From an archaeon (GTDB taxonomy: Archaea > Asgardarchaeota > Thorarchaeia > Thorarchaeales > Thorarchaeaceae), in NCBI GenBank assembly GCA_024276825.1, contig JAJRWI010000042.1:68463-132462 (forward strand): a DNA stretch of 64,000 nucleotides, read 5' to 3'. A program made the position numbers and the translations under genes. Below the pieces are notes generated by a model. It was given only the letters and a program-made list of their open reading frames with translations, was not told the origin of the DNA and did not search any database. The stretch's first letter is position 1. Each line of letters opens with the position of its first letter. Below, piece after piece: positions 1 to 64,000 of the stretch.

Positions 1-216
1 GAATACATAACTGAACATGAAATAACCTGGACACTCGGTCAGGACTACGGTGAGGACTGGGAAAACACTGCTGCTGATTTCATAGGAGTCAGATATATTC
101 CAACACCTATAGTGATTGATCCTGCAGGTAGACTAAGATATGTTCATGAAGGCGCATGGCGCTTCGTAGAGATGGAACCTATTCTACAGGAATTAGTAAG
201 TAATACTCCCCTGTAG
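1..216 (+). CDS. TlpA/redoxin-family thiol-disulfide protein, C-terminal part (truncated by window edge)
   Basis: Frame 1 translates to ...FIGVRYIPTPIVIDPAGRLRYVHEG...NTPL* (cis-Pro 'IPT' and 'ID..G' thioredoxin-fold motifs); lies directly upstream of ccdA. Confidence 0.75.
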   Translation, partial: EYITEHEITWTLGQDYGEDWENTAADFIGVRYIPTPIVIDPAGRLRYVHEGAWRFVEMEPILQELVSNTPL

Positions 217-245
217 ACTGATGCCTAAGGGGCCTGCAAAGAACA

Positions 246-926
246 ATGATCATCGAACAACTCGTACAACTAGCAACAGCTCTGGGAATGGGGTTGTATA
301 TCGCAACATCACCCTGTATTTTTCCCTTGTTGCCTTTGTTTCTCATCAGAAGCTTGCAATCGGAGGGAAGCCGAAAGAAGAGCCTGTTGATCACTCTCGT
401 CTTGTGTTTTGGCATTCTGTTGTCTCTTGCAATTTTCATCGCAATTGCGAGTGTTATTGGGCTCCTCATAATGAGATATTATGATGTCATCCAAGGAGTG
501 CTTGGCATAATTGTGATATTTCTTGGAATTCTCACCATGTCTCAAAAGCTGAGAAACAAATTGGGGATCTCAAGGCTTAAAATGAGGGACCCGGGTGAGC
601 CGAGAGGTCTAGTGAGTGTCTTTGTAATGGGTTTTGGCTATTCGTTGATTGCCGCTCCATGTACAGGACCAGTGATACTTTCGATACCTTTCGTTTTTGG
701 TGCGGTGACTGAGCCAATTGTCATTCTTTTGATGTTTCTCGTGCTCTGTATTGGAGTACTAATTCCATACCTGATAATTGCACTGGTCACCGGAGAGGCA
801 AGACAGAGAATGATCACAACGATGTCATCATCAGCTCACAAGCTTGAAATAATCGTTGGAATACTGCTAGTGATCGTGGGAATGTTTCTTGCCTTACCAT
901 GGTTGACAGGTCTGTTTACCACTTAG
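246..926 (+). CDS. ccdA: CcdA/DsbD-family membrane electron transporter
   Basis: About 6 TM segments; redox Cys motifs SPCIFP and APCTGP. Confidence 0.88.
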   Translation: MIIEQLVQLATALGMGLYIATSPCIFPLLPLFLIRSLQSEGSRKKSLLITLVLCFGILLSLAIFIAIASVIGLLIMRYYDVIQGVLGIIVIFLGILTMSQKLRNKLGISRLKMRDPGEPRGLVSVFVMGFGYSLIAAPCTGPVILSIPFVFGAVTEPIVILLMFLVLCIGVLIPYLIIALVTGEARQRMITTMSSSAHKLEIIVGILLVIVGMFLALPWLTGLFTT

Positions 927-947
927 AAGTATTAAAATGAGAATCCA

Positions 948-1775
948 GTGGTTTCAAAACACATGACACTGGAGAGGACACTCAGAAAGGCAATAGCTGC
1001 CGGAAAGAGGGTGATATTGGAGAATCTTGATGTGTCTTCTGATGTCACTGGTGAAACAAATGCCTTCGGCGACTCTATGCTTGTTCTTGACACGAGGGCT
1101 GAGGAAGAGATCATCTCGGTTCTTAATGAGTCATCTCACTCGTTTGCAATAATGAGTGAAGAGATTGGAACAATCATGCCCGAGGACAGACCTGAATTCA
1201 TCGCATTGATAGATCCTCTTGATGGCTCCTCAAACCTCAAGAGGGGTATCCCACTATGTTCAGTGGGCATAGCTGTTGCTTCGTATCACGAAAGGCTTAC
1301 GACCAATGATATCGAAATGAGTATGATCGAGTCCATCTTTACTGATGAGCTGTATTTTGCAAGAACAGGCAAGGGTGCGACAAGAAATGGAAAGAACATC
1401 AGGGTTTCTAAAGTCAAGGATCCCGAGATTGCGATAATATCCTATGACACAAAGAAGAGCTGGAGTGGAGAATTCGGAGGGGGCTCATATAGAACAATGA
1501 TCGGAGTCTATGATATGAGAAGGACGGGCAGTAATCTGCTAGATCTGTGCTGGACCGCCTCGGGAGGCCTTGATGCAATGGTCGACCTCAGGGATATTCT
1601 GCCAATCATTCATGCCAGCGGGACTCATATTGTTCAACAGGCAGGAGGAGTGGTCCTTGATAAGAGTGGGAACGAGTGGGTGGTACCACTTGATTTCGAG
1701 CAACGGATGAGCTTCGTGGCTGCAGGCACATACGATTTGGCACAAAGTATAATTGAGGCCTTCAATGGAGAATAA
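948..1775 (+). CDS. Inositol monophosphatase/FBPase family protein
   Basis: SEE and IDPLDGSSN metal-binding motifs, R..GS..LDLC motif. Confidence 0.9.
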   Translation: MVSKHMTLERTLRKAIAAGKRVILENLDVSSDVTGETNAFGDSMLVLDTRAEEEIISVLNESSHSFAIMSEEIGTIMPEDRPEFIALIDPLDGSSNLKRGIPLCSVGIAVASYHERLTTNDIEMSMIESIFTDELYFARTGKGATRNGKNIRVSKVKDPEIAIISYDTKKSWSGEFGGGSYRTMIGVYDMRRTGSNLLDLCWTASGGLDAMVDLRDILPIIHASGTHIVQQAGGVVLDKSGNEWVVPLDFEQRMSFVAAGTYDLAQSIIEAFNGE

Positions 1776-1785
1776 AAAGGGAGGG

Positions 1786-1804
1786 CCCCATGCAGAGCAT
1801 GGGG
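1786..1804. terminator. Hairpin between convergent genes
   Basis: CCCCATGC-AGA-GCATGGGG; T-run follows on the minus strand (1774-1778). Confidence 0.6.
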
Positions 1805-1811
1805 ACTATGC

Positions 1812-4800
1812 TCAACTGCTGGAACTTCTTGATCTCCTTAACACCAGGATTATGATTATCACAACTATGCCCACCAAAGCTCCCGCTATGATTATCATAG
1901 TTGGATCAAACCCACCGCCAATGGGTGAAGTGGTGGTGCTAGGCGGAGAAGTTGTGGTTGTAGTAGTGGTAGTCGTGGTAGTGGTTGTAGTAGTGGTTGT
2001 AGTAATGATAGACTCCGAAGTCACAGTGACAATTACTGTCGACGAGTTCACATGCCCAGTTTCATCATAGACTACTATTGTGTAGTTGTATATGCCCACA
2101 TCAAGTTCATCCAGACTCAATGTGATCTCATTGTTTCCTGGCCCCCAGAATCGTGGAGAGTCATAAATGGATGTTCCATTGACAAGGACATCATAGGTGG
2201 ATGGATAAGCATCATCCAATGTCCAAGTGATCTCGACTCCTGTGGTACCAACCACAAAGTTGAGCGAACTAGGCCCAGTAATCGTCGGTGCATGACTGTC
2301 AACCTTGTATGAGAATGTCTTTGAACTCCATAGTCCTGCGGAGTCTTGAGCATAGACATACAGCACGCGATCACCATCAGCATCGACTACAGGAACCTGA
2401 TAGGAGGGCCCAGTGAGTGTGCTATTAGATGTCTGAGAGTCCCAGCGATATAGCACTTGGGCAAGGCCATTCGAGTCTGTGATGTCAAGAATGATGTTCA
2501 TCGAGTTGTCAACAAAGGTGTTCTCTAATGGCGTAGTGAGTGTGATCGCAGGCGGCGTTGCATCGAGAGTGAAGACATAGGTCGCAGTTTGCGAGTTTCC
2601 AGCAGTGTCATTTGCAAAGACAAAGAGTATATGTTCGCCATCAGAGCCTGTCAGAGTTGTCATGTAGGGGGCATTCCAAGCTTGCAGAGTGCCGCCATCC
2701 CAGGCATACATCACTGTATCAATATCAGGGGCATCAATGTCCACATCAATTGTGGTGCCGTCCTGTTGAAGTGTGTTATTATTGGGTGATACCAGGGTGA
2801 TGTCAGGTGGAGTACCATCCAGCTGAAAGACAAACGTTTCAACGGCGAGGTTTCCTGCAGAGTCATTGGCAAAGACTTCGACGATATATTGTCCATCTGA
2901 GCCAGACAATTGAAGATCGTAGGGACTGTCAAGTGTCATATTGGCACCACCATTGAGATTGTACCAAGCGTAGGCAACCTCATCCTCGTGATCAGTAATC
3001 TCAAAATCAATCATTATAGTTGGGTTGACCAGTGAACCATTTGCAGGAGAGTTCAAGGCGACATTGGGTTCAACAGTGTCCCTCATCAGCTGACAGACAA
3101 AGGCATCTTGAGATCCTCCAAGGTCTGAGTCGAATGCATTATTGAGTGGAAAGTCGCTCGATTTTGTTGTTCCAACAACAAAAATAGTCGAGTTACCTGA
3201 CACATCTATGCCATTTCCGTAATCGTAGCTGGAACCGCCAAGATAGGTGCTCATCTCAAGAGAGCCAGTTCTGTTAAAACAGGCGACTCCAGCTTCAGGA
3301 TTAGAATATGTGATATCAATGGGATCCATCAATGGCAAGTCATTGCTGCCCGCATTCAATGAGATAAGGATCGAGTTGTCAGGACCAAGAGAGACCTTTG
3401 TGTTGCTCTCACCGTAAAGGCCACCAAAGTATGTGCTCCAGTTCAATGTGGTCATTACTAAATTGTAGCGAGTTATGAACACATCATAGTTTCCGGCATT
3501 CGCTTCTTGGTACGCATCTCTCGTTGGAAAGTCTGTAGACAATGTATTTCCAACAGCCACAGCGTATCCTTGAGAATCAACATCAATTCCAGACCCGAAT
3601 TCATAGGATGAACCGCCCAAGTAGGTAGAATATCTTATGGACCCATTTGGCAAGAATGAACTAACAAAAGCGTCCTGACTTCCTCCAAGGGTCGAGTCAT
3701 TTGCCAGATATGTCGGAAAGTTGGCAGACCATGTAGTTCCCACAACATATATGTCATCAAAGCCATCCACTGCCACATCGTTTGCTTCATCAGAGTGAAG
3801 GAAATCACTCGAAAGACCATTGCCGCCAAGATATGTAGAGAAATTCAGTGTACTGGTCATCCCATTGAATCTGGTCACAAATGCATCCCAATAGCCACCA
3901 AATGAGCTCTGGTAAGCATTCAACGTGGGTATTCCTGTTGTGACACCTGTGATCACAACATCACCATTTGACAACAGAGCAATTCCGCGGGCCTCAGTGT
4001 CTGATGTCCCAAAGAGTGTGCTATAATCAAGTCCAGTGCCTGTGGAGTTCAGTCTGAACCAGAAGGCATCATAGGACGAGGCTATTGTCGAGTCGTAGGC
4101 GTTCACGAGTGGAAAGTCTGTCGAGTATGTCAGACCACACACGTAAACATTGCCGCCTTCATCAACAACAATGGACAGACCACGGTCATTTGAACTTCCA
4201 CCCACATAGGTCGAATAAATTATCTCCCCTGTGTATGGATTGATTTTCGTAACGAATATATCCTCACCCCCATTTGAAGAGGTGTTATATCCATTCGCAG
4301 GAAAGTTGGTGCTTGATGTGTAGCCAGTGATATAGATATAGCCGCTTGAATCAACAGCAATATCCATTCCTGCATCCTCAAGCGAGCCACCCAAATAACT
4401 GCTAAGCGGCATCGAGTAAGATCTCACCACAATGAACCGAAACTCTGCTTCAGCAAGGTTCCCAGCACTGTCATTTGCCATCACACATAGCGTGATCCAG
4501 CCAGAGGTCATGGGTATCACTGCTTGATATGAGGAGAACCATTCAGTATAATCAGCTTCCGTGGACCAGCGATAGAACGTGCGGTGTAGATGAGTGTCAG
4601 TAATATTGAGTGTAATCCAAGTTCCGGGATATTGTTCACTCATATCAGAGGGTGTCAGCAAATTGATGTCAGGAGGGGTGTCATCGACAGTAAAGACGAA
4701 ATGTGCAAGGTCCTCATTTCCAACTGTGTCATTGGCATAAATGTAAAGGTGATGAATCCCCTCACCTGGAACCATGGTGACATAGTATGGACTTGCAAGC

Positions 4801-7004
4801 GTTGCATTTGAGCCGCCATCAAACCGATACTGGACAACATCAACCCCTGCATATTCATCAGACACATTAAGATAGATACGAGTAGATGATTGAACCACCG
4901 AGTCATTTGCAATTCCGAAGAGCGCAATCTCTGGTGCTATAGTGTCATTTGTGAACTGGGTTATGAAGCAGTCATAGTTTCCATTAGGTGTATTGTCGAA
5001 GGCATTTCTTGTCACAAAGTTTGAAGACCCTGTTTGCCCTGCTACAGTGATGTTCCCATCGGATGACACTGCAAGTTCATATGCATTATCTGGACCACCC
5101 CCTCCAAGATACGTACTGAATATTAGACCAGATCCATCACTCTTGAACACTGTCACTACAGCCTCACTACTAGCTGAGTACTGAGCTTGTGTCGCCAGAA
5201 GCACGGGATAGTTTGAACTCAATGAGTATCCAGTGAGATAGACCTTGCCGTAGGTGTCAACATCAACGTCATACATGCAATCATCATCAGACCCGCCAAG
5301 ATAGGTAGAGAACGCAATTGATGCACCAGAGGGGTTGAGCTTTAGTAGAAATCCATCCATATTTCCTCCTAGCGTTGTGTCATAGGCTGACACTGTATTC
5401 ATGTCAGATGAGGCTGTATTACCAGTCACATAAATTGACCCAGATGAATCAACTCTGATCCCATAGCCATGTTCGACAGCACTGCCGCCCCAATAAGTGG
5501 AAAAGACTAAAGAAGACCCGTCATTTGTGAATTCCATGACGAATGCATCAAAAAGGTCGGTATTGGGATCAACTGCATTTTTGAGCGGGAAGGACCCTCT
5601 CGTGTAGCCCGTGAGATAGATGTTATAATTAGAATCAATGTCTACATCATAGGCAATATCATCAGCTGAACTTCCCATATAGGTTGAGAAAACAAGACCA
5701 TTTCCTGTTGAGTTAAAGACAGTCAGAAATGCGTCAAGATTGCCAGCATTTGAACTCTGATAGGCATTGAGAATGTCAAAGTCGGAAGAGTCAGTTTCGC
5801 CAACAATTATGCACTCGCCGGTTGAGTTCAATGCGATGCTATGTGCCCATTCATCGCCAGAGCCACCAAAGTAAGTCGAGAAAATAAGGTCAGTTCCTGC
5901 AGAGTTCAATTTGAAGAAGAAAGCATCGTATGACCCCGATCTACTGGATTGAAACTCATTCACCAGTGGAAAGTTTAGGCTCGAAGTCCTACCAACAACA
6001 TAGACATTGCCACTACTATCCACCGTAATCGAACCGATGTCTTCAAAGTACGATCCGCCCACAAATGTACTATATATCAGAGTCTTATTAGATGCAAATT
6101 TCATCACGAAGATATCCGAATTTGAGAGGGTCGAATCATAGGCATCCTTCAATGGGAAGTCACTGGATGATGTTGAACCTGCAAGATATATATTCCCGGT
6201 CGAGTCAATGGCAATGCGAGCCTGAGTATCAACGCTTGAACCACCCACATAAGTAGAAAATGCAACTGCAAGTGGATCGATAATAAGAGTTCTAGACGCA
6301 TCATATTGAGATACCTCAATCCCATAGACACTTGGACCAATCATCCTGAATTGAGAGTCGACCAGTCCATTTTGAAAAACCATCAGGTCGCGTTCTGAGA
6401 ATACATCAATCCCACCAATTTTGGCATATATCACTGAATCATGAACCTCAATTGTGGCACCCACAACTTCAATATGAATCTGTGAGGGATCGGCATAGGG
6501 GTGCACAATGTATTCACTCTTGAGTCCTGAGGGGGACATGAAATATCTCAAATCGATTCCTGGATACAAGTTGTAGAACCAGATCTCATCATAGGTGGGA
6601 ATATTGCATAGTTGAAGATCACCGATGATGTAGTTCACAACATGCATCTTTTTCTTAAAGCCCTGTGGAATGACCTCGTTCGATCCCATAAATTCAATTA
6701 CAGTATGGAGATTATTTCCATGGGAGTCTCGACTAATGTATATCACACTCGACTTTGAGAACCCCACAGATATTGAGCTTGATGACAGATAGTAATAAAC
6801 AGTGTCATTCCGCAACTGTCCTTGATTCTCTATGAATCCGCCAAATTGGGCAGTCAGAGATGATGGACTCAAAGGTAATTCACTTTGAGCTTTGAATTTA
6901 GCATTCTGAAACGGCAATGGCTTCTGCTTAGATCGAGCCATTTGATTATCATAAAATGATAATGCAATTGCCAAACTTTGAAATATCAAAACTAGCATTA
7001 GCAT
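1812..7004 (-). CDS. Large cell-surface protein: N-terminal domain, two SBBP beta-propeller blocks, Ig-like repeats, Thr-rich linker, C-terminal TM anchor
   Basis: Repeated 'FSTYLGGS..D....IAVD..G.IY.TG.T.S.DFP' units; 'D.TPP.I...P.N' Ig-like repeats; poly-T linker; TM plus RRSR tail. True start may be 7026 (see findings). Confidence 0.9.
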   Translation of the reverse strand: MLMLVLIFQSLAIALSFYDNQMARSKQKPLPFQNAKFKAQSELPLSPSSLTAQFGGFIENQGQLRNDTVYYYLSSSSISVGFSKSSVIYISRDSHGNNLHTVIEFMGSNEVIPQGFKKKMHVVNYIIGDLQLCNIPTYDEIWFYNLYPGIDLRYFMSPSGLKSEYIVHPYADPSQIHIEVVGATIEVHDSVIYAKIGGIDVFSERDLMVFQNGLVDSQFRMIGPSVYGIEVSQYDASRTLIIDPLAVAFSTYVGGSSVDTQARIAIDSTGNIYLAGSTSSSDFPLKDAYDSTLSNSDIFVMKFASNKTLIYSTFVGGSYFEDIGSITVDSSGNVYVVGRTSSLNFPLVNEFQSSRSGSYDAFFFKLNSAGTDLIFSTYFGGSGDEWAHSIALNSTGECIIVGETDSSDFDILNAYQSSNAGNLDAFLTVFNSTGNGLVFSTYMGSSADDIAYDVDIDSNYNIYLTGYTRGSFPLKNAVDPNTDLFDAFVMEFTNDGSSLVFSTYWGGSAVEHGYGIRVDSSGSIYVTGNTASSDMNTVSAYDTTLGGNMDGFLLKLNPSGASIAFSTYLGGSDDDCMYDVDVDTYGKVYLTGYSLSSNYPVLLATQAQYSASSEAVVTVFKSDGSGLIFSTYLGGGGPDNAYELAVSSDGNITVAGQTGSSNFVTRNAFDNTPNGNYDCFITQFTNDTIAPEIALFGIANDSVVQSSTRIYLNVSDEYAGVDVVQYRFDGGSNATLASPYYVTMVPGEGIHHLYIYANDTVGNEDLAHFVFTVDDTPPDINLLTPSDMSEQYPGTWITLNITDTHLHRTFYRWSTEADYTEWFSSYQAVIPMTSGWITLCVMANDSAGNLAEAEFRFIVVRSYSMPLSSYLGGSLEDAGMDIAVDSSGYIYITGYTSSTNFPANGYNTSSNGGEDIFVTKINPYTGEIIYSTYVGGSSNDRGLSIVVDEGGNVYVCGLTYSTDFPLVNAYDSTIASSYDAFWFRLNSTGTGLDYSTLFGTSDTEARGIALLSNGDVVITGVTTGIPTLNAYQSSFGGYWDAFVTRFNGMTSTLNFSTYLGGNGLSSDFLHSDEANDVAVDGFDDIYVVGTTWSANFPTYLANDSTLGGSQDAFVSSFLPNGSIRYSTYLGGSSYEFGSGIDVDSQGYAVAVGNTLSTDFPTRDAYQEANAGNYDVFITRYNLVMTTLNWSTYFGGLYGESNTKVSLGPDNSILISLNAGSNDLPLMDPIDITYSNPEAGVACFNRTGSLEMSTYLGGSSYDYGNGIDVSGNSTIFVVGTTKSSDFPLNNAFDSDLGGSQDAFVCQLMRDTVEPNVALNSPANGSLVNPTIMIDFEITDHEDEVAYAWYNLNGGANMTLDSPYDLQLSGSDGQYIVEVFANDSAGNLAVETFVFQLDGTPPDITLVSPNNNTLQQDGTTIDVDIDAPDIDTVMYAWDGGTLQAWNAPYMTTLTGSDGEHILFVFANDTAGNSQTATYVFTLDATPPAITLTTPLENTFVDNSMNIILDITDSNGLAQVLYRWDSQTSNSTLTGPSYQVPVVDADGDRVLYVYAQDSAGLWSSKTFSYKVDSHAPTITGPSSLNFVVGTTGVEITWTLDDAYPSTYDVLVNGTSIYDSPRFWGPGNNEITLSLDELDVGIYNYTIVVYDETGHVNSSTVIVTVTSESIITTTTTTTTTTTTTTTTTTSPPSTTTSPIGGGFDPTMIIIAGALVGIVVIIIILVLRRSRSSSS
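1951..2003 (-). repeat. ACN-codon low-complexity tract encoding a poly-Thr linker
   Basis: Run of about 18 consecutive Thr codons before the TM anchor. Confidence 0.85.
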
Positions 7005-7334
7005 AATGGCAAGATTTTTTTTTCATAAAATCAACTCCTGCATCATGGACACATTAATGGCAGACCAGGGATTTGCCAATATTAATATTTTATGCGATTA
7101 CTAATCCAAAAAATATTAATGATGATTAATTATACTTCTGATTTCAATGAATAATGGACTTTTATAAATATATGATAATGGAAATGTTTCCAAATATCTA
7201 AAATATTAGTAATCTATTAATACGAATCATAATTCAGAAATTCTTGTATGGTAATTTAGCCACATCTGACATTTTAAATGTGATAGTTGATGAATATCAA
7301 TTGTTAATTATAGTTTATTTTCAAGGTGTAATCG

Positions 7335-8159
7335 ATGACACAGGGACTGAAAGTACCAATGGACTTGGTACCACCCAAAGTAAGAGAAAACATGAAAGGA
7401 ATCAAGCACAAGATTGTAATTCTGTCAGGCAAGGGGGGCGTGGGCAAGACCACCGTGGCCACAAACCTTGCAATGTCGTTTGCAAAGAATGGGCTCAAGA
7501 CGGGGATACTCGATGTAGATATCTATGGCCCTAATGTACCTAAATTGCTGGGCCTTGAGGGTTGGCATCCAACCGTTGAGGGTGAAACCATCATTCCAAT
7601 CAGTGGACCAATGAACATCAAGGTCATGTCAATGGGTTTCTTGTTGGCAAATCCGGATGATGCGGTTGCTTGGAGAGGCCCACTTGTAGCAAAGATCATT
7701 GGTCAGTTCTTAGGAGATGTGAGATGGGGAGAGCTCGATCTGCTAGTAGTAGATCTTCCACCAGGAACAGGAGATGAAATACTTAGCATTCTCCAACAGA
7801 TCCCAGATGTTGATGGTGTTATAATAGTATCAACACCACAGGAGGTTGCTGTTCTTGACGCACGCAGGGCCATAAGACTTGTTAATAAAATGGGAGTTCC
7901 CATTCTTGGTATTATTGAAAACATGGGAGAGTTTGTATGTCCTAATTGCGGCCAGGCCCATGAATTGTTCGGCAAGGGTGTTGCTAGGAGGGCTGCAAAC
8001 GAGTTTGGAATAGGATATTTGGGAAGACTGCCTTTTGATCCAAGAATTGTATCAATGAGCGATGAAGGCACTCCATTCATAATAGAACAGCCCGACTCAA
8101 AGGCTGCAAAGAGTTTTCAAGAAGTGGTTGAGCGAATTAGAATGAAGATAATGAATTAG
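7335..8159 (+). CDS. mrp: Mrp/NBP35/ApbC Fe-S cluster carrier ATPase
   Basis: GKGGVGKT, DVDIYGP, DLPPGTGD and ENM..F.CP.C motifs. Confidence 0.93.
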   Translation: MTQGLKVPMDLVPPKVRENMKGIKHKIVILSGKGGVGKTTVATNLAMSFAKNGLKTGILDVDIYGPNVPKLLGLEGWHPTVEGETIIPISGPMNIKVMSMGFLLANPDDAVAWRGPLVAKIIGQFLGDVRWGELDLLVVDLPPGTGDEILSILQQIPDVDGVIIVSTPQEVAVLDARRAIRLVNKMGVPILGIIENMGEFVCPNCGQAHELFGKGVARRAANEFGIGYLGRLPFDPRIVSMSDEGTPFIIEQPDSKAAKSFQEVVERIRMKIMN

Positions 8160-8192
8160 AGCATTTGAAGGCACGAAGTACAGAGGAAGTGA

Positions 8193-8591
8193 TTATTCCT
8201 CTGTGCTCTCCTCTTCTGTATTTTCAGACTCTGATAGTTCAGCAGTTTCAGACTCTTCTTCATGCCTTTTCTCCTTCTTATGAGACGACTTTGGCTCCCC
8301 GGGTTCACTGCTTGGAATGAGCTTCATTACCAAAGGATAGCAGAGTAATATTGAGATAATTGCCATTATCACTATTATCAGAACTGTGAGATCAGCGCCA
8401 AATAATGCAACCGGATTGATCCAGATGTCCGATTTTGGCACCCCAAAGACAACATGCTGCAGCCAACCGGGAATTGCAAAGGTAAGGGGGATGCATATGA
8501 CAATCAGAAGAAAGACTGATGCAATGATCTCCGCAGTATAGATTAGAATTCTTTTGAGCGTACTACTTACTGCCTCTTTTGCCATTGTCAC
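8193..8591 (-). CDS. Hypothetical membrane protein (2 TM, acidic tail)
   Basis: ORF fills the gap; two hydrophobic segments. Confidence 0.7.
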   Translation of the reverse strand: MTMAKEAVSSTLKRILIYTAEIIASVFLLIVICIPLTFAIPGWLQHVVFGVPKSDIWINPVALFGADLTVLIIVIMAIISILLCYPLVMKLIPSSEPGEPKSSHKKEKRHEEESETAELSESENTEEESTEE

Positions 8592-8671
8592 TGTTGTGCA
8601 CCAAGCAATTACGACTTTGAATTCCTTTTAATCATTGCTCAGAAGAAGATAAGGATAATAAGGAGAGGTTT

Positions 8672-8756
8672 GGGGCTCACCAAAAAAGAGTCGGGAGAGA
8701 GAGTGAGTGCGAAGGAAGGAGAGAGGATTAGGATTCTTTGCGGATTTGTGAGCCCC
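8672..8756 (-). ncRNA. Candidate hairpin sRNA 1 (CU-rich loop on minus strand)
   Basis: 9-bp IR GGGGCTCAC/GTGAGCCCC enclosing GAAGGAAGGAGAGAG; BRE/TATA-like GAAAAGATATATA on the minus strand at ~8788-8800. Confidence 0.45.
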
Positions 8757-8866
8757 TTGCTCCATGTTATAATATCCCTTCATATCATATATATCTTTTC
8801 ATAGCATATATTATAGAATAGATTAATGTCTTGAGTAAATTACCTTAAGAACTCGGGGATGATGGC

Positions 8867-8935
8867 GTGCTTGGGGCATTGAAAGAAAGACACGGAAGGA
8901 GGAGAGAGATAATACGAGCATGAAGCCCCAAGCAC
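8867..8935 (-). ncRNA. Candidate hairpin sRNA 2 (CU-rich loop on minus strand)
   Basis: 11-bp IR GTGCTTGGGGC/GCCCCAAGCAC enclosing GGAAGGAGGAGAGAG; AT-rich promoter-like sequence at ~8955-8975. Confidence 0.45.
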
Positions 8936-9019
8936 CTTCAAATATCTATACGCATTAAAAGAATATAATCAAAGCTATGATGGACTAATTCAACAAAAGC
9001 GAATGAAATTTCTAGGCCC

Positions 9020-9745
9020 CTAATACAGAGAGAATGAACTTGTGCCTGCAGACCTATTCTGCTCAAAAGACTTGACAAGGAACTGGATCATTTCAGGAAG
9101 TGAGCTAAAGACACGTTTTGCACCCTCAGCGTAGAGCACATCTTCAGAGGTTTCACCAGTAATCACGCCCCAAAAATCAACACCTGCCTTGCGGGCTGCT
9201 GCCGCATCGATGAGAGCATCACCGACATATAATGTTCTTTCTGGAATACATCCAAGCCTTTCTATAATCTGCAAGAGACCCTCGGGGAAGGGCTTTGGGC
9301 TAATAGATTCATTTCTGGTCTGGATAACATCGAAATATGGCCTCAGCGAGATCTTGTCCAGAATTATATCTACTGCTTCTCGACCATTGTTTGTGAGAAT
9401 CGCAGTCTTGACTCCCAGCGTCCTCAGTGTTGCTAAGGCTTCAAGGGCCCCATCTATCAGTGAAACGTTTCTTGCAGAATTGGCCTCATGTCTTGAGAGG
9501 ACCAGATCGACCTTCTTCTGCAAGTCATTCCACTCATCAATGTCCATTCCATTATTGAGAAAGTATTCCCTTGCCTTCAATGTCGAGCTTGAAATTCCAT
9601 CAGCGGGCTCAAGGAGTTGAGGTGGGAGTCCATGCTCAATGTATAGCTTTTTCACATCGGATCTCATTGCCTCCAGAGGAAGAGTGAGCACGATTATTGT
9701 TCCATCCAGATCAAAGACAATTGCGTCGTACATGGTCAAGCTCAC
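9020..9745 (-). CDS. HAD-family hydrolase (phosphoglycolate phosphatase-like)
   Basis: FDLDGT, LTN, PKP.P and YVGD...D motifs. Confidence 0.92.
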   Translation of the reverse strand: MSLTMYDAIVFDLDGTIIVLTLPLEAMRSDVKKLYIEHGLPPQLLEPADGISSSTLKAREYFLNNGMDIDEWNDLQKKVDLVLSRHEANSARNVSLIDGALEALATLRTLGVKTAILTNNGREAVDIILDKISLRPYFDVIQTRNESISPKPFPEGLLQIIERLGCIPERTLYVGDALIDAAAARKAGVDFWGVITGETSEDVLYAEGAKRVFSSLPEMIQFLVKSFEQNRSAGTSSFSLY

Positions 9746-9835
9746 ACCTCTTCCCGATTGATTCCTTCTTAAGCATAGTCACTGCCTATATTCATTCAAT
9801 ATATCGAGAGTTCATTCAAAAAAATAGTGGTACAA

Positions 9836-10333
9836 TTATTCATTCCCCATAAGAAGGGCCTTAGTGCATGCATGATCCATTGTGGCAGGTTTCACTACTT
9901 CCATGCGAATGCTGGCGTTGATTCCCTCTGCCACACTTTGAACATACGGAATACAGACTGTATCACAATACAGTTTTCCAGTCTTTTTGAAGAACTCATA
10001 CTGTGGGCAATACGGATGAATGGTTTCAACACGCGAATCCGAAGTCCATGTAGGCTCAATCTTCGCATTCATGATGTTTCCAATAACAAGCCATGCATCC
10101 AATGCATCCTTGAGTGTTTCACCCAGCCCGAGCATGTCCTTTAGACTCTTAGCATCTTCTGCCCCCAGTCTTCGAAACACCTCAGATAGTGCATCCAAGC
10201 CAGAAGATCCAAGCTTCTCATCTAGGACAGTGGCGGTTGTTGTCATCAGGCGCATCAAATTATTCTGAAGCTCTCTTGCCTTCATTCCAGATGGTATCAG
10301 TCCTTTTACGGCGGCCTTCCGCATGATTCCCAT
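9836..10333 (-). CDS. ATC-hydrolase/V4R-like small Cys-containing protein
   Basis: CP...C...C...C pattern after a helical N-terminal half. Confidence 0.6.
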   Translation of the reverse strand: MGIMRKAAVKGLIPSGMKARELQNNLMRLMTTTATVLDEKLGSSGLDALSEVFRRLGAEDAKSLKDMLGLGETLKDALDAWLVIGNIMNAKIEPTWTSDSRVETIHPYCPQYEFFKKTGKLYCDTVCIPYVQSVAEGINASIRMEVVKPATMDHACTKALLMGNE

Positions 10334-10425
10334 GCCATCACCAAGATAATGAGTTTATAGGTCATTAATTAAGCTTGTCAGATTAAATTTAAGAGAATGA
10401 TATAACTGAATCATATTGATGAGCT

Positions 10426-11448
10426 TTGAGCGAACTAGAGAGAATTGACAAGAATGACATGTTGAGCATGACTCAGAATTTTCCAGTTTTAATCGTCAAA
10501 TCTTCCCCTGATTCAGAATTCATCAGTCATGTTCGGGCCATATCCAGAAGAGAACCTGAGGGAGTCTGTCTTATTGGAATGGGAGGAAGTTCCATCGCGG
10601 GAGAAATCTGCAGAGGGCTTTTGTGGAGAGATGCCAAAATGCCCATAATATCCATACGGGACTACTTTGTGCCCCCGTTTATTGATGAACACTGGGCATC
10701 TGTGATAGTGAGTTATTCTGGAAACACAGAGGAAACATTGAGTGCATTTAATGCGGTCAACAAAAGGGGCTCAAGTATCGTGGTTCTCACATCAGGGGGC
10801 AAGCTCGCAGAACTATATACAGGAAAAGCATTACATCTGCTCCCCAGCGGCTTTCAGCCAAGAGCTGCATTGCCAATAATCATCTCGATTGTCTTGCCAA
10901 TTATAGAGATATTACTAGGCATGGACCCAACTGATTTCAAGGCAATAGCGGACCGCCTTCTCAAGGGCACAATACAGTGGGAAGGCATTAATCCAAATGG
11001 AGTTGTAAACAGAATCAAAGGAAAGATTCCCTTATTCATCGGTGCCGAGCATATGATACCGGTGGCATATCGGGCCAAATGCCAAATAAATGAGAATGCC
11101 AAGGCACCTGCATTTTCTTCGGACATTCCTGAGAGTAATCATAACGAGATTGAGGCTGCATTGAAATATTCCGAGCATAATATCATCCCTATCTTTTTAC
11201 GAAGCAACTGGGAGTCTTCAAGGATCAAGAAACGGATGAATGAAACTCGTTCAATATATGAGGAGAAGGACATCCAAACTCTGTCGTTGGGAATAAATTC
11301 AGAGTCCATCATCGAGGAAACCCTTGGGATGATATATAATCTCGATTTAGCTTCAGTCATACTTGCAAAACATTATCAAGCTGATCCATTAGGGGTCCCA
11401 ATGATCTCAGCTCTGAAGAAACGCTTGGCGCACTCCAAGAGTGATTAG
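10426..11448 (+). CDS. Bifunctional phosphoglucose/phosphomannose isomerase (SIS domains)
   Basis: GMGGS, SYSGNTEET, TSGG, PRAA, NENAK and PE.NHN motifs. Confidence 0.92.
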   Translation: MSELERIDKNDMLSMTQNFPVLIVKSSPDSEFISHVRAISRREPEGVCLIGMGGSSIAGEICRGLLWRDAKMPIISIRDYFVPPFIDEHWASVIVSYSGNTEETLSAFNAVNKRGSSIVVLTSGGKLAELYTGKALHLLPSGFQPRAALPIIISIVLPIIEILLGMDPTDFKAIADRLLKGTIQWEGINPNGVVNRIKGKIPLFIGAEHMIPVAYRAKCQINENAKAPAFSSDIPESNHNEIEAALKYSEHNIIPIFLRSNWESSRIKKRMNETRSIYEEKDIQTLSLGINSESIIEETLGMIYNLDLASVILAKHYQADPLGVPMISALKKRLAHSKSD

Positions 11449-11972
11449 TCCATCTTAGGCCATGCAAAGACCAGAATATTCACCGATTCCGCGGTTGAGT
11501 TGAAGAGGTGATAAAAGTAGGTCAGGACAATTCCGAATGTCCAAATGTCATTTGCAGCTGCATCATAGATTATTGCCTTGTCTTCAGCAACAGTAATCGT
11601 GGAGCCGATCGTGAAGTTCTCGTTGTATCCCGGAGTGATTGTCTGTTTGTCCTTGGGTATTGCGAGCCTGAATTCTGTATATGAGAAAGACTCATTGTTA
11701 AGATACACCACAGCTCGAAGATAGGTCAATGTTGCACTGCCTGTTGCCACATCAGGTGCCCTAACATTGAATACCATCTGCAGTGATGGATTGAGGGACA
11801 TGTTCTCATAATTCAAGACACGAACATCAACCAAGTCAATCTGTAGGTCATTGATCATGACATAGCTCCCACTGTAATGGCTCGCATTTGAATAAAGATA
11901 TACGCTGCTTATTGCAGCTATAACTATCATTGCAGCAATGATTATGTTTTGGGGCCTGTCATGTTCAATCAT
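11445..11972 (-). CDS. Hypothetical single-TM protein with beta-rich extracellular domain (LEA_2-like)
   Basis: N-terminal TM followed by beta-strand pattern. Confidence 0.65.
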   Translation of the reverse strand: MIEHDRPQNIIIAAMIVIAAISSVYLYSNASHYSGSYVMINDLQIDLVDVRVLNYENMSLNPSLQMVFNVRAPDVATGSATLTYLRAVVYLNNESFSYTEFRLAIPKDKQTITPGYNENFTIGSTITVAEDKAIIYDAAANDIWTFGIVLTYFYHLFNSTAESVNILVFAWPKMD

Positions 11973-12034
11973 TCATATTCACTATGCTTTGAGATGCTTG
12001 TTTCAAATATCTTCTTTCCGCTTTGCGCAGAAGT

Positions 12035-12901
12035 TCATATACTGAATATTGTCAGAGTGACAATATGAACAATCCAGGGAAATAATGCCATCAGTGCAGG
12101 GAGTGGAATTGAAGGAAGAATCTGATCTTCTTTAACAAACACTGTAATATTGATCACTATTCCGACAAACGCCAAAAGCATCGACATCGCCCACACATAG
12201 ATTGGAAAGAAGATGAATGAGTGAGCCGCAATCAGTGAGAAAGCAACATAGTCGCCAACGCCCACTGCCACAGATTCACTCTGAATACGTGTATAGTCAA
12301 AAGGATCCTCACCGATCCTGCCACTCAAGGATGGCTTCTTCTCTATTACAAGATGTCTTGTGAGAAAATAATCTTCGACAATCAGTGATATCACTAGGAT
12401 AATCATACTCGAAGTTACAATCGTCACTCCCATGAAAACTCCAAATATTGTCCCATAGAAAGCAACAAAGAAGTTCCGAATCACTCGTGGAAAGGCATCT
12501 ATAACAATTAGTGCAATTGCAAGCATTGAAACACCAAGTGAAGCGGTAAGCACAACACCTGCTAATGGGGATGAGGTCCCCTTGAAGAGAATAAGAAGGA
12601 ATGCCTGCCCCATAAAGATGGACACAAAGAATAGTATGGGAGAGATCATCAGCGACACCATGATCTTCTTTGCACCCCGCCCCTGTCGATTGAGCACCCA
12701 GAAAAGGGAGAAGATGACAAGAGAACCAAGAATTGTTGATACTGTTGCTTGAATGAGCAGTTCAAGAGGAGAGTAATTTGGTGCATTTCTTACAATGAGC
12801 CCAATCAGAGATGAGTTCAGAATAGACGCAGCAATTAGCGAGGCAATTACAAAGGGAGTCGCAGATATCGTGATAAGTAGCAATCGAGTTCTCTCAGCCA
12901 T
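12035..12901 (-). CDS. Presenilin/SPP-like GxGD intramembrane aspartyl protease
   Basis: About 9 TM; Asp in 'LIVEDY', 'GVGDYVAFS', PAL-like 'LPSIPLPAL'. Confidence 0.72.
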   Translation of the reverse strand: MAERTRLLLITISATPFVIASLIAASILNSSLIGLIVRNAPNYSPLELLIQATVSTILGSLVIFSLFWVLNRQGRGAKKIMVSLMISPILFFVSIFMGQAFLLILFKGTSSPLAGVVLTASLGVSMLAIALIVIDAFPRVIRNFFVAFYGTIFGVFMGVTIVTSSMIILVISLIVEDYFLTRHLVIEKKPSLSGRIGEDPFDYTRIQSESVAVGVGDYVAFSLIAAHSFIFFPIYVWAMSMLLAFVGIVINITVFVKEDQILPSIPLPALMALFPWIVHIVTLTIFSI

Positions 12902-12991
12902 TATTATCAGAATCTACTCATAGTTTGAGTATTAAGAGTATGAGATATGCGCAATAGAATAAAAATCGCCCATCTTTAAAAAATAGAAAAT

Positions 12992-13009
12992 AGGGGACTT
13001 CAGTCCCCT
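12992..13009 (-). terminator. Intrinsic terminator-like hairpin downstream of oppA
   Basis: AGGGGACT-TC-AGTCCCCT followed by T-runs on the minus strand. Confidence 0.7.
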
Positions 13010-13023
13010 TAAACTGTACTGGA

Positions 13024-14856
13024 CTACTTCTGCCTCATTAGGACATATCCACCAACAAGAATCACAACTGCTGCTGCAACTGCACCTGCAACAATGGCCA
13101 TGGTGAAGTCGCCACCAGTGGTTGGTGTGGTTGTGGTCTGCTGATAGGCGGATCTGTCAAGACCGTAGAAGTAGTTCGGGTTGTAGGTCAGCTCGACGAA
13201 CTCACCAGCGACGTACGCAGACACATTAAATGGTCCAGAAGTGACCATCTCCTCAGCAGGTGGGTTGGGGTTCCAGGTATTCCAGCCATCAAGGCCAACT
13301 TCCTGGAAGACATGCTTTGGAATGATAGTCTTGTAGCCAATGGTGTGAAGGTGCCAGTATGACTCGGTGCTAAACTCAACCACTACTGTGTAGTCGGTTG
13401 GAGCATATGCAGCGGTCATCTCTGATAGGTCAACACCATACGGGTTACCCGGTGCATCGCGGTAGTAGTTCAGCGTGAACGCGACATCCTCAGCAGTGAT
13501 TGGCGTTCCATCTGTCCACGTCGCATTTTGTATCATATTGAACGTGAACCGCGTATGGCCCTCAGGCACTGCGGGATTGTCAGCATGCGTTTCTGCCGTA
13601 TATGACTCTGCAAGCCAGAATATGTCCTTGCCAAGGTGATCGGTGCCAATAAGGCTATCATACATCTCACCCAGCACATTCATGGTGTATGCTGAAGAGC
13701 TAACCATGAAATTGAAGGTGTCAAGGTCCAATGGGTTGCTCCAAATGAAGGTACCACCGAATGGACCACCCTGATCAGCCTTGAGGTGAACCTTCTGATT
13801 TGTCCACCAGCCAGGGATACCGTCGCTTACGTCAGCAACATGACCCTCGAACTTGTCGGTCCTGTAGGCAGATAGCAGAATGTTTTCATAACAGATGATC
13901 ATTGGTGACTCGTAGACCCAGATCTTCTGCATCTCTATAGCTGCCTCGTACACCTCATCGTAATCGGTGGAGTGAAGCAGCTGGTCTCTCCATGAGTCAT
14001 ATGTGGCATTTCTGAAGTTGGGGAAGTTCCAGTATGGCTCGTCTGCGTACTCTGACCAGAACTCATAAGCCAGCCAATCAACATCGAAAGAGTTGAAGGA
14101 TGAACCAAGGAAGACTATGTCGTAGTCTCCGTGGAAGTAGAGTCTGTTCAGATACTCATAGAAGTCTGTAGGTTGGGATGTGGCATCAATACTAAGGTCC
14201 TGAAGTGCCTCGGCAACAATGGTACCGACCTCAATAGCAATGTTTGAGGATGATGCACACTCAACCAGTACATCAAAGTCTGAGCCATCAGGAGCCTCAC
14301 GGAACCCGTCAGCATCGACATCAGCAAAGCCAGCTGCATCTAGAAGCTGGTTACCTAGTTCGACGTTTGCCTCATAGTAGTGATATGGGAGTTGCTCCTC
14401 AACTGACCATGGATTCAATGCAGGAACTACTGAGTCCTGTGGTTGTGAGAGCCCATCCCACACATCATCTGAGATAGCCTCCTTGTCAAGAGCAAAAGCC
14501 AGTGCTCTGCGGAAGGCTGTGATGTTGAATGGATACTTAGCACAGTTGATTGTGATATAACCGTATCCGTTTCTCAGAGTGTGGGCAACTTCAATGTTTT
14601 CTGCCGCATCTAATGCTGGCAGAAAGCTTGGATCGATCATGTCACCAATGACATCGATCTCACCGTTCTGAAGAGCGTTGACTTGCTGGTCGTCTTGCGT
14701 AATTACTTTGAACACAAGCTTGTCAATGTACGGACCTGATTTGTAAAAGCCCGGTACAGTTGCCTGTGCTGCTCCAAACATGGGCGAAAGTGCCATGAAT
14801 GTGAACGCAAAGACAAGTGACGCAGCAAGAACTCTCTTGGCACGACTGCTTGCCAT
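13024..14856 (-). CDS. oppA: Peptide ABC transporter substrate-binding protein (family 5), circularly permuted, C-terminal TM anchor
   Basis: Signal peptide; FRRALAFALD, WTDGTPITAEDVAFT and SGPF...NPNY motifs; Thr linker plus TM. Confidence 0.9.
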   Translation of the reverse strand: MASSRAKRVLAASLVFAFTFMALSPMFGAAQATVPGFYKSGPYIDKLVFKVITQDDQQVNALQNGEIDVIGDMIDPSFLPALDAAENIEVAHTLRNGYGYITINCAKYPFNITAFRRALAFALDKEAISDDVWDGLSQPQDSVVPALNPWSVEEQLPYHYYEANVELGNQLLDAAGFADVDADGFREAPDGSDFDVLVECASSSNIAIEVGTIVAEALQDLSIDATSQPTDFYEYLNRLYFHGDYDIVFLGSSFNSFDVDWLAYEFWSEYADEPYWNFPNFRNATYDSWRDQLLHSTDYDEVYEAAIEMQKIWVYESPMIICYENILLSAYRTDKFEGHVADVSDGIPGWWTNQKVHLKADQGGPFGGTFIWSNPLDLDTFNFMVSSSAYTMNVLGEMYDSLIGTDHLGKDIFWLAESYTAETHADNPAVPEGHTRFTFNMIQNATWTDGTPITAEDVAFTLNYYRDAPGNPYGVDLSEMTAAYAPTDYTVVVEFSTESYWHLHTIGYKTIIPKHVFQEVGLDGWNTWNPNPPAEEMVTSGPFNVSAYVAGEFVELTYNPNYFYGLDRSAYQQTTTTPTTGGDFTMAIVAGAVAAAVVILVGGYVLMRQK

Positions 14857-15219
14857 TATTCTCTCTATCTCCTTTTCCGAGTCGAATCGGATGATATTCG
14901 TCTAACGATTGACAATAAAAGCCTTGTGTTGGACTTGGGAACACATTGAGCTTGAAAATGAACATGAAAAACACACTGGCCGCACTAGTCTTAGCGCACA
15001 AGAGTTTCAGAAGTTCACAGACATAATAAAAGAAAGACAACTGGCAGTCCAATAATGATCAGTGCCAAGAGGACTACGACTGTAAAATCGCAATATCGTG
15101 GCCATTCATGAATAAAATGAACAGTCATCCAAGTTGTATTCAACAATATGCATTTGAAATAACTAATAACAGCCACGCCCAAAAAATAGAAGTGAAGAAA
15201 GGCACTTCCGCCCTTCTGT

Positions 15220-16794
15220 CTATCGTTCTCTAAGGCGTGGATTGAGAACTTGATCCAGCGTGTGTCCCACAAATGTGAATGCCAGTGATAAGATTGTAAT
15301 CATTAATCCAGGAAACACAACAACCCACCAGGCACCATTGTAGAATCCTCCCGAGCCCTGAGCATCAGCCAGCATTCGTCCCCAACTGGGCTGTGAGGGA
15401 TCTGTCAATCCAAGGAATGCGAGACCGGATTCGGATAAAATGGCACCAACCACACCAAGGGTAATATCTGCGAATAGGATAGGCGTCACGTTGGGGAATA
15501 TGTGGCGATACATTATGTAAGTGTCAGAAGCACCAATTGCCCGTGCCGATTCAACATAGGCCTTGTTCTTCTCTGCCATCACCTGAGATCGCACTATCCG
15601 CGACGTCCCAGTCCATCCCAATATTGATATCACTATAATGATGTTCTCAATTGACGGCCCAAGAAACGCCGCCAAGACCATCATAAGTGGTAGCCCTGGA
15701 ATGACCAGCAGAAAGTCAACAGTTCGCATGAGAATCTCATCAATACGGCCGCCAAAGTATCCTGCAGCCATTCCAACTACTACGCCAACAATTGTGGATA
15801 GGAGGGTTGCAAGGATTCCAATAGTTAGAGATACTCTGGAGCCATAGACGAGTTGACTCCATGCATCAGCGCCCTTGTCAGTAGTGCCAAGGAGCCCAAA
15901 ATACTCGCCATAAGCAATCAGACTGATTTCAGTGACTTGAACAGTCACAGAGCCGTTATAATATTGCCATGGATGATCTCCAAGAAAGTCATCAAAGTTC
16001 TTTGTTGGTGCAAGGCCAACAGCAACAGTCAGTGTATCATTAGGATCTTCTTGAGTCCCATCCTTGCCAATGACCATCCCACCCCAGCCAGCAGCAATGT
16101 CAAAATAGCTCAGGTCAATTCGTCGGTCTTGCAGGGTGGGTGTGTATGGCGATGATGAATGGTATACCTGATGCCAGTTGCCAGATGAGTCTATCAACCA
16201 GATATAGACTCTGAACATGATTCCGCCAAGCTCTTGAGTCTTGAAATCGCCAGTTAGCGTGACTCCATATTCAAGCGTCATGTTGACATCACTGGGAATT
16301 CTTTCGAATGGCCAGTCAAAACTCTGGGTGAAGTAGATGAAGCTACTAGAATCAGGCATCTGTTTCTCTGGGTCAACATCAATTGAAACGCCACTGCCAG
16401 CGGCATAGTTCCAAGTTAGGTTAACATAAGATTGCGTGAAGTTCTCTTCACTTGCATGATGCGTTGCACTAAACTGGTCTGCATAGGGGCCCACCTTGGT
16501 GAATGAGGGAGCTTCTACAAGAAATGGATCGGGGATATATTCACCAGTCACAACTCCATTTGGGTCAAAAAATGACATCCAGCTGGGAGCAAGGAAGTTA
16601 GGTGCGACCTTATTTGTTGGACTAGGATCATGAGTTGCCAATTGAGGAGCAGCAATGGCCATCCCAGTAAAGAGGATGAGAATCAAAAGGCCAAGGATAC
16701 CAATTTTATGTCGCTTGTATTCATTCCAGAAGTCTTTGAATCCAATGTACAGGTTTGAGTCTTTCCAACTCTTTGATTGTTCGGGATTTGCCAA
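15220..16794 (-). CDS. oppC: Peptide ABC permease OppC/DppC with large extracellular insertion (paralog 2)
   Basis: LGT..G.D, G.R.SL, EAA loop 'YVESARAIGAS', SWG.ML. Confidence 0.92.
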   Translation of the reverse strand: MANPEQSKSWKDSNLYIGFKDFWNEYKRHKIGILGLLILILFTGMAIAAPQLATHDPSPTNKVAPNFLAPSWMSFFDPNGVVTGEYIPDPFLVEAPSFTKVGPYADQFSATHHASEENFTQSYVNLTWNYAAGSGVSIDVDPEKQMPDSSSFIYFTQSFDWPFERIPSDVNMTLEYGVTLTGDFKTQELGGIMFRVYIWLIDSSGNWHQVYHSSSPYTPTLQDRRIDLSYFDIAAGWGGMVIGKDGTQEDPNDTLTVAVGLAPTKNFDDFLGDHPWQYYNGSVTVQVTEISLIAYGEYFGLLGTTDKGADAWSQLVYGSRVSLTIGILATLLSTIVGVVVGMAAGYFGGRIDEILMRTVDFLLVIPGLPLMMVLAAFLGPSIENIIIVISILGWTGTSRIVRSQVMAEKNKAYVESARAIGASDTYIMYRHIFPNVTPILFADITLGVVGAILSESGLAFLGLTDPSQPSWGRMLADAQGSGGFYNGAWWVVVFPGLMITILSLAFTFVGHTLDQVLNPRLRER

Positions 16795-16983
16795 TTTCTA
16801 CACCTCAAATTGAATGTTTCAAATCACATCAGGGTTCTGACCCAGTTCCCCGATTGGATGAAGTCGGGCTTCTCAAGTAACTTATGAAGATTACCATTCA
16901 AGAAAAACATCGGAGTTTTTCGAAGCGTTTCAATCATGATTGATTGATATTAATATGAGGGAGTTCTTAAAAAAAAATAGAAG

Positions 16984-17008
16984 TCTAAGGGATATCGAAT
17001 CCCTTAGA
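16984..17008 (-). terminator. Terminator-like hairpin downstream of oppB
   Basis: TCTAAGGGAT-ATCGA-ATCCCTTAGA with T9 downstream on the minus strand. Confidence 0.7.
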
Positions 17009-17023
17009 TGGTTTCAGATAGTA

Positions 17024-18073
17024 TCACCCGTATTTGATACGTGGGTCAAGGACACCATATAGTAGGTCTGCAATGAAGTTCGCAAGAATAGCTGTGATTG
17101 CAATTATCATGAAGATGGCCTGCACCACAGGATAATCGAGAATAATCAAGCTGTCAAATATATATCGTCCAAGTCCGTACCACGTAAACACGGTCTCTGT
17201 CAGTGTTGCACCATTAATGATGAATCCAAATGTCATGGCAATGATTGTCACCATTGGCAGCATAGCATTCTTCAAGCCATGCTTGTAAAGCACTTGGTTC
17301 TCATCAAGTCCCTTGGCCCTTGCTGTCAGAATGTAGTCCTCTGTCATGACATCTATCAAGTTGTTTCGCATGTAAAGGAAGTATCCTCCATAACCACCAA
17401 CGCCGAGAGTGATCATAGGCAGAAACAGATGGTGGAGGATGTCTGCAGCCGCAATCAGGCCTCCAAGTGGATTGTTAGTGACCAGAGCAAAGTTGTCATA
17501 GTTAATAGTGCCAAACAGCGGGAAGCTGATCAGGCCATTGGTTAATGCGGGCAGATAGAATGCGAATATCATCAGAAGCATCATTCCCAGCCAGAATATG
17601 GGTAATGAATAGATGAACAGCGCAAGCGTGACCGCACCGACATCTTTTCGAGACCCCGGTTCAGCCGCCACTCTGACCCCAGTCCAGATACCAATGATGA
17701 TAGCAACAATTGAAGATGTGCCCATCAGCAAGAGCGTGTTTGGCAGGCGCTCCATGATCTCGTCGATTACTGGCTTCTGAGTCACAAATGAGATTCCAAA
17801 GTTGCCAGTGAACATATTCACGATATATCGCCAGAACATGTATATCCAATCAAAAATGTCAGGCTCGGGCACCAGACCAAAACGCAAGTATAATTGCTCA
17901 AGAGCATCCCTTGTCAGGTTTCTTCTAAGCTCCTCACTAATCATCAGGTCAACTGGACTAACGCCGAGTATTAGGGTTGGAAGTCTGAAAAGGAAGAAGT
18001 TGAAACAGACAACGGCAACCACAAGCAAGAACATATAGATGACTCGCCTGATAACGTACTCACGTAGTCCCAT
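17024..18073 (-). CDS. oppB: Peptide ABC permease OppB/DppB
   Basis: GNFGISF, RLPNTLLL, DYILTARAKG, DYPVVQ and LDPRI motifs. Confidence 0.95.
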   Translation of the reverse strand: MGLREYVIRRVIYMFLLVVAVVCFNFFLFRLPTLILGVSPVDLMISEELRRNLTRDALEQLYLRFGLVPEPDIFDWIYMFWRYIVNMFTGNFGISFVTQKPVIDEIMERLPNTLLLMGTSSIVAIIIGIWTGVRVAAEPGSRKDVGAVTLALFIYSLPIFWLGMMLLMIFAFYLPALTNGLISFPLFGTINYDNFALVTNNPLGGLIAAADILHHLFLPMITLGVGGYGGYFLYMRNNLIDVMTEDYILTARAKGLDENQVLYKHGLKNAMLPMVTIIAMTFGFIINGATLTETVFTWYGLGRYIFDSLIILDYPVVQAIFMIIAITAILANFIADLLYGVLDPRIKYG

Positions 18074-18293
18074 TTTTTTTCACCTAGCAGTTAATTGTCG
18101 ATAATACATAGTCACACTAAGTATTGTTACACAGGGTTGATTGTTTTTATCTGGTTAATAAGATTGTTGTTCAAGGAGACTTAAACGAAAAATCGCAATC
18201 TTCAGAACTACTTCATGACCCATTAAAACTGGCCATTACTTTTCATGATCATCTATATTGAAGTCCCAAATTAAAAAAAAAGTGATGACCATG

Positions 18294-18334
18294 TAATCAG
18301 CCCCTGGCCATGAACAAGGCCATGGAGCTGATTA
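18294..18334 (-). terminator. Imperfect hairpin downstream of oppC paralog 1
   Basis: TAATCAGC...TGGCC...GGCCA...GCTGATTA; T9 lies further downstream on the minus strand. Confidence 0.5.
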
Positions 18335-18349
18335 AGGAGGTCAATTGAT

Positions 18350-19936
18350 TTATCGTTCTCTAAGACGTGGATTAAGAACTTGGTCTAATGTGTGTCCCAC
18401 AAATGTGAAAGCTAATGACAGTAGTGTGATCATCAATCCTGGAAAGACGACGACCCACCATGCTCCATTGTAGAACCCGCCAGTGCCCTGTGCATCTGCT
18501 AGCATTCGTCCCCAACTGGGCTGAGAGGGGTCTGTCAATCCAAGGAATGCCAGACCGGATTCCGAGAGGATTGCACCAACCACACCAAGCGTGATGTTAG
18601 CAAACAGAATGGGGGTCACATTTGGAAGCACGTGTCTCAAGATGATGTAAGTGTCAGAGGCTCCGATGGCCCGTGCCGATTCAACATAGGCCTTGTTTTT
18701 CTCAGCCATGACTTGGGACCGTACAATACGTGATGTCCCCGTCCACCCCAGTATCGCAATGACGACAATGATATTCTCAACCGACGGACCCAGAAACGCC
18801 GCCAAGACCATCATAAGCGGTAGTCCTGGAATGACAAGCAGAAAGTCAACAAGACGCATTAATATCTCATCAGTACGGCCGCCAAAGTATCCTGCCACAA
18901 GTCCCACAATGACACCCACAATAGTTGAGAGTGCTGTTGCAAGAATGCCAATATAAAGAGAAATTCGTGAGCCATAAACGAGCTGGCTCCATGCATCTGC
19001 ACCCTTGTCGGTAGTGCCTAGGATGCCAAAGTATTCACCATAAGCAATAAGACTGACTTCAGTGACCTGCACTGTCACAGAGCCAGTGTAAAAGTCTTCA
19101 GGGTGCGTATTGAGGTAGTTTCTGAAGTATCGGGTTGGAGCTAGACCGACAGCAACAGTCAGAGTGTCATCTGGGTCTTCTTGCACTCCATTCTCATCTT
19201 GGACCATTCCGCCAAACGCTTCGTTAACATCAAAGTAGTTAAGGTCGATTCGTCGGTCTTGCAAAGTTGGTGTGTAGGGCGCAGATGACTGATAGACTCT
19301 CCTCCAATTTCCTGAGGAGTCAATCAGCCACATGTAGACCCTGAACATGATGCCTCCTGCTTCTTGTGTTGCAAAGTCGCCAGTGAGTGTGACTCCATAT
19401 TCAAGTGTCATGTTGACATCGCTTGGGATATTATTGAAAGGCCATGTGAAGTTTCGTGTGAAATAGACAAAGTCCAGAGAATCGGGCAGGTTGCCTTCTA
19501 TATCATATGGTGTTCGCCAGTACATGGGCTCTGCATTATGAGTCCATGTGAGATTAACATAATTTCGCTCTCCTGCTTCTTCAGCAACAAAGTGCGAATA
19601 GCTAAATTCATCTTTGTTAGGGCCTTGAGTCACAAAGTTCGGTTCTTCATATAGGAATGGATCGGGATAATACTCATTTGTTATCACGCCCTGCGGGTCG
19701 AAGAATGCCATCCATTGCGGGGCTAAGAAATGGGGCGCAACTTTTGCAGTTGGGGAAGGATCATGGGTTGCTAGGAAGGGTGCTCCAATAGCCATTCCAA
19801 TATATAGCCCAAGAATCGCAAGTCCCAGAATACCGATTTTATGCTTTCTGTATTCATGCCAGAATCCGGACAGACTGACATACAAGTTACTGTCTTTCCA
19901 TCCACCTGTTTTCTTATCACTTTCATATTGGGACAA
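18350..19936 (-). CDS. oppC: Peptide ABC permease OppC/DppC with large extracellular insertion (paralog 1)
   Basis: Same motifs as 15220..16794; near-identical C-terminal half. Confidence 0.92.
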   Translation of the reverse strand: MSQYESDKKTGGWKDSNLYVSLSGFWHEYRKHKIGILGLAILGLYIGMAIGAPFLATHDPSPTAKVAPHFLAPQWMAFFDPQGVITNEYYPDPFLYEEPNFVTQGPNKDEFSYSHFVAEEAGERNYVNLTWTHNAEPMYWRTPYDIEGNLPDSLDFVYFTRNFTWPFNNIPSDVNMTLEYGVTLTGDFATQEAGGIMFRVYMWLIDSSGNWRRVYQSSAPYTPTLQDRRIDLNYFDVNEAFGGMVQDENGVQEDPDDTLTVAVGLAPTRYFRNYLNTHPEDFYTGSVTVQVTEVSLIAYGEYFGILGTTDKGADAWSQLVYGSRISLYIGILATALSTIVGVIVGLVAGYFGGRTDEILMRLVDFLLVIPGLPLMMVLAAFLGPSVENIIVVIAILGWTGTSRIVRSQVMAEKNKAYVESARAIGASDTYIILRHVLPNVTPILFANITLGVVGAILSESGLAFLGLTDPSQPSWGRMLADAQGTGGFYNGAWWVVVFPGLMITLLSLAFTFVGHTLDQVLNPRLRER

Positions 19937-20095
19937 TCAATAACCTCCTTATATTTCAGGACCGAAGTCTATGAAATTCTGTGGTCATCTACTTGTTCAA
20001 ACCGACCAATGTCCGTTAAAAAGCTCTCTATTTGAGAATATATAATTCGCCTAGTGCGCATATTATTGAAAGTCATTTAATCTTTAAAGGAAATA

Positions 20096-20416
20096 TTATT
20101 GTTCATTATCAGTGAGGGTGTCGACAAATGGATCCTCGATTGAGTCTCCTGGCACCTCAGAGGGTTTCTCGCGCATTCGTTCTTCTCGCGCCTTGATTAT
20201 CTCCTTTGTCCTCCTACTAGCAGCCCAGAGATCTGCAAATACTACACCAACAAGAAACACTGTCAGTGCTCCAGCAAGAGAGATAATTGTCCCAATGAAT
20301 CGCAAGGAGTCATTCAGTAGTGCAAGCCCATAACCCCCAAAGATTAAGATAAATGGGATGAGAAGAATCCGTTTGCGGGGTTCCTTACGAGTTTCAGGGA
20401 ATGCACGAACTGTCAT
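20096..20416 (-). CDS. Small 2-TM hypothetical protein
   Basis: Two hydrophobic helices and a charged tail. Confidence 0.6.
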   Translation of the reverse strand: MTVRAFPETRKEPRKRILLIPFILIFGGYGLALLNDSLRFIGTIISLAGALTVFLVGVVFADLWAASRRTKEIIKAREERMREKPSEVPGDSIEDPFVDTLTDNEQ

Positions 20417-20679
20417 TTCTAATCAAATATATGACGAATTAGTTCCTTTTACCGTTTTCGAATAGGGAAGACAACAAACTGGTTTTATAGAGATATTGTA
20501 ATTATTCAATAAATATTACAGGATGATAAGGAATAGGTTTAATGTTTTCTAATTTGTGGCCCAAAACTCTTAGAAAGCAACATATATATGGGCGGCACAG
20601 AACCCCCCACACATTAATGGGATATAGAATTTCATAATAATCCCGTGATAATAATCATATTCCATATGGAGCGAGAAGA

Positions 20680-21669
20680 ATGAACCTGCTTGACATTCGG
20701 AGCCTAAGGATGTATTACCAGACTCAGAAGGGCTTGGTCAAAGCTGTGGACAATGTTTCGCTGACATTAGACGCTGGCGAGTCAATCGGACTTGCAGGTG
20801 AATCGGGTTGCGGAAAATCAAGCCTTGCATATTCGATCATGCAGCTACTTCCACCCGCGGCAAATATTGTTGGCGGAAACATTTACTTCAAGGGTGAAGA
20901 CCTACTTAGAAAGACAGCAAAGGAAATGCGAGATATTCGCTGGAAGAATGTCGCAATCGTCTTTCAAGGTGCAATGAATGCTCTGAACCCAGTCTTTGAG
21001 ATTGGAGAGCAGATTGCAGAGGCCATTCTGATGCATGAAAACGTGACTGAAGAAGAAGCTCTTGACAGATGTGCCAAGCTGTTTGAGATGGTCGGTCTGG
21101 ACCCGGGACGAATTCACAACTATCCACATGAATTCAGTGGAGGAATGCGACAGAGGGCCATGATTGCTATGGCATTAGCGTGCAATCCTGACCTAGTGAT
21201 CGCAGACGAGCCAACAACAGCACTTGATGTCACAATCCAGGCTCAGATTCTCAGGCTTATGCAAAAATTGCAGAAAGACCTTGGCCTTTCACTGATATTG
21301 ATCACTCATGACTTGAGTGTTATTGCAGAAACCTGTGATAAGGTCGCTATCATGTATGCAGGAAGAATTGCAGAACTTGCTGATGTGGTTTCAGTATTCA
21401 AAGACCCAGTGCACCCATATGCTACTGGTCTTGTCGGTGCAATTCCAAGCATGGTGAAAGCAGAACACAAGACGCTCACTTCAATTCCTGGTTCGCCACC
21501 TGATCTGATTAATCCCCCAACCGGATGTAGATTCCATCCAAGATGTCCCTATGCACAAGACATTTGTTCTCGTGAGGAACCTATGATGGAAGAGATAGAA
21601 CCCGGAAGATTTGTAGCATGTCATTTTGCCGAACAACTGAGAGGCAAGATTCACGTAGATTTGGAATAG
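20680..21669 (+). CDS. oppD: Peptide ABC ATPase OppD
   Basis: [29 protein letters not shown]-terminal GCRFHPRC. Confidence 0.95.
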
Positions 21670-21681
21670 GAGGCTGAAATA

Positions 21682-22737
21682 ATGGCATTAAGAGAATCAA
21701 TATTTGCGGATGTATCATCTAGTATTAGTGAAGGCGAGCCTCTTGTCAGGGTCAGAAACCTTAGAAAGTGGTTCCCTGTAAACACCGGATTTCTTTCTTC
21801 ATTGCTTTATAAGCAAGAGCTTTTCGTCAAGGCTATTGATGGCATTAGCTTTGACATTAGAAAAGGAGAAGTCCTAGTAATTGCAGGTGAGTCAGGCTGT
21901 GGAAAGACTACAACAGGTCGATGCGTTCTATACCTTGAGAAACCCACCGATGGCTCAATATTTTATGGAGATATTGACCTTTCACAACTTGACAGGAACG
22001 AGATGAAAGAACTGCGAAAGAGAATGCAGATCACTTTTCAGGACCCTTACGAGTCACTCAATCCAAAGCAGAGTATCTTTAGCATAGTTGCAGAACCACT
22101 CAATGTCCACAAGATTCCACTCACACCAAGTCAGAAGAGAGAGAGAGTACTTGAAGCACTCGAGAGTGTGGCTCTTACACCCGCAACCGACTATATCGAT
22201 AGATACCCACACGAGCTTAGTGGTGGTCAGAGACAAAGAATTTCAATTGCCAGAGCACTGATACTGCATCCAGAATTTATGGTTGCAGATGAGCCCGTGT
22301 CAATGCTCGATGTGTCAATTCGTGCAGAGATCTTGAATCTTCTCTTGAAACTTAGAGAGGAACTTGGCCTCACCTATCTGTTTATTACTCATGACCTTGC
22401 AGTTGCAACTTACATTGCTGACAGAATCGGAATTATGTACCTTGGCAAGATCATGGAGATGGGACCATCGCATGATGTGGCATTCAGTCCCTTCCACCCA
22501 TACACAAGAGCGTTGATCTCAGCAGTCCCATCAGGAGACCCAACTGTGAAGAAGCGTGTTGAGTCCCTGAAGGGCGAACCGCCAAGCCCAATTAATGTGC
22601 CTTCTGGATGCAGGTTCCACCCACGTTGCCCATATGCCCAAGAGATTTGTGTGAGGGAGATCCCAGAAGACAGAGATATGGGTAATGACCACTTTGTGGC
22701 ATGCCACTTTGCCGGTGAGCTGCCAGAGATAGAGTAA
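21682..22737 (+). CDS. oppF: Peptide ABC ATPase OppF
   Basis: [36 protein letters not shown]. Confidence 0.95.
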   Translation: MALRESIFADVSSSISEGEPLVRVRNLRKWFPVNTGFLSSLLYKQELFVKAIDGISFDIRKGEVLVIAGESGCGKTTTGRCVLYLEKPTDGSIFYGDIDLSQLDRNEMKELRKRMQITFQDPYESLNPKQSIFSIVAEPLNVHKIPLTPSQKRERVLEALESVALTPATDYIDRYPHELSGGQRQRISIARALILHPEFMVADEPVSMLDVSIRAEILNLLLKLREELGLTYLFITHDLAVATYIADRIGIMYLGKIMEMGPSHDVAFSPFHPYTRALISAVPSGDPTVKKRVESLKGEPPSPINVPSGCRFHPRCPYAQEICVREIPEDRDMGNDHFVACHFAGELPEIE

Positions 22738-22809
22738 TAGTACTTCGGAGTTGACAGCATTTATTGCTGTCCTCCTATACTTATTTTATGAACAAATTTC
22801 AGGAGTCAA

Positions 22810-23250
22810 ATGATGTCAGGAAACAATGATAGACCGAGAGTATTAAGAGCAATCAAGAAGTGTCTGTCCAATGCATTTGCCCATCTTGAGGATGCGATGG
22901 ACGCGCTGGACGAGATTGGCAGAGGTTCGTTTGGAGCGGGCATGACACCATTGATAGGGGGCTATGCAATGAAAGATCCAAAGAGTTTCTATCGGACTGC
23001 CCTGATAAGTATCGACTCTATGGAAAAGGCTCTACGTCCTTTGGCAATCAGGGTTCGTGATGGCAGAGTGAATGAGAGTCATTTTACCGATGAGAGAGCA
23101 CTCGTCATACTCATGGACATTATTGAAACTGACTATGATTACATGATAATAAGGCTTTCAAAAGAATTGGGTCGTGATTCAACATGGTACAAGCTGCGCG
23201 AGATCCGGACCAAGATCAAAGAAGTATTAGAGATGGTAGCTGAAGAATAA
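22810..23250 (+). CDS. Hypothetical alpha-helical protein
   Basis: AGGAG RBS; clean ORF. Confidence 0.7.
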   Translation: MMSGNNDRPRVLRAIKKCLSNAFAHLEDAMDALDEIGRGSFGAGMTPLIGGYAMKDPKSFYRTALISIDSMEKALRPLAIRVRDGRVNESHFTDERALVILMDIIETDYDYMIIRLSKELGRDSTWYKLREIRTKIKEVLEMVAEE

Positions 23251-23469
23251 AAATACAAAATGATAGATTATTCTATATAATATAATGTTATCATGCAATA
23301 TGTTTTAATATAGCATAAGCGCTATGTGATGATGCGTAATAAAACCACAATGGCAAAGGTATAAATGGGACATTACAAGACTTCGTAGTTAAGTAGATGA
23401 TAAATAGAAAATGTGGTTTATGGTCATATAATACAGGGATGAATTGCAAACAAATGAAACGACTCGGAA

Positions 23470-24384
23470 GTGAATTTGATGTTAGAGTTACTGGCCAACC
23501 GCGCTTTGTCTGGACTGATTGTAATGGGTCTATTGGCGACCCTTGCTTACAAAGCCGGTTTTGTTGATATTTCGGGTCTCGTTAGTGCCTTTGCCATTGG
23601 CTTTCTTGTCTGGTATACAGGAGGTCCAGCAGCTTTTAGTCTCCTATTGTTCTTCTTTCTAAGTTCAGGTATTGCCACCAAGTTCAAGTACAAGGCAAAA
23701 GCAAAGCGTGGACTGGCTCAGGAAGGTAAAGGCAGAAGATCATGGAAGAATGTCATTGGCAGCGGAATAATACCGTTGCTCTTCTCGATAGCAATCTACA
23801 TCGCCCCCACACAGGACATTCAATATTGGATGTTCGGGGGTTTTATTGGAGCTGTGGCCACAACCTCTGCTGATACATTGGCCAGTGAGATTGGAGTGTT
23901 CAGTAAGAGAAAACCCAGACTGATAACTCATCTTCGAAGAAAGGTCCCCAGAGGAACAATTGGGGCAGTTTCACTTCTTGGTGAGGGTGTTGCAGTTCTT
24001 GCAGGTGTCGTCATCGGAACCATTGCTCTTGCTTTTGCATTCCTAGCACCTGCTACGGTTCCTATTGCCACATCACAACAGTTGTTATTCATCATGCCCC
24101 TATCAGTCTTGACTGCCTTCATAGGCTGCAATCTAGACAGTCTTTTAGGAGCAGTGTTTCAGAACAGATTTGTCTGTGAGATCTGCGGTGCAATTACAGA
24201 TAAAGAGTTTCATTGTGATTATGAAACCAAATACATAGGCGGCTTCAAACGATTCACAAACATGCATGTGAACCTTGGCTCGTCAGGAATGGGTGCAACC
24301 ATGGGTGTGATTCTTGGAGCAGGACTGTTTGTTTGGATCTTGGGTGGTCTGTTCTTCTGGATGTTAGCCTCTTCGAGCAGTTAG
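23470..24384 (+). CDS. DUF92/TMEM19 membrane protein with Zn-ribbon
   Basis: R.W.NV..., ADTLASEIG, LDSLLGA..Q, CEICG...HC. Confidence 0.9.
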   Translation: MNLMLELLANRALSGLIVMGLLATLAYKAGFVDISGLVSAFAIGFLVWYTGGPAAFSLLLFFFLSSGIATKFKYKAKAKRGLAQEGKGRRSWKNVIGSGIIPLLFSIAIYIAPTQDIQYWMFGGFIGAVATTSADTLASEIGVFSKRKPRLITHLRRKVPRGTIGAVSLLGEGVAVLAGVVIGTIALAFAFLAPATVPIATSQQLLFIMPLSVLTAFIGCNLDSLLGAVFQNRFVCEICGAITDKEFHCDYETKYIGGFKRFTNMHVNLGSSGMGATMGVILGAGLFVWILGGLFFWMLASSSS

Positions 24385-24461
24385 TAGTTTATTTTTAGAA
24401 ACAATTAAATAGTTCGCGATATTCAATGCACGAATTACTACAATTACTGAAGGTAGCAAAA

Positions 24462-25268
24462 ATGGGTATTCGAGCGCAATCAAAGACTTTTACTTGGGCG
24501 TTAACAGGAATCTTTGCTGCTGTCCATTTCGTGCTGACAATTTTCCCCTACACTGTCGGTGTGGGAGGTGGAGGAGCATATATCTCACTTGGACTGCTAT
24601 CAGGTCCAATAATAGGATTAATTCTTGGCCCCGTGTTTGGCCCCATCGCTGTGTTTATGGGCGGACTGCTTGGGGCTGCGGTAAACCCCGGAAGCGCGAT
24701 TCTTGGACTACTTACACCCATACCTGCAACCGTTGCAGCACTTATCACAGGCTCTTTGAGGACCAAGAGGACATACATCACACCAATAATTCTGGCACTT
24801 GGGATAATGGCATTTCTAACAACACCAGTTGGTAGATTCATTCCCAGTTATGCATGGATGCATGATCTAGCGCTCCTACTATCATTCATCCTCTTTATCC
24901 CAATAATGACAAAAGCGCTGAACTATGAGGGCGACAGAAAGTCTCTTGCAAGAGTTTCTACAATATCAGTTGCCTTGTTCATTGCAGCATTTGCAGCAAT
25001 CATGGCAGATCACATCATTGGATCGTTCATAGGAGTATACTATTTTCAGATGGTATATGGATTCCAACCAGATTCTCTCATTGTGATCTTTGGTTTCGTC
25101 ATGACTGTATATCCACTAGAACGAATAGTGGCAATTATTGTTACCACTATCGTCTTGGTATCACTAGATGTTGTTCTATCTGCCACCAACTTCATACTGC
25201 CCACATCAACAGCATTCTCAGAAGGAGTGCAAGAACTCGAAGAGAATGATGAAGCATCAGAAGGTTGA
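24462..25268 (+). CDS. ECF transporter S-component-like membrane protein
   Basis: Multi-TM; 'GLILGPVFG', 'DH..GS', 'YPLER'. Start chosen at ATG 24462. Confidence 0.7.
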   Translation: MGIRAQSKTFTWALTGIFAAVHFVLTIFPYTVGVGGGGAYISLGLLSGPIIGLILGPVFGPIAVFMGGLLGAAVNPGSAILGLLTPIPATVAALITGSLRTKRTYITPIILALGIMAFLTTPVGRFIPSYAWMHDLALLLSFILFIPIMTKALNYEGDRKSLARVSTISVALFIAAFAAIMADHIIGSFIGVYYFQMVYGFQPDSLIVIFGFVMTVYPLERIVAIIVTTIVLVSLDVVLSATNFILPTSTAFSEGVQELEENDEASEG

Positions 25269-25281
25269 GTTTAATAAGACT

Positions 25282-25318
25282 GAGAATTGCACCATATTCT
25301 GGGGCAATTCTCTTTTTT
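25282..25318 (+). terminator. Intrinsic terminator-like hairpin
   Basis: GAGAATTGC...GCAATTCTC followed by TTTTTT. Confidence 0.7.
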
Positions 25319-25346
25319 ATCGCCAGCTATTGCGTGAAATGTATCG

Positions 25347-25554
25347 AATTGGGACTGGCCTGGTGAGAACCAGTTGTCAGTGTTGCGCGTGGATACGAAA
25401 AACCCGGATAGAGTTGAACACTCGTAAATTAAAGATATAATTAATTGTCCAAAATCATACAATCTAGATAGATTTCATACAAGACTCACTTTTGAAATAT
25501 GTCCAATGCCGCTTTCCTGGCGTGCAGAACTCAGAGGTCCAGACTATTCCATTT
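25347..25554 (-). mobile_element. MITE-like repeat, copy 1
   Basis: Reverse complement aligns with 39264-39436 and 48874-49099; degenerate TIR ends AATTGGGACTGG / CTATTCCATTT. Confidence 0.7.
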
Positions 25555-25685
25555 AAAATTAACAGTTCAAACACTTATTCTTAGACGAAACTTCATATAC
25601 ATTTGATACAAGAATATCCGTGAGGTGGAAGGTTCCACCCGCTAAACAACTTTCAAGAAGTATTAAAGGAAGGAGCAAAAAGAAC

Positions 25686-26519
25686 TTGCAACTATTGGAT
25701 TTTGGTACGTGGACCCTGATTTTCCTTGGTGGCTTTTTCATCCTCATGTTTATCGCCAGTGGAATCAGGGTGCTTAAAGAATGGGAACGCGTGGCTATTC
25801 TTAGACTCGGTAAATTCAAACATATTGCGGGACCAGGGATAATCTGGGTCACTCCATTGATCGACAGGGTCGCAATGAAAGTGTCTCTCCGTCTTCTTAC
25901 CTACGCCTTCAAGACCGAACGATCTCTCACAAAAGACAATGTTCCTGTGGTTGTTGATGCGGTCATGTATTTCAGAGTCATTGACGTTGAAAAGGCTATC
26001 CTCAGCGTTGAACGTTATACAACCGCTGTCGAACTCGCTGCTCAGACAACCCTCAGAGAAACCATCGGTAAGGTTACTCTAGATGATCTTCTATCTGAGA
26101 GAGACCAGATTGCAGGCCATTTGCAGGAACTCATTGATGAGAAGACAGAACATTGGGGCGTCAAGGTTTCGAGTGTAGAGATCAGAGATGTTGTGATTCC
26201 ATCGCAATTGCAAGATGCAATGAGTCGTGAGGCACAGGCCGAGAGAGAACGGAGAGCGAGGGTGACATTGGCACAAGCGGAGCTAGAGGCGGCAGAGAAC
26301 ATGTTGAAGGCGGCCCACAGGTATGAGGAATCGGAAGTAGGGTTTGTGCTGAGAATTTGGAATGTGTTGCAAGAGATCAGCAAGAACGCAAACCTAATAA
26401 TCATGGTGCCAACGAACGTACCACATGTGGGCATTTCAGCAGCAACAGCGGCAGCATTATCTGCAGGAACGGGAGGATTGAAGCTCCCACCAGATAAAGG
26501 AACCACAAGGCAGAGATAG
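25686..26519 (+). CDS. SPFH/stomatin (slipin) protein
   Basis: ER..ILRLG, TKDNV...VDAV, AQTTLR..IG, WGVKV..VEIRD, AERERRA; TTG start after GGAG. Confidence 0.93.
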   Translation: MQLLDFGTWTLIFLGGFFILMFIASGIRVLKEWERVAILRLGKFKHIAGPGIIWVTPLIDRVAMKVSLRLLTYAFKTERSLTKDNVPVVVDAVMYFRVIDVEKAILSVERYTTAVELAAQTTLRETIGKVTLDDLLSERDQIAGHLQELIDEKTEHWGVKVSSVEIRDVVIPSQLQDAMSREAQAERERRARVTLAQAELEAAENMLKAAHRYEESEVGFVLRIWNVLQEISKNANLIIMVPTNVPHVGISAATAAALSAGTGGLKLPPDKGTTRQR

Positions 26520-26557
26520 AGGGCGGAGCGACCTGGACGACAGGGAGGAGATAGGAA

Positions 26558-27253
26558 TTGGATGCATGGATAAAGATCCTACTTGTGATGTTCATGATGT
26601 CAGCTCTAAGTATAGTAATTGGGTACATGTTGTTTGACCCGTTCATAGGGCTGATACTACTGGGAGTCATTCTCACTCTCATGGTGGTGACCGTTGAGCC
26701 TGCCACAGGAAAGGCCATGGTACAGGTTGTCATACCTCTAGTGATTCTGCTGTTCCTCTTTGAGATCATGTTAAACCCAGCATTCACATTTGATGCTTGG
26801 ATGTTGTTGGTAGTAGGTATAGTTCTATACCTGATGTTCACCATGTTCACAGGAGGAGGAGCAATAGGTGGTTCGTTAATTGACGCCAAGGTGGCCCTAA
26901 AGCTGTTTCCAATCTACGGCCTGATGATATTCATCTCAATGTGGATTGACCCAACATTTAGAACCACGGTTTACATCATGGTGGGTTCCGTGGGTCTCCT
27001 AATGGCCATATATATGGTCTTTCTGAGAGGATATGACAAGTGGCCTCGGTATCAATATGGAGCAGCACAAAGCGCTATCGCAATCACAGACATTGACCCA
27101 AAAGGGAAGGTTCGTGTAGGCGCCGAAATCTGGTGGGCAAAGATCATGCCGAACACACCACCAATCCGTGAGGGTGAGGAAGTGGCAATCCTTGGGATGA
27201 AGGGCATGACAATGATAGTTGCCCGAGAGGCTCCCGCTTCGGAGATTGTCTGA
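26558..27253 (+). CDS. NfeD-like stomatin partner (TMs plus C-terminal OB fold)
   Basis: 'AITDIDPKGKVRVGAEIWWA...I.EG..V' NfeD OB motif; follows stomatin. Confidence 0.85.
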   Translation: MDAWIKILLVMFMMSALSIVIGYMLFDPFIGLILLGVILTLMVVTVEPATGKAMVQVVIPLVILLFLFEIMLNPAFTFDAWMLLVVGIVLYLMFTMFTGGGAIGGSLIDAKVALKLFPIYGLMIFISMWIDPTFRTTVYIMVGSVGLLMAIYMVFLRGYDKWPRYQYGAAQSAIAITDIDPKGKVRVGAEIWWAKIMPNTPPIREGEEVAILGMKGMTMIVAREAPASEIV

Positions 27254-27280
27254 TCAAACAGGAGAGGGGTCAATTCCCTC

Positions 27281-28093
27281 TCACTTACTTTCTTTTCTCA
27301 TCGAGAGTAATTGCCAGATGATTGAGAGGCCAAAGAGAAAGCCCACAATAGAAGTCAGGCCCCACTCAATTTGAAATATCTCTGGAAGTAAGACTGGGTT
27401 ATTGGGAAATATTGGAAAGAGTGAGTAGGCAAGAACATTCCATGAGAAGTGGAAACCGATTGGAATCCAAAGTCTTCTTCCCGACATGTAGTATGAATAG
27501 GCAAGGACCACACCCCCAAGAAACAGATTTAGAGAGAACATCAGGATAAGGTGTAGCGGTACTGTTCCCAATGGACTGTACCAGTTAAAGTGAACTAGCG
27601 AGAATACCAGAGACCCTAGTATTATTGCCTTTTGTCTGCCCCAGACCTTCTCCATCCGAGTGACCATGTAACCTCGATAACTGATCTCCTCAAGCACTGC
27701 CACTGGTATCGCAATCAATGCAACACTCACCACAAGGTCAAGATTTAGGGTTGTTGGGTCACGAAGCTGACCACCAAAAAGCAATGCCAGAGTAAAGACC
27801 AGTCCTGCAGCTGCGATTCCTGAAACAAGGCCAATAATCAGGTCTACGAAGAGATTGCGGTCCTCAAGATTAAAACCCAAGTCAGATATTGAAACTCCAC
27901 CTTCTGCCTTGAGTGACCATATCACTGCAATGTACATCAATGGAAATGTCAGTAGGGAGAAGAGAGCTGCCATAGCGTCATATGAGGTGGTGCCTCTGAA
28001 GGGTGAAGACATGACATGAGGCATTTCAACAATCAAAAACATCGCAAGAACAAACCAAATCACCCTGATCAGAGTGGAATCATCTTTGCTCAT
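27281..28093 (-). CDS. CPBP/Abi (CAAX) intramembrane metalloprotease
   Basis: EE...RG, F...H and H..WN motifs. Confidence 0.92.
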   Translation of the reverse strand: MSKDDSTLIRVIWFVLAMFLIVEMPHVMSSPFRGTTSYDAMAALFSLLTFPLMYIAVIWSLKAEGGVSISDLGFNLEDRNLFVDLIIGLVSGIAAAGLVFTLALLFGGQLRDPTTLNLDLVVSVALIAIPVAVLEEISYRGYMVTRMEKVWGRQKAIILGSLVFSLVHFNWYSPLGTVPLHLILMFSLNLFLGGVVLAYSYYMSGRRLWIPIGFHFSWNVLAYSLFPIFPNNPVLLPEIFQIEWGLTSIVGFLFGLSIIWQLLSMRKESK

Positions 28094-28249
28094 TGATAAT
28101 CACAGCCGCATGGAGAAAAGCTACGTGCTAAATTAATTTATCCACCCAACTGATTTAAGTAGTGGTCGTTATTGAAATTATACCAGTTCAATTGTATATT
28201 GAATTGTAGACAGTTGATGGAAGGTGTTCATCGAACCGGAGGAATTCCA

Positions 28250-29422
28250 TTGTCGGAAATTAGGCGCTTGCTGTTGGAATTCGAGTTAGAAAATGTTGCC
28301 CGCTTGGCAAATAAGACAGCCAAATATAAGAAAGCACTAGTCAAGTCTTTTTCGGACCCTTCTGAGATTGTGAGAGAGCGGGCATTACTTGCTTCAATAG
28401 ACATGGCTGATCCCACTCTGGTCGATGACATCGTGAATGCATTAAATGATGAAGACGCTGATGTGAGAATTGCTTGTGCACAGGCCTTAGCTTGGTACCA
28501 ACAGCCCAAAACTGTGCCTTACATGCTTAGAGGACTTCTTGATGAAAACCCGTGGGTCAGATCACATTGTGCCGCGGGCCTATCAAAAATGTTAGAGGGC
28601 CCCATCTGGGCGAGGATTCCAAAGGAGGACATCAAGAAAATAATTGATGGTTTTCCAAACATGACAGATGAAGAGATTGCATCATTCCTTACCAGTCTAA
28701 ATCTTGTTCCAGATGCAATCAATCGACTTGTGAGATGGCACAAGGAGAATTTCGAGCTGGACATTGATGATTCGATATTAATGGAGGAACTTGAGGGCAA
28801 GCCAATTATTCTTGAGTCTGCCGAAGGCACATTGGAGCCCATAACTCCACCCACACATGGGAGCACCACATCCGAACCTGAGATATCGCCTGAAGTGCAA
28901 TTGATTCTGAGTGAGCTGCCCGAAGACATTGTTGCAACACTTCCGCCTGAAGACCTTAGAAGGCTCACACCAAGTTCAGCTAGAGAGCTGGTTGAGAAAC
29001 TTAAGGATCAGTTGGGAATTGAAGAGGAACCACCCAAGAAAAAGAAAAAGGTCAAGGTCCGAAAGGTCAAGCGGGTGAAAAAGAAAAAGAAGGGTCCGAC
29101 ACGTTCACAACTCCTCAAAAAGATTCCAAAGAGTGTTCGTGATTCAGTTGGAGAAGAGGCTCTTCAAAGTCTGACTGTTGAGGAACTTGAGGCTCTGATT
29201 GCAGCTTCGCCCGAGGAGGAGGTAGAAAGACCTAAAGAAAAGCCCAAAAAAGAGCCAGAGGGCAAACTTGCTGAGTTGATAGCCAAATACGGTGAGGAGA
29301 AGGCAGAGATTTTGATTAAATTGCCAGAAGATATGCTGTCAGGACTTGGCAAGAAGGAGATAGAAGAGATGGACCTCGATACTCTTCAGAGCCTAGTAGA
29401 TGCCCTAGGCCCCCCAGAATGA
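28250..29422 (+). CDS. HEAT-repeat protein with repeated helical C-terminal modules and a Lys-rich tract
   Basis: 'L.D.D..VR..A..AL' repeats; TTG start after GGAGG. Confidence 0.85.
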   Translation: MSEIRRLLLEFELENVARLANKTAKYKKALVKSFSDPSEIVRERALLASIDMADPTLVDDIVNALNDEDADVRIACAQALAWYQQPKTVPYMLRGLLDENPWVRSHCAAGLSKMLEGPIWARIPKEDIKKIIDGFPNMTDEEIASFLTSLNLVPDAINRLVRWHKENFELDIDDSILMEELEGKPIILESAEGTLEPITPPTHGSTTSEPEISPEVQLILSELPEDIVATLPPEDLRRLTPSSARELVEKLKDQLGIEEEPPKKKKKVKVRKVKRVKKKKKGPTRSQLLKKIPKSVRDSVGEEALQSLTVEELEALIAASPEEEVERPKEKPKKEPEGKLAELIAKYGEEKAEILIKLPEDMLSGLGKKEIEEMDLDTLQSLVDALGPPE

Positions 29423-29523
29423 AGAGAGGTATATCTTCCGTATAGCACTACATAAAAAGTAATGATTGAAAAAGAATGGTGTAGATATACGAATGAAGAA
29501 TATGAGAAGGGGAATTCTGCCAA

Positions 29524-32112
29524 GTGATTTTAGTTGAGGACACAAAGACAGGCAAAAAGGAACAATTCGTTGTTCTTGATGCATTTATCAGCCTTGGACA
29601 TGTAAGAGCAGGCAGAATATCGAGAACATTCGGCTTCGAAAATGTAATGAAATTTTACATGAAGATCGAGAAGCGGCTGAAGAAGTATTCTAAAAAGTAT
29701 CATGATGCTTATCGATATCATCTGATTGATTCGCCCTTTGAGAGACTGCCACTTGTTGGTATGCTTTATCAAAATGCCTTGGAAGCTTCTAGCTGGTTAG
29801 TTGATTTTTTTATTGCTCATCCTCTAATGCGAATAAAGAAGAAGAGCCTGTCAAAAGGGCAAATACGTGATAATATTGCATCCACATATCGTTGGTCCAT
29901 ATGGCCGCCATTCAGCACAAGATTGTATAACTCACAGGACCTTAGGACGAATATCGCAACAAAGGAAGGATGGGGGTGCACGCTAGATCATGCGTCTCTT
30001 AATGAGTGTCTGGCAGACAAACGAAGGGATAAAGTAAGGAGCTATATCATCTCAAGACTTCCAATCTTCATTGAACTTGATGAACCAGATGAATTAGATG
30101 CCCTGTTAAAATGGTTAATCTCAGTCAAGGAGTCAAATCTTCCCCAGCCCCGATTAATCATTAAGGTGAACTCTCATTTAAACTGGGGTAATGATCTAAA
30201 AAAGTTGCTTGACATTCCTAATTGTATGATTTCAACAGCAGGCGCTACGATTCAGTCGCTTGCAGCATTGATCAAGACTGCTATGTCCAAGTTTAGGGAC
30301 AGGTGGTCTACACGGTTTGTCTTTGCGAGCAATTATCCAAATGTAAATGAGGGCGATGAGGTTTCAGAGATACTTAGTCTACTTCTCAGCAAGAGTTTGT
30401 CTGCAGAGCCCGAGGATGTACAAAGAATACTCGCAGGAAACATCATGTCATTGTTGCCACCAAGGCCACCGTCCCTGAATTACATTGAGAATGATGTGTC
30501 AGTAGTTGCAGAAACACGGCTTGGAAATGTTGCATTGAACGAGATGAGTAGGGTTCTACAACTTCTTGCAGCAAAGGGGCGACATGGTGTAGTTTCTGTG
30601 GATTTCATGATAGCAGATGGTGGTGGAAAGATTGACACTAGCAGTTTCATCTTTACCATCAGAGAGGGGAGAACAGATTCTGCAACAAATCTTGGTATAG
30701 TCATTGAGAAAGATGGTACATTCAGAGTGACAGGTTGGAGGAGGGCCTTTAACGAGATGTTGCCAGCCAGAAACAACAAGGTATTCTCAACCCTTATGCG
30801 TTCTGCGACACAGTCTGGAGCTATTATGTTGAGTTCGCCAACTCATATCTCACAGTTTGTGAAAAGTCTATTAAAAGGCCTAAGAGTTTTAGAAACTAAT
30901 GAGATAATTGCCTCTTTGCGATTCAAAGTCAGATATGGGGTGCTAAAGCTGGGGAGCATTGCGATGAATCCTGATGATATAGAAGCAATCAGATTAGAGA
31001 GAGATCATGCAATAATGCTGGAGGCATCAACGCAGACTTGGGGTGTGGCCAAGGTCATACCCAATCCATTGTGCCCTTCCAAATCAGTTATAATGTCACC
31101 AGACGAAGCAAGATTCTTGGGATTCAAGAGCCCATCATATATTGACATTGTGAGTTTCAATGACCAAGTAGTGCATCTTAAAGAGGCAGTATTCACTTTC
31201 AATATAGATGATAATATAAACGAGGTTGAAACTTTTTCATTCATTGTGATACAACGCGACAAGATAGAGGAGATGATCAGAAGTCATTGGTTTGGGAGGG
31301 GTTTCAAGTTCTGGGTGAACCAAGATGCTAGCAGTCTAATGTTTCAATTGACATGTACAAGTCCTGAATTAGAGGCAGGACAAATAGCAGAGATTGCATC
31401 AGGGAAGATTGCACTCAGTCCATCAAGAATTCTAGAGGACTACAACATAGTAATTGGATTAGCATTATCGAAAGACATGCAAGATATCAAGCTCGCCTCT
31501 AGATTTTATCTTTCGGGAGCATTATCAGAGATAATCAACAACTCATCAAGGATAATGCAGTTTGTTTCCAAACTCCGAGATGTCGAGTCGCGAATCAATA
31601 TTTCAAAACTAGCAGCATTGATAGTACTAAATCTAGTAGCACCAAATAGAAATGATTGTGAGTTTGTCCTGTGTTCAAAGCACATTCAGCAGAACATCCC
31701 CGAGATGACTGGGATTTTGACGCCTATTCAAGATGGACTCATCGAAAATCTTGGTGATATTATCATCAACTCATCATTACTAAATGAGAGAGATTCTGAT
31801 ACCATGTTCCAATTAATCAGTCAGAACCTGACACCAAACAAGGAGATCCCAACACTTGTATTGCTTTTTACTGATTTAGCCCTATCAAAAATTAATGGCC
31901 TATTAAGAAAACACAAGATTAGTGAATTAGGGAGGAAGAATATTATCAGCATATTCTGGATGGGAAGCAATGAAACAAATGATACCCTCAACACAAACAC
32001 GCAATTACAATTCATCCCGATTGAAGAGTTCTCCGCTCACATCTTTGGAGGGTATCTTTTATCAGTGTTGGGTGACTTGATGAAACTGGACAGATCACCA
32101 AAGAACGAGTGA
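29524..32112 (+). CDS. Multidomain protein: degenerate amidohydrolase-like plus CDC48 N-like plus vWA-like domains
   Basis: 'RFVFASNYP...ILAGNIMSLL'; 'IAMNPDDIEAI...VIMSPDEARFLG'; 'NIVIGLALSKDM...VLLFTD'. Confidence 0.55.
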   Translation: MILVEDTKTGKKEQFVVLDAFISLGHVRAGRISRTFGFENVMKFYMKIEKRLKKYSKKYHDAYRYHLIDSPFERLPLVGMLYQNALEASSWLVDFFIAHPLMRIKKKSLSKGQIRDNIASTYRWSIWPPFSTRLYNSQDLRTNIATKEGWGCTLDHASLNECLADKRRDKVRSYIISRLPIFIELDEPDELDALLKWLISVKESNLPQPRLIIKVNSHLNWGNDLKKLLDIPNCMISTAGATIQSLAALIKTAMSKFRDRWSTRFVFASNYPNVNEGDEVSEILSLLLSKSLSAEPEDVQRILAGNIMSLLPPRPPSLNYIENDVSVVAETRLGNVALNEMSRVLQLLAAKGRHGVVSVDFMIADGGGKIDTSSFIFTIREGRTDSATNLGIVIEKDGTFRVTGWRRAFNEMLPARNNKVFSTLMRSATQSGAIMLSSPTHISQFVKSLLKGLRVLETNEIIASLRFKVRYGVLKLGSIAMNPDDIEAIRLERDHAIMLEASTQTWGVAKVIPNPLCPSKSVIMSPDEARFLGFKSPSYIDIVSFNDQVVHLKEAVFTFNIDDNINEVETFSFIVIQRDKIEEMIRSHWFGRGFKFWVNQDASSLMFQLTCTSPELEAGQIAEIASGKIALSPSRILEDYNIVIGLALSKDMQDIKLASRFYLSGALSEIINNSSRIMQFVSKLRDVESRINISKLAALIVLNLVAPNRNDCEFVLCSKHIQQNIPEMTGILTPIQDGLIENLGDIIINSSLLNERDSDTMFQLISQNLTPNKEIPTLVLLFTDLALSKINGLLRKHKISELGRKNIISIFWMGSNETNDTLNTNTQLQFIPIEEFSAHIFGGYLLSVLGDLMKLDRSPKNE

Positions 32113-32134
32113 TTGAGATCTACCCCGAGTATCC

Positions 32135-32524
32135 TTGCAGGTGATAATAATGAGTAGCGAAGTCTTGATCAAGCTTGATTTTGAAGATGGACTTAAGTTG
32201 AGAGGAAAACTAGACAGAGTCTTGGCGCCTAGCATTGTTGAAGAGATAAAAGTCAGATGTCCTATAGAGGGCCGGGCCACATTGCTGAGAGGAGAGATGA
32301 AGATCACTCTTGGAATCAAGAAGGGTGTGCAAAAAGCCACGAAAGAGGTCAGGCGAGGTCAGATTGCATATATGCCATTGGGAGACCTTCTTTGCATCTA
32401 CCTGAAGGACATGCAAACATATAGCCCCGTTAATATTCTGGGTTCAGTGTTGACTGATGAAACTCTTGAGAGATTGAATGATGTGAGAAGAGGTTCCAAG
32501 GTGACCATTGCTCTTGTTGAGTAA
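32135..32524 (+). CDS. Cyclophilin-like fold protein (DUF369/TM1367-like)
   Basis: 'AP......CPI', 'V..G.IAY.P.G..LCIY', 'SPVN.LG'. Confidence 0.8.
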   Translation: MQVIIMSSEVLIKLDFEDGLKLRGKLDRVLAPSIVEEIKVRCPIEGRATLLRGEMKITLGIKKGVQKATKEVRRGQIAYMPLGDLLCIYLKDMQTYSPVNILGSVLTDETLERLNDVRRGSKVTIALVE

Positions 32525-33091
32525 TCATATCTTCTGTATGGTCTTCAACAGAATAGCATGACCATCTTCTTCCTTTTCAGTAGGGTCAACGATTATCCCT
32601 GGATCATACGTTTCGATAATTACTTCAACACCAGCATTCTGAACCTTCTTGAAGCCCTTTGGCGTAATAGGGCGTATTGTCAATTGCTTCGTGTTGAATT
32701 CAGTCCTAGTTTTTGCTTCAACTGGCTTTATGTCAAGACGTATCTTTGATTTTGCATGTCGCAGTTGTTCCTTTAGCTCTGCCACTTGCACTTGAAGTTC
32801 ATTGCGTGATTCTCTCATGGCACTCAATTGCTCGCGAATATCTTCGTATTCTGTTCGATCAACAAAGTTTTGGGATCTATCAATCCAAGTCAAGGTCGTA
32901 CCGTCATATCGACGTTCAGTTTCAATTAAGTCCAGCCCCTTCAATACTGCAATGATGTCATACACTCTTCTCTTTGGAACATTCAGCTCTCTTGCCAATG
33001 CCTCACTCTTGATACCCTGAGGATAAATTTCCTTGAGTATCCTGACTGACTCCCGGGCGAGATCAACAAGCTTCATACCTAAATCCCCCAA
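32525..33091 (-). CDS. E2F/DP-like winged-helix transcription factor with coiled coil
   Basis: 'LARELNVPKRRVYDIIAVLKGLDLIE...W' followed by a heptad coiled coil and a beta-rich C-terminus. Confidence 0.75.
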   Translation of the reverse strand: MGDLGMKLVDLARESVRILKEIYPQGIKSEALARELNVPKRRVYDIIAVLKGLDLIETERRYDGTTLTWIDRSQNFVDRTEYEDIREQLSAMRESRNELQVQVAELKEQLRHAKSKIRLDIKPVEAKTRTEFNTKQLTIRPITPKGFKKVQNAGVEVIIETYDPGIIVDPTEKEEDGHAILLKTIQKI

Positions 33092-33339
33092 GGTGGTAAT
33101 ACCTAATTCACTCTCGGGTCACTTCTAGGATATAATTGATTGGTAGTATATAGATGTTTGTATTGTATTATCGATTTATAGTAAAACCCCCCTCAAAAAT
33201 GCTAAAATCGATTTTACGGTAACAGTAATTATATTTCGAATATCTTATGAGGGATGTGATCTCTGTCAGTACCGATAATATCTTATTACATGGCTGTGGG
33301 CATCTCATTGACATAACTACACATCAGGTGGAGTTGAAA

Positions 33340-34674
33340 ATGCCAAGGAAAAAAGTCATCATTATGGGAGCTGCAGGCAGAGATTTTCATAACTTCAATA
33401 TGTTTTTCAGAGATAATGAGGATTATGAAGTTGTGGCATTTACTGCGGAGCAGATTCCGGGAATTGGAGATAGAATTTACCCGCCGGAGTTATCAGGAAG
33501 CCTATATCCCAAGGGTATAAAGATATACCCAGAGGAAGAGCTTCCCGAGCTAATCGAGAAATATGATGTTGAACAGTGCATTTTGGCATATTCCGACTTG
33601 TCATACGAAACTGTAGGACATAAGATAGCATGGGTCAATAGTCTTGGGCCTGACATGCGATTGATGGGTCCAAGTACTACAATGATTAAGAGTGATAAAC
33701 CGGTAATAGCTGTGTGTGCAGTAAGAACAGGCTGTGGAAAGAGCCAGACCTCACGTCGTGTGAACTCCATTCTTGTGGAAATGGGACTCAAACCAGTAAA
33801 TATTCGGCACCCCATGCCATATGATCCAGACCTGACCACGCAGATTTCGCAGAGATACGAAAAGCTAGAAGATATGGACAGGTATAACTGCACAATTGAG
33901 GAGAGAGAGGAATATGAACCCATGATAAACATGGGTGTGATTCTGTATGCAGGAGTAGATTATGAGAAGATTGTTCGTCAGGCAGAACAGGAAGCAGATG
34001 TCATCACATGGGATGGGGGGAACAATGACTTCTCATTTGTTAAGCCGGACCTGCTCATCACAATTGTGGATCCACATAGGCCGGGTCATGAGATATCATA
34101 CTACCCTGGCGAAACCAATCTGAGAATGGCTGATGTTGTTATTATTAACAAGATTGACACGGCAGACTATGATTTCATTGAAGAGGTTAGAGAGAATGTC
34201 ATGTCTGTGAATCCAAAGGCTATAATCATTGAGGCAGCATCGCCACTGACTGTTGATGATTACAGCATCATTCGTGGCAAGAGGGTAATTGTTGTAGAAG
34301 ATGGCCCCACTGTCACTCATGGTGAGATGCCATACGGCGCAGGCTACATTGCCGCGAGAAAGGCAGGGGCAGAGATTGTGGATCCCAGGCCTTTTGCTGT
34401 GGGTAGCATCAAGAACACCTTTGAGAAATACACGCATCTTGAGGATGTTCTTCCTGCTATGGGATATGGCAAGAAGCAGATGGAAGAACTTCAAGAAACA
34501 ATTAACCGCTCAGATGTTGATGCCATCGTAATTGGAACTCCCATTGATCTTGGAAAATTGATAGAAATCAATAAACCAAGTGTCCGAGTCCGTTATGACC
34601 TCCAAGAGATTGGCAGGCCAAATCTTGAGGACATTTTAGGAGATTTCATCAAGGAACATGGCCTATTGAAATAG
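33340..34674 (+). CDS. COG2403 P-loop enzyme (cyclic 2,3-DPG synthetase-like; arginine synthetase ArcE-like)
   Basis: GAAGRDFHNFN, AVRTGCGKSQ, RHPMPY, TIEEREEYE, WDGGNND, VEDGPT.THG, LPAMGY; ATG 33340 after AGGTGGAG. Confidence 0.88.
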   Translation: MPRKKVIIMGAAGRDFHNFNMFFRDNEDYEVVAFTAEQIPGIGDRIYPPELSGSLYPKGIKIYPEEELPELIEKYDVEQCILAYSDLSYETVGHKIAWVNSLGPDMRLMGPSTTMIKSDKPVIAVCAVRTGCGKSQTSRRVNSILVEMGLKPVNIRHPMPYDPDLTTQISQRYEKLEDMDRYNCTIEEREEYEPMINMGVILYAGVDYEKIVRQAEQEADVITWDGGNNDFSFVKPDLLITIVDPHRPGHEISYYPGETNLRMADVVIINKIDTADYDFIEEVRENVMSVNPKAIIIEAASPLTVDDYSIIRGKRVIVVEDGPTVTHGEMPYGAGYIAARKAGAEIVDPRPFAVGSIKNTFEKYTHLEDVLPAMGYGKKQMEELQETINRSDVDAIVIGTPIDLGKLIEINKPSVRVRYDLQEIGRPNLEDILGDFIKEHGLLK

Positions 34675-34772
34675 CTCAAATATATGCAAAACTACAGGTT
34701 ACTCGAATGAAATAAAAGGGATAAAGTCAACATTTGAAGCACACATTTCCAAATGTGTAAGGAGGAAATAAT

Positions 34773-35156
34773 ATGGCTGAAATTCCAGTTGCGGAACCAG
34801 GGTCTGGCTACGGTGGCGCTGACAGGCCTCTGGGAGTTACTATTTTAGCAGTGCTGCAGATCATCGGCGGTCTGCTTGTTCTTTTTGGTGGAGCAGCCCT
34901 CATGGCAGTTGGTACATATCTACTTGGACCATTAGGAGCCCTCATCGGGGGTGTACTGCTAATCCTTGGTCTGTTCGAATTGGTTGTTGGTTGGGGTCTC
35001 TGGAACATGAGACCATGGGCATGGCTAATCGCTATGATATTGAACATAATCAGCATAATCCTATCCATTGTCATGTTTGACATCATTGGACTGATTATTC
35101 CATTAATCATAGTGATCTACCTCAATCAGCCCAATATCAAGAGCAGATTCCGCTAA
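34773..35156 (+). CDS. Small 4-TM membrane protein
   Basis: 'RPLGVTILAVL...GLW...PWAW' pattern; AGGAGG RBS. Confidence 0.8.
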   Translation: MAEIPVAEPGSGYGGADRPLGVTILAVLQIIGGLLVLFGGAALMAVGTYLLGPLGALIGGVLLILGLFELVVGWGLWNMRPWAWLIAMILNIISIILSIVMFDIIGLIIPLIIVIYLNQPNIKSRFR

Positions 35157-35167
35157 ATTAAAAAATA

Positions 35168-35199
35168 GACCGGGAAGTTCCCGGTCCCACTTTTCTTTT
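35168..35199. terminator. Bidirectional terminator-like hairpin
   Basis: GACCGGGAA-G-TTCCCGGTC flanked by an A-run and a T-run between convergent genes. Confidence 0.75.
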
Positions 35200-36795
35200 T
35201 TAAGCAGGCTTTGGACGGATATCTATTACTTCCATGAATTTAAGGCCGCCAGCCTTCTCCATCAATGTTTCAAATGACATTATGAAGACATTGGGAGTGA
35301 CCTCTGTACTGACTTTTGTAATTCGCTTAATCTCTGCAATAAGCTCGGTATGATCTTCAGATGGAGAGCCGCGTGGTGCAACATAAAGATTCAAGACATC
35401 CATACTGTAAGGGTCATTCATATCTTCTTTTGCCACTTCAATCTGAAGTTCATCAACTTGGGGGAGTGAGAGAATATCGGACCGGAGTGCAGATAAATTG
35501 ACTGTGGCCCCCTTGATCTTTTTCTCAGAGATACCCATTACTTGGATTTGTGCCTCTGCATCGTTTGTCCGCCCAATATCCCAGAAGAAGGGGCCATCCA
35601 TTCCGCAGACTGGACATTTACCTCGTTCATGCTTAGACACCACATCACCAAGTAGAAAGCCCTCAAATACAGTACCGGTGCCATCAAGATGAAACAGTGT
35701 GACATAGCCTGATTCATCCTCACTTGCAAAATCATAAGTCCCATCATTATTGTACTTTACAACTTCAAATGCCAGCATCAATGGCGAAACATTATGATAA
35801 GGTCCATGTAGATCACATTGGACAGCAAATGATATCTTGCTCTCTGATGAGGCATAACCTCCAACAACACGGACCTCTCTTGCCCCTTTCTCTTCAAGAG
35901 TACTGGTTATATCATCAATAACTGGCTGATATATCTTCTCGCCTGCTATTACTAGAACAACTTTTTCAGGGGCCTTGTACTCCGTGTTGGCCTTCATTGC
36001 TCTAAAGAATCTGTTCCTCAGGTAACTTGGCATTCCTGCAAAACCGTTGACTTTGAACACACTGGCCATATCAACAAGCTTCTCAGTTGGAATGGCCCCA
36101 CCCGCGCTGGTCGCAACATAGAACTTTGAAATCTGCTTTAGTCCGATATTCACTGCGTGCCATCCAAGGTGGGGAGCATAAGGAAACAGGTTCATACTTA
36201 TGAGCTCCCAGCCAGAGTCCACCCAGGGATCAATTGCCATTTGCCCGACTTTAATGCAATTGGCCGCGAGAAGGTCATTATCATAACGTGTTAAAAACAC
36301 AGGAGAAGGAAGACCTGATGCCCTCCCAGAACTGAGCCAGAATTGTAGGGGGGAGTAAAAATAACTCATGTGGTCCTTCAACTCTTGCATGGCATCCTCT
36401 GCACCAATCTTGAGCTTCACACGAGCACCCTTATTTCGAATGAATTTGGCCTTTTCAGAATAGTTAGATGCTTTGTAGTAGCTCATGAGTGATCGAATGA
36501 TATTAACGGGAGGGCGCTCATTGCCATCCACCTCCGTGGGGTTTAGAACAAACTCTCTAAGATTGTCCTTGTACTCGTGCTTTTTTACGAGTGGAATATT
36601 ATATCTCGCCCAGTCTTCAATACAAGAAATATTGAATGGGTCAATATTCAGACTTTTGAATAGTCTTCGATAATATGGATGATTTGGCCAGACTTGATAA
36701 CGGATGAATGCACGAAACTTCTTATCCTGAATCTCCTTAATCTCGCGATGATTTGTCATCTTGAGCTCTTTAAATGTGAAAGTTGTCTTGGTCAC
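35200..36795 (-). CDS. Phenylacetate-CoA ligase (PaaK)-like adenylate-forming enzyme
   Basis: PYYR..F, SSG..G.P, G.PSYL, AGE, Y..SE, GD, GR and 'IKGA.V' motifs. Confidence 0.8.
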   Translation of the reverse strand: MTKTTFTFKELKMTNHREIKEIQDKKFRAFIRYQVWPNHPYYRRLFKSLNIDPFNISCIEDWARYNIPLVKKHEYKDNLREFVLNPTEVDGNERPPVNIIRSLMSYYKASNYSEKAKFIRNKGARVKLKIGAEDAMQELKDHMSYFYSPLQFWLSSGRASGLPSPVFLTRYDNDLLAANCIKVGQMAIDPWVDSGWELISMNLFPYAPHLGWHAVNIGLKQISKFYVATSAGGAIPTEKLVDMASVFKVNGFAGMPSYLRNRFFRAMKANTEYKAPEKVVLVIAGEKIYQPVIDDITSTLEEKGAREVRVVGGYASSESKISFAVQCDLHGPYHNVSPLMLAFEVVKYNNDGTYDFASEDESGYVTLFHLDGTGTVFEGFLLGDVVSKHERGKCPVCGMDGPFFWDIGRTNDAEAQIQVMGISEKKIKGATVNLSALRSDILSLPQVDELQIEVAKEDMNDPYSMDVLNLYVAPRGSPSEDHTELIAEIKRITKVSTEVTPNVFIMSFETLMEKAGGLKFMEVIDIRPKPA

Positions 36796-37008
36796 GCAAA
36801 CATCTCCTTGATTTTCCCATGTGTTTCATAAAGTCCGATTATTAAAGATTTACACAAATCAATTGCATGAATAAGGCTCATTCATGAAGTAATTCGATTG
36901 CAAATATCAGGCTCGAATGATGATAACACACTGATTCATTAAGAGTAGAAATCCATAATAGAGACAGAGTCATTCAACAGAATAACGAAAGACAGGTTGA
37001 TGTGAATC

Positions 37009-37440
37009 ATGTCGGAGTCCGATGAAAAATTACAGAAAGGCATCATTGAGCTTGACAAGGGGAATGACAAGAAAGCTTATGGATACTTCAAAGATGTGTT
37101 TGAGGGGCGCGAAGATAAGCTCATTAAAAAAGTACAGGATAATCCAAAATCGCCCACACTTATGCTTGATGCATTGTACATGATTCACGCATTAGTATGG
37201 CTGAGGATTGCTGAGGCCGGAGTAAAGAAAAAGGATGCAATAGAGCATCTTGGCAAGGCGGTCGGTACTGTTGAAGCCGCTAGAACCGCACTTGGGCCAC
37301 TGGTTTCTGGACTTGCGCAATGGGCAAAAGAGCAAGACATCAAGGCAGTACACAATAGGGCTCTTGGCCTACTGGCTGCAACACAAGATCTCGAAGAACT
37401 TGCCAGAAAAGCTCTAGAAGCAAGAAAGAAGCTCAAGTAG
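37009..37440 (+). CDS. Hypothetical alpha-helical protein
   Basis: Clean ORF filling the gap. Confidence 0.7.
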   Translation: MSESDEKLQKGIIELDKGNDKKAYGYFKDVFEGREDKLIKKVQDNPKSPTLMLDALYMIHALVWLRIAEAGVKKKDAIEHLGKAVGTVEAARTALGPLVSGLAQWAKEQDIKAVHNRALGLLAATQDLEELARKALEARKKLK

Positions 37441-37465
37441 TGAAACTGAAGTCGTGAATCGACTC

Positions 37466-37801
37466 TCAGTGGCCATCCATATATCTTTTCCATTCCTTTT
37501 CAGGAAATCGTTCTTCCATAGTTTCAAGTTCTTGGAGATACGAAGACTCGAGGTCAATCTCAAAATGGTTTGCAAGTTGTATAAACAGCGAGAACACCTG
37601 AGCAAACTCACGAGCCAGATCATTCTTTGTCTGCTCATGCCCCAGACCAATTGCCTTGTATCCCTCTTCAATAGTGATGTGCCGCGAGATTTCACCAAGT
37701 TCTTCTATCAGATGGGTGAACACGAGCGAAGCTGGAAACTTGTTCCAGCCACGCCGTTCTTCGAATTCACGGGTCTTTTCTTGAATCTCCCGAAGGTGCA
37801 T
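37466..37801 (-). CDS. MazG-like nucleotide pyrophosphohydrolase
   Basis: 'L.EELGE...E.A.V......LAN...IDL'. Confidence 0.88.
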   Translation of the reverse strand: MHLREIQEKTREFEERRGWNKFPASLVFTHLIEELGEISRHITIEEGYKAIGLGHEQTKNDLAREFAQVFSLFIQLANHFEIDLESSYLQELETMEERFPEKEWKRYMDGH

Positions 37802-38509
37802 CTACATCAGCCTCTTGATTATCTGCATCACTTGACCTCGGGCGCTATCAAGTGCTTTTGGTGAAGGCTTCGAAAGTGGCCCAATCTCATATGAATCGCC
37901 CAATTCTTCAAGACCGAGGAACATAGCCTCACTTACAACACCCATCATTTCTGCAGGGGGTAATACTGCACACGGAAGCCTCATCCCGGACTTTATGTCC
38001 TGAAGGTTTGTCACTATTTGCCAACGTTGTTTTCCGTCCGAACATCTACATAGCGTCAGATTCTTTGAGCCAGCGATCTGTTCGACATGACCAATCTCAA
38101 CAGCCAAGAGATCAACTGCAAACGCGGGGTCATCACTAAAATTAAGAAGGCGATTTTGGAATCCTCCGACAATGCGGAGTGAATACTCCATCTCAGCAAG
38201 AGTTAGGGCATCCTTGGGAGTATTGGGAGAATATCCAGTAGATTTCAAGGCCTTATGAAACGCCTCACCTACTTCATGAATAGATGAAACCAGTTGGTTG
38301 GTGGAACTCATCTCAGCAAGACTCTTGGGGTCGATATAAGAGAACTTGACTTCGTAAAAAAAGCCGTTGGCCCTTTGCACAGCCTTTCCTAAAAGGCCGT
38401 AATCAATGTGAAACTTCAATTTTCTGTTGGATATAATTTCATCAAGGCGTTTTAATGCATCTTCGAGAATCAATACTCGAGCATCCTTTGCTGTGTCCAA
38501 TGAAATCAC
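37802..38509 (-). CDS. Archaeal tRNA-binding (EMAP/Trbp OB-fold) protein, COG2517-like
   Basis: 'DTAKDAR', 'IVTN', 'LPP....GVVSEAMF'. Confidence 0.85.
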   Translation of the reverse strand: MISLDTAKDARVLILEDALKRLDEIISNRKLKFHIDYGLLGKAVQRANGFFYEVKFSYIDPKSLAEMSSTNQLVSSIHEVGEAFHKALKSTGYSPNTPKDALTLAEMEYSLRIVGGFQNRLLNFSDDPAFAVDLLAVEIGHVEQIAGSKNLTLCRCSDGKQRWQIVTNLQDIKSGMRLPCAVLPPAEMMGVVSEAMFLGLEELGDSYEIGPLSKPSPKALDSARGQVMQIIKRLM

Positions 38510-38631
38510 CTGCTATATACGTAAGAGTATTATTGATAAAACAAACGGAGATAACACAAGCAGTCAATGATGAGAAGTGATAAATAGGAAAGAATGTTAA
38601 TGTTATAAAGCCAAACAGGAAGAGGTTCACT

Positions 38632-39243
38632 TTGATACAAGCATTGTACATCCTAATTGCCGATAGCGGGCTCTGTGTTCTCGATAGAAAATATGGTGAA
38701 GCAGATCTCGACCCAAATTTGATTGCGGGCTTTCTTACTGCATTAATCCAGTTTGGTAGAGAGTTAAGTTCAGGCAACAGAGTTCATGTCATTGAGTTTG
38801 GACAGTTTGACATCTGCCTGTCATTGAAGAGTAATGTCATTGTCGCAGGAACAGTTGATAAGACTGATGATCAGAATGCTGCAATGGCTCTCCTTGCTGA
38901 GGTCAATAACGAGTTCGTCAACGAATATGGCAATCTTCTGGAAACCTGGGACGGTAATCTAGAACCATTTGAAAAATTCAAGCAGAGAGTTGATGAGATC
39001 ACAGATTTTGGTAAGGCCTCAGAAAAGAAGATAAGGGTGCCCATTCTCAAGGGCAGGGTTTCTCAAATGCTAGTACGCCTTGGCCAGATATCTCAAGAGA
39101 TGTATGATGTTGCTCAGATGTGTAAGGGTAAACTCACTGTCAGGGATATTGCAGATCAACTTGGAATGCATGAAAAGGAGGTCATGAAATCAATTCATGC
39201 TCTTGAGGATATGAAGATGATTCAATGGAAGGAAATTGGATAA
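38632..39243 (+). CDS. Asgard-type longin-domain protein with C-terminal winged helix
   Basis: 'LYI...SGLC......D.NLIAGFLTAL..F..E' longin pattern; 'C.G..TV.DIA..L........I..L' wHTH. Confidence 0.8.
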   Translation: MIQALYILIADSGLCVLDRKYGEADLDPNLIAGFLTALIQFGRELSSGNRVHVIEFGQFDICLSLKSNVIVAGTVDKTDDQNAAMALLAEVNNEFVNEYGNLLETWDGNLEPFEKFKQRVDEITDFGKASEKKIRVPILKGRVSQMLVRLGQISQEMYDVAQMCKGKLTVRDIADQLGMHEKEVMKSIHALEDMKMIQWKEIG

Positions 39244-39263
39244 CCGCATCACCATTTATTATT

Positions 39264-39436
39264 AATTGGACAATCTTGGACATCTGAATTATTTCCGCCC
39301 AGAAAACAGCACTGGGTACATTTCGAAAGCGACTCCTGCAATAGGCCTAATAAATTCATAAAATATAATGCCTTTTATTATCTCTTTTTTGTGAGCATTC
39401 AACTCTGTCAAGGTGTTTCGCATCCACGCGCAACCC
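39264..39436 (+). mobile_element. MITE-like repeat, copy 2 (right TIR decayed)
   Basis: AATTGGACAATCTTGGACATCT...CCCAGAAAACAGCACTGGG...TTCGCATCCACGCGCAACCC. Confidence 0.75.
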
Positions 39437-39562
39437 GAATCCGTCAACAATCATCAGCAGTGCAATATCTCTAAATCAAGTGCATTTTCATTTTTATTTC
39501 AATCAAAAATGACATTGGAAGAGAGACAAATTGTCCCTCTTCAAATTCAATGCGCTAAGTTC

Positions 39563-40297
39563 CTACTGAGTCTTGCCCCACTCGCTGCCCATGGCAATCA
39601 AAATAAGGCCAATGACAATCAGTCCGGGTGGAATCACGCCAGGAATCGCATAGTGAGGATCTGCTGGTGTTCCGAATATGTATTCAGCAAGGTACTGTCG
39701 CGCTGAATGAATTGCCCTGCCTGCAAACAGTACAAGAAAACCAAGACCCAGCAGGAAGTTTGAACGCCGCAGTACACCACCAGACTGCCATGCCAAATAC
39801 CAGAATAGCAAGGGGATGAATATGGCATAGAGACCTCCTGCAACAGTAGTAAGATAGAATCTAATGGTTGCATCGAATAGATTCAGACCGAGAATGATTG
39901 AGATAATGATTGCTGGTACAGAGATTATGAACTCTGCTATTTTATTGCCCATTATCATGAATACGCCTGTTGCTGCCAGTAAGGCAAGGGCCAACCATTG
40001 GAAGAAGGCACCAGCCGCTAACCATGGCGTTGAATCAGAAAGAAAGGGGGTAATTCCCAGGCCAGGCAGACCACCATATAGAGAGTTGGAATCTGCGTAA
40101 AAGTCTCCCACAAAGTAGAAACATCTTCCTATTGCAAGCAGCAGGAAGAATAGCGACATAGCCAGTTGAAATGGATTTCTGCTCTTTCGCCATCTGAAGG
40201 CTAAGAGGAAGATGAACACAAAGAAGTAGTATCCCACAACTAGAAACCAAAGGCCAATGTGAACTTCTCGAATGATCATGTCTATGGTCTGCAGCAT
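39563..40297 (-). CDS. Seven-TM membrane protein (Asgard 7TM/sensor-like)
   Basis: Seven hydrophobic segments; ATG 40297 after AGGAG (the longer ORF would overlap the next gene). Confidence 0.75.
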   Translation of the reverse strand: MLQTIDMIIREVHIGLWFLVVGYYFFVFIFLLAFRWRKSRNPFQLAMSLFFLLLAIGRCFYFVGDFYADSNSLYGGLPGLGITPFLSDSTPWLAAGAFFQWLALALLAATGVFMIMGNKIAEFIISVPAIIISIILGLNLFDATIRFYLTTVAGGLYAIFIPLLFWYLAWQSGGVLRRSNFLLGLGFLVLFAGRAIHSARQYLAEYIFGTPADPHYAIPGVIPPGLIVIGLILIAMGSEWGKTQ

Positions 40298-40438
40298 TAA
40301 TCTCGCTCCTAATATTGATGCAGTGCTGTATTCTGGATGGAAAACTATCAAATAAGCATTTTCAGCTTCTTTAGCTTTATACAATACAGCGCGATAATCT
40401 CTATATTGGCGAAAGCCAACAGGAATACTGGTGATGAT

Positions 40439-40849
40439 GTGGTCGCTGATAAAACTTGGAGGCTTAGGCACAAGGATGGAAGGGAGGAAGAGTTCATCGA
40501 TATACGTAGAAAGGTCGGTAACCGCGTGATTAGACATTATCTAATATCATCATTGCTTGAAGATGGCCCTAAAGAGAGAATAATTGCTTCATTAAGAGGA
40601 CCGAGGAATGAGTTCAAGGACTTTGCCAAATTCATCATTGTTCAAGGCCAATGGGAGGACGAGCAAGTCAGCATTCTTGTGGAGAGCGGGGTCTATGAGA
40701 ATCTCAGAATTGTGGGAACAACAAGCAGATGGCTTGCAGAACAGAACCCTGATGCCATAATTAAGATATTCACTGAAATCACATCAAATGCTTCTGAACA
40801 TCATGCATACATTATTATTAGTGAGGATTCAAAATTGATGGGAGGGTAA
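40439..40849 (+). CDS. Hypothetical protein
   Basis: GTG start after GGTGA; apparently operonic with the next gene. Confidence 0.65.
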   Translation: MVADKTWRLRHKDGREEEFIDIRRKVGNRVIRHYLISSLLEDGPKERIIASLRGPRNEFKDFAKFIIVQGQWEDEQVSILVESGVYENLRIVGTTSRWLAEQNPDAIIKIFTEITSNASEHHAYIIISEDSKLMGG

Positions 40850-40852
40850 GAA

Positions 40853-41047
40853 TTGTCTTTTGAGAGATATGCAAAGTGTCCCGTCTGTGGGAAAAGAACA
40901 GTTCTTACTGTGCCAGAGGGCATTCTCAAAAAGGCCAAACGGTTTCCATTTCAAGTCAAGGTAGTCCATAATGACCACTATTTTTACATTAATCTGGACA
41001 GTCAGGCGTGGATTACCGACATTCTGCATCCAGAAATGGTGGAATAA
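40853..41047 (+). CDS. Small Zn-ribbon protein (CPxCG...H.DH)
   Basis: CPVCG and HNDH; GGAGG RBS. Confidence 0.7.
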   Translation: MSFERYAKCPVCGKRTVLTVPEGILKKAKRFPFQVKVVHNDHYFYINLDSQAWITDILHPEMVE

Positions 41048-41069
41048 TAGAAACCTTAGTTTCTTCATT

Positions 41070-41861
41070 TTATCCTATATATCTGTCAGAAGGATGTTCG
41101 CCTTCCCCAGTAGCAGGACCTTGATGATCAACTTCATCCTTGACCCATTTGATAAACTCGGTGACACGCTCTGCATGTTTCTCAAGAATGTCGAAGTCAG
41201 CATTTATCTCAAGCAACTTTGCTATTATTTCAAGAACGATCTTTGCTGCTCTAAAATCAATCTTGATCACACCTAGAGTTTCTCCCAACAGGCATCCGCT
41301 CTCAATATTGTACATATTAGATGCCCATGCAGGTATGAAGCCATTTGCACCGTTGATCACACCATTGACAATTGGCACTGTACCTTCAATCTCTGATATT
41401 CTTTGCAATGTTGATGGTGAACTTGCTGAGACAAACACACGAGGGTGTTTAGGAAAATGGTCGAAAAAGGAGTCATAGTTCTGCTCATAAGCAGCAAGTG
41501 CATATATTTCTTTTACACCAAGATTTACAAAATGCTTGACAACAAAATCAGAATATTCAAACACACCCTTACTTGAGGAGGGTTGAAAATCTGCAGTGAG
41601 AAATATGATGTCATGGGGTTCATCTGGCGCAGCATGATATATGTAAAGAGCTGACTTTGGGAATTGAGATATGCCATCGGTCACTGCAATGCGTGAGGGA
41701 AAATCATCGCAGAACAGATCCATATAATGTGTGGCATCAAGGACTTCGATTATTGTATCTACGGATGCCCTGCCCACATTCGCTATGCCAGGCAGTCCAA
41801 TGACAGCCACAGGACTCCTTAAATTCTCAGCAGATATATCGCCATATTTTCTTGTTAGCAT
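41070..41861 (-). CDS. PAC2-family proteasome assembly chaperone
   Basis: GLPGIANVG, D.QP, I.G..G, CLLGET, D..AA, C-terminal YIG. Confidence 0.9.
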   Translation of the reverse strand: MLTRKYGDISAENLRSPVAVIGLPGIANVGRASVDTIIEVLDATHYMDLFCDDFPSRIAVTDGISQFPKSALYIYHAAPDEPHDIIFLTADFQPSSSKGVFEYSDFVVKHFVNLGVKEIYALAAYEQNYDSFFDHFPKHPRVFVSASSPSTLQRISEIEGTVPIVNGVINGANGFIPAWASNMYNIESGCLLGETLGVIKIDFRAAKIVLEIIAKLLEINADFDILEKHAERVTEFIKWVKDEVDHQGPATGEGEHPSDRYIG

Positions 41862-41907
41862 TTGATGAACTCCATAATTGGGTTCACACTTGCTTATTTG
41901 GCACTTT

Positions 41908-42669
41908 CTATTCGGTTTTTAACCGGTAAAAACGAAGCGCATTTTGAGTTGTTGCTTCAGAAACATATTCAATTGGTTGATCAAGGGTGTCTGCAAGAGA
42001 TTCACATCCAATTCGGATGTTTGCGGGTTCGTTTCTCCTGCCGGTTGGTGAGAGATAAGGGCCATCAGTTTCAAGCATTATCTGATTGAGGTCGAGAATC
42101 TCAGCGGCTCTTTTCCTGTTTCGATACCTTGCAAAGTTAGCAGGGAGTGTGATATACCAGCCATTATCATTGACTCGCTTGGCCACTTCAGGGGTTCCAT
42201 CAAAACAATGCATCAAGACATCACCTTCAAACTTGCGTTCAAGAATCTCAGTTGCTCGAAGTTCAGCCTTTCGTGAGTGAATCACGATTGGGAGATCTAA
42301 TTCCTTTGCAGTTTCAATGAACATTAAGAAAAGGGGTTCCTGAGCCTTTCTTGCCGAAGGGTCCTTTATCCAATGGTAGTCCAGTCCGACTTCTCCAATG
42401 GCAATAATCTCAGACTTGTATTTCTGTGCAAGGCTGACAATTGACCTGGCTTCTTCAGAGCTCAATTGAAAAACCTGAGTTCCTGCAGTATGATACACAT
42501 ATCCCCGATATTTTTTTACTATTCCCAAGGTTCTGCGAAATGATCCTGGTCCGATTGAAGATGTGACCATTCCAACAAGACCCGCGGATTTTGCTCTTTT
42601 AATCACTTTATCCAAGTCGTTTTTGAAGTGTCGCATGTCAAGATGAGTATGTGCATCGAACAGTCTCAA
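41908..42669 (-). CDS. tatD: TatD-family deoxyribonuclease
   Basis: DAHTH, IGEVGLD, IHSR, MHCF, ETDGPYL; start at TTG 42669 or ATG 42693. Confidence 0.92.
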   Translation of the reverse strand: MRLFDAHTHLDMRHFKNDLDKVIKRAKSAGLVGMVTSSIGPGSFRRTLGIVKKYRGYVYHTAGTQVFQLSSEEARSIVSLAQKYKSEIIAIGEVGLDYHWIKDPSARKAQEPLFLMFIETAKELDLPIVIHSRKAELRATEILERKFEGDVLMHCFDGTPEVAKRVNDNGWYITLPANFARYRNRKRAAEILDLNQIMLETDGPYLSPTGRRNEPANIRIGCESLADTLDQPIEYVSEATTQNALRFYRLKTE

Positions 42670-42745
42670 TGTGATCACTTGTGGCTTTAACATAGATTTC
42701 CTTATTTTTGATGTTATCTCTATGGTATAAAAGAGGAGAAATGAC

Positions 42746-43636
42746 ATGACAGAGGAACGGCTCAGAGAGAAGACCATGATAATTCAGCAATTGAATCAAA
42801 AGGTCGAGTCATTGCAGACACAATTGAGTGGAACTCAGCGTAGAGCCAACGAACTATCTGCGCAAGTGGAACAACTAGAACAGATGTTAATTGAGAAGGA
42901 TCAGGAGATTGTCACCCTCAAGGCAGAGGTGAGTAAGTATCGTTCGGCCCTTGAAAAAATGGGTCAAGAGGTCCAAGAGGTCCGTGCAGAGCAGATCCAG
43001 TCCATGTCAAGAAAAGACCAGTCAGGAACTACTATGAGGACTGAAGAGATTCAGGAGTTGCAAAGGACGGTTTCAGAATTATATGATCGATTAAAGACGC
43101 TTTCAGAGGCTGCTATGGCAGTGATGAATGATGAGCCTGACTCTAAGAGAGGTCTCCGTGAAGCCTTGATGAAAGCTGGTGATAATCGTACAAGAGTATT
43201 GAACCTCATACTGACAAGAAGAAATGTGAAGCTGGATGAGATTGCTTCCTTCTTAGTCATTGATGTCAACTCTGCATATGATATCGTCGATGAGTTGCGG
43301 CTAGCAGGAGAGGTGGAAACGCCAGATGAAAACACTGTCATTCCAGCGGCCAAGTACAGAGAGGTAAAGATTCCAACAGAAGAGTGGAAACAAGCCCCAG
43401 TCGGGGAGATATTCGATAGCCTTGTTTCGATTATCGAAAAAATGGAGAGCAATGATGAGGTATCCAAGGCCTTGGAGATTGCAGTTGATCTTATTGAGCA
43501 GAAACTCAGCAGGGGAGGGGCTTTGATATTTGAAATGAGAAGGACCGCAAGCAGCTGGGCAAAGAATCCAGGCGACATCCAGGAGCTGCAATATAAGATA
43601 AGGGATTGGAAAGTCAGAGCAATGGCTCTCTCCTAA
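42746..43636 (+). CDS. Coiled-coil plus winged-helix protein
   Basis: Long heptad N-terminus; 'LDEIASFL....AYDIVDEL...G.V' wHTH. Confidence 0.7.
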   Translation: MTEERLREKTMIIQQLNQKVESLQTQLSGTQRRANELSAQVEQLEQMLIEKDQEIVTLKAEVSKYRSALEKMGQEVQEVRAEQIQSMSRKDQSGTTMRTEEIQELQRTVSELYDRLKTLSEAAMAVMNDEPDSKRGLREALMKAGDNRTRVLNLILTRRNVKLDEIASFLVIDVNSAYDIVDELRLAGEVETPDENTVIPAAKYREVKIPTEEWKQAPVGEIFDSLVSIIEKMESNDEVSKALEIAVDLIEQKLSRGGALIFEMRRTASSWAKNPGDIQELQYKIRDWKVRAMALS

Positions 43637-44034
43637 TCGGAGTCACCATTGGTTCCTTTACTTATTGCCTCGCGGACATAGTCGCCAAAGTCCGAGACCT
43701 CACCGTCCCGTTGAACCCTGATTCGTGGACCCTCACCGCGAATCTGGCGTTCAATATACCTGATATCGAGTTGGGATATCACCTGTCGAAGACCACGATA
43801 TACAATCAGGTAGAGGATAACATCTTCTATGCGTTTGACCACAGCAGGGTCGTTCTTGTTCAGTGATGAGAGGTAAGACATTGCATCAGGAGCGAGAAAT
43901 CGCTGCAATAATTTTTGTCGTTCAGCCTCGACCTTCTCACGATGCTCCTTCGTTGCCTGAAGTTGTTTTTCCCTCTTTAGAAGCTGGGCCATTTTCTTTC
44001 TGCGAATCATTGCAAGTTCATCGTCATCCGACAG
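43633..44034 (-). CDS. PDCD5-like dsDNA-binding protein
   Basis: (M)SDDDELAMIRRKKMAQL...L...A...L....IE..I; probable CTG start at 44034. Confidence 0.8.
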   Translation of the reverse strand: MSDDDELAMIRRKKMAQLLKREKQLQATKEHREKVEAERQKLLQRFLAPDAMSYLSSLNKNDPAVVKRIEDVILYLIVYRGLRQVISQLDIRYIERQIRGEGPRIRVQRDGEVSDFGDYVREAISKGTNGDSD

Positions 44035-44156
44035 TTTGATAACCCCGCGTTATATTTTTACTTTGAGTCTAGTATGAGATGCGACTAGAATTTCTTTAAT
44101 AACTATTGCATATTATCATATTAGTAGAACGAGAGTAAAATCAGGTGAAAACATAA

Positions 44157-45098
44157 GTGACATCTGCAGAGAATTGTGAGTGGCTTGGTCATGGGTCTTC
44201 AGGATATAAATGCAAATTCAGAAATGCAAGCATATCAGTTGCAGAGGTCACTTCCAAATGCTCGAATTCGACCCTTGCATCATTATGTGTGACAGCATAC
44301 AGTTCCCTGTCTAGGGCCCGCGAGTCCATAGCTGAAAAGAGCACTGATACATTTCCATGGATTATTGATTCGGCGACACATTTTCAGAGCATCAAGGAGT
44401 ATGACAATGCCATTATGGTCTATATCAAAGGAATTGAATTTGCTATCAGCATAAGCTTGAGTGAGAAGGCCTACCAGCTGTTTTGTGAGGCACGAAGGGT
44501 CTTCGAGAATGCAATAGAGGCTCAGGACCCTTCAATCAAAGACCCCATGGTCAAGCGTGCCCTAGTAAAGGCAGGCAATGAGATTATAGAAGCAATGAAG
44601 AAGACTCCTGAAGAGTCTATCATGGCAGACATGCAGGCAGAGCTGAAAGCTAGCATTCTTGGAGGAATCTCATTAAAGAAGGCAGAAAGGCAGGACAAGA
44701 TTGGCATTGTAGTTGTGGATGGACGACAGCTCTATGAGAAAAAGGCAAAGGAATACAGGGAAGGGGCTGAAACCTACATTCAGTCAGGAATTGCTGCCAA
44801 TGCTATAGTCTTTGTATGCATGGCTGCTCTTGCCGATCTGATGCTTGGAAAGACCAAGGAGGGGTTGAGGTACCTAAAGCAAGTAATTGAAGAGTCTGGC
44901 ATGAGTGAGAAGTTTCAGCAGAGCATTGTGTTCAGATGGACAAAGTTGATTCTTAGGGCACATATCGAGAATGATATTGAGGCTATAGATCAAGCAAGAA
45001 AGATGTATTATGAGATACCATGGAGTTTCAAAGATGACAAAGAGTTCGCAAGAAGAGTGATGGACGCAATATTCAACAGACTCACTCAGGAATCCTAA
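44157..45098 (+). CDS. Helical-repeat (TPR-like) protein with N-terminal Cys cluster
   Basis: Four N-terminal Cys; Ala/Tyr-patterned helices. Confidence 0.6.
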   Translation: MTSAENCEWLGHGSSGYKCKFRNASISVAEVTSKCSNSTLASLCVTAYSSLSRARESIAEKSTDTFPWIIDSATHFQSIKEYDNAIMVYIKGIEFAISISLSEKAYQLFCEARRVFENAIEAQDPSIKDPMVKRALVKAGNEIIEAMKKTPEESIMADMQAELKASILGGISLKKAERQDKIGIVVVDGRQLYEKKAKEYREGAETYIQSGIAANAIVFVCMAALADLMLGKTKEGLRYLKQVIEESGMSEKFQQSIVFRWTKLILRAHIENDIEAIDQARKMYYEIPWSFKDDKEFARRVMDAIFNRLTQES

Positions 45099-46416
45099 AC
45101 CTAGCAATGAAGAATCCATTTGTTCGATGAATGTGGGGGAACAGACGCCTGACTTTTGAAGAACATGAGAACTTGCTATATCCAGGCGAACCAAAGTCAG
45201 GACAATTTAATAGTTCAATATTATGACTTGATACTAGAGAGTCAATCTGGGACTCGCCTTCATGGGGGAGAATGGAGCATGTTGAATAGACAATCTCTAT
45301 ACCAGGATGTCTTGAGAAATGAGACACTATTCCAGTGAGAATCTTATGCTGAATAGACATAAGATTGACAAGTGTTCGCTTATTTAGCCGCCATTTGAAT
45401 GAGGGGTGTGTCTGTAGCATTCCTGTGGAGGTGCAGGGGGCATCAATCAATATCTTATCAGCATACTCAATGGGAGGGTTGGATGCGTCTGCAAGTAGCC
45501 AGCTGATTGGAGAGTGATCGGGAATCTTGCCGCCCCCAGTTGCCATCATGAGCCTTGACCAACTGACATCACTAGCCATGACCATACCTTGATCCTCTAT
45601 TCCTTCAAGAATCAGTTGAGTCTTCATGCCTGGTGCCGCGCAGCTGTCCCAGATGATCTCCCCTGGTTGTGGGTTTAGTGTATGAACAGCAATTACACTT
45701 GATTTGTCTTGAATGAGAATATTTCCACTCTGAAAGAGTTTAGACTTGACAAGAGTTCCCAAGCCATCCTTGATAACAAAGAGACCCGAAATGTCAGGAT
45801 CAGGCTCAAATACAATTGAGAGGTCTCTAACATCATCGAGGATGGAGTCATCAGTAAGCAGATGGTTCACCCGCATATACTGTTCATCAAGAGTGTTGTT
45901 TGCCTTCAAATGTGCAATGACTTCATCTCGTGGAAGGTTATCTAATAGCGTCTGAACGATAAATGAGGGGTGAGAATACTTCAGACTAAGAATATTCACA
46001 TCATCCAAGCTTTTTGTTATACGGCCAATATTGAGTGTCTTTGCCTTCCTAAGAACTGCCTGATAGTCAGTAATATATTCATCAAGAAAGTCATCATGAT
46101 AGTTCCCAATTGGCCAGTTCAACCAACGGGTCATGAAGATCAGTACCCGTAGCCGGTTCTTTACTGTTTGAGGGAGGTCAGTGTACCGAACTCCCACAAT
46201 TGAACGAGTTGCAAGAAAATCAATTGTGTTCTGATATCTTATTGTCCCCATGACTAGGGTCTCAAGTTGTGCTCTGGAATCTTGTGCGATTTGCTCCTGT
46301 TGAACGACATTTCTAAACAATGCCTTCATTGTCATCCGTGTCTGGCTGAATTGATCTAGCAGCTTTGAGGCATCTTCAATGATCTTGAAATCAAAACCAC
46401 TAGATGCCGTATCCAT
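45082..46416 (-). CDS. RsmB/NOP2-family RNA m5C methyltransferase with NusB-like N-domain
   Basis: QDKSS, D.CAAPG.KT, LIDAPCTSTG, YSTCS, R..PH...T.GFF. Confidence 0.92.
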   Translation of the reverse strand: MDTASSGFDFKIIEDASKLLDQFSQTRMTMKALFRNVVQQEQIAQDSRAQLETLVMGTIRYQNTIDFLATRSIVGVRYTDLPQTVKNRLRVLIFMTRWLNWPIGNYHDDFLDEYITDYQAVLRKAKTLNIGRITKSLDDVNILSLKYSHPSFIVQTLLDNLPRDEVIAHLKANNTLDEQYMRVNHLLTDDSILDDVRDLSIVFEPDPDISGLFVIKDGLGTLVKSKLFQSGNILIQDKSSVIAVHTLNPQPGEIIWDSCAAPGMKTQLILEGIEDQGMVMASDVSWSRLMMATGGGKIPDHSPISWLLADASNPPIEYADKILIDAPCTSTGMLQTHPSFKWRLNKRTLVNLMSIQHKILTGIVSHFSRHPGIEIVYSTCSILPHEGESQIDSLVSSHNIELLNCPDFGSPGYSKFSCSSKVRRLFPHIHRTNGFFIARFRIPE

Positions 46417-46425
46417 AAACGCACC

Positions 46426-48129
46426 TCATTTCAAGTCAATCCCAGGACCTAGATGTATATACTTCATCCGAGTCAACATTACTTGAAAGTTCTTTGCACC
46501 TATAATCCCCGAGTCCTTATATCCACCAAGATGTGGCATGTATGGATCAAAATAAAGATGGTCTTGCATTACGGTCACGCCAGCAGCCTGAATGCCTTTT
46601 GCCCATTGCTGCTTGGCCTTGAGGTCATTGGTGAAAATGGATGAACGCAGGCCAAATCGAGAAGAGTTTGCGACTTTCAGGGCTCTATCCACACTGTTAA
46701 CAGGATAGACTGGCAAGGCGGGGGCAAAGACTTCCTCTTGCATTATTCGCATGTCTAATGAAACCTCTGTAAGAATTGTAGGCTCATAGAAAAGGCCAGC
46801 CGGGTCATCTTCACCCATCCAATTAATTCGCCGACCACCATATACGACCTTTGCTCCCTTGGCCCTAGCATCTTGCATTTGATCAAGCAAGAGATAAAGA
46901 GCTGTGAGACCGACTGGGGGCAGACTGACATTAGGATCAGAGGGAAGACCAACTTTTAGCTTTGAGGCTTCTTCAACGACGAACTCTACGAGGTCATCAT
47001 AGAGTGAGTCTTGCACAAGTAGTCGTTTGACTGCCATACAGGCCTGTCCGCTTCCTAAGAAGCGTCCCTTGACTATCATCTTTGCAGCAAACTCTAGATC
47101 AACATCCTTGCCCCAGACGAGACAGGCATCACTGCCAGCAAGTTCGGGTGCCAACTGGATTCGCTGTCTGATTGCGTTTGCCCAGATCTCAATTCCTGTG
47201 TCACTATCACCATACCAGACAATTGCATTGACATTAGGGTCGCTCATAAAGCGATTCATCATGCTCTTGCCGCCACCAGTGAGAGTCTGAATCATGGCTC
47301 TTGGGAAACCCAATTCGTTGAATGTTTCCATGAAAATGCGTGCTAGAAGAATAGTGCTGAGTGGAACCTTGCTTGGAGGTTTCAAGACTGTCGCGTTTCC
47401 GGCAAGTATTGAAGATGTAATACTTAGGATTCCAAGGGCTAGCGGAGAGTTATAGGGTGTGAATAGACAGGTCACACCATAAGGCTCACGAACCTGATAG
47501 TTCCTACCCCCATCCTTTCCGGGAAATTCCTTTAGATCAATGAGAGAACCCCAGATCTCAAAGGTTTCACGTTCAAGATACTCTGAGAACATGCTCCAAG
47601 TCCATTCAAATGTCCTGATAGGCGTGCCTTCCTTTATTGTTATGTCACGTACTTCCTTGAAACGCCTTTTGACTTCAAGACCAGCTTTATACAGTGCATC
47701 GATTCGTTCATCAAGAGTGACTCCCTGACCTTCGATCTTAAGGGGGTTATAAAGGGCTTCATGGTCTCGCACTCCGGCAGAGATAGCTCTTCGAATGTCG
47801 GACTCTCTGGATAATGAGACCTTTGCATAGATTGCCTCTTCTAGCTCATCCCTAGAATACTTGGGAACTCCATGATGACGACAATAGTCCTTGAGGTATC
47901 TTATCTCTGCTGTGCTCTCAGGGATGGCAGCAGGAATTTTTGATATAACAAACCGCTGGACACGAGAGGCTTTCTGCATCTGAAGAGCGATTGCGATTCC
48001 TGGGTCCATGATCACCTTTTCCATGTTTGGAAACATGACATACTGACCAGTATCAACGGTCTCACCATCAACCAGGATTGGGGCGTGTTCCATTGTTTTA
48101 CCTCGTAAGTTTAACTTTGCATCAGGCAA
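46426..48129 (-). CDS. Aldehyde dehydrogenase family protein
   Basis: PYGV...TPYN.P, AGN..VLKP, ELAG, GQAC, EEVFAP. Confidence 0.88.
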   Translation of the reverse strand: MPDAKLNLRGKTMEHAPILVDGETVDTGQYVMFPNMEKVIMDPGIAIALQMQKASRVQRFVISKIPAAIPESTAEIRYLKDYCRHHGVPKYSRDELEEAIYAKVSLSRESDIRRAISAGVRDHEALYNPLKIEGQGVTLDERIDALYKAGLEVKRRFKEVRDITIKEGTPIRTFEWTWSMFSEYLERETFEIWGSLIDLKEFPGKDGGRNYQVREPYGVTCLFTPYNSPLALGILSITSSILAGNATVLKPPSKVPLSTILLARIFMETFNELGFPRAMIQTLTGGGKSMMNRFMSDPNVNAIVWYGDSDTGIEIWANAIRQRIQLAPELAGSDACLVWGKDVDLEFAAKMIVKGRFLGSGQACMAVKRLLVQDSLYDDLVEFVVEEASKLKVGLPSDPNVSLPPVGLTALYLLLDQMQDARAKGAKVVYGGRRINWMGEDDPAGLFYEPTILTEVSLDMRIMQEEVFAPALPVYPVNSVDRALKVANSSRFGLRSSIFTNDLKAKQQWAKGIQAAGVTVMQDHLYFDPYMPHLGGYKDSGIIGAKNFQVMLTRMKYIHLGPGIDLK

Positions 48130-48167
48130 AAAGCTGCTAATTATAGACTTTGCCTATAGAACTAGTT

Positions 48168-48665
48168 TCAGACAACTGGCTTTTCATACATCTGAACAAG
48201 CATGCCTGGAGCTTGCTCGTATGGCTCGCCCCACGGTCTGAAACCAAACTTTTGCATCAAGTGTTCGCTGGCTGTCTGACCAACCAGAATATTGCAATAG
48301 ACCCTCGGACATCCATGTTCTCGCGCGTATTGCTCGAATTGCATATACATCGCAGAAGCAAGACCCGAAACGCGGCATGAGGGACTGACCGTCTGATGTT
48401 CTCCAAAAAGGCCCTTGTCGGTGATTATTGCCTTGTATACCCCGACTATTTTTCCTCCCAGACGACTGCCAAAGTAATGATATCCCAATCGCATGTCTTC
48501 GATTATTTGTTGGGGAGTATACATCCGTTTCTTTCGCCAGTGGGGGGGATACTCCTTTGCAAGAGGCCATACCTGTCGAAAGAGCTGTGATATCTCCTCA
48601 GCATCGTCCTCTGTAAACTCGACAATCCGAATCTCTTCGGGCGGCAGCTCAGCCATTTGACTCAC
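48168..48665 (-). CDS. GNAT acetyltransferase
   Basis: 'V.P..R.SGLA' motif A, 'KFGF'. Confidence 0.85.
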   Translation of the reverse strand: MSQMAELPPEEIRIVEFTEDDAEEISQLFRQVWPLAKEYPPHWRKKRMYTPQQIIEDMRLGYHYFGSRLGGKIVGVYKAIITDKGLFGEHQTVSPSCRVSGLASAMYMQFEQYAREHGCPRVYCNILVGQTASEHLMQKFGFRPWGEPYEQAPGMLVQMYEKPVV

Positions 48666-48738
48666 TCTTGTGGTTCATATGAGGGAATACCAATAAATCT
48701 CTTTGTCAATAATCATCTCTAGGTCTTATCGCCCAGCC

Positions 48739-48863
48739 ATTGGACTCATTGGTTGCGAATAGATGCGAAAAAGTTGAACACTTGTAAAATAGAGAGATAA
48801 TTAAACGTCTGAATTCATGTTGGTCTATCAGATTTCATGTTGTACTCACTCCTGTGATGTGCC
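48739..48863 (-). mobile_element. MITE-like repeat, copy 3 (internally deleted/truncated)
   Basis: Colinear with 25381-25500 (GTTGCG..GAT.CGAAAA..AGTTGAACACT.GTAAA..ATAATTAA..AGATTTCAT..ACTCACT). Confidence 0.7.
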
Positions 48864-48873
48864 GTTCATTGTA

Positions 48874-49099
48874 AATTGGACATTCTTGGACATCTCAGTC
48901 TCGTCCGCCCAGGAACAGCACTGGGCACATTTCAGACTTTGATCTCTGATGAGACTATTTAACCCCCTCCCAATCTTACTGTATATCATTAGATGTTCTT
49001 TTGATTGGTGTCCAATTTTGTCCAAGCTCTACGCATCTACGCGCAACCCAGTGCCATTTTCTACATAGATGGGGCTTAGATGTCCAAGACAGTCCAATT
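48874..49099 (+). mobile_element. MITE-like repeat, copy 4 (full length, ~52-bp imperfect TIRs)
   Basis: Left end AATTGGACATTCTTGGACATCT..GCACTGGG; right end CCCAGTGC..AGATGTCCAAGACAGTCCAATT. Confidence 0.78.
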
Positions 49100-50216
49100 A
49101 AGAATGAACAGCAGCCCAATCGTATGCTTCATGGATTGGAGTGCAACCGCCACACCTATGGCATCCTGCAATTGTATTTGAGGGCTTAAGATCCCAATTG
49201 TATAAGATTCTTCCAACCTCCTTATAAAACTCCACAGAACCCTCAAGATCACCCACATAAGTGGGAATAAAATTGGCGAGTTTGCTACCAGGGGCAGGTC
49301 GAATTGGTGAAACCACGGGCATGACTCCCATTTCTGCAATCTTGTCAATAAACTTCAAGGTCAATTGAAGATCCTCACCAAGTCCATAAAGCAAGAAGGT
49401 ACTGACATTTCCACGCCCAAGTCGCTTAACGGATCGTGCCCAAGCTTTTAGATATAGGTCAATTGAACCGTGTTTGTACTTTCCGGGGCATACCTTGGCC
49501 CTCACAGAATCATCGGGACTCTCAAGGTGTAAACCGATTGCATTGGCTCCGGCATCAATGATCTCATCAATCAGAGAGAGGTCAAATGGAGGTTCAACCT
49601 GAATTCCGATTGGAATGTCACTCTTTGCCCGAATGGCTTTTACAATATTGATGATTCTTTTTGCACCCATGGTGCCATCATCAGGGGTGCCTGTTGTCAG
49701 AAGGACATGATTTGCCACACCCTCATTGATGGCCTCCATAACAACAGTTGCAATCTGTTCTGGTTCCTTCTCAAGAATGGTATCATTTGTGCTCAGGGAC
49801 ACAGGAATTGTGCAGAAAGCACATTGCGTACCATCATCCCAATATCTGCATTTCTGGTAGACGGTTGTAGCAACGCAGTCGGCACCATGAAGTAGAGCGA
49901 GCTTTGAGTATTGAATACCATCTGATGTGGTCTTGTCGAGAAATGAGGGACGTGGGATGAGTTCTAACTCTACAGAACCATCATAGATCCAAATCATTGG
50001 ATTGTCAGTAGGAACTAGTGGTGCAGATCCATAGGTTTCAGCGGTCTTGCCACGCCTAATTGGAATTCCCACTGGGCGGCCATTAGGCATGAGAAAATAT
50101 CGACCTCTTACAGGCCCTGCGCCACCCCTTCGTCCGTCCCATTCGGACTCGGGCATCTGTGCGCCCTGTGTCAATAAGCGGACTTTCAATCTAAGAGTTT
50201 CTTCGGTGTTCATCAT
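49098..50216 (-). CDS. Radical SAM protein (MSMEG_0568-like)
   Basis: 'R.GGAGP', 'LALLHG...ATT', C-x8-C-x2-C, C-terminal GC.RCGGC. Confidence 0.85.
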   Translation of the reverse strand: MMNTEETLRLKVRLLTQGAQMPESEWDGRRGGAGPVRGRYFLMPNGRPVGIPIRRGKTAETYGSAPLVPTDNPMIWIYDGSVELELIPRPSFLDKTTSDGIQYSKLALLHGADCVATTVYQKCRYWDDGTQCAFCTIPVSLSTNDTILEKEPEQIATVVMEAINEGVANHVLLTTGTPDDGTMGAKRIINIVKAIRAKSDIPIGIQVEPPFDLSLIDEIIDAGANAIGLHLESPDDSVRAKVCPGKYKHGSIDLYLKAWARSVKRLGRGNVSTFLLYGLGEDLQLTLKFIDKIAEMGVMPVVSPIRPAPGSKLANFIPTYVGDLEGSVEFYKEVGRILYNWDLKPSNTIAGCHRCGGCTPIHEAYDWAAVHS

Positions 50217-50391
50217 GCTCTCGGAGAGTATAGAGTTTTAGGTTAAGTGTTTTAGGTTTTGACAACTTCAAGATTTATTAACATGATTTTTGATGAATCG
50301 TCAACTTTAAGGCTATGTTACAGGGTGTAATAAGTCTAGGTCACTGAACATAGCGAACCAATCCCAATTGGTCCCTATGGAGGATAATCAA

Positions 50392-51558
50392 ATGGCTAGA
50401 AGAGTTGCTGTTGTGGCTGGCGGACACTCAAAGTTCGGTAAGCGTCTTGATGCTACCGTTAGAGAGTTGTGTGCTGAAGCCTACAAACCAATTTATGATG
50501 AAGGAATCACGCAGGATCGAATTGATGCTACTGTGTTGTCTTACGCTGCATCCCAGTTCACCGGGCAAGGTGCGGGATCAGCACTGATTGCGGATTATCT
50601 AGGGCTTCAGAACAAGCCCCACCTTAGAGTAGAGTCTGCATGTGCAACTGGTACGGCATCACTCAGGGCTGCTTATGGAATGATTGCATCAGGGCTCTAT
50701 GATGTTATGTTGGTACTCGGTGTTGAACAGATGAACAGGGTTTCATCAGCCACTGCTACAGAATACATGGCCCGCGCGGGAGACATGCGTTGGGAGTACC
50801 CATTTGGAATCTCATTTCCTGCATTTTATGCTCTAATGGCATCGCGTTATATATCAGAGTACAATCTACCTCATGAAGTGCTCTCCATGATCTCTGTGAA
50901 GTCTCATCATTACGGCGCGCAGAATCCAAAGGCACATTTACCCAAGGAGGTATCACTTGAAGAGGCTCATAATGCGGTACCCATTTGCAGGCCATTAAAC
51001 CTCTATGACTGTAGTCTGATCACTGACGGCGCTGCAGCGGTTGTTCTTGTTGCTGAAGAGCGAGTCAAGGAATTCACAGATAGGCCTATGTGGATCAAGG
51101 GAATAGGAGCAGGAGCATCTCAGATGATGATTCAAGACAGGCCATCCTTGACAAGTATTCCTGGAGCAAAACAAGCAGCAAAGGCCGCATATGAAATGGC
51201 AGGCTTAAAACCTAATGATATCAATATGGCAGAAGTTCACGACTGTTTTAGTATTGCAGAGTTGATTGCCTATGAGGACTTGGGTTTTGCAGAACCCGGC
51301 AAGGGCCGCGAGATCGTTGAGAACAAGGAAAACTATCATGATGGAAGAATCCCTGTAAATTGCGATGGTGGCCTCAAGAGTAAAGGGCACCCGTTGGGAG
51401 CTACAGGAATCTCAATGACCTATGAAATCCTGAAACAGATGCGAGGAGAAGCTGACAAGCCCTCCAGACAAATCAAGGATGTGCAATACGGACTAGTTCA
51501 TAATGTCGGACAGTCGGGACAGTTTGTGAATATATTCATCTATGAGAGGGGATTCTAA
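50392..51558 (+). CDS. Archaeal thiolase (acetyl-CoA C-acyltransferase)
   Basis: ESACATG, NPKAH, DGAAA, EVHDCF, GGL..KGHPLGATG. Confidence 0.93.
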   Translation: MARRVAVVAGGHSKFGKRLDATVRELCAEAYKPIYDEGITQDRIDATVLSYAASQFTGQGAGSALIADYLGLQNKPHLRVESACATGTASLRAAYGMIASGLYDVMLVLGVEQMNRVSSATATEYMARAGDMRWEYPFGISFPAFYALMASRYISEYNLPHEVLSMISVKSHHYGAQNPKAHLPKEVSLEEAHNAVPICRPLNLYDCSLITDGAAAVVLVAEERVKEFTDRPMWIKGIGAGASQMMIQDRPSLTSIPGAKQAAKAAYEMAGLKPNDINMAEVHDCFSIAELIAYEDLGFAEPGKGREIVENKENYHDGRIPVNCDGGLKSKGHPLGATGISMTYEILKQMRGEADKPSRQIKDVQYGLVHNVGQSGQFVNIFIYERGF

Positions 51559-51974
51559 TGGCAGAACAAAAAGAACTCTATCTGGGTTATGCCACTGATA
51601 AGGCAGTGACTCCATTCTTTGACAAGTTCCTCAGAGAACTAGAGAATGAGAAAATAATGAAGAGCAAATGTACATCTTGTGGGACAGAATACCTGCCTCC
51701 AAGACAACACTGTCAGAAATGTTTGAGCGAATGTGAACTTGAAGAGTTCACAGAGCGCGAGGCAAAACTCTACTCATATGTGATTGTGGACTTTGGGCCT
51801 GAGAGTCTCGCCTCGAAGACCCCATATGTTGTCGCGATAGGAGAGTTCCCATCAGGACTTCGTCTCACTGCTCATATCACCAATCTCATGGCTCCTCCCG
51901 AGGTCGGAATGCCACTCAAGTTGGCATTTGAAAAGATTGATGAAAAGAGAGTCACTTACAAGTGGCTAGTATAG
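51558..51974 (+). CDS. DUF35 Zn-ribbon/OB-fold thiolase partner
   Basis: C..CG..YLPP...C..C; coupled to the thiolase. Confidence 0.92.
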   Translation: MAEQKELYLGYATDKAVTPFFDKFLRELENEKIMKSKCTSCGTEYLPPRQHCQKCLSECELEEFTEREAKLYSYVIVDFGPESLASKTPYVVAIGEFPSGLRLTAHITNLMAPPEVGMPLKLAFEKIDEKRVTYKWLV

Positions 51975-52012
51975 GATGATGAGGGGTCACCCTCACACCC
52001 CCTTTTTTAAAA

Positions 52013-52354
52013 TCATGATCCATGTTTTGGTGTTGTCATCTCAATCATCTGAGCGAGGTTTGCCAGCATTGCAACCCTCTTGAGTGTGCTGAGATATATT
52101 GTTGATGCCGTACGAGAGTCAGCCTTTTCGATATTTGCAAGGGCCGAGTCAATAAGTTCCACAATGTCGCGAATACGTCTATAACCGTCATTTCGTCGGT
52201 AGCCAGAAAAGACGAGATAGTCGATGTCTTGTGTCCATGCGTTGAGAAACATCTCCTGTTCCATTATAGCAGTAGATAGCTCGTACGAGCTTTGAATTGA
52301 TTCTTTCATCGCGAGAAGCGAGTCTCTAATAGCTCGAGTACTTGCATCAGACAT
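52013..52354 (-). CDS. Hypothetical helical protein
   Basis: Clean ORF with GGTGG RBS. Confidence 0.6.
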   Translation of the reverse strand: MSDASTRAIRDSLLAMKESIQSSYELSTAIMEQEMFLNAWTQDIDYLVFSGYRRNDGYRRIRDIVELIDSALANIEKADSRTASTIYLSTLKRVAMLANLAQMIEMTTPKHGS

Positions 52355-52498
52355 CAGACTGCCACCAGGTCCCCATGATTACATCATTTTTCGCAAAACA
52401 TCTCTCTAATAAATCTTAAGGAAAACTTAGAAATGAAGCGCCTTTAGTTCCAAATGCTTTTTACTAGGTCATAATCAAGATTTTCACAGGTGCACAAT

Positions 52499-53281
52499 AT
52501 GTCAGAAGATGTACTTTATGAGATTGATGATGAAGTAGCGACAGTGACTATCAATCGTCCTGACAAATATAATGCCCTCAATGTGGCTGTGATCAAACGA
52601 TTGAGAGAATTGTTCAAACAGGCGGAGGAAGATCCTTCCGTTCGCGTAGTGGTTCTTACGGGAGCGGGAGAAAAAGCATTTGCTGCGGGGGCGGACATAA
52701 CGGAGTTCAAAAACAAAAACTCTGAAACAGTAAGACCTCTGGCAGAAAATGGGCAAGAATTATGCAAGTACATTGAGGAGATGTCGAAGCCAGTGATAGC
52801 AGCAGTCAATGGCTTTGCTCTGGGGGGTGGTTGTGAGATTGCAATGGCTTGCGATATTCGATATGCATCAGCAAATGCCAGATTCGGACAACCAGAGATC
52901 AACTTGGGAATAATCCCCGGCTTTGGGGGCACAGTGAGACTGCCACGGCTTGTTGGATTGGGCATTGCAAAGGAGCTCTGTTTCACGGGTGACCAGATAA
53001 AGGCAGAGGAGGCATTTAGAATAGGTCTTGTTAACAGAGTGTTCGAGTCAGTGGAGGAACTCAGGCAGGGTGTAAAGGATCTGGCAAAGAAACTCTCAAA
53101 GAAGCCAGGAGTCGCAATCAAGCTTGCCAAAAAGTCCCTCAATAATGCATGGAGTTTGCCACTTGTAGACAATCTTGATTTTGAGGTGGATGTATTCTGC
53201 CTGACCTTTGACACAGAAGACAAGGAGATTGGTGTAGAAGCATTTCTAAGCAAGTCAAAGCCAGAATTCAAGCACAAGTAG
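52499..53281 (+). CDS. Enoyl-CoA hydratase/crotonase
   Basis: INRP...NAL, AFAAGAD, ALGGGCE, PEI.LG.IPG.GG. Confidence 0.95.
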   Translation: MSEDVLYEIDDEVATVTINRPDKYNALNVAVIKRLRELFKQAEEDPSVRVVVLTGAGEKAFAAGADITEFKNKNSETVRPLAENGQELCKYIEEMSKPVIAAVNGFALGGGCEIAMACDIRYASANARFGQPEINLGIIPGFGGTVRLPRLVGLGIAKELCFTGDQIKAEEAFRIGLVNRVFESVEELRQGVKDLAKKLSKKPGVAIKLAKKSLNNAWSLPLVDNLDFEVDVFCLTFDTEDKEIGVEAFLSKSKPEFKHK

Positions 53282-53301
53282 GGCTAGTGGGGCGCGGCCC
53301 C

Positions 53302-54237
53302 CTATCTTCTTTCTATGACCAATCGTTCACCATCTCTACGCAATATTCCATTTTTCTCCAAGAGATCAATATGCTTGTTGACCATTATCTCTTCAAATAT
53401 CAGGTAGGCATTGAATGGAATACGTGGATATATTGTTGGCAGGTTCGTCAGCTTTTCAACTGTGTCATTTCCTTTTCGAATATTGTCAAGTATTCGCTGC
53501 TCGCGCTCATTAATGATTGACTTGTAGTGCTCCAAGCGCTTAATCAGGCCATCACTGATTGGGTTCAATAGATGACTGCTAATTCCAGTCTTCGGGCCCA
53601 TTTGGATTATTCTATCGATAGAGTTTCTGAAATCTTGAATGTCACTCACATAATTCCCATACCAGGGGCCAAAACGCGTGAGATCAATATCAACAAGAAA
53701 GACTGTAGAGAGATCATTGATTGCAAAACAGGTGTGATCATGTGTATGACCTGGTGTGTGAATTGGAATGAGGGAAACATTTCCACAGTCAATAGGCTTC
53801 ATGTCCTCATAGTGCCCTGTGACAACATAATCTGAGAGTACAAAGGGAAGTCTCTTGTGAATCAAACGCATCCAGTCTTCATAGTTCTTATGTCCCTTAA
53901 TGCCATAGAACTCAAGAAACCCCTCAAAGGTCATGACTCCCCTGTCAGCCAGTGGATGACATATCATCTCACAGTTTGAGAGTTTATGAAAATACATTGC
54001 ATGGCCCTTATGATCCACGTGAAAATGCGTGAGAATTATACGATTGATGGCCTCAGGTCTATGATCCAGTTCCTTGAGGGCGGCTATGATGTGTTCGGTA
54101 TTTGCACCAGCATCGACCAGAGTGAGAATATCGTCATCTATGAGCAGGCAGTTGCCCTCAGGAAACCTGGCCCTATTGCCACCTCTGACTAAATGCACTC
54201 TGTCCTGAATCTTGATGCGTATCGGATAGTCGACCAT
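53302..54237 (-). CDS. MBL-fold metallo-hydrolase
   Basis: THFHVDH and HTPGHT motifs. Confidence 0.9.
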   Translation of the reverse strand: MVDYPIRIKIQDRVHLVRGGNRARFPEGNCLLIDDDILTLVDAGANTEHIIAALKELDHRPEAINRIILTHFHVDHKGHAMYFHKLSNCEMICHPLADRGVMTFEGFLEFYGIKGHKNYEDWMRLIHKRLPFVLSDYVVTGHYEDMKPIDCGNVSLIPIHTPGHTHDHTCFAINDLSTVFLVDIDLTRFGPWYGNYVSDIQDFRNSIDRIIQMGPKTGISSHLLNPISDGLIKRLEHYKSIINEREQRILDNIRKGNDTVEKLTNLPTIYPRIPFNAYLIFEEIMVNKHIDLLEKNGILRRDGERLVIERR

Positions 54238-54345
54238 TGCTACATTTTATTGTAGAAAACCATGTTCTAAATGTTAGGTTATGCCATATTGACAAGACTA
54301 TGAATTTCAAATCTATCAATTGCAGATACTATGAAGAACGTTTGT

Positions 54346-55722
54346 CTAATGCGTCCCTTTTCGCCTTCGCTTTTTCTGTCTTGCCCTCTCAATTCGTTTT
54401 ACTCTATCTGCATAGCATGCAAGACCAATAGGCGATAGGAGCACTGCTGCTATTGTGAGTGGAATCGCGTTTTCAGTCAAAAATGCAATAATATTGATGT
54501 TGGGGTATATGGTCCACATTTGCCTGCTTGTTGTGGTGCCAGGAAAGTGCTCATCAATGAAATCATAGTAGGCCTGAGGAATAGTATGCTTGGGGCGCAT
54601 AATCAGAGAAATCTCCTCATCAAGAACATCTAGACGTCCAAGTATTTGTAGAATATGCAGGGCCGCTCTTACAAACTCCAATCGCTCATCCAGTATTGGG
54701 TCCGAATCAGGACTCGCAATAAATGCGCCTTGCCATGTTGACTGACACCGAAGCACCCAATCTACAACAGCATCCTGATCAATGCGATCAAGCGCATCCA
54801 AAAGATCCAACGACCATATCAGGCGCTCAGTTTCAACAATGGCCTCATATTTTGCATGCCCCCCTGCATTGTCGTAATTTGAAAGAACGAATGCTATGAC
54901 CTCTTCACGATTAATGTTGTTAAGGCCCCCAAGATAACTGAGAGAGAGCAGGCCGAGAGGAGTTGCACCTACATCAATCTCACTAATTGGAGTATAGCTG
55001 AACCCACCGCCCTTGTAGCAGGAGAGAATGAAATCAAGGGCAAGAACAGTGTCTATCTCGTTAATTCGATTCAACCAGTGAACTGTGAAGAGTGCGCTTT
55101 CTGCTACAATCAGATCCAAGTACTCTAGAGGGGGAGGTTCTTGACATGGATGATCAATAAATCCTCCATTAGACATTTGAGACTGCCAGATGAGTTCCAC
55201 AATTGCATCCAGATCTAATTCATTGATAATGCCCAATTTCGAGAAGAGTTCAACTGCCCAAGAACAGACAGTAGCACCACCGGGTGATTCTTTCGAGTAA
55301 TTCATGGGCCCAAATATATCATAGTTGGATTCATCATTAATCAAGCCAAGTAAAAAAGAGGTGGCAGTCCGTCAGTCAAACTCAGATGTATAGTTTAGGA
55401 ATTCCAATACTTGGTAGGGGTAGTAAACATCAGAGATGGTCGGATATCTATGGATTCTTGGATCATTAGGCCATGCTCTTAAATATCCATAGAAGGTCCC
55501 CTCTTCAGGTTTATAAAGAGCCAAGACATAATCAATGAGTGCTTGGCGTCTGGTAGTTATTATCTGTCCATAATCATCTTGAGTAGTGGGGTAGATGTTT
55601 TTCTTGTTACTGCTCTTAGAAACACTTGAAATATTTAATAAGCAGGTTGTCAACCATATAATGATGAGAACTGTCATCATTGATTTTTGAATCTTTGATT
55701 TCTTCCTCATTTTGTTCACCAA
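54346..55722 (-). pseudogene. Membrane-anchored prenyltransferase/squalene-oxidase-repeat protein, split by one in-frame TGA (55372-55374)
   Basis: ORFs 55372..55722 and 54346..55344 share a frame: ...SEFD*RTATSFLLGLINDE...; repeats 'QSQMSNGGF', 'SCYKGGGFS', 'RCQSTWQGAF'. Confidence 0.75.
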
Positions 55723-55749
55723 AGAACAGAGGGGAGGAATAACCTCCCA

Positions 55750-56798
55750 TTATTCAGTGGTATCATAAAAGCCCTTACTTGCACCACCACCAACTATTGT
55801 CATACTTGGAACATATTCACCATTATCTATTATTACAAATGCGCTCAGTGCATTTTCGCAGGCTTCCAACCAATAGCCAATAGTGGCTTGTGTGAAAGCG
55901 GCACCAAAGATTACTTCAAATAATTCACCAATAAGCTTTGTAATTGCCATTTCACCGCCAACTAGTGGAGGTGCTAACCATGCAGAGAGTATACCTACCA
56001 GAGCAATGAAAGAAGCAACTGCGGTATTTCTCACATCATTGGCCAATTGCTGCAGATAGTATTTTGCTCTATGGAAGGATGAAACAGCGTTATAGCCACC
56101 ATAACTTCCTGAGGAATAGAATGTTCCTGCTGAGTAATAATATCTCAACCCAGCGATGTGTTCCCACCAAAAGTATATTGCAAGAAAGTGGCCCCTATAA
56201 CGTCAACTTCTCCACTGTATCCGATGACTATTCGAACGTTTGATTTGTATTTGATTTTATCAACTAATGGATAATATATGTCCCCATCACCTTTGCCAAG
56301 TGAATGGCATACTGAAAAGAACACTAGTAAGCATTTGCCATCAATCTTATTCCATTTGTCGATTGCTTGCGTATTAAGAGGTCCATCATGTAAGGTGATC
56401 TGGGGACCACGAGTAGAATAGCGTCCATGAGCAGCAATATGTACTCTATCAGTATACTTGAGAAAATCTTTGAATATGCCTAATGTCGCAGCCCCGTCTG
56501 TTGCACAACTGATTCCAATTGGCCAATTATAAGATGGGCCATAATAATTCCCATAATATTCATTGTATTTTTCGAAGACTTCTTTGACTGCTTCGTGGAC
56601 ATAATGAGATTCAGATTTTGAGTCTGAACTCATTAGACCAACCATAGCAGCATAGCCCAGTGTTGGAATTCTTCTAAGACTTTGTGTGTTATCATGATAG
56701 TAAGGATGTATTATTGTGGGTAACGCAGATGACACTACCATTAGTGGCAAAATAACATAAACAACCATTAGTTTGCTTTTATATTCCCATAACAACAT
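55750..56798 (-). pseudogene. Secreted CHAT/caspase-fold (His-Cys) peptidase-like protein with a frameshift near 56180
   Basis: 'VHIAAHG' ... 'LVFFSVCHS'; a frame change after ATFL gives a continuous ..IYFWWEHIAGLRYYYSAG.. into ORF 55750..56148. Confidence 0.65.
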
Positions 56799-57185
56799 TG
56801 GTCCTCCTGACTACTGTCCCCATAGCAAATAGTAGTCATTCAAATTATATGCAAAATCCAAAAAATAAAAACTTTCGATTTCATTTTGTTCATTCAATAG
56901 TTGCACGAGCGAGTTTTTAATTTTAAAAACATTAAGCCATAATAATCGCCCAACTAAAGCAGTGAACTACATATTCTCATGCAATGATTCAGGAAAATCT
57001 CAAAAACAATGAGTGAAAAGTATTGGAGAAGTATCAAATTCAACACTCTTAAGGAATTGGATGTCCTATTTGGAAAATGTATTTCTGCAGAGACAAAAAG
57101 CGGTTGTAGATTGCATTGCAAGAAATTCATTGTTCCGTAACTCATATCATTGAGTAAAGTAATAGATAGAATACTGGTGATTCAA

Positions 57186-58649
57186 GTGGGCAAGAGTGAC
57201 AGAGTGTTTGCAGTCTTTGATATTGGAACGACTGGAACAAGATCGGTGCTGGTTGATGAAGAGGGTCGCGAACTTAGCAAGACCTATGAGGAGTATCCAC
57301 CTGTACCACATGATCTAAAGCCACACGAACAACTGACTGAAACTTTTTGGAGGACAGCATGCACAACAATGCAAAGGACCATCTCCAGTATAGAGGGAGC
57401 AGCAGAGGCCATTGTGGGAGTAATCGTTGCAACTACTCGAGACTGTGTGACACCAATAGACAGGGATTGTAAGCCACTAGCACCAACTGTGACATGGGTT
57501 GACAACAGATCGAGCGCGAAGAGCAAGGAATTGATGGAGGAGATAGGTCCAAGGAAGAGTGTGAACAAGATATTATGGTTTCAAGAACAGCAACCAGACA
57601 TCTTTGAGAGGACCTACAAGTTCATTCATCTTGATGCTTTCATTAATTATCGACTGTGTGGTTCTATGGTGAGCGATCCATCGAATGCTCGTTATGGACC
57701 TATTGACCATGAGACCCTCAAGTGGTCAGACGATCTCTGTGAACTCACAGGGATTCCGATGGACAAGCTGGCTGACATTGTTGACCCTGGGACGGTAATT
57801 GGAGAAATCACAGCCGAGGCAGCAAAGGCCACAGGGCTGCGAAAGGGTACTGTTGTTGTCATGGGTAGTGGGGATCAACAGTGCTCGGCATTAGGGACTG
57901 GAACGATCAAGACTGGGAGAGTAAAGGCCACTACCGGCACGGGTACTTTCGTCATCACTCATACTGAGGAGTTCATTGAGGACCCATATGTCATGTTCTG
58001 CAATCCTGCTGCAATCCCAGGACAGTGGATTCTTGAGGGAGCCATTCCGGGCACTGGACTTGCATTTCGCTGGTACAGGGACCAGTTCTGTGAGACAGAA
58101 ACTGCCATTGCACAGCAGACAGGACAGAATGTGTATGATATAATCAGTGCGTCAGCAGGAAAAATACCAGCTGGAAGTGATGGTCTTGTCATATTTCCAT
58201 TCATGGCATACAACAAGGGTATCTTCTACAATTTCGGCTTTATTCATACCAAGGCACATGTTGCAAGGGCAATCATGGAGGCCAATGGATATGGCATTCG
58301 CATGTACGTAGAGATGATGGAGGGGATGTTGGACATTGAGTTTGATGATATTTATATTGATGGGGGTGGTGCAAACTCATCAGTCTGGCGACAGATAATT
58401 GCAGACTGCACGAACAAGACTGCTGTTCTTCCAAGGAGTCGCGACTCCACAGTGATTGGTGCTGCAATCCTTGGGACAGTTGCGACTGGTGTCTATGGAG
58501 GTTTTGATGAAGCAATCAGTAACATGTTTCATGTGGAAGAACGAAGGGGTCCAATTTCCGAGAATGCCGAGGTTTATGAGAAACAATACACTATTTACAA
58601 CAAACTCATGATAGCAGAAATTGGAGAGTTGATAGAACTCACCTCATAA
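57186..58649 (+). CDS. FGGY-family carbohydrate/glycerol kinase
   Basis: DIGTTG, W.D.R, GDQQ, GTG, DGGGA.S..W.Q..AD; GTG start after GGTGA. Confidence 0.92.
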   Translation: MGKSDRVFAVFDIGTTGTRSVLVDEEGRELSKTYEEYPPVPHDLKPHEQLTETFWRTACTTMQRTISSIEGAAEAIVGVIVATTRDCVTPIDRDCKPLAPTVTWVDNRSSAKSKELMEEIGPRKSVNKILWFQEQQPDIFERTYKFIHLDAFINYRLCGSMVSDPSNARYGPIDHETLKWSDDLCELTGIPMDKLADIVDPGTVIGEITAEAAKATGLRKGTVVVMGSGDQQCSALGTGTIKTGRVKATTGTGTFVITHTEEFIEDPYVMFCNPAAIPGQWILEGAIPGTGLAFRWYRDQFCETETAIAQQTGQNVYDIISASAGKIPAGSDGLVIFPFMAYNKGIFYNFGFIHTKAHVARAIMEANGYGIRMYVEMMEGMLDIEFDDIYIDGGGANSSVWRQIIADCTNKTAVLPRSRDSTVIGAAILGTVATGVYGGFDEAISNMFHVEERRGPISENAEVYEKQYTIYNKLMIAEIGELIELTS

Positions 58650-58709
58650 GCAGAGATGACTACAGAGAAGATATGCATTTGAGTCAAGAACTACAGGAGT
58701 GGACAACCA

Positions 58710-60353
58710 ATGTTTGATGTTGTAGTGATTGGTGGTGGTAGCACAGGCACAGCAGTTGCCAGGGATTGTGCAATGAGAGGACTAAAAACGCTCTTAATTG
58801 AGAGGGATGACATCGCTTCAGCCACAGTAGGCACATGCGCAGGGATGATCTCATCAGGCTTGAAATACATGGACGAACCCGAGATAGTTGACTTGTGTTC
58901 TCAGGAGGTTGTCTACTTCAACAAGATAGCCAGGCACATCATTATGAAGAACCCAATCTTGACACCTATCTTTGGGATGAGTGACTTGTCATCGGGAGGA
59001 AACTTTGCTGAGGAATACTCTAAGCGAGCTGCAAAAAGGCAAGTGCCACCAGTGCTGTTCCTCACGCCTGAGGATTCGCTAAAGATAGAACCAATGTTGA
59101 ATCCAGATCTTATTGCAAGTCTATATTTTGAGGAGTATTTCATCAACCCCTTCAGACTCTGCATTCTGCAAGCGCAAGATGCAAGTGTCCATGGTGCAGA
59201 GATCAGGACATATTGTGAGGTTGTAGACATCAGGCTCTCAAACAATGAGGTCAAGAGTGTCGTGTTCTATGACAGAGTTTCTGGAAAGAAGGAAGAGGTT
59301 AGTACTAGAATCATCGTCAATGCAACAGGACCGTGGGCTGAGAGGATAGCTGGCCTAGCAGGCACCAATGTTGAACTTCGGCTGAATAAGGGGGCACATG
59401 TCATCCTTGACAGGCGTGTTGTGAATGTGGGGGTCATTGCAAAGGCGGTTGATGGCCGAATGATCTACTTGTTCCCACACGAGAGCACTGTACTCCTTGG
59501 AACTACTGCGATTGACACTTGGGAGGACCCGGACACACTTGTCACATCGCACGATGAGATAGAGTATCTATTGAAGAGCATGGAGTGGGTTGTGCCATCA
59601 ATTCGTAAGGCCCGGATAATCAGGACCATGGAGGGCGTGAGACCTCTTATCGCAGAATGGAAGATTCCAGAGGGGGAGGTCACACGAGGCTACAAGATAA
59701 TCGATCATTCGGATGAGGGGGTTTCAGGACTCTTGAGTTTTACAGGGGGCAAGCTTGTGATGTGCAGACGGATGGCTGAGGATGTGACCGATGTCATTTG
59801 TAAGAAACTTGATATTCAAGCTACCTGTGAAACCCATATCAGGCCCCTTCCAGGTAATGATAGTGACATTGACGTTGTCAGTCTTGCTAAGGAATATAAG
59901 GTCTCACAGCATGTGGTTGAGAGAATGCGAACAAGAAGAGGCACGAAGACAAGAGATGTGCTTGAACTTGTGAGAGATCATCCTGAGTGGAGAACAACAA
60001 TCTGTGTCTGTGAGCCAGTGATTGAGGCAGAGATCAGGTACTCTATCAGGAATGAATATCCGCGAACAATCAACGACCTGAGAAGAAGGCTGAGAGTGGG
60101 CACTGGGCCTTGCCAGGGGACTAATTGCACATACAAGATCGCAGCAATACTTTCAGAGGAATTGAATCTTGGTATTGCAGAAACCCTAATTGAAATGACA
60201 AGATTTCTGTCAGAACGATGGAAAGGCAAAAGGCCCCCATTTAGAGGAGATCTTCTTGCACAGGAAGAACTTGTGCAAGCAATATATTCGTGCGTGGGAA
60301 ACCTCGATAGGGAGGCAATCCATGAGCCAAATCCTTGGGAGGAGGGACTCTGA
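58710..60353 (+). CDS. glpA: Anaerobic glycerol-3-phosphate dehydrogenase subunit A
   Basis: VIGGG.TG..ARD.A.RG, NATGPW, GVRPL, GGK, C-terminal C.CE...G.G.CQG..C. Confidence 0.92.
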   Translation: MFDVVVIGGGSTGTAVARDCAMRGLKTLLIERDDIASATVGTCAGMISSGLKYMDEPEIVDLCSQEVVYFNKIARHIIMKNPILTPIFGMSDLSSGGNFAEEYSKRAAKRQVPPVLFLTPEDSLKIEPMLNPDLIASLYFEEYFINPFRLCILQAQDASVHGAEIRTYCEVVDIRLSNNEVKSVVFYDRVSGKKEEVSTRIIVNATGPWAERIAGLAGTNVELRLNKGAHVILDRRVVNVGVIAKAVDGRMIYLFPHESTVLLGTTAIDTWEDPDTLVTSHDEIEYLLKSMEWVVPSIRKARIIRTMEGVRPLIAEWKIPEGEVTRGYKIIDHSDEGVSGLLSFTGGKLVMCRRMAEDVTDVICKKLDIQATCETHIRPLPGNDSDIDVVSLAKEYKVSQHVVERMRTRRGTKTRDVLELVRDHPEWRTTICVCEPVIEAEIRYSIRNEYPRTINDLRRRLRVGTGPCQGTNCTYKIAAILSEELNLGIAETLIEMTRFLSERWKGKRPPFRGDLLAQEELVQAIYSCVGNLDREAIHEPNPWEEGL

Positions 60354-61715
60354 GTGGATCTTGAGCCAGATGTTCTTGTGATTGGTGGGGGTATGGCAGG
60401 ACTAGTAGCTGGAACAGTGGCTGCCCAAGATGGCCTGGATGTGCTATTAATCAGGCGAGGTCAAGGCAGCACCGCAATGTCCTCAGGGGCCATTGACATC
60501 TGCGGATATATGAGGGGAGCGACAGTTCACTTTGAATCACCCATAGAGGCCATTCAAACAATCACTAGAGTTCATCCACTGCATCCCTATAGCATAATTG
60601 CTTATGATGAAGGGGGCATTGTACCCGAGAAAAGCATCAAGTACATTAAGGATGCAACCAACTGGTTGAAAAAGCAACTAGCGAGGAGTATAGCAGCCAT
60701 CGAGGGGGATCTCAGTAGAAACCTCATGCAATTGACTCAGATAGGGACAACTAAGCCCACATGCTTTGTTCAAGGGAGTATGGTCCACCCGGGTCTGTAC
60801 GATAACGATAGCAGACCACTTTTCGTGGGCATAAGAGGGCATTCGGACTTTAATGCTGCAATTACCGCAAACACATTCCTACAGTACAGGATGGACATCG
60901 ATATGGCTCCAAGAATTGTTTTGAATGAGATGATCGACCTTTCGCCTCATGGACGACATCACAATATTGCATCAATTGAGATTGCCCGCTTTCTTGACAC
61001 AGAGGAGGGGTTGGAAAAAATAACGAGTATTTTGAAGAATGAGGTGAAGAGAACTGGTGCAACTCATGTTGTACTTCCTGCGGTATTGGGAATTGAGAGA
61101 GCCATTGACAACGCAAAACATCTAAGCAAGGAAACTCAGGCAACAGTATTTGAGACCTTGGCATTTCCACCATCAGTGCCAGGGCTCAGGCTGCAGATGG
61201 CTTTGGACAGGATCTTTCAGGCAAGCGGAGGCACTCTAATACTTGGTCATAAAGCGGTTTCAGGAGTCTTCAAAGGTGAAACGCTAGTCGAAGTAAAGGC
61301 AAGTGGGCCCAAGAGGAAGATCAGTATCAGGCCTAAGGCCGCCGTTCTGGCGACTGGCAAGTTCATATCAGAGGGATTACTGGGATCCCAAAAGGGTGTC
61401 AGGGAACCACTGTTTGGTTTAGTGACCGTCACTGGAGAATTCTATGATGCAAGCGAGGAGTATCCAAGAAGACATACCAGACCCATACCATTCACAAATA
61501 GGGGGCATGATATATTTCAGTTTGGAGTGCCTGTCGATGAAAACTTAAGGCCAGTTGATTATAATGGCAGGGCCAAGGCGGAAAACCTGTTCGCCGCAGG
61601 AGCCATAATTGCAGGCTATGACTTTTCTTCAGAGAAGAGTGGACTGGGGGTTGCATTGACCACTGGTTATGTTGCAGGAGAAAAAGTGATCAGGAATATC
61701 AGGAGTGACATCTGA
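60354..61715 (+). CDS. glpB: Anaerobic glycerol-3-phosphate dehydrogenase subunit B
   Basis: IGGG.AG, SSGAID, PPSVPG.RL, LATG.F...GL, NLFAAG, G.GVA..TG. Confidence 0.92.
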   Translation: MDLEPDVLVIGGGMAGLVAGTVAAQDGLDVLLIRRGQGSTAMSSGAIDICGYMRGATVHFESPIEAIQTITRVHPLHPYSIIAYDEGGIVPEKSIKYIKDATNWLKKQLARSIAAIEGDLSRNLMQLTQIGTTKPTCFVQGSMVHPGLYDNDSRPLFVGIRGHSDFNAAITANTFLQYRMDIDMAPRIVLNEMIDLSPHGRHHNIASIEIARFLDTEEGLEKITSILKNEVKRTGATHVVLPAVLGIERAIDNAKHLSKETQATVFETLAFPPSVPGLRLQMALDRIFQASGGTLILGHKAVSGVFKGETLVEVKASGPKRKISIRPKAAVLATGKFISEGLLGSQKGVREPLFGLVTVTGEFYDASEEYPRRHTRPIPFTNRGHDIFQFGVPVDENLRPVDYNGRAKAENLFAAGAIIAGYDFSSEKSGLGVALTTGYVAGEKVIRNIRSDI

Positions 61716-62957
61716 ATGAGTGAAGAAGAAGCCTATGAGTTTGTAATGAATACCCTTAGAAAGGAAGCAATTGTCCCATTGGATCACGAAGAGATTGATA
61801 TTGTCAGGTCCATTGAGAAGTGCATGAATTGTGGATCCTGCATTAATCTATGCCCAGTCGTTGCCGCAGTGGGCATGGACACCTTTAGTGGACCTAGAAG
61901 CATAGCAATCGAACTGAGTAGATCAACTCCTGAGTTCTGGACATCTGCAAACATGATATTTCTTTGTACAGGATGCGGGACATGTCGTGAGAACTGCCCT
62001 CATGACGTTGACATTCCCATGATAGTGAATCTGCTCCGCTGGGTCATCTATAAGCAAAGGCCAGAGCTTATTCCAAAGCAATTGCTTGAAGTTCAGAATA
62101 GATTAGAGAAACACTCCCTTGCTTTTGAGCCTTGGGAAGACATCGAAGACAAGAATGAGAGTCGTGATGTGCGCATAGAGCAACTTGGCATCCCCTTCGT
62201 TAAAGATCGCAAGGGAGTCAAGGCAGAGGTCCTATTTTATCCTGGATGCCAAGCTGAGGAACGCGCTCAAGAGGTTAGAGAAGCAGCCAAATACATTCTA
62301 GTCCGCTTGGAGGTGGATTATTGCCTTCTGAGTGAGATGAGCTGTTGCGGGCTGCCAGCCAGATTATCAGGGGCAAAAGAACTAGCGAGAGATCTAGAGA
62401 AGAAACTCATCAGTAAGATCAAAGAAACAGGTGCGAAAAAAATAGTCACGACCTGTGCTGGATGCACATCAAGCCTTAGCGAGATAATAGAAAACTCGGG
62501 TGTTAATGTAAAGGTATATCATATTATCGAGTATTTGATGGAAGAGGTCGATGAGGCAAAGCTGAAACTTCTCTTCGAGAGGGGCAGGGGGACATCAGAG
62601 AGCACAATCACGATTCATGATCCATGTCATTTGATTCGACATACATCCAGGATGATCATGTATTATGCATCAATAATCCTACGCATGATTCCCGGGGTGT
62701 CAATCAAGCCATCGTCCGCTTTTGATTCATGTTGTGGAGGTGGTGGGATGGTTGGATATCACTCACCACATGTGGCATCAAGAGTCACCGAAGTGAATGT
62801 GAAAGCGATAGAAAGGACAGGGGCTGAACGGGTCGTCACCCCATGTCCCCTCTGCACAACCCAACTGGAGAATGAGCTCTTCAGAAGCAATGTTGTGGTT
62901 GATGTCGATGACTTCACAGTCTTCATTGCACAGCAAATCGCAAGGGGAGAGAGATAG
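61716..62957 (+). CDS. glpC: GlpC/HdrD-like Fe-S (CCG-domain) subunit
   Basis: Two C..C..C...CP ferredoxin motifs and two CCG domains. Confidence 0.85.
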   Translation: MSEEEAYEFVMNTLRKEAIVPLDHEEIDIVRSIEKCMNCGSCINLCPVVAAVGMDTFSGPRSIAIELSRSTPEFWTSANMIFLCTGCGTCRENCPHDVDIPMIVNLLRWVIYKQRPELIPKQLLEVQNRLEKHSLAFEPWEDIEDKNESRDVRIEQLGIPFVKDRKGVKAEVLFYPGCQAEERAQEVREAAKYILVRLEVDYCLLSEMSCCGLPARLSGAKELARDLEKKLISKIKETGAKKIVTTCAGCTSSLSEIIENSGVNVKVYHIIEYLMEEVDEAKLKLLFERGRGTSESTITIHDPCHLIRHTSRMIMYYASIILRMIPGVSIKPSSAFDSCCGGGGMVGYHSPHVASRVTEVNVKAIERTGAERVVTPCPLCTTQLENELFRSNVVVDVDDFTVFIAQQIARGER

Positions 62958-62959
62958 TA

Positions 62960-64000
62960 ATGGATTCCAAGAGAAAACAAGAGATAGCAGAGAAAGTTGC
63001 AAATGTTGTTGGCCCTGATAACATCACTGTACAGGAGACCGATGCCATTCTAAATGCTCATGATGCTTGGCCATTGAGTCAGGCAAAGATACGCGCGGGA
63101 GAGATCCTCCCACTTGCAGATTTTGTCGTGTTTCCAGCATCAGCCGAAGAAGTTTCAGACGTGCTTAAGATCGCTAACGAGTACTGTATCCCCGTCACAC
63201 CAGTAGGCGGTGGTGCAGGGACCTGTGGCGGAACCTTGCCAATCTATGGGGGCATTCAACTTGATCTCAAGAGGATGGACAAGATACTCTGGATTGACCA
63301 TGAGTCTATGTTGGTAAGGGTGCAGGCGGGTGTGGTGGGCATTGATCTTGAAGAGTATGTGAATAGATTCGGGTATACGACAGGACATACACCAACTTCC
63401 TTGAGGGCATCTAATGTCGGTGGGTTCATTGCAACGCGGTCAGGAGGCTCAATGTCATCGCTCTACGGAAAGATAGAGGACATGACTCTTGGTCTGCAGG
63501 TTGTCATTCCAGACGGCTCAATCATAGACTTGAAGGCCATTCCAAGACATTCAGTAGGGCCAGACCTGCGCCAACTGTTCATAGGTTCGGAGGGCACTCT
63601 GGGAGTCATCACCGAAGCAACATTGCGACTGTTTCAGATGCCTGAAGAGAGACACTTCAGGAGTGTGTCATTCCCCGATGTTCACAACGGACTTGAGGCG
63701 ATCAGACTGATATTCAGAAGAGGGATAACGCCAGCAGTGGTCAGACTATATGACCCCGAAGACACAGCAATGCACATTGGTCAATACTTTGATGTTGAAG
63801 AGGGGCATTGTATGCTATTATTGGTGTTTGATGGAGACAAAGATTCTGTCAAATATCAAGAGGAGCGGTCTTTGGAGATTTGCTTCTCTTGTGGTGGAAA
63901 GGACTTTGGAGAGGGCCCTGCAAAGAGGTGGTGGGAGCATCGCTATGACATGTACTACCCGAGCAAGTTGCTGACTGCGGGCTATTCTATTGGAGACACG
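62960..64000 (+). CDS. FAD-linked oxidoreductase, alkyl-dihydroxyacetone-phosphate synthase-like (runs off the window)
   Basis: Not in the ORF track; translates MDSKRKQ...VVFP....V...GGG...LDLKRM...QAG...GYTTGHTPTSLRASNVGGFIATR...YGKIEDM...GPDL...GSEGTLGVITEATL...PAVVRLYD. Confidence 0.88.
   Translation, partial: MDSKRKQEIAEKVANVVGPDNITVQETDAILNAHDAWPLSQAKIRAGEILPLADFVVFPASAEEVSDVLKIANEYCIPVTPVGGGAGTCGGTLPIYGGIQLDLKRMDKILWIDHESMLVRVQAGVVGIDLEEYVNRFGYTTGHTPTSLRASNVGGFIATRSGGSMSSLYGKIEDMTLGLQVVIPDGSIIDLKAIPRHSVGPDLRQLFIGSEGTLGVITEATLRLFQMPEERHFRSVSFPDVHNGLEAIRLIFRRGITPAVVRLYDPEDTAMHIGQYFDVEEGHCMLLLVFDGDKDSVKYQEERSLEICFSCGGKDFGEGPAKRWWEHRYDMYYPSKLLTAGYSIGDT

Follow-up and report, generated by a model that had tools for sequence, protein, structure and literature searches.

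The window, that is, the whole stretch of 64,000 nucleotides of Thorarchaeota DNA analyzed here, carries on its minus strand an open reading frame at 32525-33091, and its translation matches the one quoted in the first-pass annotation. RRVYD is encoded at 32971-32957, and the quoted helix segment and the beta-rich C-terminal part are likewise present as described there. The gene itself, which encodes an E2F-like protein of 183 aa, almost certainly spans 32525..33076 on the minus strand (stop codon 32525-32527 included) and starts at the ATG at 33076-33074 (MKLVDLAR...). The recorded protein has 183 residues and is 100% identical to the ATG-start form, and every ortholog begins at the equivalent ATG, 6-8 nt after a GGGGTG or GGGGGA Shine-Dalgarno sequence. 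Here that sequence is GGGGGA (GGGGTG in orthologs), located at 33084..33089 of the minus strand, 7 nt before the ATG. Based on the recorded form, the starts of the orthologs and the Shine-Dalgarno spacing, we place the start at 33076 and reject the TTG at 33091 from which the open reading frame had initially been read, as the TTG adjoins the Shine-Dalgarno sequence and the orthologs begin at the codon equivalent to the ATG.

The gene lies between two neighbors on the plus strand. The convergent neighbor (32135..32524) encodes a cyclophilin-like protein (PF04126) that is found at 38 loci, and its stop abuts the stop of the E2F-like gene. The divergent neighbor (33247..34674) encodes a P-loop GTPase of the CobW/HypB/UreG type that is present in more than 30 loci and shares the intergenic promoter region; since its orthologs are 443-447 aa long, its real start is probably the methionine at about 33340. 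About 40 Thorarchaeota MAGs retain this gene order, and in Thorarchaeota the E2F-like gene almost always sits between the two neighbors. Neither the GTPase nor the cyclophilin-like protein suggests a role in the cell cycle or another function. The contig measures 132 kb and belongs to a genome of 2.94 Mb with a completeness of 98.3% and a contamination of 1.8%; its nearest relatives are Thorarchaeota MAGs. In order, the protein comprises a winged helix carrying the invariant PKRRVYD, a heptad helix of 42 residues, a beta-domain of four strands and, at its end, a short helix, and it is conserved over its whole length, C-terminal half included, in more than 140 homologs. These are 48-69% identical and nearly all from Thorarchaeota, the closest being 'hypothetical proteins' of Thorarchaeota MAGs with 55-69% identity; a search with the single protein as query returned no longer or fused relatives at E <= 0.01.

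The N-terminal part of the protein (residues 1-66; 32879..33076, minus strand) was assigned to the E2F/DP-type winged helices from Pfam PF02319, an AF2 model and hhalign. RRxYD is the DNA-recognition motif of the E2F/DP cell-cycle factors. In the Thorarchaeota protein, translation and the alignment of homologs place the motif at residues 36-40 (32957..32971, minus strand), where it reads RRVYD, with a valine as in DP. The stretch P34-D40 (PKRRVYD) is invariant across 36 Thorarchaeota homologs. Residues 15-61 match Pfam E2F_TDP (PF02319) with 40 bits (E 3.2e-10, gathering cut-off 25.7), and a six-frame search of the genome gives an E2F_TDP match of 42.4 bits. The best sequence match in the PDB is E2F8, followed by E2F4. 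A family profile run against 5.8 billion proteins retrieves plant E2FB (44 bits, E 7.9e-6) as well as E2F3-like proteins and E2F4, and hhalign of the family against the eukaryotic E2F DNA-binding domain (DBD) plus the coiled-coil/marked-box (CC-MB) region yields a probability of 96.7% (E 3.6e-10). The AF2 model of the winged helix has H-H-H-strand-strand topology and pLDDT 85-90. Taken together, the E2F_TDP score, the retrieval of E2Fs, the hhalign result and the invariant PKRRVYD indicate that the N-terminal domain is a true E2F/DP-family winged helix and not a TrmB-type one, in agreement with the initial assignment.

The C-terminal half begins with a single long helix (residues 74-115; 32732..32857, minus strand), delineated by the AF2 model (pLDDT 82-98), its periodicity and matches to HALZ. 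Its hydrophobic residues follow a heptad (a/d) pattern, L94-V98-L101-L105-(T108)-L112, with a 3-4 repeat and a periodicity peak at 3.6 residues, and the HALZ leucine-zipper model matches 12 of 29 family members. The helix is leucine-zipper-like and would probably serve in dimerization. The presence of a heptad helix at an E2F-like distance after the winged helix, as had been claimed at the outset, is borne out by the agreement of a BLASTP segment (discussed below), the model and the periodicity. The helix is followed by a four-stranded beta-domain (residues 127-166; 32579..32698, minus strand) with the signature G.EVxIE...G..V.P and a pLDDT of about 89-92 when a diverse alignment is used; AlphaFold places its strands at 131-136, 142-147, 152-156 and 161-166. 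An amphipathic helix that is specific to Thorarchaeota-type proteins forms the C-terminus (residues 172-182; 32531..32563, minus strand). Mean pLDDT over residues 66-183 is 87 with the diverse alignment, whereas in the full-length monomer model, built from a shallow alignment, the C-terminal 65 residues reach only 38-58 and are unusable. The C-terminal half is conserved as strongly as the winged helix, with F127, R135, V145, E151, V152, G160, D164 and P165 invariant.

When 1.84 billion representatives were searched with a profile of residues 66-183, only 10 clusters emerged, every one of them made up of short proteins; five distant full-size cluster members were scanned, and each passes E2F_TDP (30-39 bits). 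Among the E2F-like genes fetched from other Asgard families we distinguish four layouts. The first combines winged helix, coiled coil and beta-domain and occurs in Thor, Jord, Frey and others; the second, of 114-137 aa, joins the winged helix to the same beta-domain with no coiled coil and occurs in MAGs labeled Heimdallarchaeota or unclassified; the third is a Sif-type variant; and the fourth joins the winged helix to an unrelated C-terminus. The same beta-domain is found in proteins from Heimdall-labeled, Jord, Frey and Sif MAGs. Judging from its recurrence in several Asgard layouts, with the coiled coil or without it, the beta-domain widely accompanies the DNA-binding domain. This sharing across Asgard lineages is new here and goes beyond the literature.

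Upstream of the gene, a promoter-like block with nearly invariant columns (AATACAATACAAAC-ATC-TATATA; 33146..33169, minus strand) lies some 70 nt ahead of the start codon. Its consensus in the family is AAyACAAAC-N4-6-TAAATA, and the orthologs also share a strong Shine-Dalgarno sequence and a leader some 70 nt long. A conserved hairpin in the 5' leader had been suspected by eye but was dropped, as no consensus pairs are predicted by RNAalifold. Immediately upstream of the promoter block, TCGnnAAATCG is present in 37 of 52 orthologs, always on the gene strand and 100-122 nt before the start, and some orthologs carry a second copy 36 nt further upstream. Upstream windows amounting to 11.7 kb contain 44 copies of the motif, versus two in the other approximately 500 kb fetched. 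At the present locus, the candidate operator (33204..33218, minus strand) contains CGTAAAATCG (33218-33209), a degenerate local copy of TCGnnAAATCG that overlaps a perfect palindrome, AAAATCGATTTT (33215-33204), and a second partial copy, TAAATCGA, is located at 33178-33171. With its CpG step plus A-tract, TCGnnAAATCG is a candidate operator that recalls an E2F site yet differs from it, and its conservation upstream of the orthologs is described here for the first time. The motif is not exclusive to the E2F-like promoter: 31 related genomes hold 243 copies versus 59 of a reversed control, an excess of about four-fold, and it also stands, inverted, at the two ends of non-coding segments about 600 nt in length, which are partly conserved, have variable flanks, often lie at contig ends and match no Rfam family. 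Elsewhere in the source genome, the motif has a LysE-like membrane protein or an unknown ORF for a neighbor, which is uninformative with regard to a regulon.

The E2F-type DNA specificity envisaged in the first-pass annotation finds no support in the distribution of sites. The canonical site TTTSSCGC occurs in none of the 52 orthologous upstream regions and is not enriched upstream genome-wide, where upstream sequence makes up 9.4% of the bases and holds 9.1% of the 164 sites. Nor was the CGCG-type site that the conserved base-contacting residues would predict found in the orthologous promoters or as an upstream enrichment in the genome.

Asgard homologs of E2F/DP have been reported previously (Eme et al. 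2023, Nature 618:992, Suppl. 4.1.5). In that work the base-contacting residues were found to be conserved, from which a CGCG-type site was suggested, the homologs were said to lack a dimerization domain, and the first mention was credited to de Mendoza & Sebe-Pedros 2019 (reference 44); the point about Asgard E2F is made again in a 2024 review, The Archaeal Cell Cycle. The accompanying sequence list (Eme et al. 2023) contains 151 PF02319 entries, of which 38 have the helix signature QVQVAELKEQ, and the exact Thorarchaeota protein is not among them. By the identity of the homologs, the shared QVQVAELKEQ and the conserved synteny, the gene is an ortholog of these Asgard E2F/DP homologs. As the Asgard E2F/DP DNA-binding domain is already published, the gene adds one more ortholog. 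Thus, the prokaryotic root of E2F that the first-pass annotation advanced stands with respect to the relationship of the Asgard DNA-binding domain, but it was not novel. In the literature we found no experiments with any protein of the family.

E2F_TDP is present in 124 of the 301 genomes sampled from the phylum and in 68 of the 76 from the family to which the source genome belongs, mostly in single copy, and it is absent from some Asgard families (0 of 68, 0 of 28 and 0 of 21 genomes). The source genome encodes exactly one E2F_TDP gene. Given that the genome is 98.3% complete, we conclude that there is no separate DP partner, and the early proposal of a single gene is upheld by the one E2F_TDP copy and by the lack of a DP domain in the genome. 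The statement that no Rb or cyclin partner was visible also applies genome-wide: a pocket-protein search that consisted of RB_A (PF01858) alone found no match at E <= 1 in the genome, and the only matches to Cyclin_N are sub-threshold, at 19 bits versus a cut-off of 23 bits.

In our reading, which is very likely correct, the gene encodes an ortholog of the published Asgard E2F/DP-like proteins that would act as a small sequence-specific DNA-binding regulator and whose C-terminal half is a family-specific dimerization module. We infer that the helix and the beta-unit together make up this module, and we treat it as one with an E2F-like order of parts. The alternative with the greatest claim to attention is that the whole E2F/DP core is present, with the helix corresponding to the E2F/DP coiled coil and the beta-domain to the marked box, such that a homodimeric DBD-CC-MB protein predated the duplication that gave rise to E2F and DP. 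We regard this as possible though doubtful. The order and spacing of the parts are equal, and the BLASTP segment shared with plant E2FB continues past the winged helix into the coiled coil (residues 28-113 versus 162-239, with 8 gapped positions). The full-length hhalign alignment is colinear over 139 columns and reaches the first strands of the marked box, and hhalign runs with the C-terminal part only choose the same register. Every one of the supporting signals is, however, below significance, and the Heimdall-labeled relatives carry the beta-domain with no coiled coil. Furthermore, the beta-domain, with its 4 strands in some 40 residues, offers no equivalents of the last two strands of E2F.

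Profile comparisons that leave out the winged helix bear on this alternative most directly. Neither PF16421 nor the DP domain (PF08781) is matched by Pfam in the protein (E <= 10) or in 29 family members, a profile search of the PDB returns no CC-MB chains at E <= 10, and a six-frame search of the genome has no match to PF16421 or PF08781 at E <= 1. Without the winged helix, hhalign alignments of the C-terminal part to eukaryotic CC-MB have E values of 0.26, 0.057 and 0.06 and probabilities of 0.2-1%, and widening the CC-MB profile with a divergent E2F4 left the outcome unchanged. The score of the beta-domain against the marked box is noise (9.5 versus 8.6 +/- 1.8), with 49 of 200 column-shuffled profiles scoring as well. 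The comparison that contains the helix is mildly above its null (15.3 versus 9.8 +/- 2.0; 4 of 200 as good), and this small excess is what any two coiled coils give. Of the residue-by-residue correspondence with the coiled coil and marked box of E2F1 that had been drawn at the outset, the colinear BLASTP segment into the coiled coil of E2FB speaks for the helix, but the marked box scores nothing on its own.

Comparisons of structure and of language-model representations point in the same direction as the colinear alignments, at low strength. When the C-terminal model is searched with Foldseek against 350,542 chains, the top match is 2aze_B, the CC-MB of E2F1, with E 2.9 and probability 0.14; its superposition gives TM 0.33-0.37 and a VIA rmsd of 9-10 A. 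The likeness to the CC-MB of E2F1 and E2F5 runs end-to-end and is weak and non-significant, and the matches include no DP chains. A shape search of the Atlas returns the cluster of the protein itself and then unrelated helix-plus-domain proteins, such as a plant bHLH/ACT-like one at TM 0.47. A language-model search with residues 118-183 ranks the PF16421 cluster first, with 8 of 10 family-bearing matches in agreement, at a score of 0.77 that is below the reliability line, given that a third of shuffled proteins score as high as 0.8. This lead may also be biased, as the query is part of an E2F-domain protein and the use is uncalibrated, and the same search with the Heimdall-type beta-domain found nothing and did not reproduce it. 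The CC-MB hints are therefore convergent but do not amount to a demonstration, and homology to the eukaryotic module is rather improbable in our estimation. The identification of the C-terminal part as a CC-MB homolog, as the first-pass annotation had it, is accordingly not established: sequence and profiles lend it no support once the winged helix is left out, and the structural signal is weak and non-significant.

It has also to be considered whether the protein is an ordinary archaeal winged-helix regulator of the TrmB/MarR-like kind, in which the recognition helix has converged on that of E2F. Archaeal proteins often combine a winged helix with a dimerization helix, and TrmB-type regulators, too, can have a coiled coil after the winged helix. 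Foldseek with the full-length model returned only generic ArsR/MarR winged helices, as is expected for the fold, and weak matches to TrmB, MarR_2 and HTH_20 exist. However, TrmB (PF01978) scores 18.2 bits against a cut-off of 25.6 and MarR_2 15.4 against 27, so both fall short of their own cut-offs where E2F_TDP passes, and the best-scoring profile is that of E2F and not TrmB. Furthermore, the distant relatives pass E2F_TDP as well, the family profile retrieves E2Fs specifically, and neither the 96.7% hhalign probability nor the invariance of all seven residues of PKRRVYD fits convergence of this kind, which we consider highly improbable.

A eukaryotic origin, through contamination of the bin or a recent transfer from a eukaryote to an archaeon, would accord with the fact that the family is otherwise eukaryotic and its Asgard distribution patchy, but it is scarcely credible for a gene with an archaeal promoter and Shine-Dalgarno sequence on a 132-kb contig of a genome with 1.8% contamination. 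The gene order retained in about 40 Thorarchaeota MAGs shows that the contig is not eukaryotic contamination. In a tree of the DBD, which comprises 68 columns, lacks DP sequences and has poorly supported branching within Asgard, a long branch with support 99/98 lies between the six eukaryotic E2F domains and all 40 Asgard sequences. The eukaryotic E2Fs thus stand apart and are not nested among Asgard sequences, which argues against a recent transfer from eukaryotes.

We propose the following mechanism for the regulator that we favor. The helix and the beta-unit would hold two copies of the protein together, and the resulting homodimer would present two recognition helices to DNA, in place of the heterodimer that E2F and DP form in eukaryotes. 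The protein would then act as an ordinary archaeal transcription factor, would work without Rb, cyclin or DP and would probably also regulate its own divergent promoter, where TCGnnAAATCG is located upstream of the TATA-like box. The conserved promoter motif offers a concrete probe for binding experiments on this uncharacterized family.

In eukaryotes, the passage into S phase is controlled by the E2F/DP-Rb switch, whose origin is relevant to the rise of the eukaryotic cell cycle. With the DNA-binding domain already described, the significance that may remain lies in the conserved second half, which has been set aside in the literature and probably makes these proteins dimers. There is a modest chance that the helix and the beta-domain are the ancestral coiled-coil/marked-box module, so that the complete E2F/DP core existed as an archaeal homodimer before the duplication. 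If the beta-domain were homologous to the marked box, the heterodimeric architecture of E2F-DP would derive from an archaeal homodimer, and this would contradict the published lack of a dimerization domain in the Asgard homologs.

Among known systems, the TrmB regulators (PF01978) resemble the Thorarchaeota protein in being archaeal, with a winged helix followed by a dimerizing helix, and in the weak 18-bit match; unlike them, the protein has no C-terminal sensor domain, and it remains below the TrmB cut-off. With DP1/DP2 (PF02319 + PF08781) it shares a winged helix followed by a dimerization region, whereas no PF08781 signal exists in the protein or genome. The eukaryotic E2F1-6 (PF02319 + PF16421; 1CF7, 2AZE, 5TUU/5TUV) have a homologous DNA-binding domain with RRxYD, and in them, as in the Thorarchaeota protein, the winged helix is followed by a short linker, a long helix and a beta-rich part, all of comparable lengths. 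They differ in that similarity to the Thorarchaeota protein is not significant beyond the winged helix, in that their marked box is larger than its four strands, and in that it lacks their transactivation or pocket-protein-binding tail and its genome lacks DP. The closest counterparts are the Asgard homologs of Eme et al. (2023), which are of the same family, layout and taxon range. Although these were described as having no dimerization domain, the C-terminal half of the Thorarchaeota protein consists of a conserved heptad helix and beta-domain that most likely dimerize.

Upstream of the E2F-like gene (window 32525-33076, minus strand) and its orthologues lies a conserved and strand-specific motif, TCGnnAAATCG, which is present in 37 of the 52 upstream regions fetched from Thorarchaeota (loci L002-L054) and is positioned 100-122 nt from the gene. 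Its density upstream of the orthologues is approximately 900-fold that in the remaining fetched DNA. At the local site (window 33204-33218, minus strand), a degenerate copy of the motif overlaps the palindrome AAAATCGATTTT. A further intergenic copy of CGAAAAATCG is found in the window at 18186-18195 on the plus strand (position 86648 of C33, the contig of source genome G000 that carries the window), between two minus-strand ORFs.

The orthologues in these loci also share a conserved leader of approximately 70 nt and a strong GGGGTG Shine-Dalgarno sequence preceding the start. Most of them begin with TTG or GTG, whereas the window's own E2F-like gene begins with ATG. A hairpin in the leader was suspected by eye and is not supported by RNAalifold.

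The conserved divergent neighbor is a P-loop GTPase of the CobW/HypB/UreG type (window 33247-34674, plus strand). Because its ORF as listed (475 aa) is approximately 30 residues longer than the orthologues (443-447 aa), the true start is probably an internal Met near 33340. Farther out, an 862-aa ORF (window 29524-32112, plus strand), which has no match in Pfam or NCBIfam, is kept beside the E2F-like locus in a few Thorarchaeota, and a 531-aa ORF (window 35200-36795, minus strand) with weak PaaK/acyl-CoA-ligase-like matches retains its position three genes upstream in 22 loci.

Inverted TCGAAAAATCGAA-N6-8-TGAGTG copies form the boundaries of noncoding segments of approximately 600 nt in G000 (contig C20:48-578, outside the window) and in related genomes (L097-L102). 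Their core is partly conserved (GTATTCGG...CCATACTCA...TGTGTAC), the flanking genes vary from genome to genome, several copies are located at contig ends, and Rfam gives no match. These segments may be mobile elements or ncRNA loci, or they may be elements related to replication.

Finally, other Asgard families encode a third class of E2F_TDP proteins (L067, L070-L072, L084, L095, and L096), of approximately 147-161 aa with KKRRIYD or EKRRLYD, in which neither the coiled coil nor the Thor-type beta-domain is present and the C-terminal domain is a different, conserved one.
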